Origin: an uncultured Bacteroidaceae bacterium
Lineage (GTDB): Bacteria; Bacteroidota; Bacteroidia; Bacteroidales; GCA-2748055
Direction: 5' to 3'
Length of the DNA stretch: 64,000 nt
NCBI GenBank assembly: GCA_964426915.1
Contig: CAYRTD010000003.1
Span: 67-64,066 of the forward strand
A program made the position numbers and the translations under genes. This document shows positions 1-64,000 of this stretch, piece after piece. Each line of letters opens with the position of its first letter. The first letter of the stretch is position 1. The notes below the pieces were generated by a model. The model was not told where the DNA came from and did no database searches. It was given only the letters and a program-made list of their open reading frames with translations.

Positions 1-787
1 TAATTCCCAGATTTTGTCTCAGCCATAGGCCTAATACAAATTGATCCTGAATGATTCCTTCCATTCCGTAGCTGATCTGGCTGAAACTTTTTTGTTGCTG
101 ATATATAATATTTGGGGAAATCTGTACAACTTCCTTCCCTAATCTTCTTTCGTATATGGGAATAATACCTCCAGCGAATATCACCACTTTTCGGGGCAGT
201 CTTGCATCAGGATTGTTACTCACCGAAGGATTAGGTCTTAAAAGGTGCGAAGTTGAAACTCCCCCATAGAAATTATTATAAAAGGAAACAAAACCGACTG
301 CAAAATCCGGATAGGAGGTGTTCTGACTATATAATATGTCACTTGTGGGATTGCTTGCAATACCGGTTCTCGGATCAATCATATCTCCCAGTACCAATTC
401 TGAGGTACTAAGGTTTCTCTGAGAATAACTGGCTTCAATTCCGGCACTAACAGTAAGGCTCCGTGATACCTCTATATGATAGGAATAGAGTAGACCAAGA
501 TCAAACTGTTTCAATGCTCCGTTGCCCTGAACATCATTCATAAGGCGGATTCCAAATCCACCGTGCATGTGATCTATGTACTGATCATAGGATGCTGAAT
601 AGGTGAGGTAGTTTCCGCTGATAGATGGCCACTGATTTCTGTAGTTTATAAATAGTCTCCGCTTATCTTTTTCTATTCCTGTAAAACCGGGATTGAGATA
701 GATTCTGTTTGCGTAAAATTGCGAAAATGTGGGATCCTGGGCGAAAAGTCCGGTCTTTACTAATATGCATAATAGCAATATCCCCAC
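1..787 (-). CDS. PorP/SprF-family type IX secretion membrane protein (partial; 3' end runs off the window start)
   Basis: Absent from the ORF track because it is truncated by the window edge. My minus-strand translation is open from about 787 to 1 and reads ..GILLLCILVKTGLFAQDPTFSQFYANRIYLNPGFTGIEKDKRRLFINYRNQWPSISGNY..GGFGIRLMNDVQGNG.. The AQDPxFSQFYxNxxYLNPGFTG N-terminus is the hallmark of PorP/SprF proteins. There is no in-frame ATG; I assume a GTG at 787, so the start is uncertain. Confidence 0.7.
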   Translation of the reverse strand, partial: MGILLLCILVKTGLFAQDPTFSQFYANRIYLNPGFTGIEKDKRRLFINYRNQWPSISGNYLTYSASYDQYIDHMHGGFGIRLMNDVQGNGALKQFDLGLLYSYHIEVSRSLTVSAGIEASYSQRNLSTSELVLGDMIDPRTGIASNPTSDILYSQNTSYPDFAVGFVSFYNNFYGGVSTSHLLRPNPSVSNNPDARLPRKVVIFAGGIIPIYERRLGKEVVQISPNIIYQQQKSFSQISYGMEGIIQDQFVLGLWLRQNLGI

Positions 788-935
788 TAGTCTGTGGGAT
801 AAAAAATGTTTACAGGGCCTGTATTTTCCGGCTGTTATGATGACAATAAAAAATTGTTAAAGTCCGTTTATAAAACGTAAAAACTGGTTTTTTGTTATAT
901 CTTCATCCTTATTACATTAACTAATTTGAGAAATA

Positions 936-3900
936 ATGAGATTTCTTCCTGTAATCTTTCTATTCCTTTTTCAGGGTATAATTGGCCAGACAACTTATTT
1001 TACAAGGAATATCGAATGGGAGGTCCCCCTGACAAAGAATGTTTCAGGAAACTTTAAAGATATAACTTCATTTAAAAACTCTTATTATCAGGATATTAAA
1101 TCTTTATTTCCTTTATATTATAATAATATAGCTATTGAAGACAAAATTTCCGATTATTCTTTGTCTCTTATCCGCACTGAAACACAAGTGATTTCCCGGG
1201 ATCATCTGCCAGCTTATTTTACCGATGAATTGACGGATAATTTTGAATTAAAGTCCTACAGTTCCATTGAAAATGGGAAGAATATAATTCAATATACAAT
1301 TTTTCCTTTCCGGTTAAATCCTTTGACTGGTAAAACGGAACGGCTTCTTTCTTTTGCTCTTCAACTGGATGTTACTGAAAAGTTGCAAGCCGCAGAAAAA
1401 GGAATGCGGAAATCCCATAAGATCATTAATTCTCCTCTGGCCACCGGAGATTGGTATAAAATAAGGGTTGAACAGGAAGGTATTCATAAAATCACTTATA
1501 GTGATATTAGCGGACTCGGAATTGCCAATCCGGATAATGTCAGAATTTACGGATGGGGAGGAAGACGCCTGCCGGAAGATTCCCGGGAAGGAATTCAGCA
1601 CGAATTTGTTGAAATTCCCGTATTCATGGACCGTGGTGATGATGGAATATTCAACAATAATGATTACCTGCTTTTTTATGCTCTCGGCACTGTAAGCTGG
1701 AAGTATGATGAAGGGGATGACTATTTCTCTCACGAAAAGAATCCTTACTCTGATTATGGTTTCTATTTCCTCACCTCAGGAGAAAGTCCGGCTCCTGTGC
1801 CCGTCGATGCTAATGTTCCGGAAGAATCTCCCGATTACATAACTGACAGTTATGATGCACTGGATTATCATGAGAAAGATGAAGTGAACCTTATTAAATC
1901 AGGAAAGGAATGGTATGGAGAGATCTTTGACATTACCAATGAGAGAACCTTTTCCTTCAGCGTTCCAAACCTGGAAGCTTCATCTCCTGTCAGGCTGAAA
2001 ACGAACCTTCTGGGCCGTGCAAAAGATTCCAGCAGTTTCATGGTATATGCAAATAACAAAATACTCGATACCGCAGCCATTAGATACACAAGCATTGGTG
2101 ATTATACGGCAAGGCATGCCTTCACCAGCTCCGGGATTTACTCTTTCTTTTCTTCGAATAGTACTTTTAATATTAAGCTTAGATATCTCAAGCCCGATCC
2201 AACAGCAATGGGGTGGCTCGATTATCTTTCGGTGAATGCCCGGGCTCAGTTAAAACTAACCGAAAATCAATTGCTTTTCAGGGATAAGTTTAGCTTGAAT
2301 TCTTTCGTAACCGAATATAAGCTTAAAGATGCTTCCACATCAACACAGGTCTGGGATATCTCAAACTACCCTGTTGTCCGGAATGTTCCCGGAACTCTCA
2401 CTGGGAACTTATTTTCTTTTAAGTCGGATGGAGGTGAGATCCGTGAATTTATTGCTTTTAATCCTGCCGGGAATTTTCCCGGAGTAAGATTCGATAGTGA
2501 AGGCCTTGGCAGGATTGATAATCAAAATCTTATGGGTAGCGGACACCCCGATATGGTGATTATCAGTTATGAAGACTTTTTGCCTTCTGCCAAAAAATTA
2601 GCTGAATTTCGAACCTTAAATAATGAACTGGATGTGCTGGTCACAACTCCTCAAAAAATTTATAATGAATTTTCATCCGGCAGGCCGGATATAACTGCAA
2701 TCAGGAATTTTATGCAATACCTTTACCTGGGAGCAGGAGATGATGATGATCTGAAACCGCAATACCTTCTTTTATTCGGAGATGGATCCTATATTTTCAA
2801 AAGTGATAATCCGAATGACGGAAATTTTGTGCCTGCATATCAGTCGGATGAAAGTCTTTCTCCCATTTCCTCATTCGTTACGGATGATTTTTACGGTCTT
2901 CTGGATGAGGGTGAAAATATCTACAGTGGATTACTTGATATTGGTATCGGCCGCTTGCCGGTTACAAATACAGAGGAAGCTGAGGCCATGACAGAGAAGA
3001 TTATCCGTTATGAGTCTCCCGATCGACAAGGAGAATGGAGAAATACAATCGTTTTTGTCGGAGATGATGAGGATAATAATCTTCACTTTAATCAGGCTGA
3101 TGGATTGGCCAGGTATGTTGAGAATAATTACCCTGCTTTCAATGTTAACAAGATCTATCTTGATGCCTATCAGCAGGTATCAACCCCGGTGGGTCAGCGT
3201 TATCCCGAGGTAAATAAAGCGATCAATAACCAGGTAAACAAGGGTGCTCTTATTTTGAATTATACAGGGCATGGCGGCACCAAAGGTCTTGCTGATGAGA
3301 GAATTCTGGAATTAAATGATATTCAGTCATGGGAAAATGAGGGACAGTTACCACTTTTTATGACTGCTACCTGTGAATTCAGCCGGTTCGACGATCCTGG
3401 CCGGGTTTCCGCCGGTGAGAAGGTTATTCTAAGTGCCAGAGGTGGCGGAATAGCATTGCTGACAACCACAAGACTTGTCTATGCCGGTCCGAATCATGTT
3501 CTGAATGAAAAATTTTATGAAATTGTTTTCGAAAAAAATGAGAAGGGTAAAAATTATTGTCTCGGGGAGATAATGAAATATAGTAAAAATAATGCCGGTG
3601 TAGGTATTAATAAAAGAAACTTCACTCTTCTTGGGGATCCTGCAATGAGGCTTACTTATCCATTTCATAATATTGTGGCCGATTCGGTTAATCAAAAGGA
3701 GGTGGAATCCGGTGCAGATACATTAAAGGCGCTCTCAACTGTTACTATCAGTGGTCATGTTGAGAATGCTGCAGGGGATCTCCTGGATTCATTTAACGGG
3801 TTCATTTACCCCACTGTTTACGACAAACCCAATGAGCAAACAACACTTGCCAATGATGGTGGAAGTAAAAAGACCTTTAAAGTAAGGAACAGTTTACTAT

Positions 3901-4742
3901 ATAGAGGCAAGGCAACAATCGACAATGGGTATTTTGAATTTAGCTTTATAGTTCCGAAGGATATTAATTATTCCTATGGATCTGGTAAGATTAGTTTTTA
4001 TGCATCCGACAGTATGACAGATGCCTCTGGTGCATATATGGATTTCCTGGTTGGGGGATCCTCTCAGGAAATAATTGCTGATTCTGAAGGTCCAGAGTTG
4101 AAGGTTTATATGAATAACAACTTTTTTACAGCGGGAGGAATAACCGATAAAAGCCCGGTGCTTTTTGTGGAAGTATTTGATGAACATGGTATAAATACAA
4201 CCGGAAATGGCATCGGTCATGACATTACCGCCATATTGAACGGAGATTCTCAGAACAGCATTGTTCTTAATGAATACTACCAGGCTGATCTTAACAGCTA
4301 TCAGAGTGGAACTATTACTTATCCTCTCAGCGGGCTTGAAGAAGGGCGTCACGTTATTGATGTTAAGGTATGGGATATTTTTAATAATTCATCCACAGGA
4401 TCAACAGAATTTGTTGTGGTGAATTCTCAGGATATGCTGCTGGAGAATCTTATGAATTATCCGAATCCCTTTAAAGAAAATACTTACTTTAGTTTCGAGC
4501 ATAATAAGTCTGATCAGGATCTTGATATTACTATTGATATTTTTGATATGAGCGGTGCTCTGGTTCGTACCATAAAAGCAAAAGAATTTGGATCCGGTTT
4601 CAGATCCCAGCCGGTTTACTGGAACGGAAAGAACGAAGCTGGTAATCACAGCAGACAAGGGACTTATCTTTACCGGATAAGGGTCGTCAGTTCAGATGGG
4701 ACAGAAGCTGCCAGGAGCGGCAGATTAATTATATTACGATAA
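936..4742 (+). CDS. porU: T9SS C-terminal-signal peptidase/sortase PorU (gingipain C25-like)
   Basis: 1268 aa with signal peptide MRFLPVIFLFLFQGIIGQ. Contains C25-like catalytic His and Cys contexts (NYTGHGGTKG and LFMTATCEFSRFDD). The C-terminus looks like a T9SS sorting domain (NYPNPFKENTYFSF..IDIFDMSGALV..GTYLYRIRV). It lies immediately upstream of porV, the classic porU-porV pairing. Confidence 0.85.
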   Translation: MRFLPVIFLFLFQGIIGQTTYFTRNIEWEVPLTKNVSGNFKDITSFKNSYYQDIKSLFPLYYNNIAIEDKISDYSLSLIRTETQVISRDHLPAYFTDELTDNFELKSYSSIENGKNIIQYTIFPFRLNPLTGKTERLLSFALQLDVTEKLQAAEKGMRKSHKIINSPLATGDWYKIRVEQEGIHKITYSDISGLGIANPDNVRIYGWGGRRLPEDSREGIQHEFVEIPVFMDRGDDGIFNNNDYLLFYALGTVSWKYDEGDDYFSHEKNPYSDYGFYFLTSGESPAPVPVDANVPEESPDYITDSYDALDYHEKDEVNLIKSGKEWYGEIFDITNERTFSFSVPNLEASSPVRLKTNLLGRAKDSSSFMVYANNKILDTAAIRYTSIGDYTARHAFTSSGIYSFFSSNSTFNIKLRYLKPDPTAMGWLDYLSVNARAQLKLTENQLLFRDKFSLNSFVTEYKLKDASTSTQVWDISNYPVVRNVPGTLTGNLFSFKSDGGEIREFIAFNPAGNFPGVRFDSEGLGRIDNQNLMGSGHPDMVIISYEDFLPSAKKLAEFRTLNNELDVLVTTPQKIYNEFSSGRPDITAIRNFMQYLYLGAGDDDDLKPQYLLLFGDGSYIFKSDNPNDGNFVPAYQSDESLSPISSFVTDDFYGLLDEGENIYSGLLDIGIGRLPVTNTEEAEAMTEKIIRYESPDRQGEWRNTIVFVGDDEDNNLHFNQADGLARYVENNYPAFNVNKIYLDAYQQVSTPVGQRYPEVNKAINNQVNKGALILNYTGHGGTKGLADERILELNDIQSWENEGQLPLFMTATCEFSRFDDPGRVSAGEKVILSARGGGIALLTTTRLVYAGPNHVLNEKFYEIVFEKNEKGKNYCLGEIMKYSKNNAGVGINKRNFTLLGDPAMRLTYPFHNIVADSVNQKEVESGADTLKALSTVTISGHVENAAGDLLDSFNGFIYPTVYDKPNEQTTLANDGGSKKTFKVRNSLLYRGKATIDNGYFEFSFIVPKDINYSYGSGKISFYASDSMTDASGAYMDFLVGGSSQEIIADSEGPELKVYMNNNFFTAGGITDKSPVLFVEVFDEHGINTTGNGIGHDITAILNGDSQNSIVLNEYYQADLNSYQSGTITYPLSGLEEGRHVIDVKVWDIFNNSSTGSTEFVVVNSQDMLLENLMNYPNPFKENTYFSFEHNKSDQDLDITIDIFDMSGALVRTIKAKEFGSGFRSQPVYWNGKNEAGNHSRQGTYLYRIRVVSSDGTEAARSGRLIILR

Positions 4743-4783
4743 AATATAATTTTTATGATCATTTTGAGTTATTAGTTTATTAG

Positions 4784-4809
4784 TCGGATAGGCAATCCGG
4801 TTGTTTTTT
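4784..4809 (+). terminator. Weak hairpin plus T-run downstream of porU
   Basis: tcggat-aggca-atccgg stem followed by ttgtttttt. The stem is short, so this may be only an attenuator between porU and porV. Confidence 0.3.
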
Positions 4810-4897
4810 AGAATTTATTACCATTCAATCAATTAGTAATCATATAAGTATAGTTAACTATCATTGTTTAAAAGACAGCATGTATCTATTTTTCTAT

Positions 4898-4905
4898 TAT
4901 ATTTG
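4898..4905 (+). promoter_or_regulatory. Bacteroidota-type -7 promoter box (TAnnTTTG) upstream of porV
   Basis: TATATTTG lies 24 nt upstream of the porV ATG. It matches the Bacteroidetes sigma-A -7 consensus TAnnTTTG. I found no clear -33 element. Confidence 0.35.
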
Positions 4906-4928
4906 CGGTCATTAAAAAAATAAAAAGA

Positions 4929-6140
4929 ATGTTGTTTAATTTGAATTCGAAGAAAGTTCTTGTCCTGTTATTTTTTGTAGGATTAATAACATCGGCCTCA
5001 TTCGCCCAGATAACTACAGGGGATTTGACCGGGCAGATGAATGTTATTCAGTCGGCGGTTCCTTTTTTAACCATCGCTCCCGATTCCCGATCTGGTGCTA
5101 TGGGTGATGTTGGTGCCGCCACAGCTCCGGATATTAATTCTCAGCACTGGAATCCTGCGAAATATGTTTTTATGGAAGGCCAGGGGGGAGCCGCACTGTC
5201 TTATACTCCTTGGTTAAGACGATTGATCCCGGATATTAATCTTGCTTATTTGGTCGCTTATAAAAAACTTGACGGACTACAGGCTGTTTCTGCATCACTG
5301 AGATATTTTTCGCTGGGTAATATTGTTTTTACCAATATATTCGGAACCCCTCAGGGAGAATTTAATCCCAATGAATTTGCTATTGACCTCGGATATTCCC
5401 GTTTGTTTTCTGATAATTTTTCAGGTGCTATAGTGTTCCGTTTCATACGTTCAGATCTTACCGGAGGAAAATATGTGGGAGATATTGATTCCAAAGCCGG
5501 GATTGCTGTGGCTTCCGATATCGCTTTTTATTATACCAATGATATTGACCTTGGAGTTAATGATGGTCGATTATCTTTTGGGACCAATATATCCAACATG
5601 GGAAATAAAATCTCCTATACAGAGACCCAGGAGCCTGCATTTTTGCCTATTAACTGGAGATTGGGTGGAAATCTTGATCTTGAGATCGATGACTATAACT
5701 CGTTCTCTTTCGCTCTTGACCTGAACAAACTTCTGGTCCCTACACCCCCTATATACAGCGACACAGCTGACATGGTACTTCGGGGAATGGATCCTAACGT
5801 TTCTGTGCCATTAGGTATGTTACAATCTTTCTATGACGCTCCCGGCTATGAACTTGATGACGGTACCTACAGCGTTTTCAGGGAGGAATTGGCTGAAATA
5901 ACCTACAGTCTTGGTGTTGAATACTGGTACAGAGAACAGTTCGCCATAAGGGGAGGCTATTTTCATGAACACCGGAATAAAGGGAATAGAAAGTATTTTT
6001 CTCTGGGTGTAGGATTGAAGCTAAACGTATTCGAACTGGATTTTGCCTACCTGATCCCCACCTATCCAAACAATCCTCTGGCAAATACCCTGAGGTTTAC
6101 ACTCGGTTTTGATTTTGATAAATACCGGGCTTCAAATTAA
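4929..6140 (+). CDS. porV: T9SS outer-membrane shuttle/channel protein PorV (LptO)
   Basis: 403 aa with a signal peptide. Carries the conserved PorV N-terminal block [25 protein letters not shown] and has a beta-barrel-like alternating pattern ending in an aromatic-rich C-terminus. Adjacent to porU. Confidence 0.85.
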
Positions 6141-6169
6141 ATCTGGCTGAGTCCGGAAAATTTCTTATA

Positions 6170-6649
6170 ATGAGCTTTCGTATAGGCCATGGTTACGACG
6201 TTCACACTCTGAAAATAGGACTCCCATTATTTCTGGGGGGGATAAAGATACCTTATTCCCATGGACTGGTGGGGCATTCAGATGCCGATGTACTGCTGCA
6301 TGCAATATGTGATGCACTCCTTGGAGCATTGGCTCTTGGAGATATTGGTAAACATTTTCCGGATACTTCAGAAGAATTTAAGAGAATTGATAGTAAAATC
6401 CTTTTAAAAAAGACCTGTGATCTAATAAATGCCAAAGGTTATGAACTAGTTAACCTTGATGCCACGGTCATCCTTGAACGTCCCAAACTGAGACCATATA
6501 TCCGCGAGATGCAACAAACAATTGCGGGTATACTGGAGACTGAACCGGAAAACATATCCATTAAAGCAACGACAACCGAAAAGCTTGGATTTACCGGTCG
6601 TGAAGAAGGAGTGGCTGCTGAAGCAGTAGTTCTTGTCAGATACCGGTGA
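6170..6649 (+). CDS. ispF: 2-C-methyl-D-erythritol 2,4-cyclodiphosphate synthase
   Basis: 159 aa with motifs [28 protein letters not shown] and [10 protein letters not shown], all typical of IspF. Confidence 0.95.
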
Positions 6650-6681
6650 GATAAAGATGTTATTATTTTTCTGCTGAGGTT

Positions 6682-8619
6682 TTAATCAATGTTTATTTCC
6701 GGAAACTCCAGAAGTCTCTTTTTAATTGTTTCTTCCAGAAAGTATATTTCTTCCTTCAAACTATCGTTGTTTTCCATAAATGCACTGAACCTGACAAGTG
6801 AAAGAATGGATTGATAATATTTTAGAGTCTGAATGTCATAGGGATCTTCGTCTGAGATCTGTGTTTTCAAAATATTCTCTTTGAGTTCTTCAAAATACCT
6901 TCTAAAGGCCTCTTTTGCCAAATCGGATTTGTCAGTGGTGTAAAGATTGTCGATGAGAAAAAGATAGTAATAGTTTATCCCTGTACTTTCCGGTGGGTAT
7001 TTATTAATGAAATCAATTATAAGTTCATCCGTTTTATCATGATTACCCATACTCTCATTATGGTAGATCTGAATAAAGCTTGCTTCGAGTATCAGGTTGA
7101 AAATAATGACTCTGCTAAAATATTCTGTATCCGGGATCTCTAGTGTTGTTTTTCTTATCAGGGTATTAAGAGCACCGGTGTCAAAATAATTGTTTTCAAA
7201 TAATACAGCCTGATGATTTTTCTTTTCAATACAATAGTAAAGTCCTTTATCTATAAGGTGATTTACATCTATCATTGACTTAAACCGTGGCTGCATGCCC
7301 TTGCTGAAATACAGCGGACGTTTTCCAATCTGAGCATTGATTATGCTTCTGACAAGAAATTCTGAGGTAGACTGAACGTTGCCCCTGTTGCCGCTACTTA
7401 ATCTCAGGGTGTCAAACAGACCCTCACCGGTGAGATAATCTATATTATAATCTCCATTTGGGATGGTTATTACCGGATTATCTCCTCTAAGCTCCTCAGT
7501 CACGAAAGACGATTCCCGATCAAAAGACAATGACCGGGGGGCATTATCATCAATAAGAATAGTCTTCTTTTCAAGCAAGAATATTTGTTCTTTAGTAAAA
7601 CTGCTTTCCAGTTTATTATCCAAATTGCTATCGTCGGTAATAAGATGGTAATATAAGGGATCGCTCAGGAGTGAAAGATTTATGATCCTGATGTCCTGCC
7701 GGAAATTCTTAATTTCCTGCATCCATAAAAGAGGATAAGTATCATTATCTCCGTTGGTAAATAATATGCCATTTTTTTTCAGAGGTGAAAGGATCTCCCG
7801 GGCATATTTTTCCCAGAATGGCTGGTATAAATGCTGAACATTATGTTCTTCAAGTAATTTCTCCGCTTCTCTTCGGAAACCAAATATGTTCAATTCGAAA
7901 TAATGGTTCATTACTTCATTGGCATATTTTAAATCCATCAGGCCTATAAGGGTTCGGTAACCGGGTGACCTTTCGTACAGGATATGCAAATATCTCAATG
8001 AATTTTCTGCATATTCCAGATATAATTTTGCATCTCTTCTTTCCGCCTGTGTTCCTCTGGCCTGGGATGGATCAGAGTAATGAGAATGTGACCAGAGAAT
8101 ATCGGATGCTTTTTGTGCATAGGCGCGTGCCAGGCCATATAATTCATTGTCGGAAAGAATGGCAGTTTCTTTATTCTCAAGATGAATGATTACATCATCT
8201 GTCCAGCCCTGGTATCCATAAAAGGGATGGGTTGTAAAATCGTAAAGATCCCGGTTGGAAATTAATTCTGTTATAAATACTTCTTTGCTGTTTTTTCCCG
8301 GATCAATATTGGAAGGATAATAATCTGTTGCAGACCAAATCAGGATAGGGTTTTCATTTTTATGTGAAAAATACAACGGCAGAACATGCCAGCCATTTGG
8401 ATCACGGATAAAATTAAAACGGTAAAAATTTTCATTACGATAAGTGTTCAGTTCAAAATTCTGAGCAAATACATTTGCTATCTCTTCCAGATCCGGATAG
8501 GTAAAAGGTTCGGGTTGGTCATTATCCCGGGCCAGCGAAATGAAGGGTAACAATAATAATAGAATAAACCAGGGACATTTTCTTCGTTCCAGATATGATA
8601 ATGTGTGTTTAATGATCAT
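6682..8619 (-). CDS. Hypothetical secreted protein (645 aa)
   Basis: Long uninterrupted ORF with an N-terminal hydrophobic signal (CPWFILLLLLPFISLA). I recognised no catalytic motif. The block ILFTNGDNDTYPLLWMQEIKNFRQDIRIINLSLL resembles, from memory, the soluble domain of DUF2723-type Bacteroidota proteins. Confidence 0.6.
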   Translation of the reverse strand: MIIKHTLSYLERRKCPWFILLLLLPFISLARDNDQPEPFTYPDLEEIANVFAQNFELNTYRNENFYRFNFIRDPNGWHVLPLYFSHKNENPILIWSATDYYPSNIDPGKNSKEVFITELISNRDLYDFTTHPFYGYQGWTDDVIIHLENKETAILSDNELYGLARAYAQKASDILWSHSHYSDPSQARGTQAERRDAKLYLEYAENSLRYLHILYERSPGYRTLIGLMDLKYANEVMNHYFELNIFGFRREAEKLLEEHNVQHLYQPFWEKYAREILSPLKKNGILFTNGDNDTYPLLWMQEIKNFRQDIRIINLSLLSDPLYYHLITDDSNLDNKLESSFTKEQIFLLEKKTILIDDNAPRSLSFDRESSFVTEELRGDNPVITIPNGDYNIDYLTGEGLFDTLRLSSGNRGNVQSTSEFLVRSIINAQIGKRPLYFSKGMQPRFKSMIDVNHLIDKGLYYCIEKKNHQAVLFENNYFDTGALNTLIRKTTLEIPDTEYFSRVIIFNLILEASFIQIYHNESMGNHDKTDELIIDFINKYPPESTGINYYYLFLIDNLYTTDKSDLAKEAFRRYFEELKENILKTQISDEDPYDIQTLKYYQSILSLVRFSAFMENNDSLKEEIYFLEETIKKRLLEFPEINID

Positions 8620-8884
8620 CTTATAATAAAGGTCGTGGAAAAATCGTTTATTTTATCTTAAATAATTAACTTAATATCCTTAAATTATAGTATATTGAAT
8701 AGCCTCATTATTCTAAACCCGAACAGGAAAAAAGTATGCATTTTCTTTTTACAGGAACAGGTATATTTTCATAAATAAATTGACCAGTCCTGGCTGCTTG
8801 AATTATAATTCTTGTTTATTTTAAGCAAGTCAATATACAAAACTAATTTTGTATATATACTGTGTACCTGCTGAATTATCATAA

Positions 8885-10312
8885 TTGGCAATATTGAATT
8901 TAAACATGAGTATTCACATGATAAAACTAATTGTAAACTTTGTTACAATAATTGGACTGTCGTGCTTTAGCCTGATGGCCCAAAATTATGAGCTGAAGAT
9001 AGAGGTAAGGGATTATCCCGGTGAGAAAGTTTATCTTGCATTGATCCAGGGAGATGATGTTGTTCCTATGGATTCTGCTGTGGTATCCGGAGACCATTTT
9101 GTTTTTTCACTGGAAGAGAATAGTGTCCCTGGAATGTACAGAGTCGTTTTTCCCTTAACTCAAAATAATCAGGGGAGAAGAGACCCCCTTTTGCTTGATA
9201 TAATTTTCAATCAGGAGGATATTGAACTTATAACCAGTTATCCACAAGTTTCCAATGAAGTTGAAGTAATAAACTCTGAAGAAAACAAAAAGTACTTTCG
9301 ATTTTTGAAGCTTGAATCCGATTACCGGAAGCATCTTGCGCTATTGTTTCCCCTGGCAGAATTGTATGACACTTCAGATTCTTTTTTTGAAGCTCTTCAT
9401 CAGGAATTGATATATATTCAGAAGGATTACAATAATTCTCTTGTAAAATTGGCAAATACAGATCCGGATATGCTGGTTTCTTCTATAATAAGCCTCCATA
9501 TGGAACCGGTTTACGATCCTCTGATAAACGGAGACCCTATAACATTTATGAAAGATAATTACCTTAGACCTGTGAGCTTTAATGATGGGCGCCTCATTAA
9601 CACTAAGTATTTATCACAGAAAATTATTTCATATTTAAGTTTTTACCGTCAGGATAATTCTTCATCTAAAAGGGAACAGGAAGAATCTTTTATTGAGGCT
9701 GTCGATAAAATTATGCAGGAGGTCAGTTATAATGAAAAGATATATGATTTCGTACTTAATTATCTGATCGATGGATTCGAAAAATTCCAGATGGAAGAAG
9801 TGTTGGTTCATATTGCTGAAAATCATTTGGATGGGGAGTGTAAAACTGAAAGTGAGGAAATTGTGAAAGAAAGACTGGAGGCCTATAAACGTATGGCCCA
9901 TGGTAATAAAGTGCCTGACATTAACCTGCTTGATCCCTTTGATATTCCCTATCGACTCTCATCCATAGAAGAGCAGATGATTTTACTCGTTTTCTGGTCA
10001 ACTGAATGTCCACATTGTACGAATTTGATGCCTCGCCTGGATAAATGGTATACAAATGAGAATAATGATAAAAGGCTTGAAATTTATACGGTTTCTATTG
10101 ATAAAAGCAGGGCAGACTGGGAAGAGTATATTCTTATGACTGAACCCGGAGGGATACATGTTTATGATCCTGAGGGCTGGGAGAGCAAAACATCACAAAG
10201 ATACAATCTATATGCCACTCCTACCATGTTTCTCCTGGATGAAGAATTGCGAATCCTTGACAAGCCTGTAACTTTCAGAGATTTTAAAAGCGCATTTGAA
10301 AAGTTTAGATAG
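8885..10312 (+). CDS. TlpA-like thiol:disulfide oxidoreductase (thioredoxin fold, AhpC/TSA family) with a long N-terminal domain
   Basis: 475 aa. The C-terminal thioredoxin-fold domain carries the CxxC motif VFWSTECPHCTNLMPRL. The signal-like segment MIKLIVNFVTIIGLSCFSLMAQ suggests the real start may be the ATG at 8918 rather than the TTG at 8885. Confidence 0.8.
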   Translation: MAILNLNMSIHMIKLIVNFVTIIGLSCFSLMAQNYELKIEVRDYPGEKVYLALIQGDDVVPMDSAVVSGDHFVFSLEENSVPGMYRVVFPLTQNNQGRRDPLLLDIIFNQEDIELITSYPQVSNEVEVINSEENKKYFRFLKLESDYRKHLALLFPLAELYDTSDSFFEALHQELIYIQKDYNNSLVKLANTDPDMLVSSIISLHMEPVYDPLINGDPITFMKDNYLRPVSFNDGRLINTKYLSQKIISYLSFYRQDNSSSKREQEESFIEAVDKIMQEVSYNEKIYDFVLNYLIDGFEKFQMEEVLVHIAENHLDGECKTESEEIVKERLEAYKRMAHGNKVPDINLLDPFDIPYRLSSIEEQMILLVFWSTECPHCTNLMPRLDKWYTNENNDKRLEIYTVSIDKSRADWEEYILMTEPGGIHVYDPEGWESKTSQRYNLYATPTMFLLDEELRILDKPVTFRDFKSAFEKFR

Positions 10313-10334
10313 TGTCCGTCAATAAAGTCGGGTG

Positions 10335-10380
10335 GAGTCCGGGTAGAGCGGCGAAGTAATGAGCCACTCTACCCGGACTC
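10335..10380. terminator. GC-rich perfect 14-bp hairpin between convergent genes (candidate bidirectional terminator or repeat unit)
   Basis: GAGTCCGGGTAGAG (10335-10348) and CTCTACCCGGACTC (10367-10380) are exact reverse complements with an 18-nt loop. The hairpin sits between the TlpA-like gene (+) and the DoxX gene (-). No clean T-run follows on either strand. Confidence 0.45.
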
Positions 10381-10431
10381 AAAATTAAGGGGGATTGTTA
10401 ATTTATTCCCTTTTCGGAGCTGATTCAAAAA

Positions 10432-10866
10432 TTATCTTTTGTTTTTACTAATCAGATGGTCCAGGCTTATTTTCCCCGATCCGTAAACCATTAGAGTAAA
10501 TAACATAAGGAAGTAATACAAAGGAATTTCAAATCCGTTATTTCCTGCTGCAAAGCCATTACCGATGTGGACTGTGAAAATTGCAACCAGCATAACTATC
10601 ATCAGTGGTATACTTATAAACCTTGTTCCGAATCCGATGAATAACAGAATTGCACCCAGAAATTCGGTAATTCCCGCCAAATATGCATTTATCAGCGGTA
10701 AAGGATAATTCATGCTGGCAAACCATTCAGCAGTACCGCCGAAATCTTTAATTTTATTAAGTCCGGGTTGAAAAAAGCCATAAGCAAGAATTAGCCGTAA
10801 AAAGAGGAGTGGTAGATCCCTTATTTGCTCAACTTTACGAGCGAAATTTTGATAAACGGTACTCAT
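10432..10866 (-). CDS. DoxX-family integral membrane protein (bufD-like position in the MNIO operon)
   Basis: Four predicted TM helices with a DoxX-like pattern (LPLLFLRLILAYGFFQPGLNKI..). The track ORF extends to 10983, but that extension overlaps the upstream gene. The ATG at 10866 (MSTVYQNF..) gives a typical 144-aa DoxX protein. Confidence 0.8.
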   Translation of the reverse strand: MSTVYQNFARKVEQIRDLPLLFLRLILAYGFFQPGLNKIKDFGGTAEWFASMNYPLPLINAYLAGITEFLGAILLFIGFGTRFISIPLMIVMLVAIFTVHIGNGFAAGNNGFEIPLYYFLMLFTLMVYGSGKISLDHLISKNKR

Positions 10867-10894
10867 AATATTTGTTTTTAAGTTTAAAGATATA

Positions 10895-11647
10895 TTAGTT
10901 AACAAAGCCCAGGATGGCTTGTTTATTTTTGAGGTCGGAAATAAAATGTGACAGGTTGGAAATAAGCTTTTTCTCATTCTCAAAACCGAACATGACTTTT
11001 ACCTGGGGTATCAGCTTTTTGACGCTTAACTTCTCTGTTGTTATTTTTTCGTAAACCCATGCATGAAATAGGGAAAGATTAAAGAAATTTACGTTTCCGG
11101 TGTTTTTTTGTCTGCTCACAAGGACAAAATAATTTCCTTCATTTTTTTCAGCATCGACAACATTCATTATGTGAACGGGATAGTTTAACTGGATCAGACG
11201 TGACTCAGGATTGGTTATAAGAATATCTTCCATGATATTGCCTGTTTCATTAAATTCCGGTGATACGATGTCAGGCATGGTATGAACTTCTATTTCGATC
11301 CATTCAAAAAGTAATAGATCGTTCAGCCATAATTTTCCGGTTTTTTTTCGGAAATCCGATTCAAGTGCGTATTCGTAAAATTCATTGGGTAGTTTCCAGA
11401 TCTGCGGGGTTTGAGCTTTATGATTGCTGAAAAAATCATGTACCAGAGCCGTGAATTTTTCTTCACCCATCACTTGTAAAGTTAAGGGATATGCCTGTTT
11501 CATGGTATTTTTAACTACATTGAATACCAACCTGCGATAATGGTGGATCCTGTTTTTATTAATTCCTGGAATTTCCCGAATCTTTCCTGTTCTGCAATAA
11601 ATTCCCAGATTGTTTTGGGCACTAGTTGTTTGTTCCTGAAGCTTCAT
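10895..11647 (-). CDS. DUF2063-family protein (MbnC/BufC-like partner of the MNIO enzyme)
   Basis: 250 aa. The N-terminal block RIHHYRRLVFNVVKNTMKQAYPLT matches the DUF2063 signature (..vYrnnv...l...fP..). It overlaps the DUF692 gene's 3' end by 26 nt, and the DUF692-DUF2063 pairing is canonical. Confidence 0.75.
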   Translation of the reverse strand: MKLQEQTTSAQNNLGIYCRTGKIREIPGINKNRIHHYRRLVFNVVKNTMKQAYPLTLQVMGEEKFTALVHDFFSNHKAQTPQIWKLPNEFYEYALESDFRKKTGKLWLNDLLLFEWIEIEVHTMPDIVSPEFNETGNIMEDILITNPESRLIQLNYPVHIMNVVDAEKNEGNYFVLVSRQKNTGNVNFFNLSLFHAWVYEKITTEKLSVKKLIPQVKVMFGFENEKKLISNLSHFISDLKNKQAILGFVN

Positions 11648-12533
11648 GATGTACCTCCCAGGTATTTTTTGTTATTTCTCTTAGTTTTGATAACTCTGCA
11701 TTTAATGCATCTAATTCATCGAAATTGTAATCTCTTTCTAAAAGTACCGGAACCGGATCCATCTTGCTTACCGTCCAGGCGAAAAGTTCATACACAGGAT
11801 CAATTATTGGCTGGCCGTGTGTATCGATAATCAGATCGGGTTCCACCTGCTCATGTCCTGCCATATGAATATAGGCCACCTTGTCAAGAGGAAGCCCGGA
11901 TATGAAATCATAAGGGTCGTACTTATGGTTAAAACTGTTAACATAGACGTTGTTTACATCCAAAAGCAACTGACAGTCTGCTTCTTTTACAATCTCATTA
12001 ATGAAGTCCAGTTCACTCATTTCAGCTGCTACCGGTGTATAATAGGAGACGATCTCTATGGCAATTTTTCTTTCCAGTATTTCCTGTGCCTGCCTTATTC
12101 TCCCTGCTACATGATAAACCGCATCTTCTTTAAAGGGAATAGGAAGAAGATCGTACATGTGAGCATTCTGACTTTTAGTATAACTTAAATGTTCGGAAAA
12201 AATCTGAACATTGTATTCATTTAGAAATTTTTTTAAATCTCTAAGGAAATTTATATCCAGTTCATCGGGACTTCCTAATGACATAGAAAGACCATGGCAG
12301 GTGGCAGGATATTTTTGTGTAGCTTCATTAAGAATTTTTTTCCAGTAACCACCGATACCCATCCAGTTTTCTGGTGCAAATTCAATAAAATCAGGATTCA
12401 GCCTGTCTGAGTTTATAAGAACATCTGCGATATCCCTTCTGAATCCTATGCCGGTACTTATATTCATAATAATTGTTTTAAAGGAATCCACGTTCGGATA
12501 ACGATCATCAAGATAACACCCATGATCACTCAA
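11622..12533 (-). CDS. DUF692/UPF0276 multinuclear non-heme iron oxidase (MNIO, MbnB/BufB-like RiPP maturase)
   Basis: Conserved DUF692 blocks are all visible: GIGFRRD, FIEFAPENWMG, CHGLSMSLGS, FSEHLSY, IAIEIVSYY, LLLDVNNVYVNSFNH, YIHMAGH, IIDTHGQPI and LLERDYNF, which carry the His/Asp/Glu metal-ligand positions of a TIM barrel. The likely true start is the ATG at 12467 (MNISTGIGFRRD), giving 281 aa. Confidence 0.88.
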   Translation of the reverse strand: MSDHGCYLDDRYPNVDSFKTIIMNISTGIGFRRDIADVLINSDRLNPDFIEFAPENWMGIGGYWKKILNEATQKYPATCHGLSMSLGSPDELDINFLRDLKKFLNEYNVQIFSEHLSYTKSQNAHMYDLLPIPFKEDAVYHVAGRIRQAQEILERKIAIEIVSYYTPVAAEMSELDFINEIVKEADCQLLLDVNNVYVNSFNHKYDPYDFISGLPLDKVAYIHMAGHEQVEPDLIIDTHGQPIIDPVYELFAWTVSKMDPVPVLLERDYNFDELDALNAELSKLREITKNTWEVHHEASGTNN

Positions 12534-12754
12534 CCTTTACTTTTTGGATCACCACCCTTACGTGAATTCCCTGTTTTGCATTTATAGTTAGAAGAAATTG
12601 TAAATTATTTGTCCTGCCTTTGTTAAAAGAGGAACTACATTTAGTGAAATTCCGCTTTCCAGGCAACATTAGTCTTGCTTCCGACCTTTTATTAAGGATC
12701 CAGTCAGGAAAAATCAGTTTTATACTGAGTGCAGACTAATTGGATAACAGATGT

Positions 12755-13207
12755 TTAACCACATTTTCCTTCACCGCATTTTGCTTCGGAAGTTTTTTCT
12801 TCGCTTGTTTTCTTTTCAGATTTCGCTTCTGTTTTTTTGGCTTTCTTTTCTTCTTTACCTTCACCACATTTACCTTCACCACATTTTCCTTCGGAAGTTT
12901 TATTCTCAGCCTTTTTGCCTTCAGCTTTTTTACTCTCTTTTTTTTTGGCTTCTTTTTCACCTTCTCCCTCGCCACATTTACCTTCACCGCATTTTAATTC
13001 ACCGAATTTGTAGGTGGCTTCACTGTTTAGAATATCTGGTGCATTGAGGTTCATGATTGCACTTCTGACTTCTGCTCCAGTTCCCATTGAAGCATAGTTT
13101 GGGAGATCTGCATTCATGTTGCCTGCAGCAAATGCTGAAATTGAAGTTGTTAATGCTGCTCCTGTTATTAATGAAGCTGATTTGAGGATCTTTTTGTCTT
13201 TTTTCAT
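12755..13207 (-). CDS. Sec-signal Cys-repeat RiPP precursor (bufferin/oxazolin-like; three KCGEGKCG doublets)
   Basis: 150 aa. Signal peptide MKKDKKILKSASLITGAALTTSISAFA|AG, followed by a roughly 45-aa region. The only six Cys (73, 78, 109, 114, 144, 149) all lie in K-C-G-E-G-K-C-G doublets separated by Lys/Glu-rich spacers, and the protein ends ..AKCGEGKCG*. It is the first gene of the MNIO operon. Confidence 0.8.
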   Translation of the reverse strand: MKKDKKILKSASLITGAALTTSISAFAAGNMNADLPNYASMGTGAEVRSAIMNLNAPDILNSEATYKFGELKCGEGKCGEGEGEKEAKKKESKKAEGKKAENKTSEGKCGEGKCGEGKEEKKAKKTEAKSEKKTSEEKTSEAKCGEGKCG

Positions 13208-13510
13208 GATTGATAAATTTATAATTATTAATGTTTCTGATTATTTAGTCGGGTCATGTTTGAATTCCTTACAGATGATACCCTGCTTTTTTCTTTTTCT
13301 TTGGGGTTTCAGTTATTAAGATGTCTAAAAAACACTGGTTATCAAGGAAGATTAGAGTAATAGTATCCGATATCAATCATTATTTCCTCAAAAATAAATC
13401 TGAATGTTTTAATAAGCATACAAATAAATCATGTGCTGGTTTTTAAATAATTGTTAAAAAACAAATAGGGCTGTTATATTGTTAATCAAGGGAATAAATT
13501 TTTAAATTCG

Positions 13511-13945
13511 ATGAAGCATATACTTATTTTTGTATTCTTTTATTTCTTTTCTCTGTCATTGTTTGGGCAAAATACTGCGGATCTTGAGGTGGTGGTTGAA
13601 GACCTAAGAAATGAGCAAGGAAAAATCGGCCTCAGTCTGTTTAACGATTCTGACGGATTTCCTGAAGATAATGACAGAGCCTTTAGATGGAAAACAGTTA
13701 ACGCAGATAATGAAAAAGTCGTTTTTTATTTCCGGGATCTTAGACCGGGAGAGTACGCTTATGCTATTCTTCATGATGAAGATGGGAACGGTGAAATGAA
13801 AAAAAGTGTTTTTGGGATTCCTAAGGAAGGTTTTGGTTTTTCCAATAATTATAAACCCAAAATTAAAAATCCTTCTTTTGAGGATGCTTCTTTTTCTTTA
13901 AAGCCAGGGATGAACAAGCATGTCGTAGAAATCATTTATTTCTGA
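13511..13945 (+). CDS. DUF2141-domain periplasmic protein
   Basis: 144 aa with a signal peptide. The pattern GKIGLSLFNDSDGFPED..YAYAILHDEDGNGEMKKSVFGIPKEGFGFSNN matches the DUF2141 signature. It is transcribed divergently from the RiPP precursor. Confidence 0.75.
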   Translation: MKHILIFVFFYFFSLSLFGQNTADLEVVVEDLRNEQGKIGLSLFNDSDGFPEDNDRAFRWKTVNADNEKVVFYFRDLRPGEYAYAILHDEDGNGEMKKSVFGIPKEGFGFSNNYKPKIKNPSFEDASFSLKPGMNKHVVEIIYF

Positions 13946-14002
13946 AAGCTCTCCACGGATGTAACTATCCGGGTTACTTACAAATTGAAAGCATCCTTCC
14001 GT

Positions 14003-14130
14003 TTGTCCGATATCGGCGTTGCTGCAACCGCGTGTCGCTGAAGCTTTCCGCGAGCGCAGAGCTTCTACGCTCGCGGAAAGCTTCAGCGACAGCGTGCGGA
14101 GGTACAAAATTTTAAATTCTCGAATCCATC
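14003..14130 (+). repeat. GC-rich intergenic repeat element, copy A (perfect 21-bp stem)
   Basis: CGCTGAAGCTTTCCGCGAGCG (14036-14056) and CGCTCGCGGAAAGCTTCAGCG (14068-14088) are exact reverse complements with an 11-nt loop. The 5' module GTCCGATATCGGCGTTGCTGCAACCGCGTGTCGCTGAAGCTTTCCGCGAGCGC and the 3' module CAAAATTTTAAATTCTCGAAT are shared with copy B at 21322-21470. Confidence 0.8.
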
Positions 14131-14278
14131 ACTAAGAATGTTTTGATTTTCAACATCTTCCCTTCTGATCAGAATCACTTTCCCCCGATTAAATCTTTAT
14201 ATTGTTCATAATAAAGAGCACATGAAATGACGGACTTAAGTTCATTTTCATTTGCAAGAAAAATAAAGTTTTGTTCCC

Positions 14279-14842
14279 TTATCCCTCCTTTGTCTGCTGA
14301 TTATAATACTGCTGGAAATCCATTTTCTCATAAATTTCATCAGCAAGAAATGTGAGAATAATACGAAGATCTTCTGCGGATTTATATCCCGGCAAAGGTT
14401 GTATCATGTTCATTTCTTCATCCAGAAATACGATACTGGGATAGGAGAGTTGATTGTTCAGAAGCGCACCCGCAAGCTCGTGGTATCCGCGGGAGCCGTT
14501 TTTTAAATATTTGAATTCCTGGGCTTTGTATGTTATTGACTCTTTCGACTCTGCATCAAATGATACAGGAATAAACCTTTCATTCAAAAGTTTTATTACT
14601 TTTTCATCTTCAAAACTTGTGCTTTCCATTTTTTTACACCAACCGCACCAGTCTGTATGAACAAATATAAAATACTTTTTGCCTGAATTCTCTATTTCAG
14701 CAGCAGCTTCAAACGATTTCCAGTTTATCTCTGAAATTTCCCCTGAACGGGAATTGTTATTCTTTACAGGTCTTTCAGTTGAAAAGGAAGCTGTCAAAAG
14801 AATCCCTATAAAAAGTATTGTGGTAATCTTTAATGTATTCAT
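14279..14842 (-). CDS. Thioredoxin-fold protein (DUF255/thioredoxin-like, secreted)
   Basis: 187 aa with a signal peptide and the CxxC motif in FVHTDWCGWCKKME. Confidence 0.8.
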   Translation of the reverse strand: MNTLKITTILFIGILLTASFSTERPVKNNNSRSGEISEINWKSFEAAAEIENSGKKYFIFVHTDWCGWCKKMESTSFEDEKVIKLLNERFIPVSFDAESKESITYKAQEFKYLKNGSRGYHELAGALLNNQLSYPSIVFLDEEMNMIQPLPGYKSAEDLRIILTFLADEIYEKMDFQQYYNQQTKEG

Positions 14843-15165
14843 GATTTATCAATTTTAATTGCTACAAATATACATAAATATACATACATATATAAACGAA
14901 TAAGTATTGGATTTCTTACATGAAACCGCAAAAATATTTGCATAGGAATTATGAAATTGGTTGAGAGGAGTGTGGAAACTTATTCCTGTAATGTTCAATC
15001 ATACCTCACTTAGCGTTTATTTGGATTACAGACCTTCAACTTAATTTCACAATGAAACTCTTGTTATTAGCTATTTTTGAGAATGCAAGGGGGGAAATAT
15101 ACCTGCCGGTTTTTTTTTGGAATGAAATTAGAACTATGATCCTTGAATCAGAAAAAAAACTAATT

Positions 15166-15936
15166 ATGAACAGATTAAAAGATAAAGTAGCAATTGTAAC
15201 CGGTGGAGCTCTGGGAATTGGAAGAGCCGCTTCCTACCAGTTAGCACGTGAAGGAGCTCATGTAGTTATTACCGACATTCTTGATGAAAAAGGGAAAAAG
15301 GTCAGGGATGAAATAATCCATGAAGGGAATAAAGCTGAGTACCTTCATCTGGATGTTTCTTCTGAAAAGAATGTTGTTGATGTTTTTTCAAAAGTTAACG
15401 GAGATCATGAGAAGATTGATATCCTTGTCAATAATGCAGGGATTTCCGGCGCAAATAAGCCGACTCATGAGCTCAGCGAAGAAGAATGGCAACAGGTATT
15501 TGATATTAATGAAAAGGGAGTTTTTCTCTGTACGAAACATGTTATACCCTATATGAAGAAACAGGGTAAGGGAAGCATTATTAATATGTCTTCTATTTAC
15601 GGGATTATTAGCGCTCCCGATATCCCCCCCTATCATGCCTCCAAGGGTGCTGTGCGAATAATGACAAAAACAGATGCTCTTCTTTATGCAAAGGATAATA
15701 TAAGGGTTAATTCTGTTCATCCGGGTTTTATATGGACGCCACTTGTCGAAAAAATGGGCGAAGAGTCTGAGGAAGGAGTTGATAAATTCAGGGAAAATCT
15801 TGATGCAATGCATCCGCTGGGCCATATAGGAGAACCCGATGATATTGCTTTTGGTATCGTATACCTGGCATCGGATGAAGCGAAATTTCTTACCGGAAGT
15901 GAACTGGTGATAGATGGTGGATTTACCTGTAAATAG
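15166..15936 (+). CDS. SDR-family NAD(P)-dependent oxidoreductase (FabG/glucose-dehydrogenase-like)
   Basis: Motifs TGGALGIGRA (Rossmann TGxxxGIG), NNAG, S..YxxxK (YHASKGAV) and PG. The track ORF starts at 15052, but MNRLKDKVAIVTGG at 15166 is the canonical SDR N-terminus. Confidence 0.9.
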   Translation: MNRLKDKVAIVTGGALGIGRAASYQLAREGAHVVITDILDEKGKKVRDEIIHEGNKAEYLHLDVSSEKNVVDVFSKVNGDHEKIDILVNNAGISGANKPTHELSEEEWQQVFDINEKGVFLCTKHVIPYMKKQGKGSIINMSSIYGIISAPDIPPYHASKGAVRIMTKTDALLYAKDNIRVNSVHPGFIWTPLVEKMGEESEEGVDKFRENLDAMHPLGHIGEPDDIAFGIVYLASDEAKFLTGSELVIDGGFTCK

Positions 15937-15960
15937 TGTCTGTCCATAATGTGTTGATGT

Positions 15961-17748
15961 TTATTTTAAAATCCCCATTTTCCTTAGTAAAAACGAAGCA
16001 TTCATGTTTTGTGCCCTGCCTCTGCGGATTTTATAATCAAACCGGAGTTCATCATTCTCTACATAACTTTCAAAGTGGTAATTTCTGATGCTTTCAGGAA
16101 AACTGTTTTCCAGCTTGCTGAGTTCAAGATCATGAGTCGCAATAAATAGCTTGCAATCGTAATCGGCTATTTGCTTCAGCAACTCTTCCGAACCTTTATG
16201 CTTATCTTTACTGTTCGTACCCTTCAGTATTTCATCCAGTAAGACAAAAAGTTTTTCTCCCCTGCGCAACCTGTCCATAATCCTTTTCATTCTTTTTAGT
16301 TCTGCAAAAAAATAGGATTCGCTTTCTGTTAATGAATCGGTTGTTCTCATGCCGGTAATGACCTGATTACCCTGAAATTTGAATTCTTCAGCGAAGACCG
16401 GAAAACCAGCTCCGGCAAGGATTAAATTTACTCCTATAGTTCTGAGAAATGTGCTTTTTCCCGCCATGTTGGCCCCTGTAATAATGATTATCTTTTCTGT
16501 TTTATCCAGTTTAAAATCGTTAAGTATGCAATTATTTTCTTTTATAAGCGGATGACCGACTTTCTTTGCAGAAAACTCCATGGAATTTAACTCTGCCTTT
16601 ACCCATGCGGGATGATTAAACAGAAAGATCCCGCCGGAGATATATGCATCGGTTTCAGCATGTATCTCAAATAATTCCAGCAATAGTGCTTTATTATTAT
16701 TTTTCCATTTTTCAAGAAGCAGGATCAAATGAAAATCTAGCAGAAATAATGTGTTTAATATTAATCCAACCAGCAAATTTAGCCGGCTGTCAAAAAGGTC
16801 CATAAGTTTTTCAAGTTGCCGGAAATGATTCAGGGATTCATCAGCTTGTTTAGAAGCTTTTGAGAGAAAAGCAGAGCTAAACTTATGCTTGCTCAGTACT
16901 TTTGATAATACATTGTATTTCTTTATGATTTCCTGTTTTCTTCCGAAATCACTATGATAGTGATTGATTTTAGAAAAAAACATACCATAAAAAAACCAAC
17001 TGACAAGTATGCTTATGATCAGGTAATTTATCGGCGTACTAAAGAATATTGCACTAATGATAAGTGTGATGTTTATTACGGAGAGAATAACTGCCAATGC
17101 ATGAACAAGGGGGCTAAATTTTGAACTCTTTTTATTTAACCAGTTTTTTATTTGATCGATTTCCCCCGGTTTTTCTTCAATGGCTTTTCCCGATGAGAGA
17201 TAGTTTTGCATAAAATCAGGGTCCCTACTTAATTCATCATGAATCTGCTGATTTGTAAGGATTTTATCTTTGTCACCCGGAGAGGCGAGGAACCTCTGTG
17301 CAAGAATTCTTTCCCCGTTAAGTGTGCAGCAACGGCATACATACTGATAAAGTGAGGAAGGCCCGAAAATATCGAGGTCATAAGTAAACTCATGATCCGG
17401 ATCGAGATAAATTGCCCCATCATTATACTCATGGTAATCGCCCTCAAGGGCTTTCAATTCCTGACGGTTCATGCGTATCAGAATCCTTTTCTTATGGCGT
17501 TTGTCACTCTTTTTTTTATGCAGACTCACAAACCCAAAAAAGGATATCAGTGAAACCAAAGAAAATATGATAAACAATATAGCCTCCTGCTTAACTCCCC
17601 TTATCAGGAAAAAAATAAACAGGATCATAGCTGTCAGCCTTAAAACAGAAATGTAATTGATCTCCTTTGTCAGATATTTATCCGCCCGGGTGAGATCATC
17701 TAGCCGGGTCCGGTAGTATTTTTCAGGATCCATGTATTTTTTGCTCAA
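15961..17748 (-). CDS. MutS-related ATPase (domain V only) with predicted transmembrane segments
   Basis: 595 aa. C-terminal MutS ATPase motifs are TGANMAGKSTFLRTIG (Walker A), LLDEILKGTN and ATHDLEL. Hydrophobic helices occur near residues 40-80 and 215-265. I see no mismatch-binding domain. Confidence 0.8.
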   Translation of the reverse strand: MSKKYMDPEKYYRTRLDDLTRADKYLTKEINYISVLRLTAMILFIFFLIRGVKQEAILFIIFSLVSLISFFGFVSLHKKKSDKRHKKRILIRMNRQELKALEGDYHEYNDGAIYLDPDHEFTYDLDIFGPSSLYQYVCRCCTLNGERILAQRFLASPGDKDKILTNQQIHDELSRDPDFMQNYLSSGKAIEEKPGEIDQIKNWLNKKSSKFSPLVHALAVILSVINITLIISAIFFSTPINYLIISILVSWFFYGMFFSKINHYHSDFGRKQEIIKKYNVLSKVLSKHKFSSAFLSKASKQADESLNHFRQLEKLMDLFDSRLNLLVGLILNTLFLLDFHLILLLEKWKNNNKALLLELFEIHAETDAYISGGIFLFNHPAWVKAELNSMEFSAKKVGHPLIKENNCILNDFKLDKTEKIIIITGANMAGKSTFLRTIGVNLILAGAGFPVFAEEFKFQGNQVITGMRTTDSLTESESYFFAELKRMKRIMDRLRRGEKLFVLLDEILKGTNSKDKHKGSEELLKQIADYDCKLFIATHDLELSKLENSFPESIRNYHFESYVENDELRFDYKIRRGRAQNMNASFLLRKMGILK

Positions 17749-17826
17749 AGATAGCTTTTCATGCTGTTGTTCCTTTGAGAATTTGTTTAAAAAATGTTTA
17801 AACAGGCATAAATCAGGGCATCGGGT

Positions 17827-19296
17827 TTAATTTTTCCTGATGATATCCTTAAGATTTTTTTCGTGGAGCTGAACATTTTTCCGGAATATTTCTTCCTTAT
17901 CAGGAATAATAGAATAATCCTGTTCGATATAGGATTTTTTCTTTAACGGTGCCGGGTTCACTCCGGTTATAGCTTCCAGTGTTTTTGCCAGAACAGGGTC
18001 GGAAAAATCTCCAAATGGCCCTGCTCCGAGGAGCTGATCCTCAATCGGATAAATTGGGTCCAGACCATTTTTGAATTCTGTAATGCCCTCCGAATTTGCA
18101 TATTTTAATACTATGGGGACTATAGCATAATTGTGCCGGGGTGGTTTTTCTGTGTCGGGAAATACCCATGCTCCGGTATATTTGCCAAATGTTGTTTCTC
18201 CGACAGTAATAACTTCCATGTAGGGGTCAAGTCCGGTAATAACCAGTTCACTGGCAGAAGCCGTTCCGGAAGTTGTCATGAAGTATGCCCGTTGCATATC
18301 CAGATTCACAGTTGTATTGGTGAAAAAAAGGTTGAGGTCGGATGAATTAGAACCGCTTTCCTGTACGAACAGATCATTCAGATAATCATTATACACATAG
18401 CTTACAAGTACGTTTGATGAATTTACCACCGCTGAAGGTGCTATGGAAGATGCCAGATAAGAAGCCATATTAACCTGCCCACCAGGATTATACCTTAGGT
18501 CAATTATCAGATCATTTATCCCCGAATCGGCGAAGCTTGTAAGAGCTTCATCGAGTTGATTAATAAATATGCCGTTAATCCCGCTCAAAAAATCGACATA
18601 AACAAGGTATCCGATTTTCATGTTTTCGTAGTTAATGACTTCATGGTGAATTACAGGACTTGAATTAATTACTTCAGCAGTAAGTTCCATGGTTTCCCCT
18701 GTAGGAGTAAGGCTGTTGCCGTTATAATAGGCCAATTCGGCGGTATAACTATCCTGAAAATAGAGTTCTCTGTAGTTGCTGGTGTCAAGTTTCGTACCAT
18801 CAATACTTACGATAATATCTCCTCTTTTTAGTCCTGCCCTTGAAGCCGGGGTTTCAGGGGTTACATATTCGACAATAATAAATACCCCGTCGCTGTCACT
18901 GAATCTACCGAAGGCGGGTGAATACCCCATAGATAATGGAGTTCCTGATAATTCTGCTTTAAAGGATTCAAAATCATCTGTTATATATGACCAGATATCT
19001 TCTTTTTTATAGATCAGACTATTGAAAAAGGAGACGGGATCGGATTCGTTAGCAGGATTCAGATCACCGGGTATCTTGTCATTCCAGAGATAGATGGTAT
19101 TCATCCACTCGTATACCCACTCACTGACTTCTTCGCTTGTAAAACTGTCATCATTGTTATTATTATTGTCGTTATCATCAGCTTCGGGGTTATCCCGTTC
19201 ACATGAAACCATAAGTAAAGCTGAAAAAAGAAGAAGTGACAGTAATTTGTAAATATTCCTGAATATCATCATAATAGTAAATTGTATAACTAGCAA
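17827..19296 (-). CDS. S41-family (C-terminal processing/tail-specific-like) peptidase lipoprotein
   Basis: Motifs LIIDLRYNPGG and TSGTASASE, plus a PDZ-like segment (GLKRGDIIVSIDG). Lipoprotein-like signal LLFSALLMVSC. Confidence 0.8.
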   Translation of the reverse strand: MLVIQFTIMMIFRNIYKLLSLLLFSALLMVSCERDNPEADDNDNNNNNDDSFTSEEVSEWVYEWMNTIYLWNDKIPGDLNPANESDPVSFFNSLIYKKEDIWSYITDDFESFKAELSGTPLSMGYSPAFGRFSDSDGVFIIVEYVTPETPASRAGLKRGDIIVSIDGTKLDTSNYRELYFQDSYTAELAYYNGNSLTPTGETMELTAEVINSSPVIHHEVINYENMKIGYLVYVDFLSGINGIFINQLDEALTSFADSGINDLIIDLRYNPGGQVNMASYLASSIAPSAVVNSSNVLVSYVYNDYLNDLFVQESGSNSSDLNLFFTNTTVNLDMQRAYFMTTSGTASASELVITGLDPYMEVITVGETTFGKYTGAWVFPDTEKPPRHNYAIVPIVLKYANSEGITEFKNGLDPIYPIEDQLLGAGPFGDFSDPVLAKTLEAITGVNPAPLKKKSYIEQDYSIIPDKEEIFRKNVQLHEKNLKDIIRKN

Positions 19297-19523
19297 ACGT
19301 TAAATTAACAAAATTCGCATAGGAGAGGTTTATTTTTTTGTAAAATTATTAAATATTTCCTGACAGCTTCTCACCCGAAAAAATAATGATCCCTTTTTTA
19401 AGTCATGAACACCTTTTTTTTCTGAATAATTGAAAACGAATATTTTTTTTTGTATTATTGCAAGAAGTACAGAACACTACAGAACAGTTTTAATATTAAA
19501 AATTCATATATAAACAAATAGCA

Positions 19524-21320
19524 ATGAAAACACCAGAAAAACATTCCTCCAGATTTTATCAATCCAATCCAAAAATCGGTATTCGTCCGGCAATTGATGG
19601 TCGCCGTAGAGGTGTGAGAGAATCACTTGAGGATCAAACCATGAAAATGGCACAAAATGCGGCCCGCTTCCTTGAAGATAATTTAAGGCATCCGGATGGA
19701 ACCAAGGTAGAATGTGTGATTGCCGACCAGTGTATTGGAGGGGTAGCCGAATCTGCTGCTACGGCTGAAAAATTCAGCCGGGAAGGAGTTGGGGTTTCTC
19801 TCACGGTAACTCCCTGCTGGTGTTACGGTACAGAGACCATTGATATGGATCCTCACCTTCCAAAAGCAATCTGGGGCTTTAATGGCACGGAACGGCCGGG
19901 TGCAGTGTACCTTGCCGCTGCTCTCGCGGGTCATTCTCAAAAGGGTATTCCTGCTTTTGGGATCTATGGGCGTGATGTTCAGGATTCAGGAGATGAAACA
20001 ATTCCTGCTGATGTGCAGGATAAGCTGTTGATGTTTGCCAAAGCCGGACTGGCATTTGCCTCAATGAAGGGAAAGTCTTACCTTTCAATGGGTTCGGTTT
20101 CAATGGGGATTGCTGGTTCTGTGGTTGATGATCATTTTTTTCAGGAATACCTGGGCATGAGAAACGAATATGTGGATATGAGTGAGATCATCAGGCGGAT
20201 AGATGAAGAAATATATGATAAGGAAGAGTTTAATAAAGCTCTGAAATGGACAAGGGAAAATTGCCGTGAGGGTAAGGATGTAAATAATGAAGATCAGCAA
20301 AAAACCAGGGATGAAAAAGATAAAGAATGGGAGTTTGTAGTAAAAATGACACTGATCGCAAGGGATCTGATGATAGGCAATCCGGAGCTTGAGAAGCTCG
20401 GCTTTGGCGAAGAAGCAATGGGACATAACGCCCTTATTGCCGGTTTTCAGGGTCAGCGGCAATGGACAGATCATTTTCCCAATGGAGACTTTATGGAAGC
20501 GATTCTGAATTCTTCATTTGACTGGAATGGTATACGTCAGCCATTCCTGCTGGCTACGGAAAATGATAGTTTGAACGGAGTTGCCATGATGTTTGGTCAT
20601 TTGCTAAGCAACACCGCTCAGGTTTTTGCAGATGTGCGAACTTACTGGAGTCCGTCTGCCGTTAAAAGAGTTACCGGCTGGAAGCCGGAAGGCCTGGCTG
20701 AAAGCGGTTTTATCCACCTTATTAATTCAGGTTCAGCATCTCTTGATGGTTCAGGAAGAGAAACGGAGGATGGCAAACCTGCTATGAAACCTTTCTGGGA
20801 AATTACAGAAAAAGAGATGGAAGCATGTCTGGAAGCAACTACCTGGCATCCGGCAGTGACTGAGTATTTTCGTGGAGGTGGATTTTCATCTTCATTTAAA
20901 ACTCCCGGCGGGATGCCTGTTACACTTTGCAGAATAAATCTTATTCAGGGCCTCGGACCGGCATTGCAGATTGCAGAAGGCTATTCTGCCGAATTACCGG
21001 AGGAGGTACATAATATTCTTGATGAAAGAACAAATGAAACGTGGCCTACTACCTGGTTTGTACCAATTATCAATGGTAAAGGTGCTTTCAGAGATGTTTA
21101 TTCTGTAATGGCAAACTGGGGTGCAAATCACGGATCATTTGGCTATGGCCATTTCGGAGATAAACTGATTACCCTCGCCTCCATGTTGAGAATACCCGTA
21201 TGCATGCACAATGTTGAAGAAGACAGAATATTCAGACCTTCGGCATGGAGTGCTTTTGGAATGGATACTGAGGGCAGCGATTACCGGGCTTGTCAGGTTT
21301 ATGGCCCTGTTTATAAGTAG
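19524..21320 (+). CDS. fucI: L-fucose isomerase
   Basis: 598 aa. The N-terminus [25 protein letters not shown] and overall length are typical of FucI, and the protein appears collinear with FucI along its whole length. Confidence 0.9.
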
Positions 21321-21321
21321 A

Positions 21322-21470
21322 GTCTGTCCATAATGTCCGATATCTGCGTTGCTGCAACCGCGTGTCGCTGAAGCTTTCCGCGAGCGCTGAAGCTACTCTG
21401 CGCTGCGCCTTCAGGCAAGCTTTTGGCGGCCGAAGGGAGGCACAAAATTTTAAATCCTCGAATACACCAT
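21322..21470 (+). repeat. GC-rich intergenic repeat element, copy B (preceded by the GTCTGTCCATAATGTCCGATATC motif)
   Basis: Shares an almost identical roughly 55-nt 5' module (GTCCGATATCTGCGTTGCTGCAACCGCGTGTCGCTGAAGCTTTCCGCGAGCGC) and a 3' module (GGCACAAAATTTTAAATCCTCGAAT) with copy A. The centre has diverged. Confidence 0.75.
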
Positions 21471-21482
21471 AAGTTCTGCCGG

Positions 21483-22478
21483 ATGTCAGTATTTAAATTT
21501 TTCATTGATCATAATTCCGCCATTCCTAAATACAGGCAGATCATAAATCAGGTGGAAGACGCAGCCGGGGCTGGTATTCTCAGTCCCGGGGACAACCTGC
21601 CCTCTGTAAATCAAATGATACGTGAACTTAATCTTTCAAGGGATACGGTATTTAAAGCTTATGAACAATTAAAAATCCGCGGGCTGATCGAATCGATTCC
21701 TTCAAAGGGTTATTTTATTCGAAAGGTGAAAACCCGGGTACTGCTTTTTCTGGATAAATACAGTCCGTTTAAGGAAGGGCTATATAATGCTATGAGAAAT
21801 GACCTGCCTGAGAGCTACAGTATAGATCTTTATTTCCATCATTATAATCTTGAGGTTTTTAAAAATGTCCTTTATAGCGGTATCGGCCGGTATAACTATT
21901 TCGTGATCATGAGTTTTGATAATGCCGGTATTTCTTCCATTTTGGCTAGCATGGATAAAAGCAGAATTCTGATTCTGGATGTTTGTATGGGAACTTCTGA
22001 TGTTCTGCCCCGGATCTGTCAGGATTTCGGTAGTTCATTTTACAATTGTCTTGTGAAGGTGTACAACCGACTTTTGGAATATACTGAAACTCTTTTTGTA
22101 TTAAGACCTGAGACCCATCACCCTGACGAATCGGCTATGTCGTTTATCAATTTCTGTTCTGACCATGGTATTCGGGGAAAAGTTCTTGGAGAACTCAGGG
22201 ATGAAGACATCCGGAAAGATCGTGCTTATATAGTTGTTTCTGATGATGACATGGTTATGATAGTTGAGAAAGCCGTTAGATTTTCACTTGAATTCGGGAA
22301 AAACATCGGACTGATATCCTATAATGACACATCGGTAAAAAAGGTTATAGCCGGGGGGGTAACCGTGATCTCAACCGATTTCATAGAGATGGGAAGGAAA
22401 GTAGCTGAATATCTTAAGAATCCGGAGCCTGTCAGGATAATTATTCCTACGAGATTAATCAATCGGAAGTCTCTATGA
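21483..22478 (+). CDS. GntR-type HTH transcriptional regulator with a periplasmic-binding-protein-like sugar-sensor domain
   Basis: The N-terminal winged HTH (IPKYRQIINQVEDAAGAGILSPGDNLPSVNQMIRELNLSRDTVFKAYEQLKIRGLIESIPSKGYFI) is GntR-like, and the C-terminal roughly 250 aa is LacI/PBP-like. Start is set at 21483; the track's upstream extension lies inside repeat copy B. The adjacent fucI suggests fucose regulation. Confidence 0.8.
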   Translation: MSVFKFFIDHNSAIPKYRQIINQVEDAAGAGILSPGDNLPSVNQMIRELNLSRDTVFKAYEQLKIRGLIESIPSKGYFIRKVKTRVLLFLDKYSPFKEGLYNAMRNDLPESYSIDLYFHHYNLEVFKNVLYSGIGRYNYFVIMSFDNAGISSILASMDKSRILILDVCMGTSDVLPRICQDFGSSFYNCLVKVYNRLLEYTETLFVLRPETHHPDESAMSFINFCSDHGIRGKVLGELRDEDIRKDRAYIVVSDDDMVMIVEKAVRFSLEFGKNIGLISYNDTSVKKVIAGGVTVISTDFIEMGRKVAEYLKNPEPVRIIIPTRLINRKSL

Positions 22479-22514
22479 CCTGCGTAATGTGCTCTAATAC
22501 CGGCAATCCGGTTA

Positions 22515-23864
22515 TCAGAAGGTCAGGGTAAAAACTGTTTCCTTTTCAGGAACGGATTGAGCCGTAATAGTTCCTCCGTGCAAACGCAATATCTGCCGTG
22601 AAAGGGCAAGGCCTATTCCCGAACCTGAAGGTTTTGTGGTGAAGAAAGGGATAAAGACCTTGTCTATAACATCTTTCAGTATACCGGTGCCATTATCAAT
22701 CACCTGAATGGTTGGCCTCCCTCTTTTATTGAAAAACGCTTTCATTACTATCTTTGGATCATTTTTTCCTTCTACAGCGTGAATACTATTTTTAATAAGG
22801 TTTATCATTACCTGTTCTATGAGCTGCTCGTCCATTGAAATTTCAAAACTTTCAGGTTCCACATGTTTTTGGAAATTTATCTCTTTACCCTTCATCTCTT
22901 CCTTCATCAGTTCCTCAATATTGTAGAAAAGGTCTTTTGCCTTTACTATTTTAAAATTGGGTTTGGGAATGCGTGTGAGGTTACGATAGGTATTCACAAA
23001 ATGGAGCAGGCCATTGCTTCTTTTATTAATGGTGGTAAGTGCCTGTTTTATTTCCTGAACGGTTTCAATGTCAATGTCTTCGGGGTCTTCACCGGCCGTA
23101 TAGGGTTTTAGCATACTTTCCAGTGTTGCCGACAGGCTGGCAATAGGGGTAATAGAATTCATGATTTCATGGGTGAGTACCCTGATTAATTTCTGCCAGG
23201 CTTCGGTTTCCTGTTCTTCGAGGACATTCTGGATGTTTTTTATTGTGGTAAGAACAATGATCTTATTTTTTAATTTGAATTCGGTGGCATGAATGGCCAG
23301 TTGCAGGAAATCATCATCATCCTGCACTTTCACCAGTTTATTATAACCCGGCTTAATGTTCAGGAGGGTATCCACCAGTTCCGGTGAAAGAGTTTCAAGC
23401 TTTTGAATGTTGCCGATGGAACTCAGTTGAAAAAGTTTTTTTGCGGCTTTATTGATCATTTCCACCCTACCGTTTTTTTGATATGCAAGAATACTCACAT
23501 CAATATTCTGGACGATACTCTGAAGATAATGAAAATGTTCTTCTTTTTCAGATCTGACTTTCTGGAAGTCAGCAATAACATCATCGAAGGCTTTATTCAG
23601 CTCGTTAAATGATTTCCCCATGCCCTCAATCTGAAAAGATCGAGTAAATTCGGAAAACCGTATAGACTCCAAAAAGCCGGCCAGATCCCGATTGGTTTTA
23701 TCTACAAATCTGATTAGTGAATAGATCTGAAGTAAGATCAGAATAAAAACAAGAATGGGAGTAAGATAGGTTTCAGTATCAAGTAAATAGAAAAACAGAA
23801 ATACGGTTACTGCAAAGACCAGGATCCTTATTATTAGTATGACTCTAAAATTCTTATAGACCAT
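22515..23864 (-). CDS. Sensor histidine kinase (NtrB/AtoS-like, two TM helices)
   Basis: H-box THEIMNSITPI, N/G boxes NLIKNSIHA, DNGTGI and GSGIGLALSRQI. Overlaps the upstream response-regulator gene by 11 nt. Confidence 0.9.
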   Translation of the reverse strand: MVYKNFRVILIIRILVFAVTVFLFFYLLDTETYLTPILVFILILLQIYSLIRFVDKTNRDLAGFLESIRFSEFTRSFQIEGMGKSFNELNKAFDDVIADFQKVRSEKEEHFHYLQSIVQNIDVSILAYQKNGRVEMINKAAKKLFQLSSIGNIQKLETLSPELVDTLLNIKPGYNKLVKVQDDDDFLQLAIHATEFKLKNKIIVLTTIKNIQNVLEEQETEAWQKLIRVLTHEIMNSITPIASLSATLESMLKPYTAGEDPEDIDIETVQEIKQALTTINKRSNGLLHFVNTYRNLTRIPKPNFKIVKAKDLFYNIEELMKEEMKGKEINFQKHVEPESFEISMDEQLIEQVMINLIKNSIHAVEGKNDPKIVMKAFFNKRGRPTIQVIDNGTGILKDVIDKVFIPFFTTKPSGSGIGLALSRQILRLHGGTITAQSVPEKETVFTLTF

Positions 23865-25230
23865 GTTTTTCCATTCTTCGGTATAGAGAAGTCCTTGTCA
23901 AGCCAAGATCCTGTGCCGCCTGGGTAATATTACCCTGGTAATGTTTGAGGACTTTACTGATCACCTCTTTTTCAATTTCATCCAGGTTATAGGATTCAAA
24001 TTCAAAATCACCACCGGATTTGGCCTGTGAACTAAGAATGAAATCATCAGGACTGAGGCTGTCTCCCTCGGTCATGATTACAGCGCGTTCAATTGCATGT
24101 TGCAGCTCCCTGACGTTACCGGGCCAGGAATAGTGATTCAGCTTTTTCATCGCACTTGACTGAATATTTCTGATGGATTTCCTGTATTTTTTGGAATATA
24201 CTTTCAGAAAATGATCAGCCAGAATAGGGATATCCCCTTGTCTGTCCCTGAGCGGAGGTAAAAGGATCTCGACTGTATTGATCCTGTAAAGAAGGTCCTG
24301 CCTGAAATTTCCTTCAGCAACTTCTTTATGAAGATCGTTATTGGTTGCGCAAATGAGCCGGACGTCAATATTAACAGGATTGTTTGCTCCTACTCTTGTA
24401 ACTTCCCGGCGTTCGATAACCGTGAGAAGTTTTGTCTGCATCTGTGGGGAAAGATTTCCGATTTCATCCAGGAACAGGGTGCCTCCGGATGCTATCTCAA
24501 ATCGCCCCTGTTTAGCCGTTTTGGCGTCGGTGAAGGCTCCTTTTTCATGGCCAAACAGTTCACTTTCAAATAGTGTTTCGGCTAAGGAGCCCAGATCGAC
24601 ATTGATAAAAACCTCATCTTTTCTCAACGAATTCCGGTAAAGTGCTCTTGCAACAAGTTCTTTACCTGTGCCGTTTTCTCCCAGAATAAGAACATTGGCA
24701 TCTGTTCCTGCAACCTTTTTAATGGTATTAAAAACACTCATCATTTCTTCCGACTGACCAATAAAATCGGTAAATGGCTGGTCAAGAACAGCAGAGATCT
24801 CCCGTTGCTTTTGTCTGAGTTCGTTGGCCTCTTTTCGCGATCGACTGAGTTTAATGGAAGAATTAATGGTAGCAAGGAGTTTTTCATTCTGCCAGGGCTT
24901 GAGAACAAAATCAGTGGCTCCTGCTTTAATTGCCCTGACAGCCTTTTCGGCATCTCCATATGCGGTGATGAAAACCACTACAGCTGTTGGATCGATATTT
25001 AATATTCTGTCCAGCCAGTCAAAGCCCTCCTGCCCGGAAATTGCATCTTTTGTAAAGTTCATGTCCAGCAGGATGACATCCCATTTTTCTTTCTTCATCA
25101 TTTCCGGTATTTTCTCCGGACCTGTCAACGTCTCAATTAGCTCTACCTCGGGCTTTAATAATAGTTTCAAAGCAAAAAGAATATCCTGATTGTCGTCCAC
25201 TGCTAGAACTTTTCCACTTTTTGTGCTCAT
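23854..25230 (-). CDS. Sigma-54-dependent response regulator (NtrC family)
   Basis: Receiver domain (VLAVDDNQDIL..DMNF), AAA+ Walker A GENGTGKE, sigma-54 contact loop GAFTDA, and a C-terminal Fis-type HTH (AAQDLGLTRTSLYRRMEKHGL). Confidence 0.92.
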   Translation of the reverse strand: MSTKSGKVLAVDDNQDILFALKLLLKPEVELIETLTGPEKIPEMMKKEKWDVILLDMNFTKDAISGQEGFDWLDRILNIDPTAVVVFITAYGDAEKAVRAIKAGATDFVLKPWQNEKLLATINSSIKLSRSRKEANELRQKQREISAVLDQPFTDFIGQSEEMMSVFNTIKKVAGTDANVLILGENGTGKELVARALYRNSLRKDEVFINVDLGSLAETLFESELFGHEKGAFTDAKTAKQGRFEIASGGTLFLDEIGNLSPQMQTKLLTVIERREVTRVGANNPVNIDVRLICATNNDLHKEVAEGNFRQDLLYRINTVEILLPPLRDRQGDIPILADHFLKVYSKKYRKSIRNIQSSAMKKLNHYSWPGNVRELQHAIERAVIMTEGDSLSPDDFILSSQAKSGGDFEFESYNLDEIEKEVISKVLKHYQGNITQAAQDLGLTRTSLYRRMEKHGL

Positions 25231-25469
25231 TTTAAATATTTTGTTTTCCTTAATTCTTTCTCATCCCTGCCAGTCATATTCTAAAAATCTTTCCTGTCCT
25301 GAGGCCTAAAATACAAATCTTTTTTGAATTGTTCGAATCCGAACGATAATTGTTTCATTATCGGACACTTTCTAAATAGTTTAACAAATTAAATGTCTAT
25401 GTAAAGACCTGAAAAACAAGTACATTATGTATTTGGCATAATTAATGAAGATAAATAGAACAAAAAACC

Positions 25470-26744
25470 ATGTATATGGACGGAATGGATAGGAAAATTG
25501 AAAAAAAGAAGGGGCTTTCAAAAAGGGCTTTATGGATAATAGCCGGTATCGTTGCCGTTTCTTTGATTTTTTACAACATTGTATTTGGCGATAAAAGTTC
25601 GAAATTGAATGTTGATCTTGAAAAGATAAGCGTAGAGAAGGTTGAGCAAGATGTCTTTCAGGATTATATTGCAGTTCAAGGTGTTGTTGAGCCCATAAAA
25701 ACAATTTATCTGGATGCTATTGAAGGCGGAAGGGTAGAGGAGATTTTGCGGGAAGAAGGAAGTATGTTGAAAAAGGGGGATGCAATTATCCGCTTATCCA
25801 ATAGTAATCTCATCCTTGAAATATCAAGTACCGAGGCACAGGTATTGAGGACTATCAATGAGCTGAGAAATGCACGTAATTATATGCAGCAACAATTGCT
25901 GAGTTCAAATATTCAGATACTTCAGCTTGATAAGGAGGTAAGAAGACTTGAGCGAAATTATAAAAAGAATTTACTCCTTCATGAGGAGGAACATATTTCA
26001 GACGAAGATTTTCAACAATCTAAAGAAGAGTTTTTTACATCAAACAAGCTTTTAACGCTTCATAAGGAACACCATAAGTCTGACTCGATTTATCGCGAGA
26101 CCCAGGTCTCAACGCTTGAGAAATCAGTCGAAAATATGAGCAGGAATCTTGAACTTGCGCAAAAGCGACTTGAAAATCTGAATATCACAGCTCCCATAGA
26201 CGGAGAACTTGCCACTCTGAATCCGGAGATTGGCGAGGTTATTAACTACGGAACGAGAGTTGGCACAATAAATATTCTTGAATCTTATAAATTAAAGGTG
26301 AATATTGATGAACATTATGTCGCCCGTGTTTATCGTGGATTAACGGGTCATGCTGATTTTGCCGGAGGAAAATATGAAGCCGAGATAAGCAAGTTATATC
26401 CAGAAGTTCAGAATGGACGCTTCTCAGTAGATATGGTTTTTAAAGAAGATATCCCGCAGCAGATAAAAATTGGACAGACTTCCAGGATTAAACTTGAGCT
26501 GGGCGAATCAAAAAATGCGATTTTGCTGCCTAAAGGAGGTTTTTACCAAAGTACTGGTGGTCAATGGGTTTATGTTGTTGACCCCTCAGGTGATTTTGCG
26601 ATAAAGCGTCAGATAAGCATTGGACGTCAGAATCCTAGATATTATGAAGTACTGGACGGTTTAAATGAAGGAGAAGAAGTTATAGTATCCTCATACGATA
26701 ATTTTGGTAATGCAGATAAGCTAATTTTGAAAAATAAAAATTAA
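25470..26744 (+). CDS. HlyD/MacA-type periplasmic adaptor (membrane fusion protein)
   Basis: 424 aa with an N-terminal TM anchor, a long coiled-coil region and a C-terminal beta-barrel/lipoyl-like pattern. Precedes an ABC ATPase gene and a TolC gene. Confidence 0.8.
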   Translation: MYMDGMDRKIEKKKGLSKRALWIIAGIVAVSLIFYNIVFGDKSSKLNVDLEKISVEKVEQDVFQDYIAVQGVVEPIKTIYLDAIEGGRVEEILREEGSMLKKGDAIIRLSNSNLILEISSTEAQVLRTINELRNARNYMQQQLLSSNIQILQLDKEVRRLERNYKKNLLLHEEEHISDEDFQQSKEEFFTSNKLLTLHKEHHKSDSIYRETQVSTLEKSVENMSRNLELAQKRLENLNITAPIDGELATLNPEIGEVINYGTRVGTINILESYKLKVNIDEHYVARVYRGLTGHADFAGGKYEAEISKLYPEVQNGRFSVDMVFKEDIPQQIKIGQTSRIKLELGESKNAILLPKGGFYQSTGGQWVYVVDPSGDFAIKRQISIGRQNPRYYEVLDGLNEGEEVIVSSYDNFGNADKLILKNKN

Positions 26745-26787
26745 TTTGGATTACTTTTAAAAAATATAAATAAATAAACAGATCCCC

Positions 26788-27471
26788 ATGCTTAAAACAT
26801 TAGAATTAACTAAAGTATTCCGCACTGATGAAGTGGAAACCACAGCTCTCAACAAAGTAAATCTCGAAATTTCCGGTGGCGAATTTGTTGCCATAATGGG
26901 CCCATCCGGTTGTGGTAAATCGACATTGCTTAACATCCTTGGTTTACTCGACAATCCGACTGGAGGACAATTGTACTTTCTTGATCAGGATGTCACTAAG
27001 TATTCTGAGAGAAACAGGACGAATATCAGGAAATCCAATATTGGATTCGTTTTCCAGAGTTTTAATCTTATTGATGAGTTAAACGTTTTTGAGAATGTTG
27101 AACTTCCGCTTTTATATCAGCGTGTTTCATCCGGTGATCGTAAAAAACGTGTGGAAGAGGTGTTGGACAGGATGAAAATCTCCCACAGGAAAAAGCACTT
27201 TCCACAACAGCTTTCCGGAGGACAACAGCAAAGGGTTGCAATTGCAAGGGCAGTGGTTTCTAAGCCTAAACTCATTCTTGCCGATGAGCCCACGGGTAAC
27301 CTCGATTCAGCCAATGGTGAAGAGGTAATGAACCTTTTATCAGAGCTCAACCAGGAAGGCACAACAGTAATTATGGTGACTCACTCGCCCACGGATGCTG
27401 ATAAAGCCCACAGGATTATTCAGTTGTTTGATGGTCATATTGTTACTGAAAACATAAAACAACGGGTGTAG
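26788..27471 (+). CDS. ABC transporter ATP-binding protein (MacB/LolD-type ATPase, no fused permease)
   Basis: Walker A GPSGCGKST, signature LSGGQQQRVAIARA, Walker B LILADEPTGNLD, H-loop VTHS. Confidence 0.92.
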   Translation: MLKTLELTKVFRTDEVETTALNKVNLEISGGEFVAIMGPSGCGKSTLLNILGLLDNPTGGQLYFLDQDVTKYSERNRTNIRKSNIGFVFQSFNLIDELNVFENVELPLLYQRVSSGDRKKRVEEVLDRMKISHRKKHFPQQLSGGQQQRVAIARAVVSKPKLILADEPTGNLDSANGEEVMNLLSELNQEGTTVIMVTHSPTDADKAHRIIQLFDGHIVTENIKQRV

Positions 27472-27474
27472 TTC

Positions 27475-27804
27475 TTGGAAGGTAAAATTCAGGTTATATA
27501 TAAACAGTTCGCCATGAAAGATTTATGTGTACCAATCCCGGGATTCGGGGATCAACAATTTGCAGATATTGAAGTCAAAGTCGGTAAAAAACGATTGAGT
27601 CTTAATTACAGAGTAGTTTCATTTCCTTGGGACGTGGAAGACAATCTTCCGGTAACCATTGATGAAATTGAAATTTCCCTTGCCCGGATCCACAGGCTGA
27701 AAAAAGAGATTGAAGGATATGATAAAAACTGGGAACTTATACAGATATACAATCCTTCGGAACACGCTACTCATATACAGGTGCTTTACAGAAAGAAATC
27801 ATAG
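27475..27804 (+). CDS. Hypothetical protein (109 aa, TTG start), translationally wedged between the ABC ATPase and TolC genes
   Basis: The ORF starts 3 nt after the ATPase stop and ends 2 nt before the TolC start. I recognised no TM segment, signal peptide or motif. Confidence 0.45.
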   Translation: MEGKIQVIYKQFAMKDLCVPIPGFGDQQFADIEVKVGKKRLSLNYRVVSFPWDVEDNLPVTIDEIEISLARIHRLKKEIEGYDKNWELIQIYNPSEHATHIQVLYRKKS

Positions 27805-27806
27805 CT

Positions 27807-29150
27807 ATGAACAAGTTGATCACCATATATCTCATCGCATTTTTTTTATCTTTGAATGTCAGGGCACAGGAAGAAAGTCTCTGGACGCTGGAGAGATGCA
27901 TAAATTATGCTCTTGAAAATAATCTGGACATAAAACGACAGGAATTGCAGACCAGTTTATCGGAAAAAGATTACCAGCAGGATAAATTTAACCTGTTACC
28001 AAGTGTAGGAGCCGGAATTGAACATCAGTTCAGCACAGGCCGCTCACTCAATATTGAGAATTATGAGTGGGAAGACCGGAGTAAGCAACAGGGATCTGCA
28101 GGAATAAGAGGTGATCTTACGCTTTTTAAAGGTTTGACAAACTATAATTCCATTCAAAGGGGGAAGTTTCTTTTTCTCAGCAGTGAAGCTGATCTTGAAA
28201 ATTTAAAAAATGAAATGACTCTAAATCTTGCCGCTTATTATCTTGATATTCTTTTTGCTGAGGAATTGCTGGATGTTGCTGAGAGTCAGTATGAGATTAC
28301 ACGACTGCAGGTTGAAAGGAGTAAAAAAATGGTGGAGGTGGGTAATTCAGCCAAATCTGAATTACTCGAAATTAAAGCTCAGGCTGCATCTGAAAAGCTG
28401 AAAGTAACTGAAGCTAAAAATGCGCTGGAAATGACCATCCTCGATCTTACACAATTGCTCGACCTGGATTCGGTTGGAAATTTTGGAGTATATAAACCTG
28501 ATATTAATATAGAATTATTGCAGGCCCCTCCTTCAGTCGCTGAGATATATGAAAATGCTGTGATTTCCATGCCTGAGATCAAATCTGCCGAATACCTTAC
28601 CAAAGCTCAGAAAAAAGCAGTAGCAATTGCACAAGGCGCCCGCTCACCAGAGATCAGCCTCAGTGGTTTATACTATTCGCGATATCTTGTCGATGCTGTT
28701 AATCCGATTGACGCAGCTGCGGGTTATTCTCTTGAAGAACAGCTGGAGGATAATCAGTATAAACAGCTTACCATAAACATGAGTATCCCCATTTTCTCAA
28801 AGTTTCAGACACATACCAATATCAGTAAATCCAGGATTTTACTGGAAGATTATAATTACATGCTGGAGCAGGAAAAACAGGTCCTTTATAAGAAAATACA
28901 GCAATATCATGCAAATGCAGGTGCCGCTTATGAAAATTATTTATCGGCTCTTGAAGCTGTTACTTCCAATGAGGAAGCATTTAAGTATACAGAACAGAAA
29001 TTCGAGATCGGCCTGGTGAACTCTGTTGATTTTAATGTTGCGAAAACCAATCTTGCAAAAGCAAAATCAGACCTTGCGCAGGCAAAATATGAATATATAT
29101 TCAAAATAAAGATCCTCGATTTTTACCAGGGCAAACCCGTTCAATTATAA
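27807..29150 (+). CDS. TolC-family outer-membrane efflux protein
   Basis: 447 aa with a signal peptide. N-terminus LTLERCINYALENNLDIK and the duplicated coiled-coil/beta-barrel repeat layout are typical of the TolC/OprM family. Confidence 0.88.
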   Translation: MNKLITIYLIAFFLSLNVRAQEESLWTLERCINYALENNLDIKRQELQTSLSEKDYQQDKFNLLPSVGAGIEHQFSTGRSLNIENYEWEDRSKQQGSAGIRGDLTLFKGLTNYNSIQRGKFLFLSSEADLENLKNEMTLNLAAYYLDILFAEELLDVAESQYEITRLQVERSKKMVEVGNSAKSELLEIKAQAASEKLKVTEAKNALEMTILDLTQLLDLDSVGNFGVYKPDINIELLQAPPSVAEIYENAVISMPEIKSAEYLTKAQKKAVAIAQGARSPEISLSGLYYSRYLVDAVNPIDAAAGYSLEEQLEDNQYKQLTINMSIPIFSKFQTHTNISKSRILLEDYNYMLEQEKQVLYKKIQQYHANAGAAYENYLSALEAVTSNEEAFKYTEQKFEIGLVNSVDFNVAKTNLAKAKSDLAQAKYEYIFKIKILDFYQGKPVQL

Positions 29151-29175
29151 TTACCTGCCGTTAATCCGGTATTAT

Positions 29176-29208
29176 AAAAAACCATTTCATTTTTGAAGTG
29201 GTTTTTTT
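29176..29208 (+). terminator. Rho-independent terminator after the TolC gene
   Basis: AAAAACCATTTCA-TTTT-TGAAGTGGTTTTTTT: a hairpin with one G.U pair, flanked by an A-run and a T-run. Confidence 0.65.
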
Positions 29209-29379
29209 GATAGATTTTTCCAGTCGGAAATCCGGAAAATTCCTGTTGAGTTATTAATTCTTTCCAGGTTCATCTGAACTTTTTTGTTCATGAGGCTAAT
29301 CATTTTAAAGAGCTTTCAATTTGTAAGTAACCCAAAACTAAAAAACACTTTTTACATAGACTCCTTTGGCAATAGTGCA

Positions 29380-29877
29380 CTATATTATCTTTAACTCCAT
29401 ACACCTGAAAGGGTCTTTCTGGTACTCAAAATGAAGATTGCCGGCACTCTCATACCCGCATTTTTCATATAATCTCAATGCCGATGGATTTCTGGTAATT
29501 GCATCGAGACGGATGGAATTAAAATGTTTTTTCTTTGCATACTCATAAGCAAAAACCATCAGTTTTTCTGCAATTTTCATATTTCTCCAGACCGGATGAA
29601 CAGCCATCCTATGAACAATCAGGGATGGACCCTGATACTTCCATTCTATCTCGTTATATCCCTCCGGTTCCACGGTGTTAAGGCAAACAACACCAATGCT
29701 TGTAAAGTAGTGCTGATAAAGAAACAGCTCCCCCTTAACAATATCCGACTCAACTTCAGAGGCGTCCGGATAAGCAGTATTCCAGTTATAAAGACCATTT
29801 TTGTTCATGCCCGGAATACAGCTTTTGTAAATATTCAGGGCCTCAATCAGATGAAAAGTTTTTGCCTGAAGGATCAT
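29380..29877 (-). CDS. GNAT-family N-acetyltransferase
   Basis: 165 aa. The acetyl-CoA-binding-like core is VHPVWRNMKIAEKLMVFAYEYAKKKHFNSIRLDA. Overlaps the upstream gene by 4 nt. Confidence 0.75.
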   Translation of the reverse strand: MILQAKTFHLIEALNIYKSCIPGMNKNGLYNWNTAYPDASEVESDIVKGELFLYQHYFTSIGVVCLNTVEPEGYNEIEWKYQGPSLIVHRMAVHPVWRNMKIAEKLMVFAYEYAKKKHFNSIRLDAITRNPSALRLYEKCGYESAGNLHFEYQKDPFRCMELKII

Positions 29878-31526
29878 AGATCGCTGTTTTCCGATGAAAA
29901 TACTTTTTCACCTGCCACCCGGGTTTCAATGACCCGGATTTTATATAATTCATTTTCTTCTGCCTTCATAATGTCATCTTCCAGTATTACGAAATCCGCT
30001 ACTTTTCCTGCTTCAAGACTTCCTTTTTCATCTTCTTCGAATGCGGCTTTTGCTGCCCATATAGTCATCGCTCTGAGAGCCTGTTCTCGGTTTAAGGCTT
30101 CTCCGGTCTGAAATCCGTCTTCCGGATATCCTTTTTGATCTTTCCTTACTACAGCCGCATAGAATCCAAGTAGTGGATTGATATCTTCGACTGGAAAATC
30201 ACTTCCGTTAGGAAGCCATCCATTTTGTTCCAGAAGGGTTTTGAATGCATAGGCATATTCCATTCTTTCACCCAACCTTTGACCGGCCCAGTACATGTCG
30301 GATGTGGCATGTGTGCTCTGTATGGACGGAATTACCGAATATTTTCTGAATAGGCCAAAATCATCCGGATGAATAACCTGGGCATGTTCGATTCTCCAGC
30401 GTTTATCATTTTTTTTGTTGAGTATACCGCCGTAAATACTTAACATCAGGCGGTTTGCGCCATCACCTATGCAATGAGTATTTACCTGGTAGCCACATGA
30501 ATCGGCAAGCCTGGAAATTCTGGTGAGGTATTCTTCTGATGCAATAAGAAGGCCCTTGTTACCCGGATCATCAGAATAATCATTTATCATCTTAGCCCCC
30601 CTTGATCCTAATGCCCCATCGGCATATAATTTCACGGAAGCTACATGCAGCTTGTCTGTTTTATATATCCCCTTATACATATACTCTTCGAAGTTTTCCT
30701 CTGTAGGATTCAGCATAGCATAAATCCGCATTTTAAGCTTACCGGATTTATTCAGCTCATCAATAGTTTTGATAATACTCTTTTCTAGGCCGGCATCATG
30801 AACCGAGGTTAGACCAACAGCAAAACAACTTTCCTGAGCAGAGATCAGCGATTGTGTGATCTCTTTTTTACCCGGTTGCGGTATGTTTTTTCTTACAAGT
30901 TCTATCGCATTGTCAATAAGTACTCCTGTAAGCCTCCCGTTCTTTTTCATTATATCACCTCCGGTGACTTCAGTTTCCGGATTAATGGCTGCAATTTCCA
31001 GTGCTTTGGTATTGGCTACGGCAGCATGCCCGTCAATACGCCTTATCAGAACAGGTCTGTTGGGGAAAAGACTGTCCAGTTTGCTGTTATCGGGAAATTC
31101 TTTCATTTCCCAGTCATTTTGATCCCATCCCATTCCGGTAATCCATCCATCAGGATAATTATCAGCATGTCCGGATAATCTTTCCAGCACTTCCTCAAAG
31201 GATGATGTTCCGAATAAATTTGCCTCCCGGAGTGTGGTGCCATAACCGTAGAAATGACAGTGAGGATCAATAAATCCGGGATAAACAGGCTTTTCGCCAA
31301 GATCAAGTATTTCTTCTGACTCGTACTTTTCTGCTATATCCTCATTACTTCCCATGGCGAGAATTTTTCCGTCCTCTATTGCCATGCTTTCGTAAATGTC
31401 AAAGTTTTCATTGACAGTGTATATTTTTGCGTTTTTGATTATCATATCAGTGGGCGTTTTGTGGTTGCAGCCATAAAAAAGAGCAATTACAAACAGTATA
31501 ATTGTATTGAATTTCATTGAATTCAT
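29874..31526 (-). CDS. Amidohydrolase-family metal-dependent hydrolase (YtcJ-like, secreted or lipoprotein)
   Basis: 550 aa. HxH metal motif GFIDPHCHF and a C-terminal block (GSLEAGKVADFVIL) typical of the amidohydrolase_3 family. Signal/lipobox LFYGC. Confidence 0.85.
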   Translation of the reverse strand: MNSMKFNTIILFVIALFYGCNHKTPTDMIIKNAKIYTVNENFDIYESMAIEDGKILAMGSNEDIAEKYESEEILDLGEKPVYPGFIDPHCHFYGYGTTLREANLFGTSSFEEVLERLSGHADNYPDGWITGMGWDQNDWEMKEFPDNSKLDSLFPNRPVLIRRIDGHAAVANTKALEIAAINPETEVTGGDIMKKNGRLTGVLIDNAIELVRKNIPQPGKKEITQSLISAQESCFAVGLTSVHDAGLEKSIIKTIDELNKSGKLKMRIYAMLNPTEENFEEYMYKGIYKTDKLHVASVKLYADGALGSRGAKMINDYSDDPGNKGLLIASEEYLTRISRLADSCGYQVNTHCIGDGANRLMLSIYGGILNKKNDKRWRIEHAQVIHPDDFGLFRKYSVIPSIQSTHATSDMYWAGQRLGERMEYAYAFKTLLEQNGWLPNGSDFPVEDINPLLGFYAAVVRKDQKGYPEDGFQTGEALNREQALRAMTIWAAKAAFEEDEKGSLEAGKVADFVILEDDIMKAEENELYKIRVIETRVAGEKVFSSENSDL

Positions 31527-31632
31527 ATTTAATTGAAAGTATCCAAAATTCTTTTCGATTTATTTCTCCAAATATAAAGAATCATATTTACTTCTGCTTT
31601 GAGGGATTTGAAAATATCACTTTTTATCTATT

Positions 31633-31688
31633 GTGCAGTTGTGCAGTTGTGCAGTTGTGCAGTTGTGCAGTTGTGCGGTTGTGCAGTT
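31633..31688. repeat. Tandem 8-bp repeat (GTGCAGTT) x7
   Basis: Seven head-to-tail copies, one of them a variant (GTGCGGTT). Located in the amidohydrolase upstream region, directly abutting the inverted-repeat element at 31691. Confidence 0.95.
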
Positions 31689-31690
31689 AT

Positions 31691-31766
31691 GTCTGTCCAT
31701 AATGTCAGTGAGACTATGATTTTGGTTTTTCAAAATCATTTAGTCGAACTGACATTATGGACAGAC
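31691..31766. repeat. 76-bp hairpin element with 18-bp perfect terminal inverted repeats (GTCTGTCCATAATGTCAG); MITE-like or REP-like
   Basis: Left arm 31691-31708 is the exact reverse complement of right arm 31749-31766. An inner 9-bp inverted repeat ATGATTTTG/CAAAATCAT is also present. The arm sequence recurs as single copies after several stop codons elsewhere in the window. Confidence 0.8.
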
Positions 31767-31818
31767 ACTAATTTGGAAACTCTTATCTTTAAAAAAAAAT
31801 AATCGCAATCCGAAATGT

Positions 31819-34800
31819 TTACTTTATGCTGATTTTGGACTGATAGAGCTTTTCTGCCATTACTTTTATAAAATATAATCCTTCGGGAAGGTTCCCTCGT
31901 TGAAGAACATAGCTATTTCCGGCTTCGATAAACGTATCGCTCATTACTTTTCCCTGCAGATTGTAGATAATGATCCTTGCAGGTCCTGACTCCCCGGAAC
32001 CCCAGCTTATTCTTGCCTCTGTATGGAAAGGATTGGGATAAATCACAAGATTTTCGTATTCATTTTCGGGCATGCCGGTTCGGAGGGTATTGTCTTCCAG
32101 ATTAGAGAGTGAGTGCACAAAAGGTCCTGAACCGGCTTTTTTTCCGTCCTCCGAAGTAACAAAACAGGCATCCGGTTTACGTGCTTCAATTTTATAGAAC
32201 ATCCTGTCCCCCGGTTCAGTATCGTTCCACTCTGTAAAACTACCGGATATTTTGAATACCACTTCCATTTCATCAACCCGGGCCCCGGCCCATATATAAT
32301 ACCATACAGGATCAAATATTTCGCTTTCATCGATATAAGGGGTCCAGTTGAGTACGTTAGTTCCTGGAACCACTCCTTCAGAAGACCCAAGGTGGATGGT
32401 CTGATGAAAGCTGGAAAAATCCGATTCATTACCGCAGGTATCGATAACTGTGATAGCATACCGGGCAGCAAGGGCATCGGGATTTGAGTTATAGTCTTTA
32501 AAGTAGGAATACCTTGCATCGTAGGGCACATTTCCGATAGGCACATAATTATTTCCATAGAGTTTGTAGATATTATAGGACTCTATTCCTGACCTTTCAG
32601 TACGTTCCCATATGATCATGTTTTTATTTTCAACTGAATCGACGGTTACCATACAGATTTCCGCATCCGGATAAGGCTCTGTTGCAGTGATAATTGCAGT
32701 ATCAGATACCGTTGTGCATTGTCCGTTCGAAACCGTTGCATAAAAAATTCCGGATGTATCCGTAAATATCCGATTTTTCTGTAAACCGTTATTCCAGGAA
32801 TATGTGTAATCCAGTACCGGATTATAATTCTGTAATTCGAGGGAAATCTCCTGATAATCGCCCTTGCATATAGAGTTTTCCCCTGTGGGATTAATCTTTA
32901 ACGCAGGTGATTCAAGTACCGACACAGTCTTAATAATCTCTGAGGAGACATTGTCATTATAAACTTTCAGCCTTACGGCATATTTCCCCTGCTCACTGAA
33001 TTGATGTTCGATGTCTTTTGTGGTATAATCTATGATTCCGTCATTATTGATATCCCATTCATACCTGCTGAGTTCATCAATGTTCGTGCTTGTATTGCTT
33101 ATAATGGTTGGTTCGGGCAGACAGGTTACCGGGGTTTCGAAATTGGGTTCGGGTGAAGCAATGGTGAGTTTGGTAACTCCGAAATATCCGGAGGCAAACC
33201 AGATATTCCCTTCTTTATCAACTGAAATATTATCGACATAATTTTCAATAAGACCATCATCTACGGTAAATGTCCGCATTTCTGATCCGTTAAATTTAGC
33301 TCCTCCTGAAGAACTGCCCATCCATATATTTCCATGATTATCTGCTGTAATCCTATTATAAAACGCAGGTGTGGGGTAATTCTCAAAACTCTCCTTGCTG
33401 AATTTTGAAAGGTTCCCTCCGGAAAGTATCCAAAGCGTACCTTCTTTATCAAAGCTAAGGCCAGAGCAATTATTTGAGGGTAGACCATCGGTAGTAGTAT
33501 AGTTCGTTCCGTTAAAATTTGAATAATTCAGATATCCTGCCCCTCCGTTGGAAGTGCTGTACCATATCCTATTGTCACCTTTTACTGCCACACCGGTTAC
33601 GTCATTTACCGGCAGGGTGCTGTTAGATGTAGTAGCCTGGTTATGAAAACTACTATTTGCATTAAACAAGAAAATTCCATTTTGGGTAGCAATCCAGAAA
33701 ATATTGCCGGTATCATCAAAACAGACATCCTTTACGAACATGTCAGCCCATTCTACGTCAATTACACCGGAAATAACATGGCAGGTTGCATTATCATCCG
33801 GATCAAGTTTTATGACTTTTAATTTTTTATCGTGTCCCAGGAATGCAAACCAGGTATTGTCGTATTTGTCAACGGCAAGATGTTTAATCCAGCCATAGCC
33901 GCAGCCATCATTCGCATAAAACTCGTTGAAAAAACCCCCGTCATAATCTATCACATAGCTATACTGTCCAAGCATACGCGCGCTTCCGTCACTCAAAAAT
34001 CCGATGTCTTCCACATAATTACTTTGAACTGCATTGACTTCAATCCTCGGAGTCCAGCCGGTATGAGAATCATTAACCTTTGAAAGACCATTATAACTCC
34101 CAAGCCAGATGGTCCCATTGGCGTCTGCCATGATATCGATGATCATATCAATCCTGTCTCCGGATTCTCCTGATTTAATGGGCCCGTTAAAGATACTGCC
34201 ATCATACTTGTATGCTCCGGCTGCAGTGCCGAACCAGATAATGCCATCCTTATCAATAGTTATGCTGTATATGTTCGCTGGGATAGAAGAACTGTAATTA
34301 AACCACTGATTTTTGTTCTGATCATATTTTAACAGACCTCCATAGAAAGCTATCCAGATGTTTCCCTTCAGATCTTTTGCCAGATCGAAGGGGCCTGCAT
34401 CCTGACCGAGAATATTCCAGGGATCAGAGATCTCACTGACCTCTCCTTCTGCGTTCATCTTCCACAAAGCTCCGTTTATGCCGGGAACCCCAAACCACAT
34501 GTTCCCAAGATCGTCGCTCAGTATAGACCCCACATACCATGCCCCATTCAGATCTATTAACTCCCAGTCTTTACCATCATATTTTACAACCATTCCGTCA
34601 TTGACACTAAACCATATATTCCCATTAATGTCCTCGGTAATGGTTTTGCATCGCCAGATTCTCTGCCCGTCTATATTGTTGATGGTTAACCACTCATTGC
34701 CATCAAAACGTGAAATGCCCCCCTGATAGGTTCCATACCAGTAATTTCCATGGAAGTCTATATACACAGCCTCCACTACATTTCTGGCAATTCCACTATT

Positions 34801-35007
34801 GCGGGTGTTAAAGACAGTTACCAGGGATCCGTCACTCTTCTTTCTTTTAAAAACTCCCCCCGAGGTACATACCCATATATGATCCCCTTCTTCCGCAAGA
34901 GAATTTATCTGATTCATGTCTGTGTAATTGGTAACCTTATATTGTGCCCGCAGTGGTAAAATAAAAATGAAAACAATCATTGCAGTGAAAATGATCTTTT
35001 TTTTCAT
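31819..35007 (-). CDS. T9SS-secreted protein with two-component-regulator-propeller-like beta-propeller repeats, a PKD-like domain and a C-terminal sorting domain
   Basis: 1062 aa with a signal peptide. Contains many repeats of the type G.IWFGT..GL..YD, a PKD-like segment (YEWDINNDGIIDYTTKDIEHQFSEQGKYAVRLKVYN) and a T9SS CTD (IYPNPFHTEARISW..IIIYNLQGKVM..GLYFIKV). Confidence 0.8.
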   Translation of the reverse strand: MKKKIIFTAMIVFIFILPLRAQYKVTNYTDMNQINSLAEEGDHIWVCTSGGVFKRKKSDGSLVTVFNTRNSGIARNVVEAVYIDFHGNYWYGTYQGGISRFDGNEWLTINNIDGQRIWRCKTITEDINGNIWFSVNDGMVVKYDGKDWELIDLNGAWYVGSILSDDLGNMWFGVPGINGALWKMNAEGEVSEISDPWNILGQDAGPFDLAKDLKGNIWIAFYGGLLKYDQNKNQWFNYSSSIPANIYSITIDKDGIIWFGTAAGAYKYDGSIFNGPIKSGESGDRIDMIIDIMADANGTIWLGSYNGLSKVNDSHTGWTPRIEVNAVQSNYVEDIGFLSDGSARMLGQYSYVIDYDGGFFNEFYANDGCGYGWIKHLAVDKYDNTWFAFLGHDKKLKVIKLDPDDNATCHVISGVIDVEWADMFVKDVCFDDTGNIFWIATQNGIFLFNANSSFHNQATTSNSTLPVNDVTGVAVKGDNRIWYSTSNGGAGYLNYSNFNGTNYTTTDGLPSNNCSGLSFDKEGTLWILSGGNLSKFSKESFENYPTPAFYNRITADNHGNIWMGSSSGGAKFNGSEMRTFTVDDGLIENYVDNISVDKEGNIWFASGYFGVTKLTIASPEPNFETPVTCLPEPTIISNTSTNIDELSRYEWDINNDGIIDYTTKDIEHQFSEQGKYAVRLKVYNDNVSSEIIKTVSVLESPALKINPTGENSICKGDYQEISLELQNYNPVLDYTYSWNNGLQKNRIFTDTSGIFYATVSNGQCTTVSDTAIITATEPYPDAEICMVTVDSVENKNMIIWERTERSGIESYNIYKLYGNNYVPIGNVPYDARYSYFKDYNSNPDALAARYAITVIDTCGNESDFSSFHQTIHLGSSEGVVPGTNVLNWTPYIDESEIFDPVWYYIWAGARVDEMEVVFKISGSFTEWNDTEPGDRMFYKIEARKPDACFVTSEDGKKAGSGPFVHSLSNLEDNTLRTGMPENEYENLVIYPNPFHTEARISWGSGESGPARIIIYNLQGKVMSDTFIEAGNSYVLQRGNLPEGLYFIKVMAEKLYQSKISIK

Positions 35008-35104
35008 GGAGTAAGATTTTTGAATGAGTTTTTTTCTGCAGGTAAATTATTTGATACAATCAAATTATGTATTCCACGTTACTTTTACAGATTAAAGCTT
35101 ATTT

Positions 35105-36556
35105 TTGTTTCATCCTTATATGAAGATTCGATATTTCATAGTAATTGTTTCTGTAATTTTCGCTTCTCTGTCATGTGAAAGAGAGGGCTTTATTACAGAT
35201 CCGGATGCCTCGCTCAGGTTTTCATCTGATACTTTATATTTTGATACGGTGTTTACTACCCTGAGTACCATTACCAAAAGTTTTACCATACACAATCCTC
35301 ACAAGGATTTCCTTAAAATTTCCCGCATACGGCTCGCCAAGGGTGAAAACTCTGTTTTCAGAATAAATCTTGACGGAGTTCCTGGAATTGATTTTGAAAA
35401 TATTGAAATACCACCGAAGGATTCCATCTACGTCTTCGTGGATGCCACACTCGATCCCAATAATTCAGATAACATCATGCTGCAGCAGGATTCCGTAGTG
35501 ACGGAAACAAACGGAAATGTTCAGGATATTGATATTGTGGCCTGGGGGCAGGATGTGCATATGATTAGGGGGGAAGTCCTTACCACCCAAACATGGGTGA
35601 ATGATAAACCTTACCTGATCATTGATTATGCCCTTGTTGATTCGCTGGAAGTTCTTACCATGGATCCCGGGGTACGAGTATATCTTCACAGAGATGCAGT
35701 ATTTGCTGTTGGAGGAACCCTTATTGCCAATGGTGAAAAAGATATGCCTGTAAGCTTCAGCGGTGACCGTCTTGAGAAAATGTATGAAGATATTCCGGGG
35801 CAGTGGGGAGGGATATATTTTTTTGCAGGTACACGTGATAACAGGCTTAACTATACAGAAGTCAGAGGAGGGAATTTTGGAATGATCGTGGATACGACCA
35901 TGAATGAAAATCCAACCCTGGAAATCACCAATTCATTAATTGCACATATGAGTTCGGTAGGTTTGCTGGCTCGGGGAGCAAAAATCAAGGGAGTGAATAA
36001 CCTGATTTATAATTGTGGTTCAAGTGCACTTGCTCTTACCATCGGGGGAAGCTACGAATTCTATCACTGTACAATTGCCGGCCGCTGGGGTTATTCGCCA
36101 CCACGTACAGATCCTTCCGTATTTATATCAAACTATTATTATTATAATGATACACTAAGTACCGGCGATGTTGTTTCCAAGCCCGAAATTCGGGATATTG
36201 AAAAGGCCTATTTTGGAAATTGTATCATATGGGGAGATATGGAGAATGAGCTGATCATTGATAAATTTCCTGATATTGGTACATTTAATTATAAATTTGA
36301 AAACTGCCTGGGAAAATTTAATCAGGATGGTTTTGAGTTTAATTTTACCGATTTCCCGAATCTGATCAAAAAATATCCTGAGTTTATATCCTGGAATGAA
36401 TATGATTTTCAGCTTGATACACTTTCTCCAGCTAAAGACGCCGGAAATGAATTGACGGGAGAATTATATCCTCTGGACCGAAACAGAAACAGCCGCATTG
36501 AAGATGGTAAGCCGGATATTGGAGCTTATGAGAGGGTAGAGGAAGGCTCTGATTAA
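35105..36556 (+). CDS. Hypothetical lipoprotein (possible beta-sandwich plus parallel beta-helix)
   Basis: 483 aa with a TTG start. Lipobox VIFASLSC. No catalytic motif recognised, and the fold suggestion is weak. Confidence 0.55.
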   Translation: MFHPYMKIRYFIVIVSVIFASLSCEREGFITDPDASLRFSSDTLYFDTVFTTLSTITKSFTIHNPHKDFLKISRIRLAKGENSVFRINLDGVPGIDFENIEIPPKDSIYVFVDATLDPNNSDNIMLQQDSVVTETNGNVQDIDIVAWGQDVHMIRGEVLTTQTWVNDKPYLIIDYALVDSLEVLTMDPGVRVYLHRDAVFAVGGTLIANGEKDMPVSFSGDRLEKMYEDIPGQWGGIYFFAGTRDNRLNYTEVRGGNFGMIVDTTMNENPTLEITNSLIAHMSSVGLLARGAKIKGVNNLIYNCGSSALALTIGGSYEFYHCTIAGRWGYSPPRTDPSVFISNYYYYNDTLSTGDVVSKPEIRDIEKAYFGNCIIWGDMENELIIDKFPDIGTFNYKFENCLGKFNQDGFEFNFTDFPNLIKKYPEFISWNEYDFQLDTLSPAKDAGNELTGELYPLDRNRNSRIEDGKPDIGAYERVEEGSD

Positions 36557-36725
36557 TGGCTGTCCATATACGAGGCCGTCTAAAAAGTATTTTAAGTTCT
36601 TTTAAAATGATTATTACTTCTTAGACAGCCTCCGGGATAAAGTCTTTCCTGTAAAATTTTTTCTGTTATCTTTTCAAAAAAACGCTGAGATTTCCCCTTT
36701 TTCTGTATTAAGAGTAAAAAGATGA

Positions 36726-37709
36726 ATGATGAATAAATACATATTATTCTTCGTTTTGTTTTTTGCATTACAATATTTGAGAGCTGAGGAGGAGGACAGC
36801 CTGGTATTTTTTTTCTGGAATGTTGAAAACCTGTTTCACCCTGAGGACGATTCGACGACGCTGGATGACGAATTTACACCGGAAGGAGACAGGCACTGGA
36901 GCTGGTACCGTTATTATGCCAAGACGGCCAGAATTTGGAAGACGATTATTGCAGCAGGAAATACCAGACCTCCTCCCGTTATCTGCCTGGCTGAAATAGA
37001 AAATGCACAGGTGTTAAAAGATCTTTTTGTTTTCTCGCCTCCCGGGAAATATGGCTATGAGATTATCCATAAAGAATCTGATGACCGGAGAGGAATAGAT
37101 GTAGGAATACTATACGATCCGGAAAGGATTTCATTAATCCGCTCCCGCTGGATAAGGGTTAATCTGGAAGAAATAGGGGGAGGTCCCACCCGCGATATTC
37201 TTTTTGCCTGTTTTCAGTGGAAAAATGATAACTTTTGCCTGTTTTTAAATCACTGGCCAAGCAAATACGGAGGAGCCGGTATTACGGAAAAGTACCGGAT
37301 GAAAGCTTCTGCAACGCTTGTCAATGAGTTGAAAAGTGTAAATGCAGATTTCCCTGAATTGAAGATCATTTGTCTGGGAGATTTCAATGATACCAGGGAA
37401 AGTTTTTCACATAAATTCCTGGAGAAAGAAGGAGATATGTGTCCACTTTCTTTTAGGAGCGGGGAAATCGGTGGGACTTTGAAGTACCAGGGGACCTGGC
37501 AGTTTATTGACCATGTATTTGTGAGCCGGAATCTGCTGGATCCGGGCCGGGGAATGAGGGTAAAGAACTGCCGTATTTTTTCGCCGTCTTTTTTATTGGA
37601 ACCCGATTTGAAATACGGAGGGAGAAAGCCCTATAGAACATGGTATGGATTTACTTACAGAGAAGGCTTCAGTGATCATTTACCTGTTATGCTTACTCTT
37701 TCTTTTTAA
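36726..37709 (+). CDS. Endonuclease/exonuclease/phosphatase (EEP) family protein, secreted
   Basis: 327 aa with a signal peptide. EEP-like blocks FWNVENLF, ICLAEIEN, GDFND and SDHLPV. Confidence 0.8.
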   Translation: MMNKYILFFVLFFALQYLRAEEEDSLVFFFWNVENLFHPEDDSTTLDDEFTPEGDRHWSWYRYYAKTARIWKTIIAAGNTRPPPVICLAEIENAQVLKDLFVFSPPGKYGYEIIHKESDDRRGIDVGILYDPERISLIRSRWIRVNLEEIGGGPTRDILFACFQWKNDNFCLFLNHWPSKYGGAGITEKYRMKASATLVNELKSVNADFPELKIICLGDFNDTRESFSHKFLEKEGDMCPLSFRSGEIGGTLKYQGTWQFIDHVFVSRNLLDPGRGMRVKNCRIFSPSFLLEPDLKYGGRKPYRTWYGFTYREGFSDHLPVMLTLSF

Positions 37710-39123
37710 GCCCCAGTTCCCTGGCTTTTTCCATCATATACTTCCAGGCGTCATCATAGCTGTTTGATATCTCTCCTTCAAGAATAGCTTCTTTTATGGA
37801 ATTTTTTATTTTACCAACCATAGGCCCCGGCTCTATATCTAAAGTACTCATTATCTCTTCTCCACTTACCGGAGGCTGAAAATTGCGAATGGAATCTTTT
37901 TCCTCAATTTCTTTCATCTTTTTTCGCACCTTCCCGAAGTTTCGAAGATATCGCTTAACTTTTTTCTCATTTTTAGAGGTAATATCAGCTTCGCAGAGTA
38001 ACATAAGATCTTCGATATCTTCGCCAGCTTCGTACAATAATCTCCGGATAGCAGCATCTGAAACATTTTCTTCTACGAGGGCAATGGGCCGTAAATGTAA
38101 CTGAACTATTTTCTGCACATATTTCATCTTTTCATTGAGGGGTAGTTTCATCCGGCGAAAAATTCCGGGGATCATTTTCATGCCCAGATATTCATGTCCA
38201 TGGAATGTCCATCCCGAATCGGGGTCAAATTCTTTCGTGAGGGGTTTGGCAATATCATGTAAAACGGCCGCCCATCGCAACCATAAACTATTACTTTTTT
38301 TTGCAACATTATCAAGAACTTCCAGAGTGTGTTTAAAGTTGTCTTTGTGCTTCATTCCCTCTCTGCTTTCCACTCCTTTCAGCCGGTGGAATTCGGGAAA
38401 GATGATTTCCAGTAATCCGCATTTCTCCAGAAGGTAAAAACCCCTGGAAGGCTTATTGCTCATAATGATCTTATTCAGTTCGTCGCTAATCCTTTCACCG
38501 GAAATTATTTTGATCCTTTCTTTATTCTTTTCTATGGCATAGAAACAGTTTTTATCGATTTCGAAATCCAGCTGGCTTGCAAATCTGATGGCTCTCATCA
38601 TTCTTAGAGGATCATCTGAAAAGGTTCGACCGGGGTCAAGGGGAGTGCGGATAACCCCATTTCTGAGGTCTTTTTCCCCATCAAAAGGATCTTCCAGTTG
38701 ACCAAAACTTTCGGGAAGGAGTGAAAAAGCCATTGCGTTTATGGTGAAATCCCTTCGCTTCTGATCATCTTCCAGGCTCCCGTTTTCAACGATGGGTTTA
38801 CGGGAATCTCTCCTGTACGATTCTTTTCTGGCCCCGACAAATTCGATTTCCCTGTTATTATGCCTGAACATGGCTGTCCCGAAATTTTTAAAATAACTCA
38901 CTTTTTTCTTACCCAGCCTTGCTGCCAGTTCCTTCGCAAAGTCTATTCCACTGCCGGTTACCACAATATCAATATCCTTGCTTTCCTTGCCAAGGAGGCA
39001 ATCTCTGACAAACCCGCCTATCACGTATGCTTCCTGATTTAACTGTTCGCAAAGCCCGGATATGACTTTGAAAATATTATCATTGAGACATTTGTTCATA
39101 TGTAGATATGACAATTTGATCAA
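37693..39123 (-). CDS. CCA-adding tRNA nucleotidyltransferase / poly(A) polymerase family protein with an HD domain
   Basis: Motifs GGFVRDCLLGKESKDIDIVV, RRDFTINAMA and the HD motif HDIAKP. Confidence 0.88.
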   Translation of the reverse strand: MIKLSYLHMNKCLNDNIFKVISGLCEQLNQEAYVIGGFVRDCLLGKESKDIDIVVTGSGIDFAKELAARLGKKKVSYFKNFGTAMFRHNNREIEFVGARKESYRRDSRKPIVENGSLEDDQKRRDFTINAMAFSLLPESFGQLEDPFDGEKDLRNGVIRTPLDPGRTFSDDPLRMMRAIRFASQLDFEIDKNCFYAIEKNKERIKIISGERISDELNKIIMSNKPSRGFYLLEKCGLLEIIFPEFHRLKGVESREGMKHKDNFKHTLEVLDNVAKKSNSLWLRWAAVLHDIAKPLTKEFDPDSGWTFHGHEYLGMKMIPGIFRRMKLPLNEKMKYVQKIVQLHLRPIALVEENVSDAAIRRLLYEAGEDIEDLMLLCEADITSKNEKKVKRYLRNFGKVRKKMKEIEEKDSIRNFQPPVSGEEIMSTLDIEPGPMVGKIKNSIKEAILEGEISNSYDDAWKYMMEKARELGLKKKE

Positions 39124-39266
39124 ATTTCATGACAAAATTACAATTATTTGCTAAGTAAGAGAATTTTCAGAGCTTTTAATCTAATGGTATGAATTTTGGA
39201 CAGTAATTTAAAGTACATTTATATGTATAAATATTTTGATAATTTGTAACACTAAATAATAAAGTA

Positions 39267-39623
39267 ATGATTGAACATTTAACGGCAGATAGTTTTAAAG
39301 AAAAAGTTTTCGATTACGGTGAGAACAAAGAATGGAAATTCGAAGGAGATAAACCCTGTATGATTGATTTTTACGCCGACTGGTGTCAGCCATGTAAAAT
39401 GGTAGCCCCCATTCTGGAAGAACTTCAGGAGGAATATGAGGGAAAGCTGAATATCTACAAGATAGATACAGAATCTGAAAGAGAACTTGCTGGGATCTTC
39501 GGTATTCAAAGCATACCTTCTCTTTTGTTTGTTCCAAAAGATGGACAGCCTCAGATGGCAATGGGTGCTCTTCCCAAAGAAACCTTTCAGAAAGCAATTA
39601 AAGATGTGTTAAACGTAGAGTAA
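39267..39623 (+). CDS. trxA: Thioredoxin
   Basis: 118 aa. Active site in DFYADWCQPCKMVAP (WCxPC), with typical thioredoxin length and C-terminal pattern. Confidence 0.9.
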   Translation: MIEHLTADSFKEKVFDYGENKEWKFEGDKPCMIDFYADWCQPCKMVAPILEELQEEYEGKLNIYKIDTESERELAGIFGIQSIPSLLFVPKDGQPQMAMGALPKETFQKAIKDVLNVE

Positions 39624-39670
39624 TTGTTTTTCGACATGATTTCTGTCTTGTCCGGCAAGGCAGTAAAAAA

Positions 39671-39701
39671 AGTCACTTCATTTTTGAAGTGGCTTTTTTT
39701 T
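39671..39701 (+). terminator. Rho-independent terminator after the thioredoxin gene
   Basis: AGTCACTTCA-TTTT-TGAAGTGGCT followed by T8. An A-run precedes the stem. Confidence 0.7.
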
Positions 39702-39861
39702 ATACCATTCAGGATTTCCCATGCAGGAAGCTGGTTCTGAAAAGAGAATGACGGGGGAAAGGATTAAATTTGACAATAAAGCATTGTGAATGAATAATCC
39801 ATTCATGCCAAAATTCTTTTTGCATAACAAAAGATTTTCTTACTTTTGAACTGAAATTATG

Positions 39862-39958
39862 TTCAACCTCTCTAAGGGGGTGCCTTATAAATACGGGCTG
39901 AGATCATACCCTTAGAACCTGATCCGGGTAATTCCGGCGAAGGGAAATTTGGAGAAAT
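39862..39958 (+). promoter_or_regulatory. TPP (thiamine pyrophosphate) riboswitch, THI element
   Basis: The sequence GGGGTGCC..GGGCTGAGATCATACCCTTAGAACCTGATCCGGGTAATTCCGGCGAAGGGAA carries the conserved GGGGUGC, CUGAGA, ACCCUU.GAACCUGAUC.GG.UAAU.CC.GCG.AGGGA cores of the TPP aptamer. It ends about 35 nt before the TonB-receptor start. Boundaries are approximate. Confidence 0.85.
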
Positions 39959-39990
39959 CAATTGAAACACACTTTTAAATCTATTTAATT

Positions 39991-42417
39991 ATGTACAGAA
40001 CTGTAATGGTGTCTGTAATGTCATTATTTATGGCATTGCAACTATACGGACAATATTCGTTTTCCGGGAAAGTAACAGATGAAGATGGAAAGGCACTTAT
40101 CGGCGCCAATATTTCATTTACGGACAATTATCTTGGTACGATAACCGATAAAAATGGTGATTTTATTTTTAAAAATATCAGGAAGGGTACTTATGAACTT
40201 CAGGTTTCTTATGTGGGTTATAAAACCTTGACCACTACCCTCAGTATTGAAAAGCATATTACCCGGACATTTACACTTGAAAGATCACCCTATCTTGTTG
40301 AAGAGGTAATTGTGAGAGGATTACGTGCTGGTTATAACGACCCCGTTACTTCAGAAACATTGAACCGGGAGTACATAGAGAAGAGAAATATTATGAAGGA
40401 CATTCCCTTTATTTTAAAGCATAGCCCTTCCATGGTCACAAGTTCGGATGCAGGACACAGCGTGGGTTATACCAGCTTTAGAATAAGGGGGACAGATGCC
40501 AACCGGATTAATATAACCGTTGACGGAGTTCCTTTGAATGATGCAGAATCTCATGGCGTCTGGTGGGTAAATATGCCCGATTTTGCATCCTCGGTGGAAA
40601 ATGTTCAGATTCAGCGTGGTGTTGGAACATCTACTAATGGTTCTGCAGCTTTTGGCGCAAGCTTAAACTTCAGGACCAATGAACTGAGAAATGAGGCGTA
40701 TGCCGATGCCAATTCAGCCTACGGTAGTTTTAATACAAGAAAGAACTCTCTTAATGTAGGTTCCGGAATGATCAATGATAAATTATCTTTTGATCTGAGA
40801 CTATCGGAAATGCACAGCGATGGATATATTGAAAGGGCAGAGGCCGATCTGCAGTCTATGTTTCTGTCTGCCGGACATTACAGTGAAAAAACCATCCTGA
40901 AGTTCAACATGATGATGGGAAATGAAAAGACCTATCAGGCCTGGGATGGTGTGCCGGGCTATATGCTTGAAGAAAACAGGCGTTATAACGGCATAGGCAT
41001 GTATACCGACGAAGATGGGGAGGTTCATTATTATGATAATGAAACTGATAATTACCGCCAGGATCATTATCATCTTCATTTTTCTCAGGAGCTTAGTCCT
41101 GTTCTTTGGTTCAATTCCACTGTTCATTATACCAAAGGGCGAGGGTATTATGAACAATATAAGGAAGAAGAATCATTGAAAGATTATCTTCTCCCTGAAA
41201 TTGTCATAGGTGACAGTATTATTACAAGTACCGACCTCATCAGGCAAAAGTGGCTTGACAATGATTATTACGGAGCAGTGATGTCACTGAACCTAAAAGA
41301 AGAAAATTTCGATCTGAATGTAGGAGGTGGTATAAACCATTATATCGGAGATCATTTCGGAGAGGTGATATGGTCACGCTATGCAGGAGTTTCAGAAATC
41401 CGCCACCGTTGGTACGAGAATACAGGATATAAAAAGGATTATAATATCTACACCAAAATCAACTACAGATTGAGGAACAATATTCACCTGTTTACCGATC
41501 TGCAGTTAAGAGGAATAAATTATAATATTGAAGGTGTGGACGATGATTTGAGAGATATTGGGCAGGAACATGATTTCTTCTTTTTTAATCCGAAATTCGG
41601 ACTCAATTACCGGCCGGATAACAAACAACGTATGTATTTTTCCTTTGCTGTGGCAAATCGTGAACCAAACCGGACAAATTTTGTGGATGCTGATCCGAAT
41701 CAACCTTTACCTGTGCATGAAACGCTCTTTGATTATGAACTGGGTTACGAGATCAGCGAAAGGAATTTCCGTTCAAATGTAAATTTCTATTATATGGATT
41801 ACCGTGATCAGCTTGTTCTTACAGGTGAGATTAATGATGTAGGTTCTGCTATAATGACAAATGTGGATAATAGTTACAGACTTGGGATTGAAATTGCAGC
41901 CGGTATAAGATTGAATAATTCTATACGCTGGGAGGGGAACCTTACACTCAGCAAGAACAGAATCAGGAATATGGTCAGTTTTCTTGATAATTGGGATTAC
42001 TGGAGTGATACAACAGGAACACAAAATATACAGATCAGGGAAGAACATGGAGATACAGACATTGCATTTTCTCCAGAAATTGTAGCTTCCAGCATTTTCA
42101 GGTATAGTCTTCTGGAAGGGATGGAAATCAGTCTTCAAACCAAATATGTGGGTAAGCAATATATAGATAATACGGAATCTGAAGACCGGAAACTGGACCC
42201 CTGGCTGATAAATGATCTTTTGATAGACTACCGGATCCCTGTACGCTTTGCCAGGGAATTCAGTATCAATATGCTGATAGCCAATATTACCGATCATAAG
42301 TATGAATCCAACGCATGGGTATACAGGTATTATTATCAGGGGAATGAGCAGGCTATCAATGGTTTTTATCCCCAGGCGGGAATTCATTTTATGGCTGGAA
42401 TTAAGATTGGCTTCTAA
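39991..42417 (+). CDS. TonB-dependent outer-membrane receptor with a CarboxypepD_reg-like N-terminal domain (riboswitch-controlled, probable thiamine or precursor uptake)
   Basis: 808 aa. N-terminal domain FSGKVTDEDGKALIGANISF..GTYELQVSYVGYKT, plug domain (FRIRGTDANRINITVDGVPLND), and a beta-barrel ending with an aromatic C-terminus (..GIKIGF). Confidence 0.88.
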   Translation: MYRTVMVSVMSLFMALQLYGQYSFSGKVTDEDGKALIGANISFTDNYLGTITDKNGDFIFKNIRKGTYELQVSYVGYKTLTTTLSIEKHITRTFTLERSPYLVEEVIVRGLRAGYNDPVTSETLNREYIEKRNIMKDIPFILKHSPSMVTSSDAGHSVGYTSFRIRGTDANRINITVDGVPLNDAESHGVWWVNMPDFASSVENVQIQRGVGTSTNGSAAFGASLNFRTNELRNEAYADANSAYGSFNTRKNSLNVGSGMINDKLSFDLRLSEMHSDGYIERAEADLQSMFLSAGHYSEKTILKFNMMMGNEKTYQAWDGVPGYMLEENRRYNGIGMYTDEDGEVHYYDNETDNYRQDHYHLHFSQELSPVLWFNSTVHYTKGRGYYEQYKEEESLKDYLLPEIVIGDSIITSTDLIRQKWLDNDYYGAVMSLNLKEENFDLNVGGGINHYIGDHFGEVIWSRYAGVSEIRHRWYENTGYKKDYNIYTKINYRLRNNIHLFTDLQLRGINYNIEGVDDDLRDIGQEHDFFFFNPKFGLNYRPDNKQRMYFSFAVANREPNRTNFVDADPNQPLPVHETLFDYELGYEISERNFRSNVNFYYMDYRDQLVLTGEINDVGSAIMTNVDNSYRLGIEIAAGIRLNNSIRWEGNLTLSKNRIRNMVSFLDNWDYWSDTTGTQNIQIREEHGDTDIAFSPEIVASSIFRYSLLEGMEISLQTKYVGKQYIDNTESEDRKLDPWLINDLLIDYRIPVRFAREFSINMLIANITDHKYESNAWVYRYYYQGNEQAINGFYPQAGIHFMAGIKIGF

Positions 42418-42593
42418 TCAGAAAACTTTTTGCGCTTTCTATTCGTAGAAAAATACCATAAGCTGGATCTTTTATGCATATTCTTGTTGAGATTCATTCT
42501 GAATTATAATAATAGATAGTTAACCCGTACTTCATATTATCGGGTTTTACTATTTTTCAGGCATAAAGCTGAAATTATTTCAAACCACCAATA

Positions 42594-45500
42594 ATGAGCA
42601 TTAAAAGTCTGAAGGTATTGATTTTCGAAGACGATCCCCTGGATGTTCAACTCAATATCGCTGAACTTCAGAAAGAAAATCCACAGGCAGAGGTAAAAAC
42701 TACTGCCAGGGAAAAGGAATTTAAGTCGTTAATTGATAGTTTTAAACCTGACATTATATTATCAGATTACAATCTCCCCGGATTCGACGGTCTTGATGCT
42801 CTCAATTATGTTAGGGAAAATTTCCCTCTTCTCCCCATCATTATAGTTACAGGATCACTTGATGAGGAAACAGCCGCCAACTGCATAAAAAAAGGCGCAT
42901 GGGATTATGTGCTGAAGGAGCACATTTTCAGGTTGAATCCGGCCATTGACCTTGCCATACAACATCGGGATGAGAAGATAAAACTCAGAAATGCTGAAGA
43001 GAAAGTTCTGGAAAGCGAAGCTATTTACAGAAGGCTTATTAATAGCATTGAAACAGGGATAATTCTCCTTGATCTGGATATGAAGATTATTTTTAGTAAT
43101 GAAAAGGCTGAAAAAATACTTTCAAGAAAAAAAGATAGTCTGTCGGGAAAAAAGTTTTTCGAAACGCTTCATTTTAGCAGAAGCCTGCATTCACAAAAGA
43201 TAATATCAGAATCGGAAATTATAAATTATTCTGAAAGTTTTAAGAATACAAATGATGATCAGGAGCTTATCTACCGGCCTGAGAACTCAGAGTTTGTTAA
43301 ATGGGTTAATTTAAGTACCATACCTTTACTGAATAAGCAAAATGACCTTGAGGAAATACTTGTATGTTTTAATGATATCTCTGAAAAGAAGGTCATAGAA
43401 TCGGAATTACTGGATTCTGAATCGCGTTATGAAGTTATTTTTGATTCGGTCAATGACGGTATTTTTCTTTATGACCCGGATGATTTTTCTCTTTTAGATG
43501 TGAATGAAGCGGTTGTCAGGATGTTCGGGTATTCCAGGAAGGAAATTCTGAATATGACAATTGGGGAACTGAGTGACAAAGAAAGTGGTTATACAAGTCC
43601 CGAAGCCAGGAAATATGCAAAAGTTGCCTTAAAGGGTGGTGTACAGACTGCTGAATGGCTGGCGAAAGATAAGAAAGGGCGGCGGTTCTGGATATTTGTT
43701 ATTCTGAAAATGCTCAATATTGGCAGCAAGCCTGTGCTTATGGGTATTGTCAGGGATATAGATGAACAGAAAAAAATCCAGAATTCCCTGCAAAAAAGTC
43801 AGGAACATTTCAGGGCGCTTACCGACAATTCTCCTGATGTGATCATGAGGTTTGACAAGCAGAGAAGACATATTTTTGTTAATGATAAGGTTCATACCGT
43901 ACTGGGAATAGAACCAGAAATATTTCTTAATAAGACACATCATGAAATGGGTGTGTTTCCTGAAGAGCTTTGTAATTTCTGGGAAGATAATATTAATAAG
44001 GTTTTCAAAAACGGGGCCTCACACACTGTCGAATTTTCACTGCAGGGAAAGGATTCTACTATTGATGTCGAATGGAGATTATTCCCTGAATTCGATGAAA
44101 AGGAAAAAGTTGAGAGTGTGGTGGGGGTTGCCCGGGATATATCCGGAAGTAAAAGACATGAGGTAGTTCAGAATGTGCTTATTGAGATAGCAAATTCTGT
44201 TAATAATACCAGAAATCTGAATGAACTGTTTGTGCAAATACAAAAATCGCTTGGCACCATAATAGATACAAGAAATTGTTATGTAGCCATGTATGATGAA
44301 AAATCCGATACGATTACGCTCCCTTTTCATCAGGATGAGAAGGATACATTTCAGGAGTTTCCTGCTGGAAAAACCCTTACTGGTTATGTGATAAAAACAG
44401 GTAAATCCCAGCTCGTTGATATGGAGAGAACCGCAGAGCTGGAAAAAAATGAGGATATTGAGCCAATCGGAGCTCCTTCTGTTTCCTGGTTGGGTGTGCC
44501 ATTGCGAATTGCTGATAAAATTATAGGTGTATTTGTGGTGCAAAGTTACACCGAAGATATCCTGTTTACTTTAGATGATGTACAGCTGCTTGAATTTGTG
44601 TCTGATCAGATCGCCCTTGCCATTGAAAGAAAGATTGATCAGGATAAATTGAAGAATAATCAGCTGCGACAAAGAAGAATAATCGAATCCTCACCTGATG
44701 GCCTGGTAGTTATTGATATGAACGGGCGTGTGCTGGATTGTAATTCTATTTTCCTTGAGTTACTTAAACTGGGAAGTAAAAATATTGAAGATAGAAACTT
44801 TTTTGATTTTGTTGCTGATGAAGATGTAATAAAGGTTCAAAATATTCTTAATGAGACACTGAAAACATCTTATTACAAGGATTTTGAATTTATTATGAAG
44901 AGGACTAATGGTTCACGGTTTTTTACTGAAACCAGTTTTGGGCTTATTCATGGGAACGAAGAGGACGAAGGAAACTTTGTTATTGTTATTAAGAATATTG
45001 ACGAGCGAAAGGTCTACGAAGATAACCTGAAAATTGCCAAGGAAAAAGCCGAAGAATCGGATCGCCTGAAAACGGCTTTCCTGTCGAATATGTCGCACGA
45101 AATCCGGACTCCGATGAATGCCATAATCGGATTCGCCGAGTTGCTTTCAAGACTTAAGACCTCAGATGAGGAAAAGTATGAATATGTTCGGCAAATTAAC
45201 TTTGCCGCCGATACTCTTATGAAACTCATAGATGATATTATAGATATTTCCAAGATCGAGTCGGGTCAGTTGAGAATGAATCCTTCCCTGTTTCTTTTGA
45301 ATCCCCTGCTGGATGAAATGATGTCAATGTTCCGTAAAGTCCTTGACAGGCAGAATAAATCCCATATTGATTTAATTATCAGAAATCATTGCGATATCAA
45401 GGGAATACAATTACATGCAGATGATTTTCGTTTACGCCAGGTCTTTACCAATCTATTGAGCAACGCTATCAAATTCACCAGTAAGGGCAGTATTCTATTC

Positions 45501-46196
45501 GGAGTCAAATCATCTGAAAATGGTATAATTACTTTTTATGTAAAAGACAGTGGTGTAGGTATCAGTAATGAAAAACAAAAGTTTATTTTCGACAGGTTCA
45601 GGCAGGGACATGAAAACAAGGAGAGTTTTTACGGAGGGACTGGTCTTGGACTGGCGATATCAAAAAATATCATTGAATTGATGGGGGGTGATATCGGAGT
45701 GCGATCTGAGGTAAACAGGGGATCAGAATTTTTCTTTTCCATTCCCTATGATGGTAAACATCTGAATGTACCTGATGAGAAAGTTAGTATCGACCGTAGT
45801 CCGCTCGACTGGAGTAGCAAAACTTTTTTGATAGCGGAAGATGATCCTTCCAATTTTTATTTACTGAAGGAAAATCTGAAAAAATATAAGGTTAATATTC
45901 TCTGGGCAAAAAACGGGAATGAAGCGATTGAAATATTCTCACAGAACAAGGATGATATCAGTATTGTGCTGATGGATGTCCAAATGCCCGAAATAAACGG
46001 TTACGAAGCCACAAGGCTCATAAAGGAAATGAAACCAGAAGTTCCGGTAATTGCCCAGACTGCCTATGCTCTTGCCGGAGAAAGAGATGCCAGCAGAAGG
46101 GCCGGCTGTGACGACTACATATCCAAGCCGCTGATGATGAAGGAGTTGCTTTTTATCCTCAATAAATTCCTCGATAATGAGAAGATGAATGAATAA
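42594..46196 (+). CDS. Hybrid sensor histidine kinase/response regulator (REC-PAS x several-GAF-PAS-HisKA-HATPase-REC), apparently cytoplasmic
   Basis: 1200 aa. N-terminal receiver (VLIFEDDPLD..SDYNLPGFDG), PAS-like repeats, GAF-like region, H-box SHEIRTPMNAI, G boxes DSGVGI and GTGLGLAISK, and a C-terminal receiver (LIAEDDPSN..MDVQMPEINGYE). No obvious TM helices. Confidence 0.9.
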   Translation: MSIKSLKVLIFEDDPLDVQLNIAELQKENPQAEVKTTAREKEFKSLIDSFKPDIILSDYNLPGFDGLDALNYVRENFPLLPIIIVTGSLDEETAANCIKKGAWDYVLKEHIFRLNPAIDLAIQHRDEKIKLRNAEEKVLESEAIYRRLINSIETGIILLDLDMKIIFSNEKAEKILSRKKDSLSGKKFFETLHFSRSLHSQKIISESEIINYSESFKNTNDDQELIYRPENSEFVKWVNLSTIPLLNKQNDLEEILVCFNDISEKKVIESELLDSESRYEVIFDSVNDGIFLYDPDDFSLLDVNEAVVRMFGYSRKEILNMTIGELSDKESGYTSPEARKYAKVALKGGVQTAEWLAKDKKGRRFWIFVILKMLNIGSKPVLMGIVRDIDEQKKIQNSLQKSQEHFRALTDNSPDVIMRFDKQRRHIFVNDKVHTVLGIEPEIFLNKTHHEMGVFPEELCNFWEDNINKVFKNGASHTVEFSLQGKDSTIDVEWRLFPEFDEKEKVESVVGVARDISGSKRHEVVQNVLIEIANSVNNTRNLNELFVQIQKSLGTIIDTRNCYVAMYDEKSDTITLPFHQDEKDTFQEFPAGKTLTGYVIKTGKSQLVDMERTAELEKNEDIEPIGAPSVSWLGVPLRIADKIIGVFVVQSYTEDILFTLDDVQLLEFVSDQIALAIERKIDQDKLKNNQLRQRRIIESSPDGLVVIDMNGRVLDCNSIFLELLKLGSKNIEDRNFFDFVADEDVIKVQNILNETLKTSYYKDFEFIMKRTNGSRFFTETSFGLIHGNEEDEGNFVIVIKNIDERKVYEDNLKIAKEKAEESDRLKTAFLSNMSHEIRTPMNAIIGFAELLSRLKTSDEEKYEYVRQINFAADTLMKLIDDIIDISKIESGQLRMNPSLFLLNPLLDEMMSMFRKVLDRQNKSHIDLIIRNHCDIKGIQLHADDFRLRQVFTNLLSNAIKFTSKGSILFGVKSSENGIITFYVKDSGVGISNEKQKFIFDRFRQGHENKESFYGGTGLGLAISKNIIELMGGDIGVRSEVNRGSEFFFSIPYDGKHLNVPDEKVSIDRSPLDWSSKTFLIAEDDPSNFYLLKENLKKYKVNILWAKNGNEAIEIFSQNKDDISIVLMDVQMPEINGYEATRLIKEMKPEVPVIAQTAYALAGERDASRRAGCDDYISKPLMMKELLFILNKFLDNEKMNE

Positions 46197-47853
46197 AATC
46201 CGGTATTTAGTAATTCTTTTATTTGTTTTTCAGGCTTGTGAAGAATCTGAGAATTCTCAAAACCTGAATGTTTTCCGTTATAATGAATCGAGGGGGATCG
46301 TTTCTCTTGATCCGGCATTTGCACGTGATCAGACTATGATCTGGCCAGCAGTACAGATTTTTAATGGTCTTGTTCAGATGGATAATGATCTGAACGTTGT
46401 ACCTTCGATTGCAAAAGCATGGGATATTAGCAGAGACGGGCTCGTTTATACTTTTTATTTGCGCGATGATGTTTTCTTTCATGATCATACGGTTTTTCCA
46501 AACGGGAAAGGCAGGAGGGTAAGAGCCCGGGATTTTGAATTCAGTTTTTCAAGGATACTGGATCCGGCTATCGCATCTCCGGGATTCTGGATCTTTAATA
46601 AACTTGATCGAAATGTTGATAATTCAGGTCAGGGTTTTAAAGCATTAAATGACTCAACCTTCCAGATATATTTGTCGGAAGCTTTCCCGCCTTTCCTTGG
46701 TATACTTACTATGCCTTATTGTTCTGTGCTTCCTTTTGAATTAAAGGATAATAAAGAAATTGATATTTCCTCGGAACCTATTGGCACTGGTCCTTTTAGC
46801 TTTAAATTATGGAGAAGGGATGAGAAACTGATACTGGTAAAAAATGAACGGTATTTTGAAAGAGACAGTTCTGGTGAAAGGCTACCCTATCTTGATGCTG
46901 TTTCCATTAGTTTTATCAAGGACAGACAATCGGAATTCATGGAATTTTTGCTTGGAAATCTTGATTTTTTGTCGGGTCTGCATGCTGCTTATAAGGATGA
47001 ATTAACAACTAGAAGCGGAAAATTGAATCCTCTGTACAAAGACCGTTTTCATATGGAAACCGAAGCTTATCTGAATACGGAATATCTTGGATTTTTGCAT
47101 GATGAGGATAAGCTCGGGATAAGTGATAATCCTATTAGTAATTTGTACATTCGAAAAGCCATAAATTTCGGTTTTGACCGCTCGAAAATGCTCAGGTATC
47201 TGCGAAATAATATGGGTACACCTGCAATTTTCGGCTTTCTCCCATCCGGTTTGCCTTTCCATGAACAGACAAAAATAAGAGGATATGATTATTTTCCTGA
47301 TTCTGTCCGGTATTATCTTGAAAAAGCCGGATATCCGGGGGGGAACGGCCTTTCTGAAATAAACCTCACTACTACTTCCGACTATCTTGATCTGTGTGAA
47401 TTTATTCAATACGAACTTTCTCGTTTTGGAATCCCTATCCAACTGGAAGTTGCAACAGGAGGAGCTTACAGGAATAAACTTGCGAACGGTCATCTTCCTT
47501 TTTTCCGGGGCTCCTGGATAGCAGATTATCCTGATCCAGAGAATTATCTTTCTTTATTTTATTCAGAGAACAGGAGTCCTGCGGGCCCGAATTATACACG
47601 CTTTGAAGATGCCCGTTATGACAGCCTTTATGTCCTTTCTCTAAAAACCCTGGATGAAAACAGAAGGAAGGAAATTCATAATCGTATGGATCAATATCTT
47701 ATGGACAGAGCAGTTATTGTACCGCTGTTTTACGATAAAGTGGTCCGATTTTACCCTGTATCGATAAAGAATTTCGAGGCGAATCCATTGAATTTGCTGG
47801 TACTGAAATCAGTAAGGAAGGAAATAAATAAAGAAGAAAAATCTGTCGATTAG
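46189..47853 (+). CDS. ABC-transporter family-5 (OppA/DppA-like) substrate-binding lipoprotein
   Basis: 554 aa. Lipobox LLFVFQAC, and blocks such as SLDPAFARDQ and GTGPFSFKLW are typical of SBP family 5. Overlaps the kinase gene by 8 nt. No permease or ATPase genes are adjacent. Confidence 0.82.
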   Translation: MNKIRYLVILLFVFQACEESENSQNLNVFRYNESRGIVSLDPAFARDQTMIWPAVQIFNGLVQMDNDLNVVPSIAKAWDISRDGLVYTFYLRDDVFFHDHTVFPNGKGRRVRARDFEFSFSRILDPAIASPGFWIFNKLDRNVDNSGQGFKALNDSTFQIYLSEAFPPFLGILTMPYCSVLPFELKDNKEIDISSEPIGTGPFSFKLWRRDEKLILVKNERYFERDSSGERLPYLDAVSISFIKDRQSEFMEFLLGNLDFLSGLHAAYKDELTTRSGKLNPLYKDRFHMETEAYLNTEYLGFLHDEDKLGISDNPISNLYIRKAINFGFDRSKMLRYLRNNMGTPAIFGFLPSGLPFHEQTKIRGYDYFPDSVRYYLEKAGYPGGNGLSEINLTTTSDYLDLCEFIQYELSRFGIPIQLEVATGGAYRNKLANGHLPFFRGSWIADYPDPENYLSLFYSENRSPAGPNYTRFEDARYDSLYVLSLKTLDENRRKEIHNRMDQYLMDRAVIVPLFYDKVVRFYPVSIKNFEANPLNLLVLKSVRKEINKEEKSVD

Positions 47854-48009
47854 CTTTTAGCCGGTTATTTATCCCCGCAGATATGATTTTTAATACTCAG
47901 ATGTTGAGCCCTATAATTTTATTTTTTGAAAAAATGTGTTATTCTGGTGTTACTTACTTACTCCTAATGGTATTAATATTTAAACCAATACTTAACCATC
48001 CAAACGAAT

Positions 48010-48813
48010 ATGTACCAAAATCATTGGGAGAGATACCACAAAGCAGTATGTTCAATAAATTTTTACGGGAAGACGAATTCTAAAATCCTGGGACTTACAG
48101 GTTTTCGGGTAGGGAGATTAATAATTACCGATGACCTTATCTATTCCCAGCCGGATCTTTTGCAAGTTAAGATTCGTTTCTATGAACATGACGGGGTCAG
48201 GATTTTCAAGGAAATTACATTCAGCCATGATGAATTTAAATCCATTCTGCCACATAAATCCAGTTTCGATAACCTCGGGCTTGCTTTTTTCAATCTTGAT
48301 GAGAAAATCCTGGAGGGAACTACCGAATTTGCCCTTTGTCCTAATTGCAATTCCCCGATCGGCAAGGATGCTCTGACCATTAGCTATCAATCAGATTATG
48401 ATAACATTGCACTGAGATCTGCCCTGATAAGTTCCAATTATGTTAATGATCGCGGATTAACCTTTCTGCAATTTGATGGAACCGTAAGACCTGCCACAAG
48501 TGGCAGTCCTCTTATCGATCATGAAAGCGGGAAGGTGATAGGCATCGTTTCCAATAAAGAGATGAAGATAGTAAGAACATATCATGAATTACTCAGGACT
48601 GTTGATGCAAACCTTGAAATACTAAAAAAGGTAAAAGATAAATTTTTTATTGAAGAAGTTGATCCGGTGCAGGTTTTAATTGTAAATCAGAATCAAATCA
48701 AGCATTTATCCAAAGAGATTTTTTTAAATTTTGCAATGAAAAATGGATATGCTCTTGATGTAAACCATTTACGTGAGCAACTGGAAAATACTTTTGAAGC
48801 TGATTTTGACTGA
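48010..48813 (+). CDS. Trypsin-like (S1/HtrA-type fold) peptidase-domain protein with a C-terminal helical extension; the catalytic His is not evident
   Basis: 267 aa with no signal peptide. PATSGSPLIDHESGKVIGIVSNKE resembles the G-x-S-G-x-P catalytic-Ser block of S1 proteases. The N-terminal segment GLTGFRVGRLIITDDLIY aligns with the GSGF..I.TN.HV block but lacks the His. Confidence 0.5.
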   Translation: MYQNHWERYHKAVCSINFYGKTNSKILGLTGFRVGRLIITDDLIYSQPDLLQVKIRFYEHDGVRIFKEITFSHDEFKSILPHKSSFDNLGLAFFNLDEKILEGTTEFALCPNCNSPIGKDALTISYQSDYDNIALRSALISSNYVNDRGLTFLQFDGTVRPATSGSPLIDHESGKVIGIVSNKEMKIVRTYHELLRTVDANLEILKKVKDKFFIEEVDPVQVLIVNQNQIKHLSKEIFLNFAMKNGYALDVNHLREQLENTFEADFD

Positions 48814-48824
48814 TATCCGTTAGC

Positions 48825-49034
48825 TCAGGATTTTTGTGGTTCGTCGGTGCGCAGTATTTTATCGACTTCTTGTTCTGTTTTATGTAATTTTTCTTTACAT
48901 ATCCGGATGAGCTCTGTAACCCTTTTCACTTTTTCACTAAGCAGATCAATTTCCAAATCACCTGATTCTATTTGAGCTGTTATTTCTTCTACTTCTTTTA
49001 AAGCTTCACTGTAAGAAATGTTCTTTTTTGCCAT
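48825..49034 (-). CDS. xseB: Exodeoxyribonuclease VII small subunit
   Basis: 69 aa. The pattern SYSEALKEVEEITAQIESGDLEIDLLSEKVKRVTELIRICKEKL is typical of XseB. It lies directly downstream of xseA (1-nt gap). Confidence 0.9.
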   Translation of the reverse strand: MAKKNISYSEALKEVEEITAQIESGDLEIDLLSEKVKRVTELIRICKEKLHKTEQEVDKILRTDEPQKS

Positions 49035-49035
49035 T

Positions 49036-50430
49036 TTATTTTACTTTACTTTTTAATTTTCCTTTATGCAGGACAGTAATAAGCTCATCATTTTTTCTGA
49101 CGTTTTGAGCATCTTTGAGGACTTTCCCATTATGTCTGGTTATGGAATAACCTCTGGATAGTATGTATTCAGGGCTGGAGAGATTTATTAGCTTGTCCAT
49201 TGAGATTAGCTTTTCTTTCTCTTCTTTTATGAGTTGAAAAGCTATTCTGTCCACCTTTTCCTTTGATAATCCAAGTTTCTGTTCTTTTTTTACAATGAGG
49301 GCAGAAACCTTAAATGCAAGGGTTTTATGTTTATCATTTAACAGATTATTTGAACCGGCGAGCATAGAACCCAGGGCTGCTTTTATCTCGTAAGCACTCT
49401 TGTTTAGAGTTGTGCCTGCCTGGTAAAGGACCTGTCGTGTATATAGAACAAGGTTTTGTGAAATAAGTGAAACGGAATCCTTTTCAGACTGTATTTTTTC
49501 TCTGACCAGATCAAAAATATATTCTTCCATTTGGTGAATCCCGGTAAGGAATTCTGCCATGCGATCTATAAGAAATTCTGCTGCTGCAGTTGGGGTTTTT
49601 AGTTTCCTATGGGCAACAAGATCTGCAACAGTTTCGTCTCTCTCATGACCAATTCCCGTTATTACTGGTAAGGGGAACTGGGTAATATGAAAAGCAAGGT
49701 CATAATTATTGAAGCAGTCAAGTTCAATCGTTGCACCTCCTCCACGAATAATTACAACAAGGTCAAAATTATTTTCCGATTCATAGATTTTTTCCAGGGC
49801 TTTTATAATCGATTCCTCTGCTTTTTCTCCCTGCATTACAGCCTGGAAAAGGTTTATTTCAAAATGGAAATTCTCAATATTGTTCGAGAGAGTATTCAGA
49901 AAATCACCAAAACCGGCTGCGGTAGAAGAGGAAATCACTGCAATTCTTTGTGGGACCAGTGGGAATTCAATTTGTTTATTCATATCTATCACCCCTTCCC
50001 GGGTAAGCCGCTCGATAATCTCTGCTTTTTTCCTTGCCAGATCACCAAGAGTATAACTTGGATCTATGTCTTTAATATTAAGGCTTATGCTGTATTGAGG
50101 GTGGTATTCAAGGCTTACATTCACCAATACCTTTATTCCTGCTGAAAATTGATAACCGGTAGTGCCTTCAAAGTAGGGACGGAGCATCCGGTAGGTATAC
50201 GACCATATAGTAGCGCGCATCCGGGCAAGGATCTTGTTTGTAGCAGGATTCTTTTCAATGAGTTCAAGATACGCATGACCACTGCTATTAAGATGTAATT
50301 CACTTATTTCAGCAATCACCCAGAATTGATCAGGGAATGCAGTAGCGAGTGTTCCCTTGATCCGGGCGGTCAATTTACTCAGTGTAAAAGCTGAATTTCC
50401 CTCTTTATTGTCTGATAAGTTTTGTAACAA
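49036..50430 (-). CDS. xseA: Exodeoxyribonuclease VII large subunit
   Basis: 464 aa. OB-fold N-terminus (FTLSKLTARIKGTL..FWVIAEISE..GHAYLELIE), catalytic core (GVIDMNKQIEFPLVPQRIAVISSSTAAG..RGGGA..GIGHERD), and a long C-terminal coiled coil. The start overlaps the upstream gene by 26 nt, so the start is somewhat uncertain. Confidence 0.9.
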   Translation of the reverse strand: MLQNLSDNKEGNSAFTLSKLTARIKGTLATAFPDQFWVIAEISELHLNSSGHAYLELIEKNPATNKILARMRATIWSYTYRMLRPYFEGTTGYQFSAGIKVLVNVSLEYHPQYSISLNIKDIDPSYTLGDLARKKAEIIERLTREGVIDMNKQIEFPLVPQRIAVISSSTAAGFGDFLNTLSNNIENFHFEINLFQAVMQGEKAEESIIKALEKIYESENNFDLVVIIRGGGATIELDCFNNYDLAFHITQFPLPVITGIGHERDETVADLVAHRKLKTPTAAAEFLIDRMAEFLTGIHQMEEYIFDLVREKIQSEKDSVSLISQNLVLYTRQVLYQAGTTLNKSAYEIKAALGSMLAGSNNLLNDKHKTLAFKVSALIVKKEQKLGLSKEKVDRIAFQLIKEEKEKLISMDKLINLSSPEYILSRGYSITRHNGKVLKDAQNVRKNDELITVLHKGKLKSKVK

Positions 50431-52048
50431 TTTCTCCTTCTGTTGAATGAGCTTTAAGGTAATAAATCCCCGGTCCGTTGTTTTTTAAACTGTTAATTGA
50501 GATCACATCACCGGGGTTCCAGTTTCTTTTGTATGAATGTACTAATTTTCCGTCTGAAGAAAAAATATCAATCTGTTTAATCTCGATTTCCATGCTGGTA
50601 GGATGAAGTTCAAAGCTCCCGGACGAAGGGTTTGGATAAGCAATTAGTCCATATGCCGGTGAATCGGTACTGTCTTTTTTCAAATGCCACAGTGCATGCA
50701 GGAAATCAGGGATTCCGTAACCCATTATACTATCAGGATTGCTATACTGACTACTGCTTTTCCGTACGGCTTCAATTATTTCTTTGTTGGTTTTTTCAGG
50801 AACGGCCTGCCATAAACATGCTATTAACCCAGCTATCTGAGGGGCGGCGAATGATGTCCCATAACCCTCCGAGGGCTCTCCAAGAGGGTTGATAATCTTC
50901 GTTCTGAACCCCACCGCCATAACATCGGGTTTAATTCTGCCGTCGGCAGTATTTCCCCTGGAACTGAAACTGGTGATATTTGAGGCGGTATCAACTGAGC
51001 CTACTGCAAGTACATTGGGACCATCAGAAGGAGGTGTTATTTTTCCCCAGGGATCATTGCCTTCGTTTCCTGCGCTGGCGACCACTACCATTCCTTTGGA
51101 AAAAGCTTTTTCAGCTGCCCGTGTTACCAGGGCTCTGTTACCGGTAAGATCAGCATAGCTGTAATTCATTTTTTCTGAGGTAGGGAAATCATAATACCCC
51201 AGGGAAGAGGTAATTACGTCTGCACCTGAACTATCGGCATATTCTGCAGCGAGAATCCAGTTTGCCTCCTCTATTTTGTTTTCTCTTGCTGCTTCTTCAG
51301 AACGTAAAAGAAGATATGAAGCACCGGGAGCGGAACCCACAAAAGTATCGGGGATAAAAGCTGCCATGGTGCTGGTAACAGCGAGCCCGTGGGTGCTTTG
51401 CTCAAAGAAAACGGATGAAGGGTCAACAAAATCTTTATAGGCTAATATTCTGTTTTCTTCCCAGAGATCACGGAAAGCATTAATTTCATCCATTTTATAA
51501 AATCCGGCATCCAGAACGGCAATCAGCATACCTTCACCCCTGTATCCGAAACTGTGCAGAAAATTTCCGGACAATAACCTCATCTGGGAAGATGCAACTC
51601 CGTAAAAGCTTGATTTTGATCCTTCATATACCGATTCCTTTTCTCTGGTTATTCCTTCCTGTATGGAAGGGGTAAAATTACTATATTCGGTATTAAAATC
51701 TTCGACAAAATCAAATGTGGATATTTTCCCAAGGACAAGGCTGTCCTTTGTTTTAATTAATACGGAATTAAACCATCTGCTGGTACCATGTATACCTACC
51801 CCTGTTCCACGTATACTGTCGAGATATGCAGCCGAAACCGGCAAATCCTCATGGGTAACCGGAATGCCATACCTTATCCGCTTAGCAATGGTACGGGGAG
51901 AAAGGAAATCCTGGGGGGAATCAATAGTGTACTGAGTGCCGTCTTTATCCTTTAGCTGCACCCAGTAGAATTCAGGAGCCAACCTTTGAGCAATGGAAGG
52001 AGAAAAAAAAGCAGATAGAATTAATATGGAAATAAGGAGCTTTTTCAT
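50405..52048 (-). CDS. S8-family (subtilisin-like) serine peptidase with a T9SS C-terminal sorting domain
   Basis: Catalytic triad contexts AVLDAGF (Asp), STHGLAVTS (His) and GTSFAAPQIAG (Ser). CTD is AYPNPSSGSFELH..IDIFSSDGKLV..GIYYLKAH. Confidence 0.88.
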   Translation of the reverse strand: MKKLLISILILSAFFSPSIAQRLAPEFYWVQLKDKDGTQYTIDSPQDFLSPRTIAKRIRYGIPVTHEDLPVSAAYLDSIRGTGVGIHGTSRWFNSVLIKTKDSLVLGKISTFDFVEDFNTEYSNFTPSIQEGITREKESVYEGSKSSFYGVASSQMRLLSGNFLHSFGYRGEGMLIAVLDAGFYKMDEINAFRDLWEENRILAYKDFVDPSSVFFEQSTHGLAVTSTMAAFIPDTFVGSAPGASYLLLRSEEAARENKIEEANWILAAEYADSSGADVITSSLGYYDFPTSEKMNYSYADLTGNRALVTRAAEKAFSKGMVVVASAGNEGNDPWGKITPPSDGPNVLAVGSVDTASNITSFSSRGNTADGRIKPDVMAVGFRTKIINPLGEPSEGYGTSFAAPQIAGLIACLWQAVPEKTNKEIIEAVRKSSSQYSNPDSIMGYGIPDFLHALWHLKKDSTDSPAYGLIAYPNPSSGSFELHPTSMEIEIKQIDIFSSDGKLVHSYKRNWNPGDVISINSLKNNGPGIYYLKAHSTEGEIVTKLIRQ

Positions 52049-52085
52049 TTATGATTTAAAAACTTACTAACCAAATATAAAGCAA

Positions 52086-52874
52086 TTAACGTAATTCATT
52101 AGTATTTGGTTCAGGGAAATCGCCGACCACTTCATCAAGCTGACGTGAAAACTCTTTTTGTTTTTCCTTCATCTCAGGACTCGCTTGCATTTTCCCTTTT
52201 ATATATTCAACAGTGAGGTCCGGGTTACCCTCTTCTGTATAATATTTCCAGGTCCCGTGCATAACGCCCCCTGAATATGATCCTTCAATAAAAGGTCTGC
52301 CTTGCGGATTATAGGATTTAAAACTTCCTTCTCTTTCACCTTCCTTATGGGAGGACTTTAGCCTTAATTGCCCGTTTTCGTAATATTGTTCCCATTTACC
52401 GTTTTTCTTTCCATTCTTCCATTCAGTTCTTTCCGCAATTTCACCGTTGTCGTAATACTTTTCTGTCAGTCCTTGTTTTTTCCCCATTTCCCATTCTTCT
52501 GTAATGGCAAGTCTGCCATTGTAAAAAGAATAGTAATTCCATATGCTGTCTTTTTGCTGTTCGATATATTTCCCTTCGGCAGCTTTTTTCCCGGTTTTGT
52601 AGTATAATGTTGCATAAGATGTAATTCCGTCCTCCAGAAAATTGATCTCAGCTGACAGATTTCCTTCCGGAAAATATCTTTTCATTAGTCCTACGGGCTT
52701 ATTTTCCTCAAAACGGCCTTCGTACATTAGCTTTCCATTATCATAATATTTTTTCCATGCTCCGGTTCGTCTGCCTTCTTCATCAAGCTGATTGATGTCG
52801 TTCTGCTGGGCAAAGAGACTCAGACTGAAGGATAGAAATCCAATAATAAATAAGTAATTTTTTATTTTCACCAT
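52086..52874 (-). CDS. MORN-repeat-variant protein (YwqK-like), secreted
   Basis: 262 aa with a signal peptide and eight or more repeats of the form G.W..YY.NG.L..EG.F..GK..G. Confidence 0.75.
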   Translation of the reverse strand: MVKIKNYLFIIGFLSFSLSLFAQQNDINQLDEEGRRTGAWKKYYDNGKLMYEGRFEENKPVGLMKRYFPEGNLSAEINFLEDGITSYATLYYKTGKKAAEGKYIEQQKDSIWNYYSFYNGRLAITEEWEMGKKQGLTEKYYDNGEIAERTEWKNGKKNGKWEQYYENGQLRLKSSHKEGEREGSFKSYNPQGRPFIEGSYSGGVMHGTWKYYTEEGNPDLTVEYIKGKMQASPEMKEKQKEFSRQLDEVVGDFPEPNTNELR

Positions 52875-53032
52875 ATTTGTTAGAATTTACAACAGCTTTC
52901 GATATTATAACTTATAAAAAAAGGATTTATTTTATGTTCTGCACATGCATTAATCCGGGAGGAAAAACCTAATCATTAACAAAACAAGCTAAATATATTC
53001 TTCAGTACGGATACATATTGCTAAAGTAATAG

Positions 53033-53068
53033 AAAAAGCCGTCTCCGGTGATCTCGGGACAGCTTTTT
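53033..53068 (-). terminator. Hairpin flanked by A- and T-runs downstream of dnaK
   Basis: AAAAAGCCGTCTCCGG-TGATCT-CGGGACAGCTTTTT: an imperfect GC-rich stem about 80 nt after the dnaK stop, with T-runs available on both strands. Confidence 0.55.
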
Positions 53069-53144
53069 CTATCGTATTGGATTGGATTGACAAATATATT
53101 CTTTCAAATTAAGGTGATTATCAGTTGCCCGAACTGATGAATTA

Positions 53145-55064
53145 TTACTTCACCTCTTCAAAGTCTACATCCGTCACCTCTTCGTCGTCTTTTTTGTCAT
53201 TGCTTCCGCCCTGACTGCCTTCACCTTCCTGACCTTGTGCTCCGGCACCAGCCTGAGCCTCCTGTCCGGCTTTGTACATATCTTCACTTGCAGACTGCCA
53301 TACCTGGTTCAGTTCGGCTGTGGCGGTTTCTATTGCTGAAAGGTCTTCACTTTTATGAGCTTCCCTTAGCTTTTCAAGGGCTTTTTCGATTGGCTCTTTC
53401 TTTTCAGCCGGAATTTTATCACCAAATTCCTTTAGCTGTTTTTCTGTCTGGAAGATCAGCCCGTCAGCAGCATTCATCTTATCGATTTTCTCTTTTGCCG
53501 CCTTATCTGATTCAGCATTTTCTTCAGCTTCATTCTTCATTCTTTCAATTTCCTCCTCACTTAGTCCTGAAGATGCCTCAATACGGATACTTTGTTCTTT
53601 TCCTGTACCCTTATCTTTGGCAGATACATTCAGAATTCCATTAGCATCAATATCGAATGATACCTCAACCTGTGGTACTCCGCGCGGGGCTGGCGGGATC
53701 CCATCAAGGTGGAAGCGTCCTATCGTTTTGTTACCGCTGGCCATTGGTCTTTCACCCTGTAATACATGAATCTCTACAGATGGCTGGTTATCAGCTGCTG
53801 TTGTAAAGGTTTCGGATTTTTTCGTGGGGATCGTTGTATTGGATTCGATAAGCTTTGTAAAGACACCGCCCATTGTTTCAATACCCAGTGAAAGTGGAGT
53901 TACATCAAGAAGAAGAACGTCTTTTACTTCACCGGTAAGAACACCACCCTGGATAGCTGCACCAACTGCTACAACTTCATCAGGATTAACCCCTTTGGAA
54001 GGAGCTTTTCCGAAAAATTTCTGAACAACTTCCTGAATCGCCGGTATACGTGTGGAACCCCCAACCAGGATTACCTCATCTATATCAGAGGCTGTACTGT
54101 TTGCATCCTTAAGTGCTTTTTTACACGGTTCAATAGTTGCCTGAATGAGTTTGTCGGCAAGGCTTTCAAATTTTGCTCTTGTCAGTGTTTTAACCAGGTG
54201 CTTTGGTACACCATCAACAGGCATGATATATGGAAGATTTATTTCAGTGGATGAAGAACTTGAAAGTTCAATTTTCGCCTTTTCTGCCGCTTCCTTAAGT
54301 CTTTGCAACGACATGGGATCTTTACTCAGGTCGGCGCCCTGTTCACTCTTAAATTCCTCAACAAGCCAGTCGATAATAACCTGGTCGAAATCGTCACCAC
54401 CAAGATGGGTGTCACCATTTGTCGATTTTACTTCAAATACACCATCGCCAAGTTCAAGGATGGAGATGTCGAATGTACCACCACCAAGGTCATAAACTGC
54501 AATTTTCATATCCTTGCTTCTTTTATCAAGTCCGTAGGCAAGAGATGCAGCAGTTGGTTCATTGATGATCCTCCGTACTTTTAATCCGGCAATTTCACCG
54601 GCCTCTTTTGTGGCCTGACGCTGTGAATCGCTGAAATATGCAGGAACTGTTATTACGGCATCTGTGACTTGCTGTCCAAGGTAATCCTCAGCGGTTTTCT
54701 TCATTTTCTGAAGTATCATTGCCGATAATTCCTGTGGCGAATATTTTCTATCGTCAATCTGAACACGGGGAGTATTATTATCACCCTTTACAACTTTATA
54801 AGGTACGCGGGATATTTCTTTACTTACCTTGTCGTAGGTTTCTCCCATAAATCTTTTTATTGAAGAAACTGTTTTTGTTGGATTGGTAATTGCCTGACGT
54901 TTTGCAGGGTCTCCGATTTTCCTTTCACCATTTTCTACAAATGCAACCACAGAAGGGGTCGTTCTTTTTCCTTCACTGTTCGGAATAACAACCGGTTCAT
55001 TACCTTCCATTACGGAAACACATGAATTCGTAGTACCTAAGTCTATTCCTATAATTTTACTCAT
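53145..55064 (-). CDS. dnaK: Molecular chaperone DnaK (Hsp70)
   Basis: 639 aa with motifs [20 protein letters not shown] and [14 protein letters not shown], and an acidic G/A/Q-rich C-terminus. Confidence 0.98.
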
Positions 55065-55272
55065 AATTTATAATTGTTTTTAAGTTTATTCATTGTTTGC
55101 ATTTTATTCGACAATGATTATGCCATCGCTATCATATGATAGAATTATGACATAATTTACACCCGGATCCGGTGAATCTTTCTATAGATGGTGACAGATT
55201 GACATATTGTCACCTTTCATGAGAATTTATCCAAAATCAGTAAATTTCATCCGACCTCTGTACTTTTATTTG

Positions 55273-55280
55273 TACTTTTG
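55273..55280 (+). promoter_or_regulatory. Bacteroidota-type -7 promoter box (TAnnTTTG) upstream of panB
   Basis: TACTTTTG lies 25 nt upstream of the ATG at 55305. Confidence 0.35.
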
Positions 55281-55304
55281 TTAATTCATCAACAATATTT
55301 ACTC

Positions 55305-56120
55305 ATGTCACTGCATAAAAGTGTAAAAAGAGTTACAACTCATGTTCTGACTGCCATGAAGCAAAAGGGTGAAAAGATTGCCATGCTTACAGGCTACGAC
55401 TATTCCATGGCAAGGATTCTGGATCAGGCGGGGATTGATGTGATACTTGTCGGAGACTCCGCTTCCAATGTCATGGCAGGTCATGAAACAACCGTTCCTA
55501 TTACACTCAATGAGATGATCTATCACGGATCTTCTGTGGTAAGGGCAGTATCGAGGGCTCTGGTGGTGGTTGATCTTCCTTTTGGTACTTATCAGGGTAA
55601 TTCACGTGAAGCACTTTCTTCGGCTATACGAATTATGAAGGAAACTGGAGCACATGCTGTGAAAATGGAAGGAGGGAAAGAAATAAGCGAATCTGCTGAA
55701 CGAATTGTGAATGCGGGGATCCCGGTGATGGGACATCTGGGGCTAACTCCCCAATCCATTCATAAATTCGGCACCTATGTGGTAAGGGCAAAAGATAAAG
55801 AAGAAGCACAAAAGCTCAGGGATGATGCACGTCTCCTGCAGGAGGCAGGGTGCTTTGCGATAGTGCTTGAGAAGATCCCCGCCAGTCTGGCGAAAGAAGT
55901 TTCCGAATCACTCAAGATCCCCACAATTGGAATAGGCGCCGGTTCCGACGTGGATGGCCAGGTACTTGTTTTACATGATATGCTCGGAATAACCCAGGAG
56001 TTCTCCCCGCGTTTCCTGCGCCGGTACCATAATTTATACCAGGAAATGCTCGGTGCTGTACAGAGCTATATCCAGGATGTCAGAAATGTTGATTTCCCTA
56101 ATGAGAGAGAACAATATTAA
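55305..56120 (+). CDS. panB: 3-methyl-2-oxobutanoate hydroxymethyltransferase
   Basis: Motifs [41 protein letters not shown] and IPTIGIGAG. The ATG at 55305 is chosen over the upstream TTG of the track ORF. Confidence 0.93.
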
Positions 56121-56156
56121 CGAACACGACCGGCAACGCCCAACCCAATCTCCTCC

Positions 56157-56831
56157 ATGATACGTCCCATAGATATTCTATATGAAGATAACCATCTGAT
56201 CATCATTAATAAACAGGTTAGTCAGATTGTTCAGGGAGATAAAACCGGGGACACCTCTATGGATATGATGGTGAAAGCCTTCATTAAAGAGAGGGACAAT
56301 AAACCCGGGAATGTATATCTGGGTCTTCCTCACCGTCTTGACAGGCCGGTAAGCGGAGTAGTGATATTTACCAAAACAAGCAAAGCGCTCAGCAGGATGG
56401 CAGCTCTTTTCAAGAATCGTGAAATTGAAAAAATTTATCACGCTATTGTGAAAGATAAACCCAAACCGGAGAAGGCGGAAATAATCCACTACCTGAAAAA
56501 AAATGAGAAACAGAATAAATCCTATGTTACCGAAGAAAATACCACAGGTGCAAAAAAGGCTGTTTTGGATTATTCTTTAATAGGAGTTTCAGATAAATAT
56601 TTTTTGTTGGAAATACAGATCCATACAGGCAGACATCATCAGATAAGGGCACAACTATCGGCAATAGGTTGTCCGGTTAAGGGAGATCGAAAGTATGGTT
56701 TCCGGAGGTCTAATCCCAATGGTGGCATAAGCCTTCATGCCCGCAGCATTTCGTTTGTTCATCCGGTAAAGAAAGAAAGGATATCGGTTACCGCAGCTTA
56801 TCCGGAAGAGGATATTTATCATGTTTTTTAA
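56157..56831 (+). CDS. RluA-family pseudouridine synthase
   Basis: 224 aa. Catalytic motif HRLDRPVSGVV and the downstream block HTGRHHQIRAQL. Confidence 0.88.
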   Translation: MIRPIDILYEDNHLIIINKQVSQIVQGDKTGDTSMDMMVKAFIKERDNKPGNVYLGLPHRLDRPVSGVVIFTKTSKALSRMAALFKNREIEKIYHAIVKDKPKPEKAEIIHYLKKNEKQNKSYVTEENTTGAKKAVLDYSLIGVSDKYFLLEIQIHTGRHHQIRAQLSAIGCPVKGDRKYGFRRSNPNGGISLHARSISFVHPVKKERISVTAAYPEEDIYHVF

Positions 56832-56921
56832 ATCAATTACTTGTCAATCTTCTTTATTCAAAAAAACCAGGTACAGATTTTTTCCATCTTTTTTATTTTT
56901 TTTCTCAATTCCCTCACCAGC

Positions 56922-57395
56922 TTAAAACTTTTCAAAAGGCAATGGAAGGAGATCAGCCGCATTTTTAATCACATACGATTTTTCTTCTCCATACATTATT
57001 AGTAAAATGGGGAAATTATACCGATTCTGAGTTTCGAGAATTACCTGGCGGCAGGCACCGCACGGAGGAACCGGTAAGCTGACAAATTCATCATTTGAAC
57101 AGGCCGTTATAACCATCATACTTACAGGTACATCAGGGAATTGGGAAGCTGCGGCAAATAAGACTGTTCTCTCAGCACACAGGCCAGAAGGATATGCAGC
57201 ATTTTCCTGGTTGCTACCTGTAAAAATCTCTCCGTTTTCGAGCAAAACAGCTGCTCCTACATGAAATCCGGAATAGGGAGCGTAAGCCCTCCTGGAAGCA
57301 GATTTTGCCTTATTGATAAGTCTTTGTTCCTTTTCCCCGAATTTATCAATGCTGCTTAATTCGGTATAATTTATATTTATCTGTTTCTTATTCAT
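56922..57395 (-). CDS. cdd: Cytidine deaminase
   Basis: 157 aa. Zinc-binding motifs CAERTVLF (C/HAE) and PCGACRQ. Confidence 0.9.
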   Translation of the reverse strand: MNKKQININYTELSSIDKFGEKEQRLINKAKSASRRAYAPYSGFHVGAAVLLENGEIFTGSNQENAAYPSGLCAERTVLFAAASQFPDVPVSMMVITACSNDEFVSLPVPPCGACRQVILETQNRYNFPILLIMYGEEKSYVIKNAADLLPLPFEKF

Positions 57396-57557
57396 AGTGC
57401 TATATTACGGATTCTTACGCTAATTTTCAAGAATTGCCGTGGACTCTTTCACAAGTACCTCCACTGTTAATAAGTTCATTCCCAAATTAAAATCCTATAT
57501 GCTATTTTTGAACAAGATACTAATATCCTGAAATTGAACGTTTGAATGTAAAAGTGA

Positions 57558-58562
57558 TTGAGAATGCGAAGTTGTTCGATAATTTTCCTTTTTATTTTAT
57601 TTCCATTAGTGATTTCTGCCCAGCGTATGACCCGCGAGGAGTACATTATTCAGTATAAAGATCTTGCTATGAGGGAAATGTTGCGAAGCGGTGTCCCTGC
57701 AAGCATTACACTTGCTCAGGGAATGCTGGAATCTGCTAACGGAAATTCCACCCTTGCCATGAAGGGCAACAATCATTTTGGAATTAAATGTCATAATGAC
57801 TGGAGAGGCAGGAAAATATATCACGATGATGATGCAAGGAACGAATGTTTCAGAAGATACAAAACAGTATATGATTCTTATACCGATCATTCCGATTTTC
57901 TGAAATACCGGAGCCGGTATGCTTTCCTTTTTGATCTTGAAATAACTGATTATAAGGGCTGGGCGAATGGACTTAAGAAAGCCGGCTATGCAACAAACCG
58001 GAAATATGCTGCACTGCTGATCCGGATCATAGAAGAAAATGAATTGCATAAATATGATCTCCTCGCCTTATATGATTATGATCCGGAAAAGCACACTGAA
58101 CTTTCGGACGATGATATCGAAAGCGGTTCGAAAAGACCTGTTCTAATCAATAACCGCATTGATTATATTATTGTAAGGCCCGGAGATAGCTACGAGAGTC
58201 TCAACAAGGAGCTGAAGCTTCTGAAAAACGAATTGTTCAGGTATAATGAGCTCACTCCTGATTCTGCCTTACGGGCTGGTGAAATACTCTACCTGCAACC
58301 CAAACGAAACAGGGCAGAGGCGGGCAAAGATTTTCATATAATGAAAGCAGATGAAAGCTTACATGAAATCTCACAGGTTTATGGTGTCAAACTCGAAAAG
58401 CTTTACCAGAAAAATAATCTTGAGCCTGGAGATAAAGTCGAACCGGGAACAAAGATCAACCTTCGGAAACGGAAAAAAAGAGGTTTGTTTGATTTTTCAG
58501 GTCCGTCCGAAGCTGTGCCCGAAGAGGAAAGTGACGAATTTGAGTTTGAGTTTGTGGAGTGA
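57558..58562 (+). CDS. Glucosaminidase-domain peptidoglycan hydrolase with two LysM domains
   Basis: Signal peptide present. The glucosaminidase block is PASITLAQGMLESANGNSTLAMKGNNHFGIK. There are two LysM-like segments (YIIVRPGDSYESLNKEL.. and HIMKADESLHEISQVYGVKLEKLYQKNNL). Confidence 0.82.
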   Translation: MRMRSCSIIFLFILFPLVISAQRMTREEYIIQYKDLAMREMLRSGVPASITLAQGMLESANGNSTLAMKGNNHFGIKCHNDWRGRKIYHDDDARNECFRRYKTVYDSYTDHSDFLKYRSRYAFLFDLEITDYKGWANGLKKAGYATNRKYAALLIRIIEENELHKYDLLALYDYDPEKHTELSDDDIESGSKRPVLINNRIDYIIVRPGDSYESLNKELKLLKNELFRYNELTPDSALRAGEILYLQPKRNRAEAGKDFHIMKADESLHEISQVYGVKLEKLYQKNNLEPGDKVEPGTKINLRKRKKRGLFDFSGPSEAVPEEESDEFEFEFVE

Positions 58563-58611
58563 TGTGAGGGATAGACTAACTCTAGTGAGTGTCTGTCAAT
58601 AATGTCCGATA

Positions 58612-59577
58612 TTACCACATCATCCATTGAGAAATACCATGAAACCCTCTTAGGAAATCGGTTACAGGCATACGTTTTTTTCCTGCAAGCTGAAGTTCCC
58701 GAATTTCTATATAGCCATCTGCAACGGCAACTTTCATATAAGATTTTTCGTCTGAGATGATTTTTCCGGGCTCATACCCGTGATTTTCTTTTTGAAATTC
58801 TGATCCCAGTATTTTTACCTGCAACGTCGGCTCTCCTTCTTTGTTTATTGTAGAGAATGCAGCAGGATAGGGGCTTAATCCCCGTATAAGATTGTGAACT
58901 TTTTCACCCTTTTCCGCCCAGTTAATTCTGCAATCTTCCTTGAAGATTTTCGGAGCTTTTTTCAGTCCTTTATTTTCCTGAAACTCCGGCTGAGGTTGAG
59001 CTTGTACCGATTCATCCGCAATGGCCCTGACAGTTTTTAAGACCAGTTCCGAACCTTTTGCCATCATCCGATCATGCAATTCTCCGGCAGTTTCATTTTT
59101 CCCTATTTTCATTTTTTCCTGAAAAATAATCTCCCCGGTATCGATTTTTTCGTCGATAAAGAAAGTGGTGAGTCCGGTTTCTTCCTCTCCGTTTATAATT
59201 GCATGGTTAATGGGAGCTGCCCCCCTGTATTGGGGAAGTAAAGAGGCATGCAGGTTAAATGTTCCCTTTTCCGGGATCGACCATAGTTCTTCTGGCATCA
59301 TCCGGAAAGCTACTACTACCTGTATGTCGGGTTTAAACCTCATTAACTTTTGAAGAAACTCCTCATCCTTAAGTTTAATTGGTTGTAAGACCGGGATGTT
59401 GTGATCCTCTGCATATTTCTTTACAGGTGAAGGGGTTATTTTTTTTCCTCTTCCGGCAGGCTTATCCGGAGCTGTTACCACACACACTACCTGATATCCG
59501 TTTTTAACCAGGTGGTTAAGGGGAGCTACTGCGAATTCCGGGGTTCCGAGGAATATTATTCTGGGGGAGGTGGGCAT
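58612..59577 (-). CDS. fmt: Methionyl-tRNA formyltransferase
   Basis: 321 aa with motifs IIFLGTPEFAV, HASLLPQYRGAAPI and GLTTFFIDEKIDTGEII. Confidence 0.93.
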   Translation of the reverse strand: MPTSPRIIFLGTPEFAVAPLNHLVKNGYQVVCVVTAPDKPAGRGKKITPSPVKKYAEDHNIPVLQPIKLKDEEFLQKLMRFKPDIQVVVAFRMMPEELWSIPEKGTFNLHASLLPQYRGAAPINHAIINGEEETGLTTFFIDEKIDTGEIIFQEKMKIGKNETAGELHDRMMAKGSELVLKTVRAIADESVQAQPQPEFQENKGLKKAPKIFKEDCRINWAEKGEKVHNLIRGLSPYPAAFSTINKEGEPTLQVKILGSEFQKENHGYEPGKIISDEKSYMKVAVADGYIEIRELQLAGKKRMPVTDFLRGFHGISQWMMW

Positions 59578-59578
59578 G

Positions 59579-59763
59579 TTGGTTTATGGGTTTATGGGTT
59601 TATGGGTTTATGGGTTTATAGGTTTATTGGTTTATGGGTTTATAGGTTTATTGGTTTATGGGTTTATTGGTTTATGGGTTTATTGGTTTATGGGTTTATA
59701 GGTTTATAGGTTTATGGGTTTATAGGTTTATGGGTTTATTGGTTTATAAGTTTATGGGTTTAC
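59579..59763. repeat. Tandem 8-bp repeat (NGGTTTAT) of about 23 copies, starting 2 nt from the fmt start codon
   Basis: Head-to-tail GGGTTTAT/AGGTTTAT/TGGTTTAT units run from 59579 to about 59763. Variation is almost entirely in the first base. The track ORFs translating GLWVYGFM.. are artefacts of this array. Confidence 0.95.
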
Positions 59764-60039
59764 GGTTACTGAGGTTTACCGATCACCCATTCCACGGGTT
59801 ACCACCTTTAAGTGTTCGAAACCTTAAAGTTGACAATCCGGTAATGCAATTCCAAGCCCCAAGGGGCATACGCGTCAACTTAAGACCCCTTCGTCTGTTT
59901 TTTTAAAGCCTTACAATACGAGTTGGCAATGCCTCAGGAACCAGAGCCTCAGTGAGGATATAATCCAGCGCCCTATAATGGTTTTTGAATGAGGGAATTC
60001 TGAGCGTTGTGCCTCATATAAAGCTTTAGATCTGATTGA

Positions 60040-60197
60040 AAGGAGAGAGAGGTTTCTCCATCGAGTATTTTGCCAATGGCAAAACACTCTCCGTACTAAT
60101 GACAAGTTTAATTATCAGGAAGATAATTAAACTTGTCATTAGTACGGAGACGCCGGAGCGATAGCGTAGGCTTCGACGGAGAAACCTCTCTCTCCTT
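60040..60197. repeat. Nested near-perfect palindrome (25-bp outer arms, 29-bp inner arms)
   Basis: Outer arms are AAGGAGAGAGAGGTTTCTCCATCGA (60040-60064) and TCGACGGAGAAACCTCTCTCTCCTT (60173-60197), with 1 mismatch. Inner arms are TCTCCGTACTAATGACAAGTTTAATTATC (60088-60116) and its exact reverse complement (60122-60150), with a 5-nt loop. A small palindrome TTTTGCCA-A-TGGCAAAA lies at 60068-60084. Confidence 0.9.
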
Positions 60198-60272
60198 CAA
60201 ATCCGAAAATGCTCATCCGAAACATCGCATCAATAACACTCAAAAGCGCCACCCATGGCTATTCTAGTTTAA

Positions 60273-60380
60273 CCCCTGCGCCTCCGCTGAGGCCTTCGCC
60301 ATGCGCCTACGCTGTAGCTTCAGCGCAAGCGTAAGGCTTCTGCCGCCGGAGAAAGCTTCTGCGGCACGCGGTGTCGGGGT
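60273..60380 (-). repeat. GC-rich intergenic repeat element, copy C (inverted orientation, diverged)
   Basis: The reverse complement reads CCGCGTGCCGCAGAAGCTTTCTCCGG..GCGCTGAAGCTACAGCG.., alignable with CCGCGTGTCGCTGAAGCTTTCCGCGAGCGCTGAAGCTAC in copies A and B. It is strongly GC-rich relative to its surroundings. Confidence 0.6.
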
Positions 60381-60401
60381 TAGTGTTACCAACTGACGTC
60401 A

Positions 60402-60497
60402 CACCGATCACCGATCACCGGTCACCGATCACCGATCACCGATCACCGATCACCGATCACCGATCACCGATCACCGATTACCGATCACCGATCACCG
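60402..60497. repeat. Tandem 7-bp repeat (CACCGAT) of about 14 copies, ending 1-2 nt from the ribBA stop codon
   Basis: Head-to-tail CACCGAT units with variants CACCGGT and TACCGAT. The array abuts the TAA (60499-60501 on the + strand) of ribBA. Confidence 0.95.
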
Positions 60498-60498
60498 T

Positions 60499-61743
60499 TT
60501 ATCCTTCCTTCTCCTCCTTCCCCTTATAGCTCACTATATTCAAAAAATGCCCCATCTTGTCCCTTTTGGTTTCCATATAGAACTTGTTGTATTTATTTGC
60601 GGGTATTTCAAGAGGAACATTTTTCGTTACTTTTATTCCATAGCCCTCCAGTCCTTTTCTCTTTATGGGATTATTCGTTATGAGCCTGATCTTTCCAAGT
60701 CCGAGTGCATGCATCATACTGGCACCAATTCCGTAATCACGTTCATCTTCATTGAACCCAAGTTCAATATTAGCCTGAACCGTATCCAATCCTTTCTCCT
60801 GTAATTTATATGCCCTTATTTTATTATAGAGTCCGATTCCCCGCCCCTCCTGGTTGAGGTAAATTATTACTCCTTTCCCTTCTTCATTTATCATCCGCAT
60901 GGCTTCATGGAGCTGCTCACCACAATCACAACGATGTGAGCCGAAAATATCACCGGTCACACAGCTTGAATGAACCCTGACAAGCACCGGTTCATCTTTT
61001 TCCCACTCTCCTTTGATAAGAGCTACATGTTCAAGCCCGTTGGATTTTTGAATAAATGGAATAAGATGAAAGTGACCGTATTCAGTAGGAAGGTCAACTT
61101 CTTCACCCTTTATAATTATACTTTCCGAACTAAGCCTGTGTGCAATAAGATCCTGTATGCTAATGATTTTCAGATCAAATTTCTCTGCAATTTTTACCAG
61201 TTCGGGAAGACGTGCCATTGAACCGTCTTCATTCATGACCTCGACAAGGGTGCCCGAGGGTTTAAAACCCGCAAGACGGGCCAGATCAACCGCTGCTTCC
61301 GTATGACCTGCCCTGCGAAGAACACCATTTCTTTTTGCCCTTAAGGGAAAAATATGTCCGGGTCTTCCCAGATCTTCAGGATTCGTATTGTTATCGATAA
61401 GTGCCTTAATGGTTTTTGCCCTGTCGGAAGCAGAAATGCCTGTTGTGCATCCATGACCCAACAGGTCTACCGATACGGTAAAAGCTGTGGTATTTGAGCT
61501 GGTGTTCTCGCGAACCATCATTTCCAGCTCAAGCTCACGGCACCTTTCTTCAGTAAGAGAAACACATATTAGTCCACGGCCATGTGTGGCCATGAAATTA
61601 ACCATTTTAGTGGTAATGGCTTCCGAGGCACAGATAAAGTCTCCTTCATTTTCCCTATCTTCGTCGTCGACAACGACAACTGCTTTACCTTTTTTAATAT
61701 CTTCTATTGCTTCTTTTATGTTATTCAATTTGAATTTCTCCAC
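60499..61743 (-). CDS. ribBA: Bifunctional 3,4-dihydroxy-2-butanone-4-phosphate synthase / GTP cyclohydrolase II
   Basis: 414 aa. RibB part: [14 protein letters not shown] and [14 protein letters not shown]. RibA part: [21 protein letters not shown] and EGRGIGL. Confidence 0.95.
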
Positions 61744-61747
61744 AGTC

Positions 61748-62911
61748 TTATCTCCTTGTTGGTTGCCAGATATTTGTTTTAAACCCCAGCATGTGTTTAA
61801 AAAGCCCTGCCAAAAGGGCTAAGTTCATTGATAGAAAATGCGTTACGAAACGCAAAAATACAACATGAATATTGAATTTCCTTAAAAAAAAGTCAATAAG
61901 CGGGATTATAAATAAAATTAAAAGTGCAAAGAAGGTAATATTATATATTAATTCTTCACCAAGTAGAAACAGATTTGACACTAGAATAAGCATAATAAGT
62001 ACTGGTCCAAACCACCGGATAACCTTGTGTGAGAAAAATGCAAAAGATAGAGAAGTCCAGGGTGGAAAAAGACAGGAAGAAAAATCAGACAGATTTTGAA
62101 AGTTGCCAACTGAAATTCGAACCTTCCTTTTGAATTCTACTGAAAGTAAGTTTGGTACATCTTCAAGAGTTATTGCCAGGGGTTCCATGATCACGGTACC
62201 CTTCTTCTTCAAAACCTTCATTGTTATATAAAAATCGTCCACCGAATAGCCCTTAGGGACAGGTGTGTACGATATTTTTCTTATGGAGTAAACGGCCCCA
62301 TAAATACCTATTGTCTGCCCCCAGAGCAACCCTTCATTTTTCTTAATTTCAATTTCCCTGCTCATAAAAGCTTTTTCCTGCCTTGAAATTCCATCTTTTC
62401 GGACTTTCTTATTGAGAATATTACCTCCAACGATGTCAATTCTGTCATTTTTGAAATGCTTAACCAATTCAAAAATTGTATCAGGGGTAAAGTATACTTT
62501 GGCATCTGTAAGAATAATTATTTCCGCCCGGGCATTTTTTTCAAGCTGATTTATTACTGAAGGTTTCCCCTGTCTCTTAAGGAAAGGGAAAAAATGGAAT
62601 CCGGAGTATTTTTCTTCAAACGATCTGCAAATCTCATCTGTTTTATCGGTTGACATATCAGATCCGACAAGGACTTCTATTTTTTCCGGCGGATATGAGG
62701 AATTGTATATACTTTCTATCTTTTCTGCAATTACTTGTTCTTCATTATGAAGCGACATGAGGATAGAGACATACGGCAGCTCATCATTTCTGGAGAAAGT
62801 GATTTTATTTCCCGCTTTGTTTTTGGCAAGAATACTGATTATGACGGGGTATAGCAAATAAGAATGTGCCAGCAATATTATTGAAGACCAAAAAATTATG
62901 CTGAAAATCAT
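61748..62911 (-). CDS. Family 2 glycosyltransferase with C-terminal transmembrane helices
   Basis: 387 aa. N-terminal TM helix, then the GT2 core ([28 protein letters not shown]) and three or four C-terminal TM helices, as in processive GT2 synthases. Confidence 0.8.
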
Positions 62912-64000
62912 GTCAGGTTCGATCGGTAAAATTCACTTAATCTCTTTGAGATTGCTAAGTTATTAAAATTTTCCATAACGAAGGTTCGTGAATGTTTGGC
63001 AATGCTATCGTATTTTTCTTTATTACCGGTAAGTTCAGTTATTTTTTCCAACATTTCATCCGGACTGTCTGCGATAATAATATTTTTCCTGTCCGACACA
63101 GGGATTCCTTCAGCGGCTATCGAAGTTGCAATTATTACTCTTTGCATCATCATTCCTTCCAGAATTTTAATACGGATTCCACTTCCGGTGAAGAGGGGAC
63201 TCACAAAAATAGCATAGCGGTTCATGAACTCATATGCATTTTCTACTTCGCCATGATAGATCACCCCGGATTTTTTGTGCACGAGTAATTTATGCTTCAT
63301 CCAGTCGGGGGCATTTCTTCCTGCAATATGTAATTTAATTTCGGGTTGTTTCTCATGAAGACGGAGGAAAACACTTTCAATGAACCAGGTTATTCCTTCC
63401 TGATTGGGCATCCAGTCTAATGCCCCAATATAGAATAAGGTGGGAAATTCCGGTTTTGTTGGGGTAGGGTAACGATAGGAGTTAAGGCCAGTGGGTATTG
63501 TAATGCTGGAGATCTCCTTTAACTGTCTTAGCTGATTTCTGTCGCGTTCCGAAATAGCCACCATAAGATCGGCCTCCGTGAGAATTTTTTTTTCCAGCAT
63601 TTTAATTCTCGATGATAATAAGCCAAAGTAAAATCTCTGAAAAGGATTTGAACTGTTAATGGCCTTACGCAGCCATATTTCATTTTCAACATTATGAGCC
63701 CGTAGAGAAATTTTTCCTGAAGAATATTTTTTAATAATTGGAATGTAGTAACCCATGTAAGGACCTTCAAGTTGAATTACATGCGGTTTTAACAAAGCCA
63801 GTACTTCAACGAGTTTTTTTCTGTACCTGACTGTATAAAAGCGGGTGGCATTATAAGGTTCACGTGAGAATAATAAATTAAAAAATGCTCTGAGGGGTCG
63901 GATGCTGGTATCAAGATCTACGGAATAAAAATGTATCTTTTTTCGCAGTGAACCATTGATCATTTTTACATCGAATGGATGCTTATTTGTATTAAGGCAG
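62908..64000 (-). CDS. GT4/GT1-type glycosyltransferase (possibly 5'-truncated by the window end)
   Basis: C-terminal GT-B block FVSPLFTGSGIRIKILEGMMMQRVIIATSIAAEGI. The track ORF starts at the ATG at 63963, but the frame stays open to position 64000, so the true start may lie outside the window. Overlaps the downstream GT2 gene by 4 nt. Confidence 0.75.
   Translation of the reverse strand, partial: CLNTNKHPFDVKMINGSLRKKIHFYSVDLDTSIRPLRAFFNLLFSREPYNATRFYTVRYRKKLVEVLALLKPHVIQLEGPYMGYYIPIIKKYSSGKISLRAHNVENEIWLRKAINSSNPFQRFYFGLLSSRIKMLEKKILTEADLMVAISERDRNQLRQLKEISSITIPTGLNSYRYPTPTKPEFPTLFYIGALDWMPNQEGITWFIESVFLRLHEKQPEIKLHIAGRNAPDWMKHKLLVHKKSGVIYHGEVENAYEFMNRYAIFVSPLFTGSGIRIKILEGMMMQRVIIATSIAAEGIPVSDRKNIIIADSPDEMLEKITELTGNKEKYDSIAKHSRTFVMENFNNLAISKRLSEFYRSNLT

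Follow-up and report, generated by a model that had tools for sequence, protein, structure and literature searches.

Four consecutive genes on the minus strand make up the locus described here, which lies in a window of 64,000 nucleotides, the whole stretch of DNA that was analysed. The first gene encodes a small cysteine-containing protein and resembles hvfA; it is followed by hvfB, hvfC and hvfX. The genes, the features of the hvfA-like product, the overlapping reading frames and the flanking genes are listed in Table 1.

Table 1. Features of the hvf locus and its flanks (positions in the window).
Feature	Position	Strand	Remarks
hvfA-like precursor gene	12755..13207	-	ATG start; 150 aa; from ORF and translation
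Candidate Sec signal peptide, residues 1-27	13127..13207	-	Basic n-region, uncharged h-region, AXA site; likely signal peptidase I site between AFA and AG
Cys-free N-terminal segment, residues 28-71, 44 aa	12995..13126	-	Invariant G42, G44 and R48; candidate HvfC docking region
KCGEGKCG cassette 1, residues 72-79	12971..12994	-	Cys73 and Cys78; from translation
KCGEGKCG cassette 2, residues 108-115	12863..12886	-	Cys109 and Cys114; from translation and DNA repeat
KCGEGKCG cassette 3, residues 143-150	12758..12781	-	Cys144 and Cys149; from translation and DNA repeat
hvfA TAA stop	12755-12757	-	Adjoins cassette 3; last codon is the G of KCG
Overlapping ORF, other frame	12736..12987	-	83 aa
Overlapping ORF, other frame	12740..12997	+	85 aa
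Overlapping ORF, other frame	12751..13047	+	98 aa
Overlapping ORF, other frame	12837..13013	+	58 aa
hvfB, multinuclear non-haem iron oxidase (MNIO, formerly DUF692)	11622..12533	-	Maximal ORF from TTG; likely ATG at 12467
hvfC, DUF2063/NGO1945-type substrate-binding partner	10895..11647	-	26-nt overlap with the end of hvfB
hvfX, DoxX-family membrane protein	10432..10866	-	ORF up to 10983; likely start M40 at 10866
Thioredoxin-like gene	8885..10312	+	Flanks the locus
DUF2141 gene	13511..13945	+	Flanks the locus
Thioredoxin-like gene	14279..14842	-	Flanks the locus

All six cysteines of the hvfA product (73/78, 109/114 and 144/149) are located in identical KCGEGKCG units. Coordinates and translation agree with the original prediction of a 150-aa product that carries its cysteines in such units and ends on KCG. 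The start-to-start distances between the units are 36 and 35 residues. The spacers comprise 28 and 27 aa with a pooled composition of K18 E16 A6 G5 S5 T4 N1, and the sequence contexts of the cysteines (ELKCG, four times EGKCG, and EAKCG) place every one of them in a KCG unit. At the DNA level, the 24-nt segments coding for the motif show two differences per pair, all of which are synonymous third-codon exchanges. The similarity reaches into the flanks and yields copies of 65-69 nt with 77-82% identity at distances of 105 and 108 nt, which bears out their earlier description as near-repeats. Because the DNA repeat continues into the flanks of the motif, the cassette that was duplicated internally comprises about 35 aa (KTSE[GA]-KCGEGKCG-EG...). 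Three identical eight-residue units within 150 aa, kept in hundreds of homologues, cannot be due to chance, and the repeated cassette is maintained by selection at the protein level.

The candidate signal peptide begins with MKKDKKILK, is uncharged from residue 10 to 27 and presents A-F-A at positions -3 to -1. It is only moderately hydrophobic, with a maximum of 1.73 for the 9-residue Kyte-Doolittle mean. The adjoining stretch without cysteines had been predicted to span about 45 aa and was found to comprise residues 28-71. No Pfam or NCBIfam model matches this segment.

A database search with the hvfA product returned 577 homologues at E <= 1e-3, the best being 73% identical. Homologues with names in the databases belong to Bacteroidales, Marinilabiliaceae, Carboxylicivirga and Labilibacter; their labels read 'hypothetical' or 'uncharacterized low-complexity protein'. 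The concern that automated annotation could miss the gene was thus not confirmed, as these 577 homologues are called in databases. An alignment of 50 homologues revealed G42, G44, R48 and G74 as invariant and S43, E70, K72, C73 and E75 as nearly so. The N-terminal motif G-[ST]-G-x-x-[VLI]-R was present in 119 of the best 120 hits.

To place the gene in its genomic context, HvfB was scanned across species-representative genomes, which gave 80 related loci from Bacteroidales, Marinilabiliaceae, Chitinophaga, Sphingobacteriaceae, Vicingaceae, Cryomorphaceae, Calditrichaceae and Ignavibacteriales. HvfB of the nearest locus (L001) is 86% identical, and an exact-sequence look-up of HvfB returned no record. 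In all 80 loci hvfC follows hvfB, and hvfX was seen in 48 of them, several contigs stopping early. An hvfA-type ORF precedes hvfB in each of the 77 loci that offer enough upstream sequence. All 77 ORFs start like a signal peptide; a G-x-G-x-x-[VLI]-R segment comes next, and KCG-type units follow it. The finding that would have spoken against the original prediction, a lack of conservation of the frame and the KCG units, was not made; both are conserved at all informative loci, and so is the N-terminal segment, whose conservation extends to the best hits of the database search.

The arrangement of the cysteine clusters was found to be free. About 20 patterns (3, 3-2, 2-2, 2-2-2, 1-3 and others) occur among the best 120 homologues, ten of which have the 2-2-2 pattern. 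In the same set the spacers range from 9 to 57 aa with a median of 27 and consist of K/E/A/T/S/G/D; only 29 of the 120 proteins terminate in CG, while many carry long K-rich tails. Conservation of motif number and of spacing, which the original prediction had proposed to look for in an alignment of homologues, was not observed, nor was conservation of the end on the motif. Three two-cysteine units at about 35 residues with a motif at the very end are one layout variant among many. A search with the N-terminal segment alone (45 aa) against 1.84 billion representatives gave two matches: the nearest homologue, and a repetitive protein of 833 aa that is unrelated. It is uninformative on the wider distribution of the segment, because a single query of 45 aa is too short for this library.

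The low-complexity coding sequence raises the question whether the gene is an artefact and a different frame or the opposite strand holds the true gene, given that four ORFs of 58-98 aa overlap it. Spurious ORFs had been expected in three other frames; the overlapping ORFs are real, and their number is four. Their products are rich in F/L/S or K/R, and none of the four matched an NCBIfam model. The hvfA frame, in contrast, is conserved with invariant residues over at least three phylum-level lineages, and the three motif copies differ from one another by synonymous exchanges only. An artefact is extremely improbable and effectively refuted already by the conservation data. The overlapping ORFs are by-products of AAA/GAA-rich coding.

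Comparison with curated models assigned the hvfA product to a family. It passes the NCBIfam domain model NF050137 ('KCGExKCG_twice'), titled 'HvfA family oxazolone/thioamide-modified RiPP metallophore', with 22.7 bits at a cut-off of 19.5. The equivalog model of H. influenzae HvfA, NF050188, gave 33.8 bits at a cut-off of 95, and the match was limited to residues 102-150. Since this score lies below the cut-off and concerns the repeat region only, the product is a member of the family and not an ortholog-level equivalog. A Pfam scan of the product yielded no hit, DUF2282 included.

The partner genes were identified in the same way. The hvfB product passes NF003818, 'HvfB family MNIO-type RiPP peptide maturase' (377 bits, cut-off 360), matches PF05114 with E = 3e-97 and has the DUF692 protein 3BWW as its nearest solved structure (E = 1.5e-62). 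The hvfC product passes two Pfam domains (PF09836, 56.7 versus 27.2; PF22106, 27.3 versus 27) and matches PDB entry 3DEE with E = 7e-6, but scores below the cut-off of the NCBIfam HvfC equivalog (NF050145, 119 versus 142). The hvfX product reaches 132.8 in NF050144, 'HvfX family Cu-binding RiPP maturation protein' (cut-off 80), and 82.9 in PF07681 (DoxX). The hvfA-like gene, with which an intact hvfA-hvfB-hvfC-hvfX operon begins, is very probably the precursor gene of an oxazolin/'Buf_EGKCG'-type copper-binding RiPP. The architecture of the precursor, its membership in a family with a curated HMM, the operon, and the conservation of frame, motif and N-terminal segment are direct observations of this analysis. 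Systems of this type have already been described, and the locus adds a member from a Bacteroidota-type genome. Its distinctions are modest: the lineage, a period of 35-36 residues with long spacers for which disorder is predicted, an N-terminal segment not covered by models, and the lack of the HvfA-type N-terminal disulfide pair.

Relatives of the system have been characterised in Haemophilus, Fontimonas, Neisseria and Microbulbifer; a literature search for experimental work on the present protein or on any Bacteroidota homologue found none. HvfA of H. influenzae (NTHI1441) comprises 95 aa, has a signal peptide of 24 aa that is cleaved in E. coli, and contains three AEGKCGEGKCG motifs (PMC11252979). 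HvfB and HvfC modify all six motif cysteines, each with a mass shift of -4 Da, and the resulting oxazolin binds Cu(I) in a manner that fits one Cu(I) for every two modified residues (PMC11252979). Initially the modification in the HvfA family was taken for oxazolone/thioamide; preprints of 2026 revised it to 5-thiooxazole. Chalkophore function and copper protection have been proposed as roles of the family; the Microbulbifer operon is not copper-induced (PMC12538549). A 'Buf_EGKCG/oxazolin' family was described in a survey; its roughly 2,000 precursors bear signal peptides, come mostly from Pseudomonadota and adjoin MNIO, DUF2063 and DoxX genes (PMC12452194).

The precursor described here resembles H. 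influenzae HvfA in its candidate signal peptide, N-terminal region, three two-cysteine cassettes and MNIO, DUF2063 and DoxX partners. It differs in length (150 versus 95 aa) and in its K/E-rich spacers of 27-28 aa, whereas the linkers of HvfA are short. The N-terminal region, 44 aa with a G-S/T-G-x-x-V-R motif, does not contain the disulfide-forming cysteine pair of HvfA. The gene order is A-B-C-X, while NTHI locus numbers place doxX (NTHI1440) before hvfA, and the host is of Bacteroidota type instead of a member of the Pasteurellaceae.

Using the sequence given in PMC12668002, BLASTP aligned the hvfA product nearly end to end with the fontiphorin precursor FonA of Fontimonas thermophila (39% identity, E = 1e-15). 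In the post-signal segment the alignment pairs ASMGTGAEVRSA with SDLGAGYMVASA, the N-terminal motif segment is placed opposite SDLGAGYMVAS of FonA, and the EGKCG clusters align as well. Given this pairing, the post-signal segment is probably homologous across the HvfA/oxazolin family. In FonA and the 'captophorin' Lys-Cys group an MNIO-PME1 pair makes 5-thiooxazole (PMC12668002). The seven cysteines of FonA are arranged 2-3-2 and its spacers measure about 10 aa, as opposed to six cysteines in a 2-2-2 arrangement here. FonBC modified a test peptide with two EGKCG repeats and left a single-repeat peptide unmodified (PMC12668002), which fits the doublet as the working unit. The survey in that paper covered only Pseudomonadota reference genomes, and LGSGA-type N-terminal strings were not found in the part of its supplementary files that was available.

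MmrA, the bulbicupramide precursor of Microbulbifer, likewise has three two-cysteine cassettes, and all six cysteines are modified (-4H each; PMC12538549). Its N-terminal 'leader' is conserved while the core repeats vary in number (5-8 Cys), Cu(I) is bound, and the cluster is devoid of a protease gene (PMC12538549). The first and sixth modified cysteines are 34 aa apart in MmrA, compared to 76 residues between the corresponding cysteines here. Moreover, the MmrA host is a gammaproteobacterium, and the text of PMC12538549 contains no occurrence of a DoxX gene. The Buf_EGKCG family matches the present locus in its repeated EGKCG motifs and MNIO, DUF2063 and DoxX neighbours (PMC12452194), and the signal peptides of its precursors have a candidate counterpart in the hvfA product. 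Its type 1 is defined by 17-residue repeats modelled as a beta-helix (PMC12452194); the hvfA product, with its period of 35-36 aa and predicted disorder, does not correspond to this type. Bufferins (Buf1/DUF2282 and Buf2) and methanobactins are similar in that an MNIO and its partner turn cysteines into copper-binding heterocycles. Bufferins furthermore bear a Sec signal peptide, and their clusters include DoxX genes. Both identities were considered and rejected. The product showed no DUF2282 match and HvfB scored 268 against the BufB cut-off of 310 (NF050167). For methanobactin, HvfB scored 45.8 against the MbnB cut-off of 325 (TIGR04159); the precursors of methanobactins are short, have no signal peptide and are oxazolone/thioamide-modified, whereas the present precursor has 150 aa and a signal-peptide-like N-terminus.

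For chemistry, export and copper binding we infer the course of events from the characterised homologues. The pre-peptide of 150 aa would be bound by HvfC in the cytoplasm, probably aided by the conserved G-S/T-G-x-x-V-R segment. HvfB, which depends on iron and O2, would then oxidise each of the six KCG cysteines to 5-thiooxazole (-4 Da each). Sec is expected to export the modified chain, with signal peptidase I cutting near AFA-AG, and a largely disordered mature product of about 123 aa would reach the periplasm or beyond. By analogy, each KCGEGKCG doublet may provide two N,S-bidentate heterocycles that hold one Cu(I), amounting to about three Cu(I) per molecule, at sites held apart by flexible Lys/Glu-rich tethers. 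Its likely role would be to sequester or buffer copper outside the cytoplasm. The idea that the DUF692/DUF2063 pair modifies the cysteines matches the published family model, the family having been assigned by HMM and gene order. The related proposal of a beads-on-a-string chelator with three bidentate sites needs a correction: one metal site per doublet corresponds to the published model, but each site would have two bidentate ligands. Judging from the homologues, these ligands would be Cys-derived 5-thiooxazoles and not thiols.

AlphaFold2 modelling of the precursor, based on an alignment of 50 sequences, gave a mean pLDDT of 51 and can serve as no more than a hint of disorder. A helix was predicted for residues 4-29, the candidate signal peptide, and a short helix for residues 44-55 after the G-S/T-G motif, with block means of 65-69 for the pLDDT over residues 41-60. 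Past residue 65 the model displays no secondary structure and a pLDDT below 50. This agrees weakly with flexible tethers between the cassettes. A role of residues 28-71 as HvfC recognition region is plausible from their conservation. The N-terminal region of H. influenzae HvfA improves modification yet is dispensable (PMC11252979), and in FonA no single position was required.

It could be argued that the product is a cysteine-rich periplasmic protein whose KCG doublets serve as thiol/disulfide (CxxxxC) metal or redox sites and are left untouched by HvfB and HvfC. HvfA without modification likewise binds about 2-3 Cu(I), and thioredoxin-like genes flank the locus on both sides. Among the relatives, however, only the closest two (L001 and L002) keep these genes. 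The precursor co-occurs strictly with hvfB and hvfC (77 of 77 informative loci), and every characterised homologue is modified at each KCG-type cysteine. We consider an unmodified product highly unlikely.

A further possibility concerns the spacers. If a host protease cut them after modification and export, the precursor would be a polyprotein that releases three short thiooxazole copper-binding peptides, each consisting of roughly KCGEGKCG plus flanks. With their Lys-rich composition, predicted disorder and variation in length and sequence among homologues, the spacers behave like expendable linkers, and the literature is undecided between a single-chain EGKCG product and cutting by a host protease. 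On the other hand, the conserved operon consists of A, B, C and X only and includes no protease gene, no small product was detected in Microbulbifer (PMC12538549), and many homologues have a single triplet cluster with a long K-rich tail, which is unlike a polyprotein layout. Processing into three peptides is improbable on this evidence, and a single exported chain with three copper sites is the preferred reading.

The subfamily from Bacteroidota, Calditrichaceae and Ignavibacteriales might also be a distinct functional variant that combines an obligatory HvfC docking segment with functional spacers. The G-x-G-x-x-[VLI]-R segment could stay on the exported product, and the spacers could act either as cleavage sites that free small thiooxazole chalkophores or as polycationic envelope anchors for the copper sites. 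That both parts hold jointly is unlikely. If they do, with either role of the spacers, the mature form of EGKCG peptides would be answered.

The locus reveals no new kind of system. It provides an intact, correctly delimited four-gene cluster of the oxazolin type from Bacteroidota and allies, a lineage undiscussed in the published surveys consulted, one of which reports the family mostly from Pseudomonadota while another covered Pseudomonadota only. In this lineage the motif and the N-terminal G-x-G-x-x-[VLI]-R segment are conserved, whereas cassette number and spacer length vary. As databases still list such genes under the names 'hypothetical' or 'low-complexity protein', this is useful for annotation, and it also helps to choose substrates for tests of peptide recognition by HvfC.

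The surroundings of the operon were inspected as well. The thioredoxin-like and DUF2141 genes were rejected as parts of the system because they are kept only in the two closest relatives mentioned above. No copper-handling or copper-resistance genes were present among the scanned neighbours. The intergenic region between hvfA and hvfB contains no significant RNA fold (z-score -1.04), its minus strand is free of terminator-like sites, and an Rfam search of the locus found nothing. Neighbouring genes include those for PorU/PorV (type IX secretion), IspF, a MutS-related protein, an S41 peptidase and a fucose isomerase.

Comparison with L001, the closest relative, revealed that the hvfA-hvfB-hvfC-hvfX operon of the window is intact, unlike its L001 counterpart, which looks to be in decay. 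In L001, a 67-aa ORF is what remains of hvfC, while hvfX is absent and the TlpA-like gene comes directly next. The L001 HvfA precursor has kept just three cysteines: a single KCG is left of its first doublet, and nothing of the middle one.

Features of the window and of the L001 locus
Feature	Location	Strand	Remarks
Type IX secretion genes	window 936..6140	+	1268-aa Peptidase_C25 protein (PorU-like) and PorV
645-aa ORF	window 6682..8619	-	
TlpA/ResA-like thioredoxin-fold protein	window 8885..10312	+	DUF4369 N-terminal domain; flanks operon
DUF2141 protein	window 13511..13945	+	flanks operon
DsbH/thioredoxin-like protein	window 14279..14842	-	flanks operon
TPP riboswitch	window 39866..39964	+	RF00059, 67.3 bits vs gathering score 54.3
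97-aa ORF	L001 5015..5308	+	upstream of hvfA; Cys pairs (MIACDE..., LLSCKYCLRY)
Operon region	L001 5511..8522		CAZGTU010000012.1; HvfB 86% identical to the window's
67-aa ORF	L001 6860..7063		hvfC remnant
646-aa ORF	L001 8698..10638		past TlpA-like gene

Synteny of the operon with the three flanking genes (TlpA/ResA-like, DUF2141 and DsbH/thioredoxin-like) is retained only in L001 and L002, the two closest relatives. These genes therefore probably reflect local gene order and lie outside the system. Further out, Pfam models did not match the 645-aa ORF of the window at E <= 1e-5. A 646-aa ORF occupies the corresponding position in L001, and the two may represent a conserved protein. The 97-aa ORF of L001 has no counterpart in the window because the gap between hvfA and the DUF2141 gene spans only about 300 bp there. 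This L001 ORF could encode a small regulator, perhaps zinc-finger or anti-sigma-like.

Instead of a terminal KCG unit, many homologues of the window precursor within the subfamily (P0019, P0022, P0040-P0053 and others) have a long Lys-rich tail (...KKKKSDK, ...KKKK) at the C-terminus, and this polycationic stretch is often preceded by a single KCGEGKCGEGKCG triplet.

The 64 kb of the window yielded no tRNA genes, and the TPP riboswitch was its sole Rfam match. The presence of type IX secretion genes supports a Bacteroidota origin.

Follow-up and report, generated by a model that had tools for sequence, protein, structure and literature searches.

Arrays of the LSSR class (long simple sequence repeats) consist of head-to-tail units of 5-11 nt in copy numbers far above chance; units that are not a multiple of three are non-coding, and the lineages concerned are array-rich. 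The STRR heptamers of cyanobacteria are comparable to LSSR arrays. REP/BIME sequences are repetitive extragenic palindromes of Proteobacteria, and MITEs, short non-coding units with terminal inverted repeats, are exemplified by the Neisseria Correia elements, RUP and ERIC. TAACTGA heptamer repeats were found in Beggiatoaceae, Cyanobacteria and some Bacteroidetes (MacGregor 2015, PMC4679880); the same work described intergenic heptamer arrays directly adjoining start codons, some of them in Bacteroidetes whose close relatives had shorter, repeat-free spacers. GGGNATC-type heptamers in Xanthomonas and Nostoc carry G-tracts and form G-quadruplexes, four units being preferred (Rehm et al. 2015, PMC4692102). 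In Moraxella and Haemophilus, SSRs located in 5' UTRs tune expression (PMC4679880; PMC12721329). In Bacteroidetes, little mRNA structure, an A at -3 and the avoidance of nearby AUGs tune translation initiation (PMC6847099), and the anti-SD is sequestered in Bacteroidia ribosomes (PMC7797042).

The locus described here lies in a 64-kb stretch of DNA from an uncultured Bacteroidales genome (64,000 nucleotides, hereafter the window). It is odd-looking but stays within the known kinds of bacterial repeat DNA. We consider it probable that the region is an intercistronic spacer in a GT4-GT2-ribBA-fmt gene string, co-transcribed, built by slippage as an LSSR-class spacer and later entered by a REP/MITE-like passenger.

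Gene context and the orthologous junction in relatives

A preliminary description of this DNA had drawn attention to an exceptionally wide interval between fmt and ribBA built almost entirely from repeats and palindromes. The stop-to-start gap measured 921 bp, more than any other of the window's 44 gaps (runner-up 367 bp; median 99.5 bp), and all major features were found where they had been placed (Table 1). The ribBA stop codon occupied 60499-60501 and the fmt ATG 59575-59577; the N-terminus of Fmt (MPTSPRIIFLGTPEF) agreed with the protein starts of relatives.

Table 1. Features of the ribBA-fmt interval and its flanking genes, in window positions
Feature	Position	Strand	Evidence
fmt, methionyl-tRNA formyltransferase (downstream cistron)	58612..59577	-	321-aa ORF; Pfam Formyl_trans_N + Formyl_trans_C
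8-mer array, sense unit NATAAACC, 22-23 copies	59581..59762	-	TRF, unit census
Ancestral 7-mer/8-mer junction	59764..59812	-	degenerate 7-mer units (..GGTGATCGGTAAACCTCAGTAACCGTAAACC); aligns with L003, L015, L009 junction
Non-coding insertion, ~590 bp, lineage-specific (limits about +/-15 bp)	59813..60401	.	absent from relatives' spacers
Nested palindrome, 176 bp	60031..60206	.	inverted-repeat search; fold
GC-rich element, copy C	60227..60398	-	blastn + MAFFT vs A, B; nhmmer E = 9e-30; fold z = -2.9
7-mer array, sense unit CGGTGAT, 13 copies	60402..60497	-	TRF, unit census
ribBA, DHBP synthase / GTP cyclohydrolase II (upstream cistron)	60499..61743	-	414-aa ORF; Pfam DHBP_synthase + GTP_cyclohydro2

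The gene order GT4-GT2-ribBA-spacer-fmt-LysM was common to six related loci (L003, L006, L009, L012, L014 and L015). The Fmt tree paired L015 with L003, and these were joined successively by L009, the window and L006, with L012 and L014 outside; Fmt of the related species with both arrays was 71-73% identical to that of the window. The ribBA-fmt spacer measured 187 bp in L003, 172 bp in L015, about 590-630 bp in L009, 260 bp in L006, 72 bp in L012 and 0 bp in L014 (outgroup range 0-72 bp), lengths in which arrays may be collapsed in MAGs from short reads, the L009 array containing an N-gap. The entire spacer of the sister species consisted of (CGGTRAN)n from the ribBA stop, followed by (NNNTAAAC)n as far as the fmt ATG. 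Homologues of the 8-mer array preceded fmt in L003, L009, L015 and L006; those of (CGGTRAN)n were present in L003, L009 and L015, and there the first unit contains the ribBA stop codon. The two-array layout was shared by the window and the sister clade and missing in the outgroups, and both arrays are, on this comparison, ancestral and older than the middle insertion.

In the synteny comparison that had been proposed for the interval, the middle ~590 bp were absent from the relatives' spacers. Array sequence flanks this unique middle on both sides, which argues for insertion rather than deletion, and the event evidently took place inside the 7-mer array and only in the window lineage. The degenerate units at 59764-59812 are 7-mer array sequence that the insertion cut off on its fmt side. 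A conserved protein-coding gene, which would have overturned the preliminary description, was found at the site in none of the relatives; uniqueness without conservation, which would have weighed against it too, was true of the middle part and false of the arrays. A plain comparison of synteny separates an old, conserved microsatellite layer from a young, lineage-specific insertion, and both steps, array expansion and insertion, are visible in this comparison of aligned loci.

Two arrays between stop and start codon

The claimed 8-mer array was recovered by TRF as GGTTTATG x22.8 (89% matches, score 280), stopping 5 nt short of the fmt ATG. The sense-strand census gave ten units of CATAAACC, six of TATAAACC, five of AATAAACC and one of CATAAACT; the variable unit position was C, T or A, and G was found there in 0 of 22 units. 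The sense strand of the array contained 1 G in 186 nt and no AUG, and no structure was predicted for it (dG 0.0 kcal/mol, vs -27.1 kcal/mol for the antisense strand). The fmt leader had A at -3 and -6. Leaders (-40 to -1) of the 32 ATG-start ORFs in the window averaged 42% A and 11.6% G, compared with 29% A and 20% G in the overall base composition; the 8-mer array is an exaggerated form of this general leader composition rule.

The 7-mer array had been described as touching the ribBA stop, and one base was found to separate the two. TRF returned CACCGAT x13.7 (95% matches, score 178). The sense RNA was predicted to pair with itself via G-U pairs, with a dG of -53.2 kcal/mol vs -21.1 kcal/mol for the antisense strand. 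Related loci showed the same polarity: pre-start arrays in all lineages had sense dG values of 0 to -0.06 kcal/mol per nt, and the antisense strand folded, whereas in the four ribBA post-stop 7-mer arrays the sense strand gave -0.26 to -0.55 and the antisense strand -0.05 to -0.22 kcal/mol per nt. Because the lineages share descent, this repeated polarity cannot be counted as a set of independent observations; it could stem from mutation or slippage bias without selection. A reading of (GGUGAUC)n as an extended Shine-Dalgarno mimic, complementary to GAUCACC of the 16S 3' tail, was rejected because the GATC part varies in relatives (CGGTAAT, CGGTGAA) and because the anti-SD is sequestered in Bacteroidia ribosomes (PMC7797042).

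Both arrays have the properties of LSSRs, with 7-8-nt units repeated head to tail far above chance, located only in intergenic DNA directly before a start or after a stop codon, and with stops in all forward frames (TGA in CGGTGAT, TAA in NATAAACC). As in the described LSSR loci, close relatives had the same neighbouring genes and shorter spacers, assemblies broke at the arrays, and a translational role is no more than a proposal. The surrounding lineage is array-rich as well: L003, L006, L009 and L015 carried multiple further arrays in other spacers. These other SSR arrays of the relatives had varied units, and those away from start codons were not G-poor. Several differences from known LSSRs were apparent. 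The units here are CGGTRAN and NNNTAAAC rather than TAACTGA, two different abutting arrays occupy the whole stop-to-start interval, and they were kept at one orthologous site over several species; units in the sister genomes differed widely by locus and did not form one dispersed unit family. Unlike the GGGNATC repeats, CGGTGAT lacks a G3 tract and is predicted to form a hairpin that includes G-U pairs.

The non-coding insertion and its palindromes

When the middle was compared by blastn with the rest of the window, only the GC-rich element was detected, and all other matches were 10 nt or shorter. The relatives' spacers contained no homologue (matches of at most 10 nt), and the plasmid and phage collections gave 0 matches. 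No tRNA or tmRNA was detected in the middle, and spacer ORFs of at least 37 aa had no Pfam or NCBIfam match. The same was true of the minus-strand ORF at 59911-60105, which had been called featureless; its 64-aa product is absent from public gene calls. For two smaller features of the preliminary description, no significance could be confirmed. The short hairpins around 59805-59880 folded at the level of shuffled sequence (z = 0.12), and the T7 run was not part of any terminator-like site: intrinsic terminators (GC-rich stem-loop plus U tract) numbered 0 on either strand of 59300-60800, with 1.9 expected. Neither TAnnTTTG, the Bacteroidetes -7 box, nor a near-variant was found on the sense strand of the spacer. 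A sigma-70 promoter scan, a model irrelevant to Bacteroidetes, placed promoter-like hexamers inside the palindrome only.

The nested palindrome was present as claimed, with outer arms at 60031-60064 and 60173-60206 (34 nt, 88%) that include a perfect 20-nt core (60040-60059 / 60178-60197), and with perfect inner arms at 60088-60116 and 60122-60150 (29 nt, 100%) around a 5-nt loop. Its predicted fold reached -98.9 kcal/mol (z = -20.7 vs shuffles). The outer arms enclosed a small hairpin (60068-84), the perfect 29-bp hairpin (60088-60150) and a 22-nt GC-rich segment (60151-60172) complementary to part of GC element C; inverted repeat I3 joined 60151-60171 with 60305-60325. As in MITEs, this is a short non-coding unit (158-176 bp) bounded by terminal inverted arms of 25-34 nt, its site is intergenic and probably transcribed, and the whole middle is missing at the orthologous sites of relatives. 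Unlike MITEs, it had no recognisable target-site duplication (flanks ..TTTAGA / AAATGC.. without a direct repeat), no second copy in the 64-kb window and no known parent IS. A search for further copies of the 60040-60197 palindrome had been suggested, and it found none in the window or in the scanned collections, which do not include the window's own genome. The exact 20-mer of the outer arm, scanned against 185,579 GTDB species-representative genomes, and that of the inner arm, scanned against JGI metagenomes and IMG/VR, gave chance single-arm matches only, in unrelated coding DNA. A type I toxin (MTSLIIFLIIKLVIS...) encoded by the palindrome on the minus strand (60026-60139) is a very low-probability reading; the putative peptide had no family match, and a near-identical peptide occurs on both strands because the palindrome encodes both.

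The GC-rich element copy C of the preliminary description was akin to copies A (13986-14139) and B (21316-21477), with reversed orientation. The three copies in 64 kb each lay just 3' of a gene in the sense orientation. Copy A formed a 28-bp stem (z = -7.1), and copy B folded no better than shuffles (z = +1.05). The element resembles REP/BIME sequences in being a dispersed, imperfect GC-rich hairpin that is strictly extragenic and placed at gene 3' ends or between cistrons in the sense orientation, and in having fragments nested or inverted near one another. It differs from REPs in its greater length (about 130-170 nt), in its conserved AT-rich ends and in the similarity of copy C, which was only about 70-80% over short cores. 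Neither a RAYT (REP-associated tyrosine transposase, Y1) nor another transposase was found by Pfam among the 20 window proteins scanned. The family was absent from the relatives' loci (nhmmer), and its core pattern had 0 matches in IMG/VR.

The suggestion that the region is a decayed or non-autonomous mobile element bounded by microsatellites was thus borne out in one respect, in that the middle is a lineage-specific insertion with a TIR-bounded palindrome and a dispersed GC-rich repeat. The microsatellites are not the boundaries of this insertion, because they are older, common to the sister species and mutually abutting there.

Origin of the spacer and competing readings

In the history that we favour, a tight ribBA-fmt junction in the common ancestor with the sister clade expanded by replication slippage into two abutting LSSR arrays, (CGGTRAN)n starting at or inside the ribBA stop codon and (NNNTAAAC)n reaching the fmt ATG. 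In the window lineage only, ~590 bp of palindrome-rich non-coding DNA then entered the 7-mer array, as a composite of a REP-like copy of the GC-rich element and a 176-bp TIR-bounded palindrome enclosing a fragment related to that element. Since the sense strand has no -7 box and the sister spacers consist of arrays only, the spacer is most likely transcribed within a ribBA-fmt mRNA. In such a transcript, the G-poor, AUG-free and A/C-rich 8-mer array may provide an unstructured fmt leader for SD-ignoring ribosomes, and the G/U-rich 7-mer array may fold back on itself, directly 3' of the ribBA stop, into a long hairpin with imperfect pairing. As for the insertion, it most likely travels as a passenger, selfish or neutral, in a permissive spacer; once transcribed, its 29-bp perfect duplex could plausibly serve as an element for RNase III or for stability.

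A rival reading, which we regard as somewhat unlikely, is that the spacer is purely neutral repeat DNA, with slippage regenerating the arrays in a lineage inclined to SSR expansion and with arrays and insertion alike functionless. The sister genomes are consistent with it in that their other spacers hold many arrays of 7-9-mers whose units are unrelated; so are the drift of the array units among lineages, from TAAAC to TCAAC to GAAAC, and the outgroups, which get by with a spacer of 0-72 bp. The strand composition could likewise come from mutational bias or from seeding by purine-rich gene ends. What neutrality accounts for less readily is that position and unit class were kept across species with an Fmt identity of only 71-73%, that in start-abutting arrays low G content and lack of structure recur consistently and are confined to the sense strand, and that G is absent from the variable position of the 8-mer unit. 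A structured ncRNA gene (sRNA or large ncRNA) in the middle, with the nested palindrome as its core, is quite improbable. The predicted structure is very strong, not only in the palindrome but over a 638-nt segment (z about -11), yet stability was equal on both strands, as expected of DNA palindromes and not of a strand-specific RNA. Promoter and terminator signals were absent, and homologues turned up neither in the loci of relatives that were compared nor among plasmids and phages (blastn), nor in genome, metagenome or viral contigs scanned for exact matches of 20-22 nt to either palindrome arm or to the core of the GC element. The perfect 29-bp arms are also without the compensatory drift of an old RNA. 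The suggested Rfam scan (Rfam 15, 59400-60700) identified no family at the gathering threshold and nothing credible under an E-value threshold; the best score, 40 bits where 83 were required, belonged to a hairpin model of a plant miRNA, and the sub-threshold matches were generic long-hairpin miRNA models. The sole Rfam family above threshold in the window was a TPP riboswitch at 39866-39964.

A phase-variable contingency locus, in which array copy number would switch or tune the expression of fmt or ribBA, is highly improbable. Tandem repeats do lie between a stop and a start codon, and the arrangement resembles Moraxella uspA2 AGAT and Haemophilus SSRs, where the stretch from transcription start to start codon holds a tandem repeat. 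However, unlike at those SSRs, the neighbouring genes have housekeeping functions, not surface or virulence ones, and the units are imperfect (89% and 95% matches), so that slippage would be damped. The arrays also lie outside coding frames. Copy number did not vary, an observation that bears as well on the recombination or regulatory hotspot of the preliminary description: spacers were identical in six comparisons of the same strain from different samples (78-300 nt; a small, assembly-level sample), which argues against rapid phase variation. It is scarcely credible that the middle was spliced in during short-read assembly from another array-flanked locus. Such an artefact might be suspected because the source is a MAG, same-sample Logan unitigs end exactly at the arrays, and L009 has both the gap in its array and one 7-mer unit at two loci (1582-1707 and 5353-5512). 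On the other hand, at the fmt-side junction unique sequence begins after only about two clean 7-mer units, and a k-mer assembler would not go astray over 14 nt; typical reads exceed the 96 bp of the 7-mer array, and independent unitigs matched the window at both gene edges.

Beyond the favoured reading of the spacer, selection may recruit and maintain slippage-made SSR arrays as modular intercistronic devices in SD-ignoring Bacteroidia, an idea that we put forward tentatively and hold to be unlikely. If it were true, a 'landing pad' array free of G, AUG and structure would make ribosomes initiate de novo at the downstream cistron, an array rich in G/U and pairing with itself just behind the upstream stop codon would insulate or stabilise, and replication slippage would build and tune translation-initiation regions. 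The signature would be orthologous retention of both arrays despite saturated synonymous divergence. The junction offers a natural series of spacers at one orthologous site (0, 72, 172, 187, 260, about 600 and 921 bp), in which array lengths are not to be trusted where they come from MAGs because arrays break short-read assemblies; the series suits testing arrays as unstructured leaders in non-Shine-Dalgarno bacteria. With these loci, an uncultured Bacteroidales clade joins the few bacteria rich in 7-9-nt intergenic arrays. Within the window itself, TRF detected an additional 8-mer array at 31631-31688.

Arrays of the ribBA-fmt spacer and their history

The gap between fmt and ribBA (921 bp) was the largest of 44 gaps among the 45 main ORFs of the window, part of an uncultured Bacteroidales genome; the median gap was 99.5 bp and the second largest 367 bp. 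The preliminary description of a gap built from repeats was borne out, since both tandem arrays, the nested palindrome and copy C of a GC-rich element were recovered with TRF, a repeat finder and comparison with copies A and B; its interpretation was partly supported. The short hairpins that it placed at 59805-59880 folded at the level of shuffled sequence (z = 0.12), and a scan of the spacer returned no terminator-like sites on either strand. Proteins identical to Fmt and RibBA are also recorded in Logan assemblies of SRR15425352; among named entries, the closest homologues carry the label 'MAG: Bacteroidales bacterium'.

Coordinates of features in the window and in relatives' loci (L-numbers)
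Feature	Position	Strand	Details
fmt	58612-59577	minus	
ribBA	60499-61743	minus	
8-mer array	59581-59762		GGTTTATG x22.8; TRF
7-mer array	60402-60497		CACCGAT x13.7; TRF
Outer inverted arms	60031-60064 / 60173-60206		34 nt, 88%; repeat finder
Inner inverted arms	60088-60116 / 60122-60150		29 nt, perfect; repeat finder
Small hairpin, palindrome interior	60068-60084		
Hydrophobic peptide	60026-60139	minus	MTSLIIFLIIKLVIS...
Hydrophobic peptide	60099-60164	plus	MTSLIIRKIIKLVIS...
GC-rich element, copy A	13986-14139		
GC-rich element, copy B	21316-21477		
GC-rich element, copy C	~60227-60398		reverse-oriented
16-mer GTCTGTCCATAATGTC	10314, 15938, 21322, 31691(+)/31766(-), 58591		<=3 mismatches
Second array-plus-palindrome	31631-31767		palindrome 31690-31767
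L003 hairpin element	7159-7201, 7850-7892		43 nt, inverted
Further sister-genome arrays	L009 1582-1707; L003 1183-1251, 7229-7281, 8027-8071; L015 4316-4442; L006 9858-9968		
DoxX gene	10432-10983	minus	
DUF2063 gene	10895-11647	minus	
MbnB/TglH/ChrH enzyme gene	11622-12533	minus	
Signal-peptide protein gene	12755-13207	minus	150 aa
DNA repeat within it	12758-12995		105-108 nt; TRF
TPP riboswitch	39866-39964	plus	67.3 bits (gathering score 54.3)
ORF downstream of riboswitch	39991-42417		808 aa

Array copy numbers may be collapsed because the MAG was built from short reads; the array of one relative (L009) holds an N-gap and Logan unitigs end at arrays. The edges of both window arrays matched independent unitigs.

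The loci compared were the contexts of Fmt homologues with 56-73% identity. The order GT4 - GT2 - ribBA - spacer - fmt was kept in all retrieved relatives, and a LysM/glucosaminidase gene lay beyond fmt in every locus reaching that far. In the Fmt tree, L015 and L003 were paired and joined successively by L009 (together the sister clade), the window and L006, with L012 and L014 outside. The outgroup spacers measured 72 bp in L012 and 0 bp in L014, where TAG was followed directly by ATG. The entire sister-clade spacer (172 to ~630 bp) consisted of two abutting arrays: (CGGTRAN)n beginning at the ribBA stop, with the TGA inside the first unit in L003 and L009, and (NNNTAAAC/NNNTCAAC)n extending to a few bases before the fmt ATG. 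L006 had a GAAAC-type 8-mer array before fmt and no 7-mer array.

The window carried both sister-clade arrays at matching gene edges, and 59764-59812 retained the array-to-array junction (degenerate 7-mer units, then the 8-mer array). Array sequence therefore flanks the unique middle on both sides, and the simplest history is that ~590 bp (about 59813-60401) entered the 7-mer array, and did so in the window lineage only. The proposed synteny comparison thus placed the middle as a lineage-specific insertion absent from the relatives' fmt-ribBA spacers, and the sister-clade spacers, being arrays alone, held no conserved protein-coding gene. The suggested mobile element bounded by microsatellites survived as a lineage-only insertion; its supposed boundaries did not, as the arrays are common to the sister clade and the insertion lies inside one of them. 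A chimeric assembly join is unlikely, because the fmt-side insert junction is unique sequence.

Intergenic arrays with 5-11-nt units (long simple sequence repeats), heptamers especially, are a described class (PMC4679880). In Beggiatoaceae, Cyanobacteria and five Bacteroidetes, TAACTGA arrays run up to start codons; in some cases close relatives have the same neighbour genes with short repeat-free spacers, and contigs end inside some of these arrays (PMC4679880). GGGNATC heptamers, most of them transcribed, follow stop codons where neighbouring genes run in the same direction (PMC4692102). Compared with these, the ribBA-fmt arrays add new units and a new clade to a class already known; what mainly sets them apart is that, in several species, a pair of arrays fills the orthologous interval from stop to start.

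Arrays with 7-9-nt units occupied a large share of the sister genomes' intergenic spacers, with varied units (in relatives CGGTGAA, GAGACCATA, CTCCAAA, ACTGCCT, GACTGGAGC, CTTTCAG and TAAACCTA); the L012 and L014 loci had none of this kind. The whole clade seems prone to SSR expansion. The 7-mer array also entered ribBA in L003 (4876-4881) and L009 (5353-5368), where array units supplied the TGA stop and the final RibBA codons (..SEER*, ..SGER*), so the RibBA C-terminus could change by slippage.

The inserted segment and dispersed palindromes

The middle matched relatives' spacers over <=10 nt only, resembled the rest of the window only through the GC-rich element, and had no match in plasmid and phage collections. 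Scans of the middle returned no tRNA or tmRNA and no Rfam family at threshold; the sub-threshold matches were plant and animal miRNA hairpin models recognising the long perfect stem. Folding was very stable on both strands (z ~ -11 each), as in DNA palindromes, and therefore gave no evidence for a strand-specific RNA, which argues against the structured non-coding RNA locus first envisaged. None of its ORFs, including the 64-aa one noted earlier as featureless, matched Pfam or NCBIfam, and no called gene on record encodes the 64-aa product. Short hydrophobic peptides were encoded on both strands because each inner arm starts with ATGACAAG; they had no family matches and are probably a by-product of the palindrome.

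In the palindrome interior, a 22-nt GC-rich piece was 81% complementary to part of copy C, which suggests that repeat-element fragments may be nested there. Exact 20-mer searches with the outer arm against GTDB species-representative genomes, and with the inner arm against JGI metagenomes and IMG/VR, returned only single-arm matches inside unrelated coding sequence. A second palindrome copy was found neither in the window nor by these searches, whose collections lack the window's own genome. No target-site duplication was seen at the palindrome. The insertion is similar to REP/BIME and MITE-type DNA, though not all of their defining features were seen.

Copy C was a diverged relative of copies A and B. 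All three lay sense-oriented, immediately 3' to a gene (a DUF2141 gene, fucose isomerase and ribBA, one each), A and B directly after the stop codon. A and B were 96% identical over 57 nt and had the AT-rich 3' end GGAGGYACAAAATTTTAAAT... in common. Copy A formed a near-perfect GC-rich stem of 28 bp (z = -7.1), copy C folded more weakly (z = -2.9) and copy B no better than shuffles. The behaviour of the element is REP-like; no RAYT or transposase was found among 20 window proteins scanned, and the family was absent from the relatives' loci.

Other palindromic sequences were dispersed in similar positions. The 16-mer GTCTGTCCATAATGTC had 6 matches in the window (0.4 expected). Five were sense-oriented and followed a stop codon at a distance of 2-53 nt, mostly with TAG(T/A) before them; the sixth, at 31691+, was the other arm of a palindrome at 31690-31767. 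The 16-mer made up the 5' flank of copy B and both arms of that palindrome and was absent from all relatives' loci. Possibly it marks the terminus of palindromic mobile or REP-like elements that form a small family specific to the window genome. The palindrome itself is nested and 78 bp long, with 27-nt arms matching at 93% around an inner hairpin of 9 bp, and folded at -46.5 kcal/mol (z = -13). It directly adjoined an 8-mer array (sense CTGCACAA x7.2) between two minus-strand genes, a smaller second case of the array-plus-palindrome architecture. In L003 (GCA_964528675), two perfectly inverted copies of its own GC-rich hairpin element, 648 nt apart, flanked cdd; 8-mer and (CTCCAMA)n arrays came directly after one of the two copies, and the window's otherwise alignable LysM-cdd spacer lacked these arrays. 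This segment could be invertible, or merely two REP-like copies.

Strand asymmetry and possible roles of the arrays

The 8-mer array had one G in 186 nt and no AUG on the sense strand, and its predicted folding energy was 0 on the sense and -27 kcal/mol on the antisense strand. The single variable position of its 22 units was C, T or A, never G. The homologous arrays of L003, L015, L009 and L006 showed the same folding asymmetry, as did a (CTCCAAA)n array upstream of cdd in L003. The 7-mer array, (CGGUGAU)n, self-paired through G-U on the sense strand (-53 kcal/mol, z = -7.2; antisense -21 kcal/mol), and relatives' ribBA 7-mer arrays likewise folded better in sense.

No Bacteroidetes -7 box (TAnnTTTG or near-variant) was present on the sense strand across the spacer and the sister spacers leave no promoter room, so fmt would most likely be co-transcribed with ribBA. 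Initiation in Bacteroidetes relies not on Shine-Dalgarno pairing but on leaders that have little structure, carry A at -3 and avoid AUGs nearby (PMC6847099). In the leaders (-40 to -1) of other window genes, A made up 42% and G 11.6%, compared with overall values of 29% and 20%, and fmt had A at -3 and -6, consistent with these rules. We therefore propose that the 8-mer array provides an unstructured leader from which fmt could be initiated independently, and that the 7-mer array would serve as a hairpin after the ribBA stop. Slippage together with mutational bias could yield the same strand picture, and the lineages compared are not independent. A further reading, that slippage-built arrays have been selected as translation-initiation modules in bacteria ignoring Shine-Dalgarno, is improbable in our estimate. 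A contingency locus is very unlikely: the arrays are imperfect, the genes are housekeeping, and six comparisons of one strain assembled from different samples showed no difference in the 78-300 nt upstream of fmt.

Other features of the window

A putative RiPP cluster at 10432-13207 (DoxX, DUF2063, MbnB/TglH/ChrH enzyme), resembling the bufferin/MbnB type, included a signal-peptide protein whose C-terminal half consisted of tandem KCGEGKCGEG repeats encoded by a DNA repeat. A TPP riboswitch scoring above the gathering threshold lay upstream of an 808-aa ORF.
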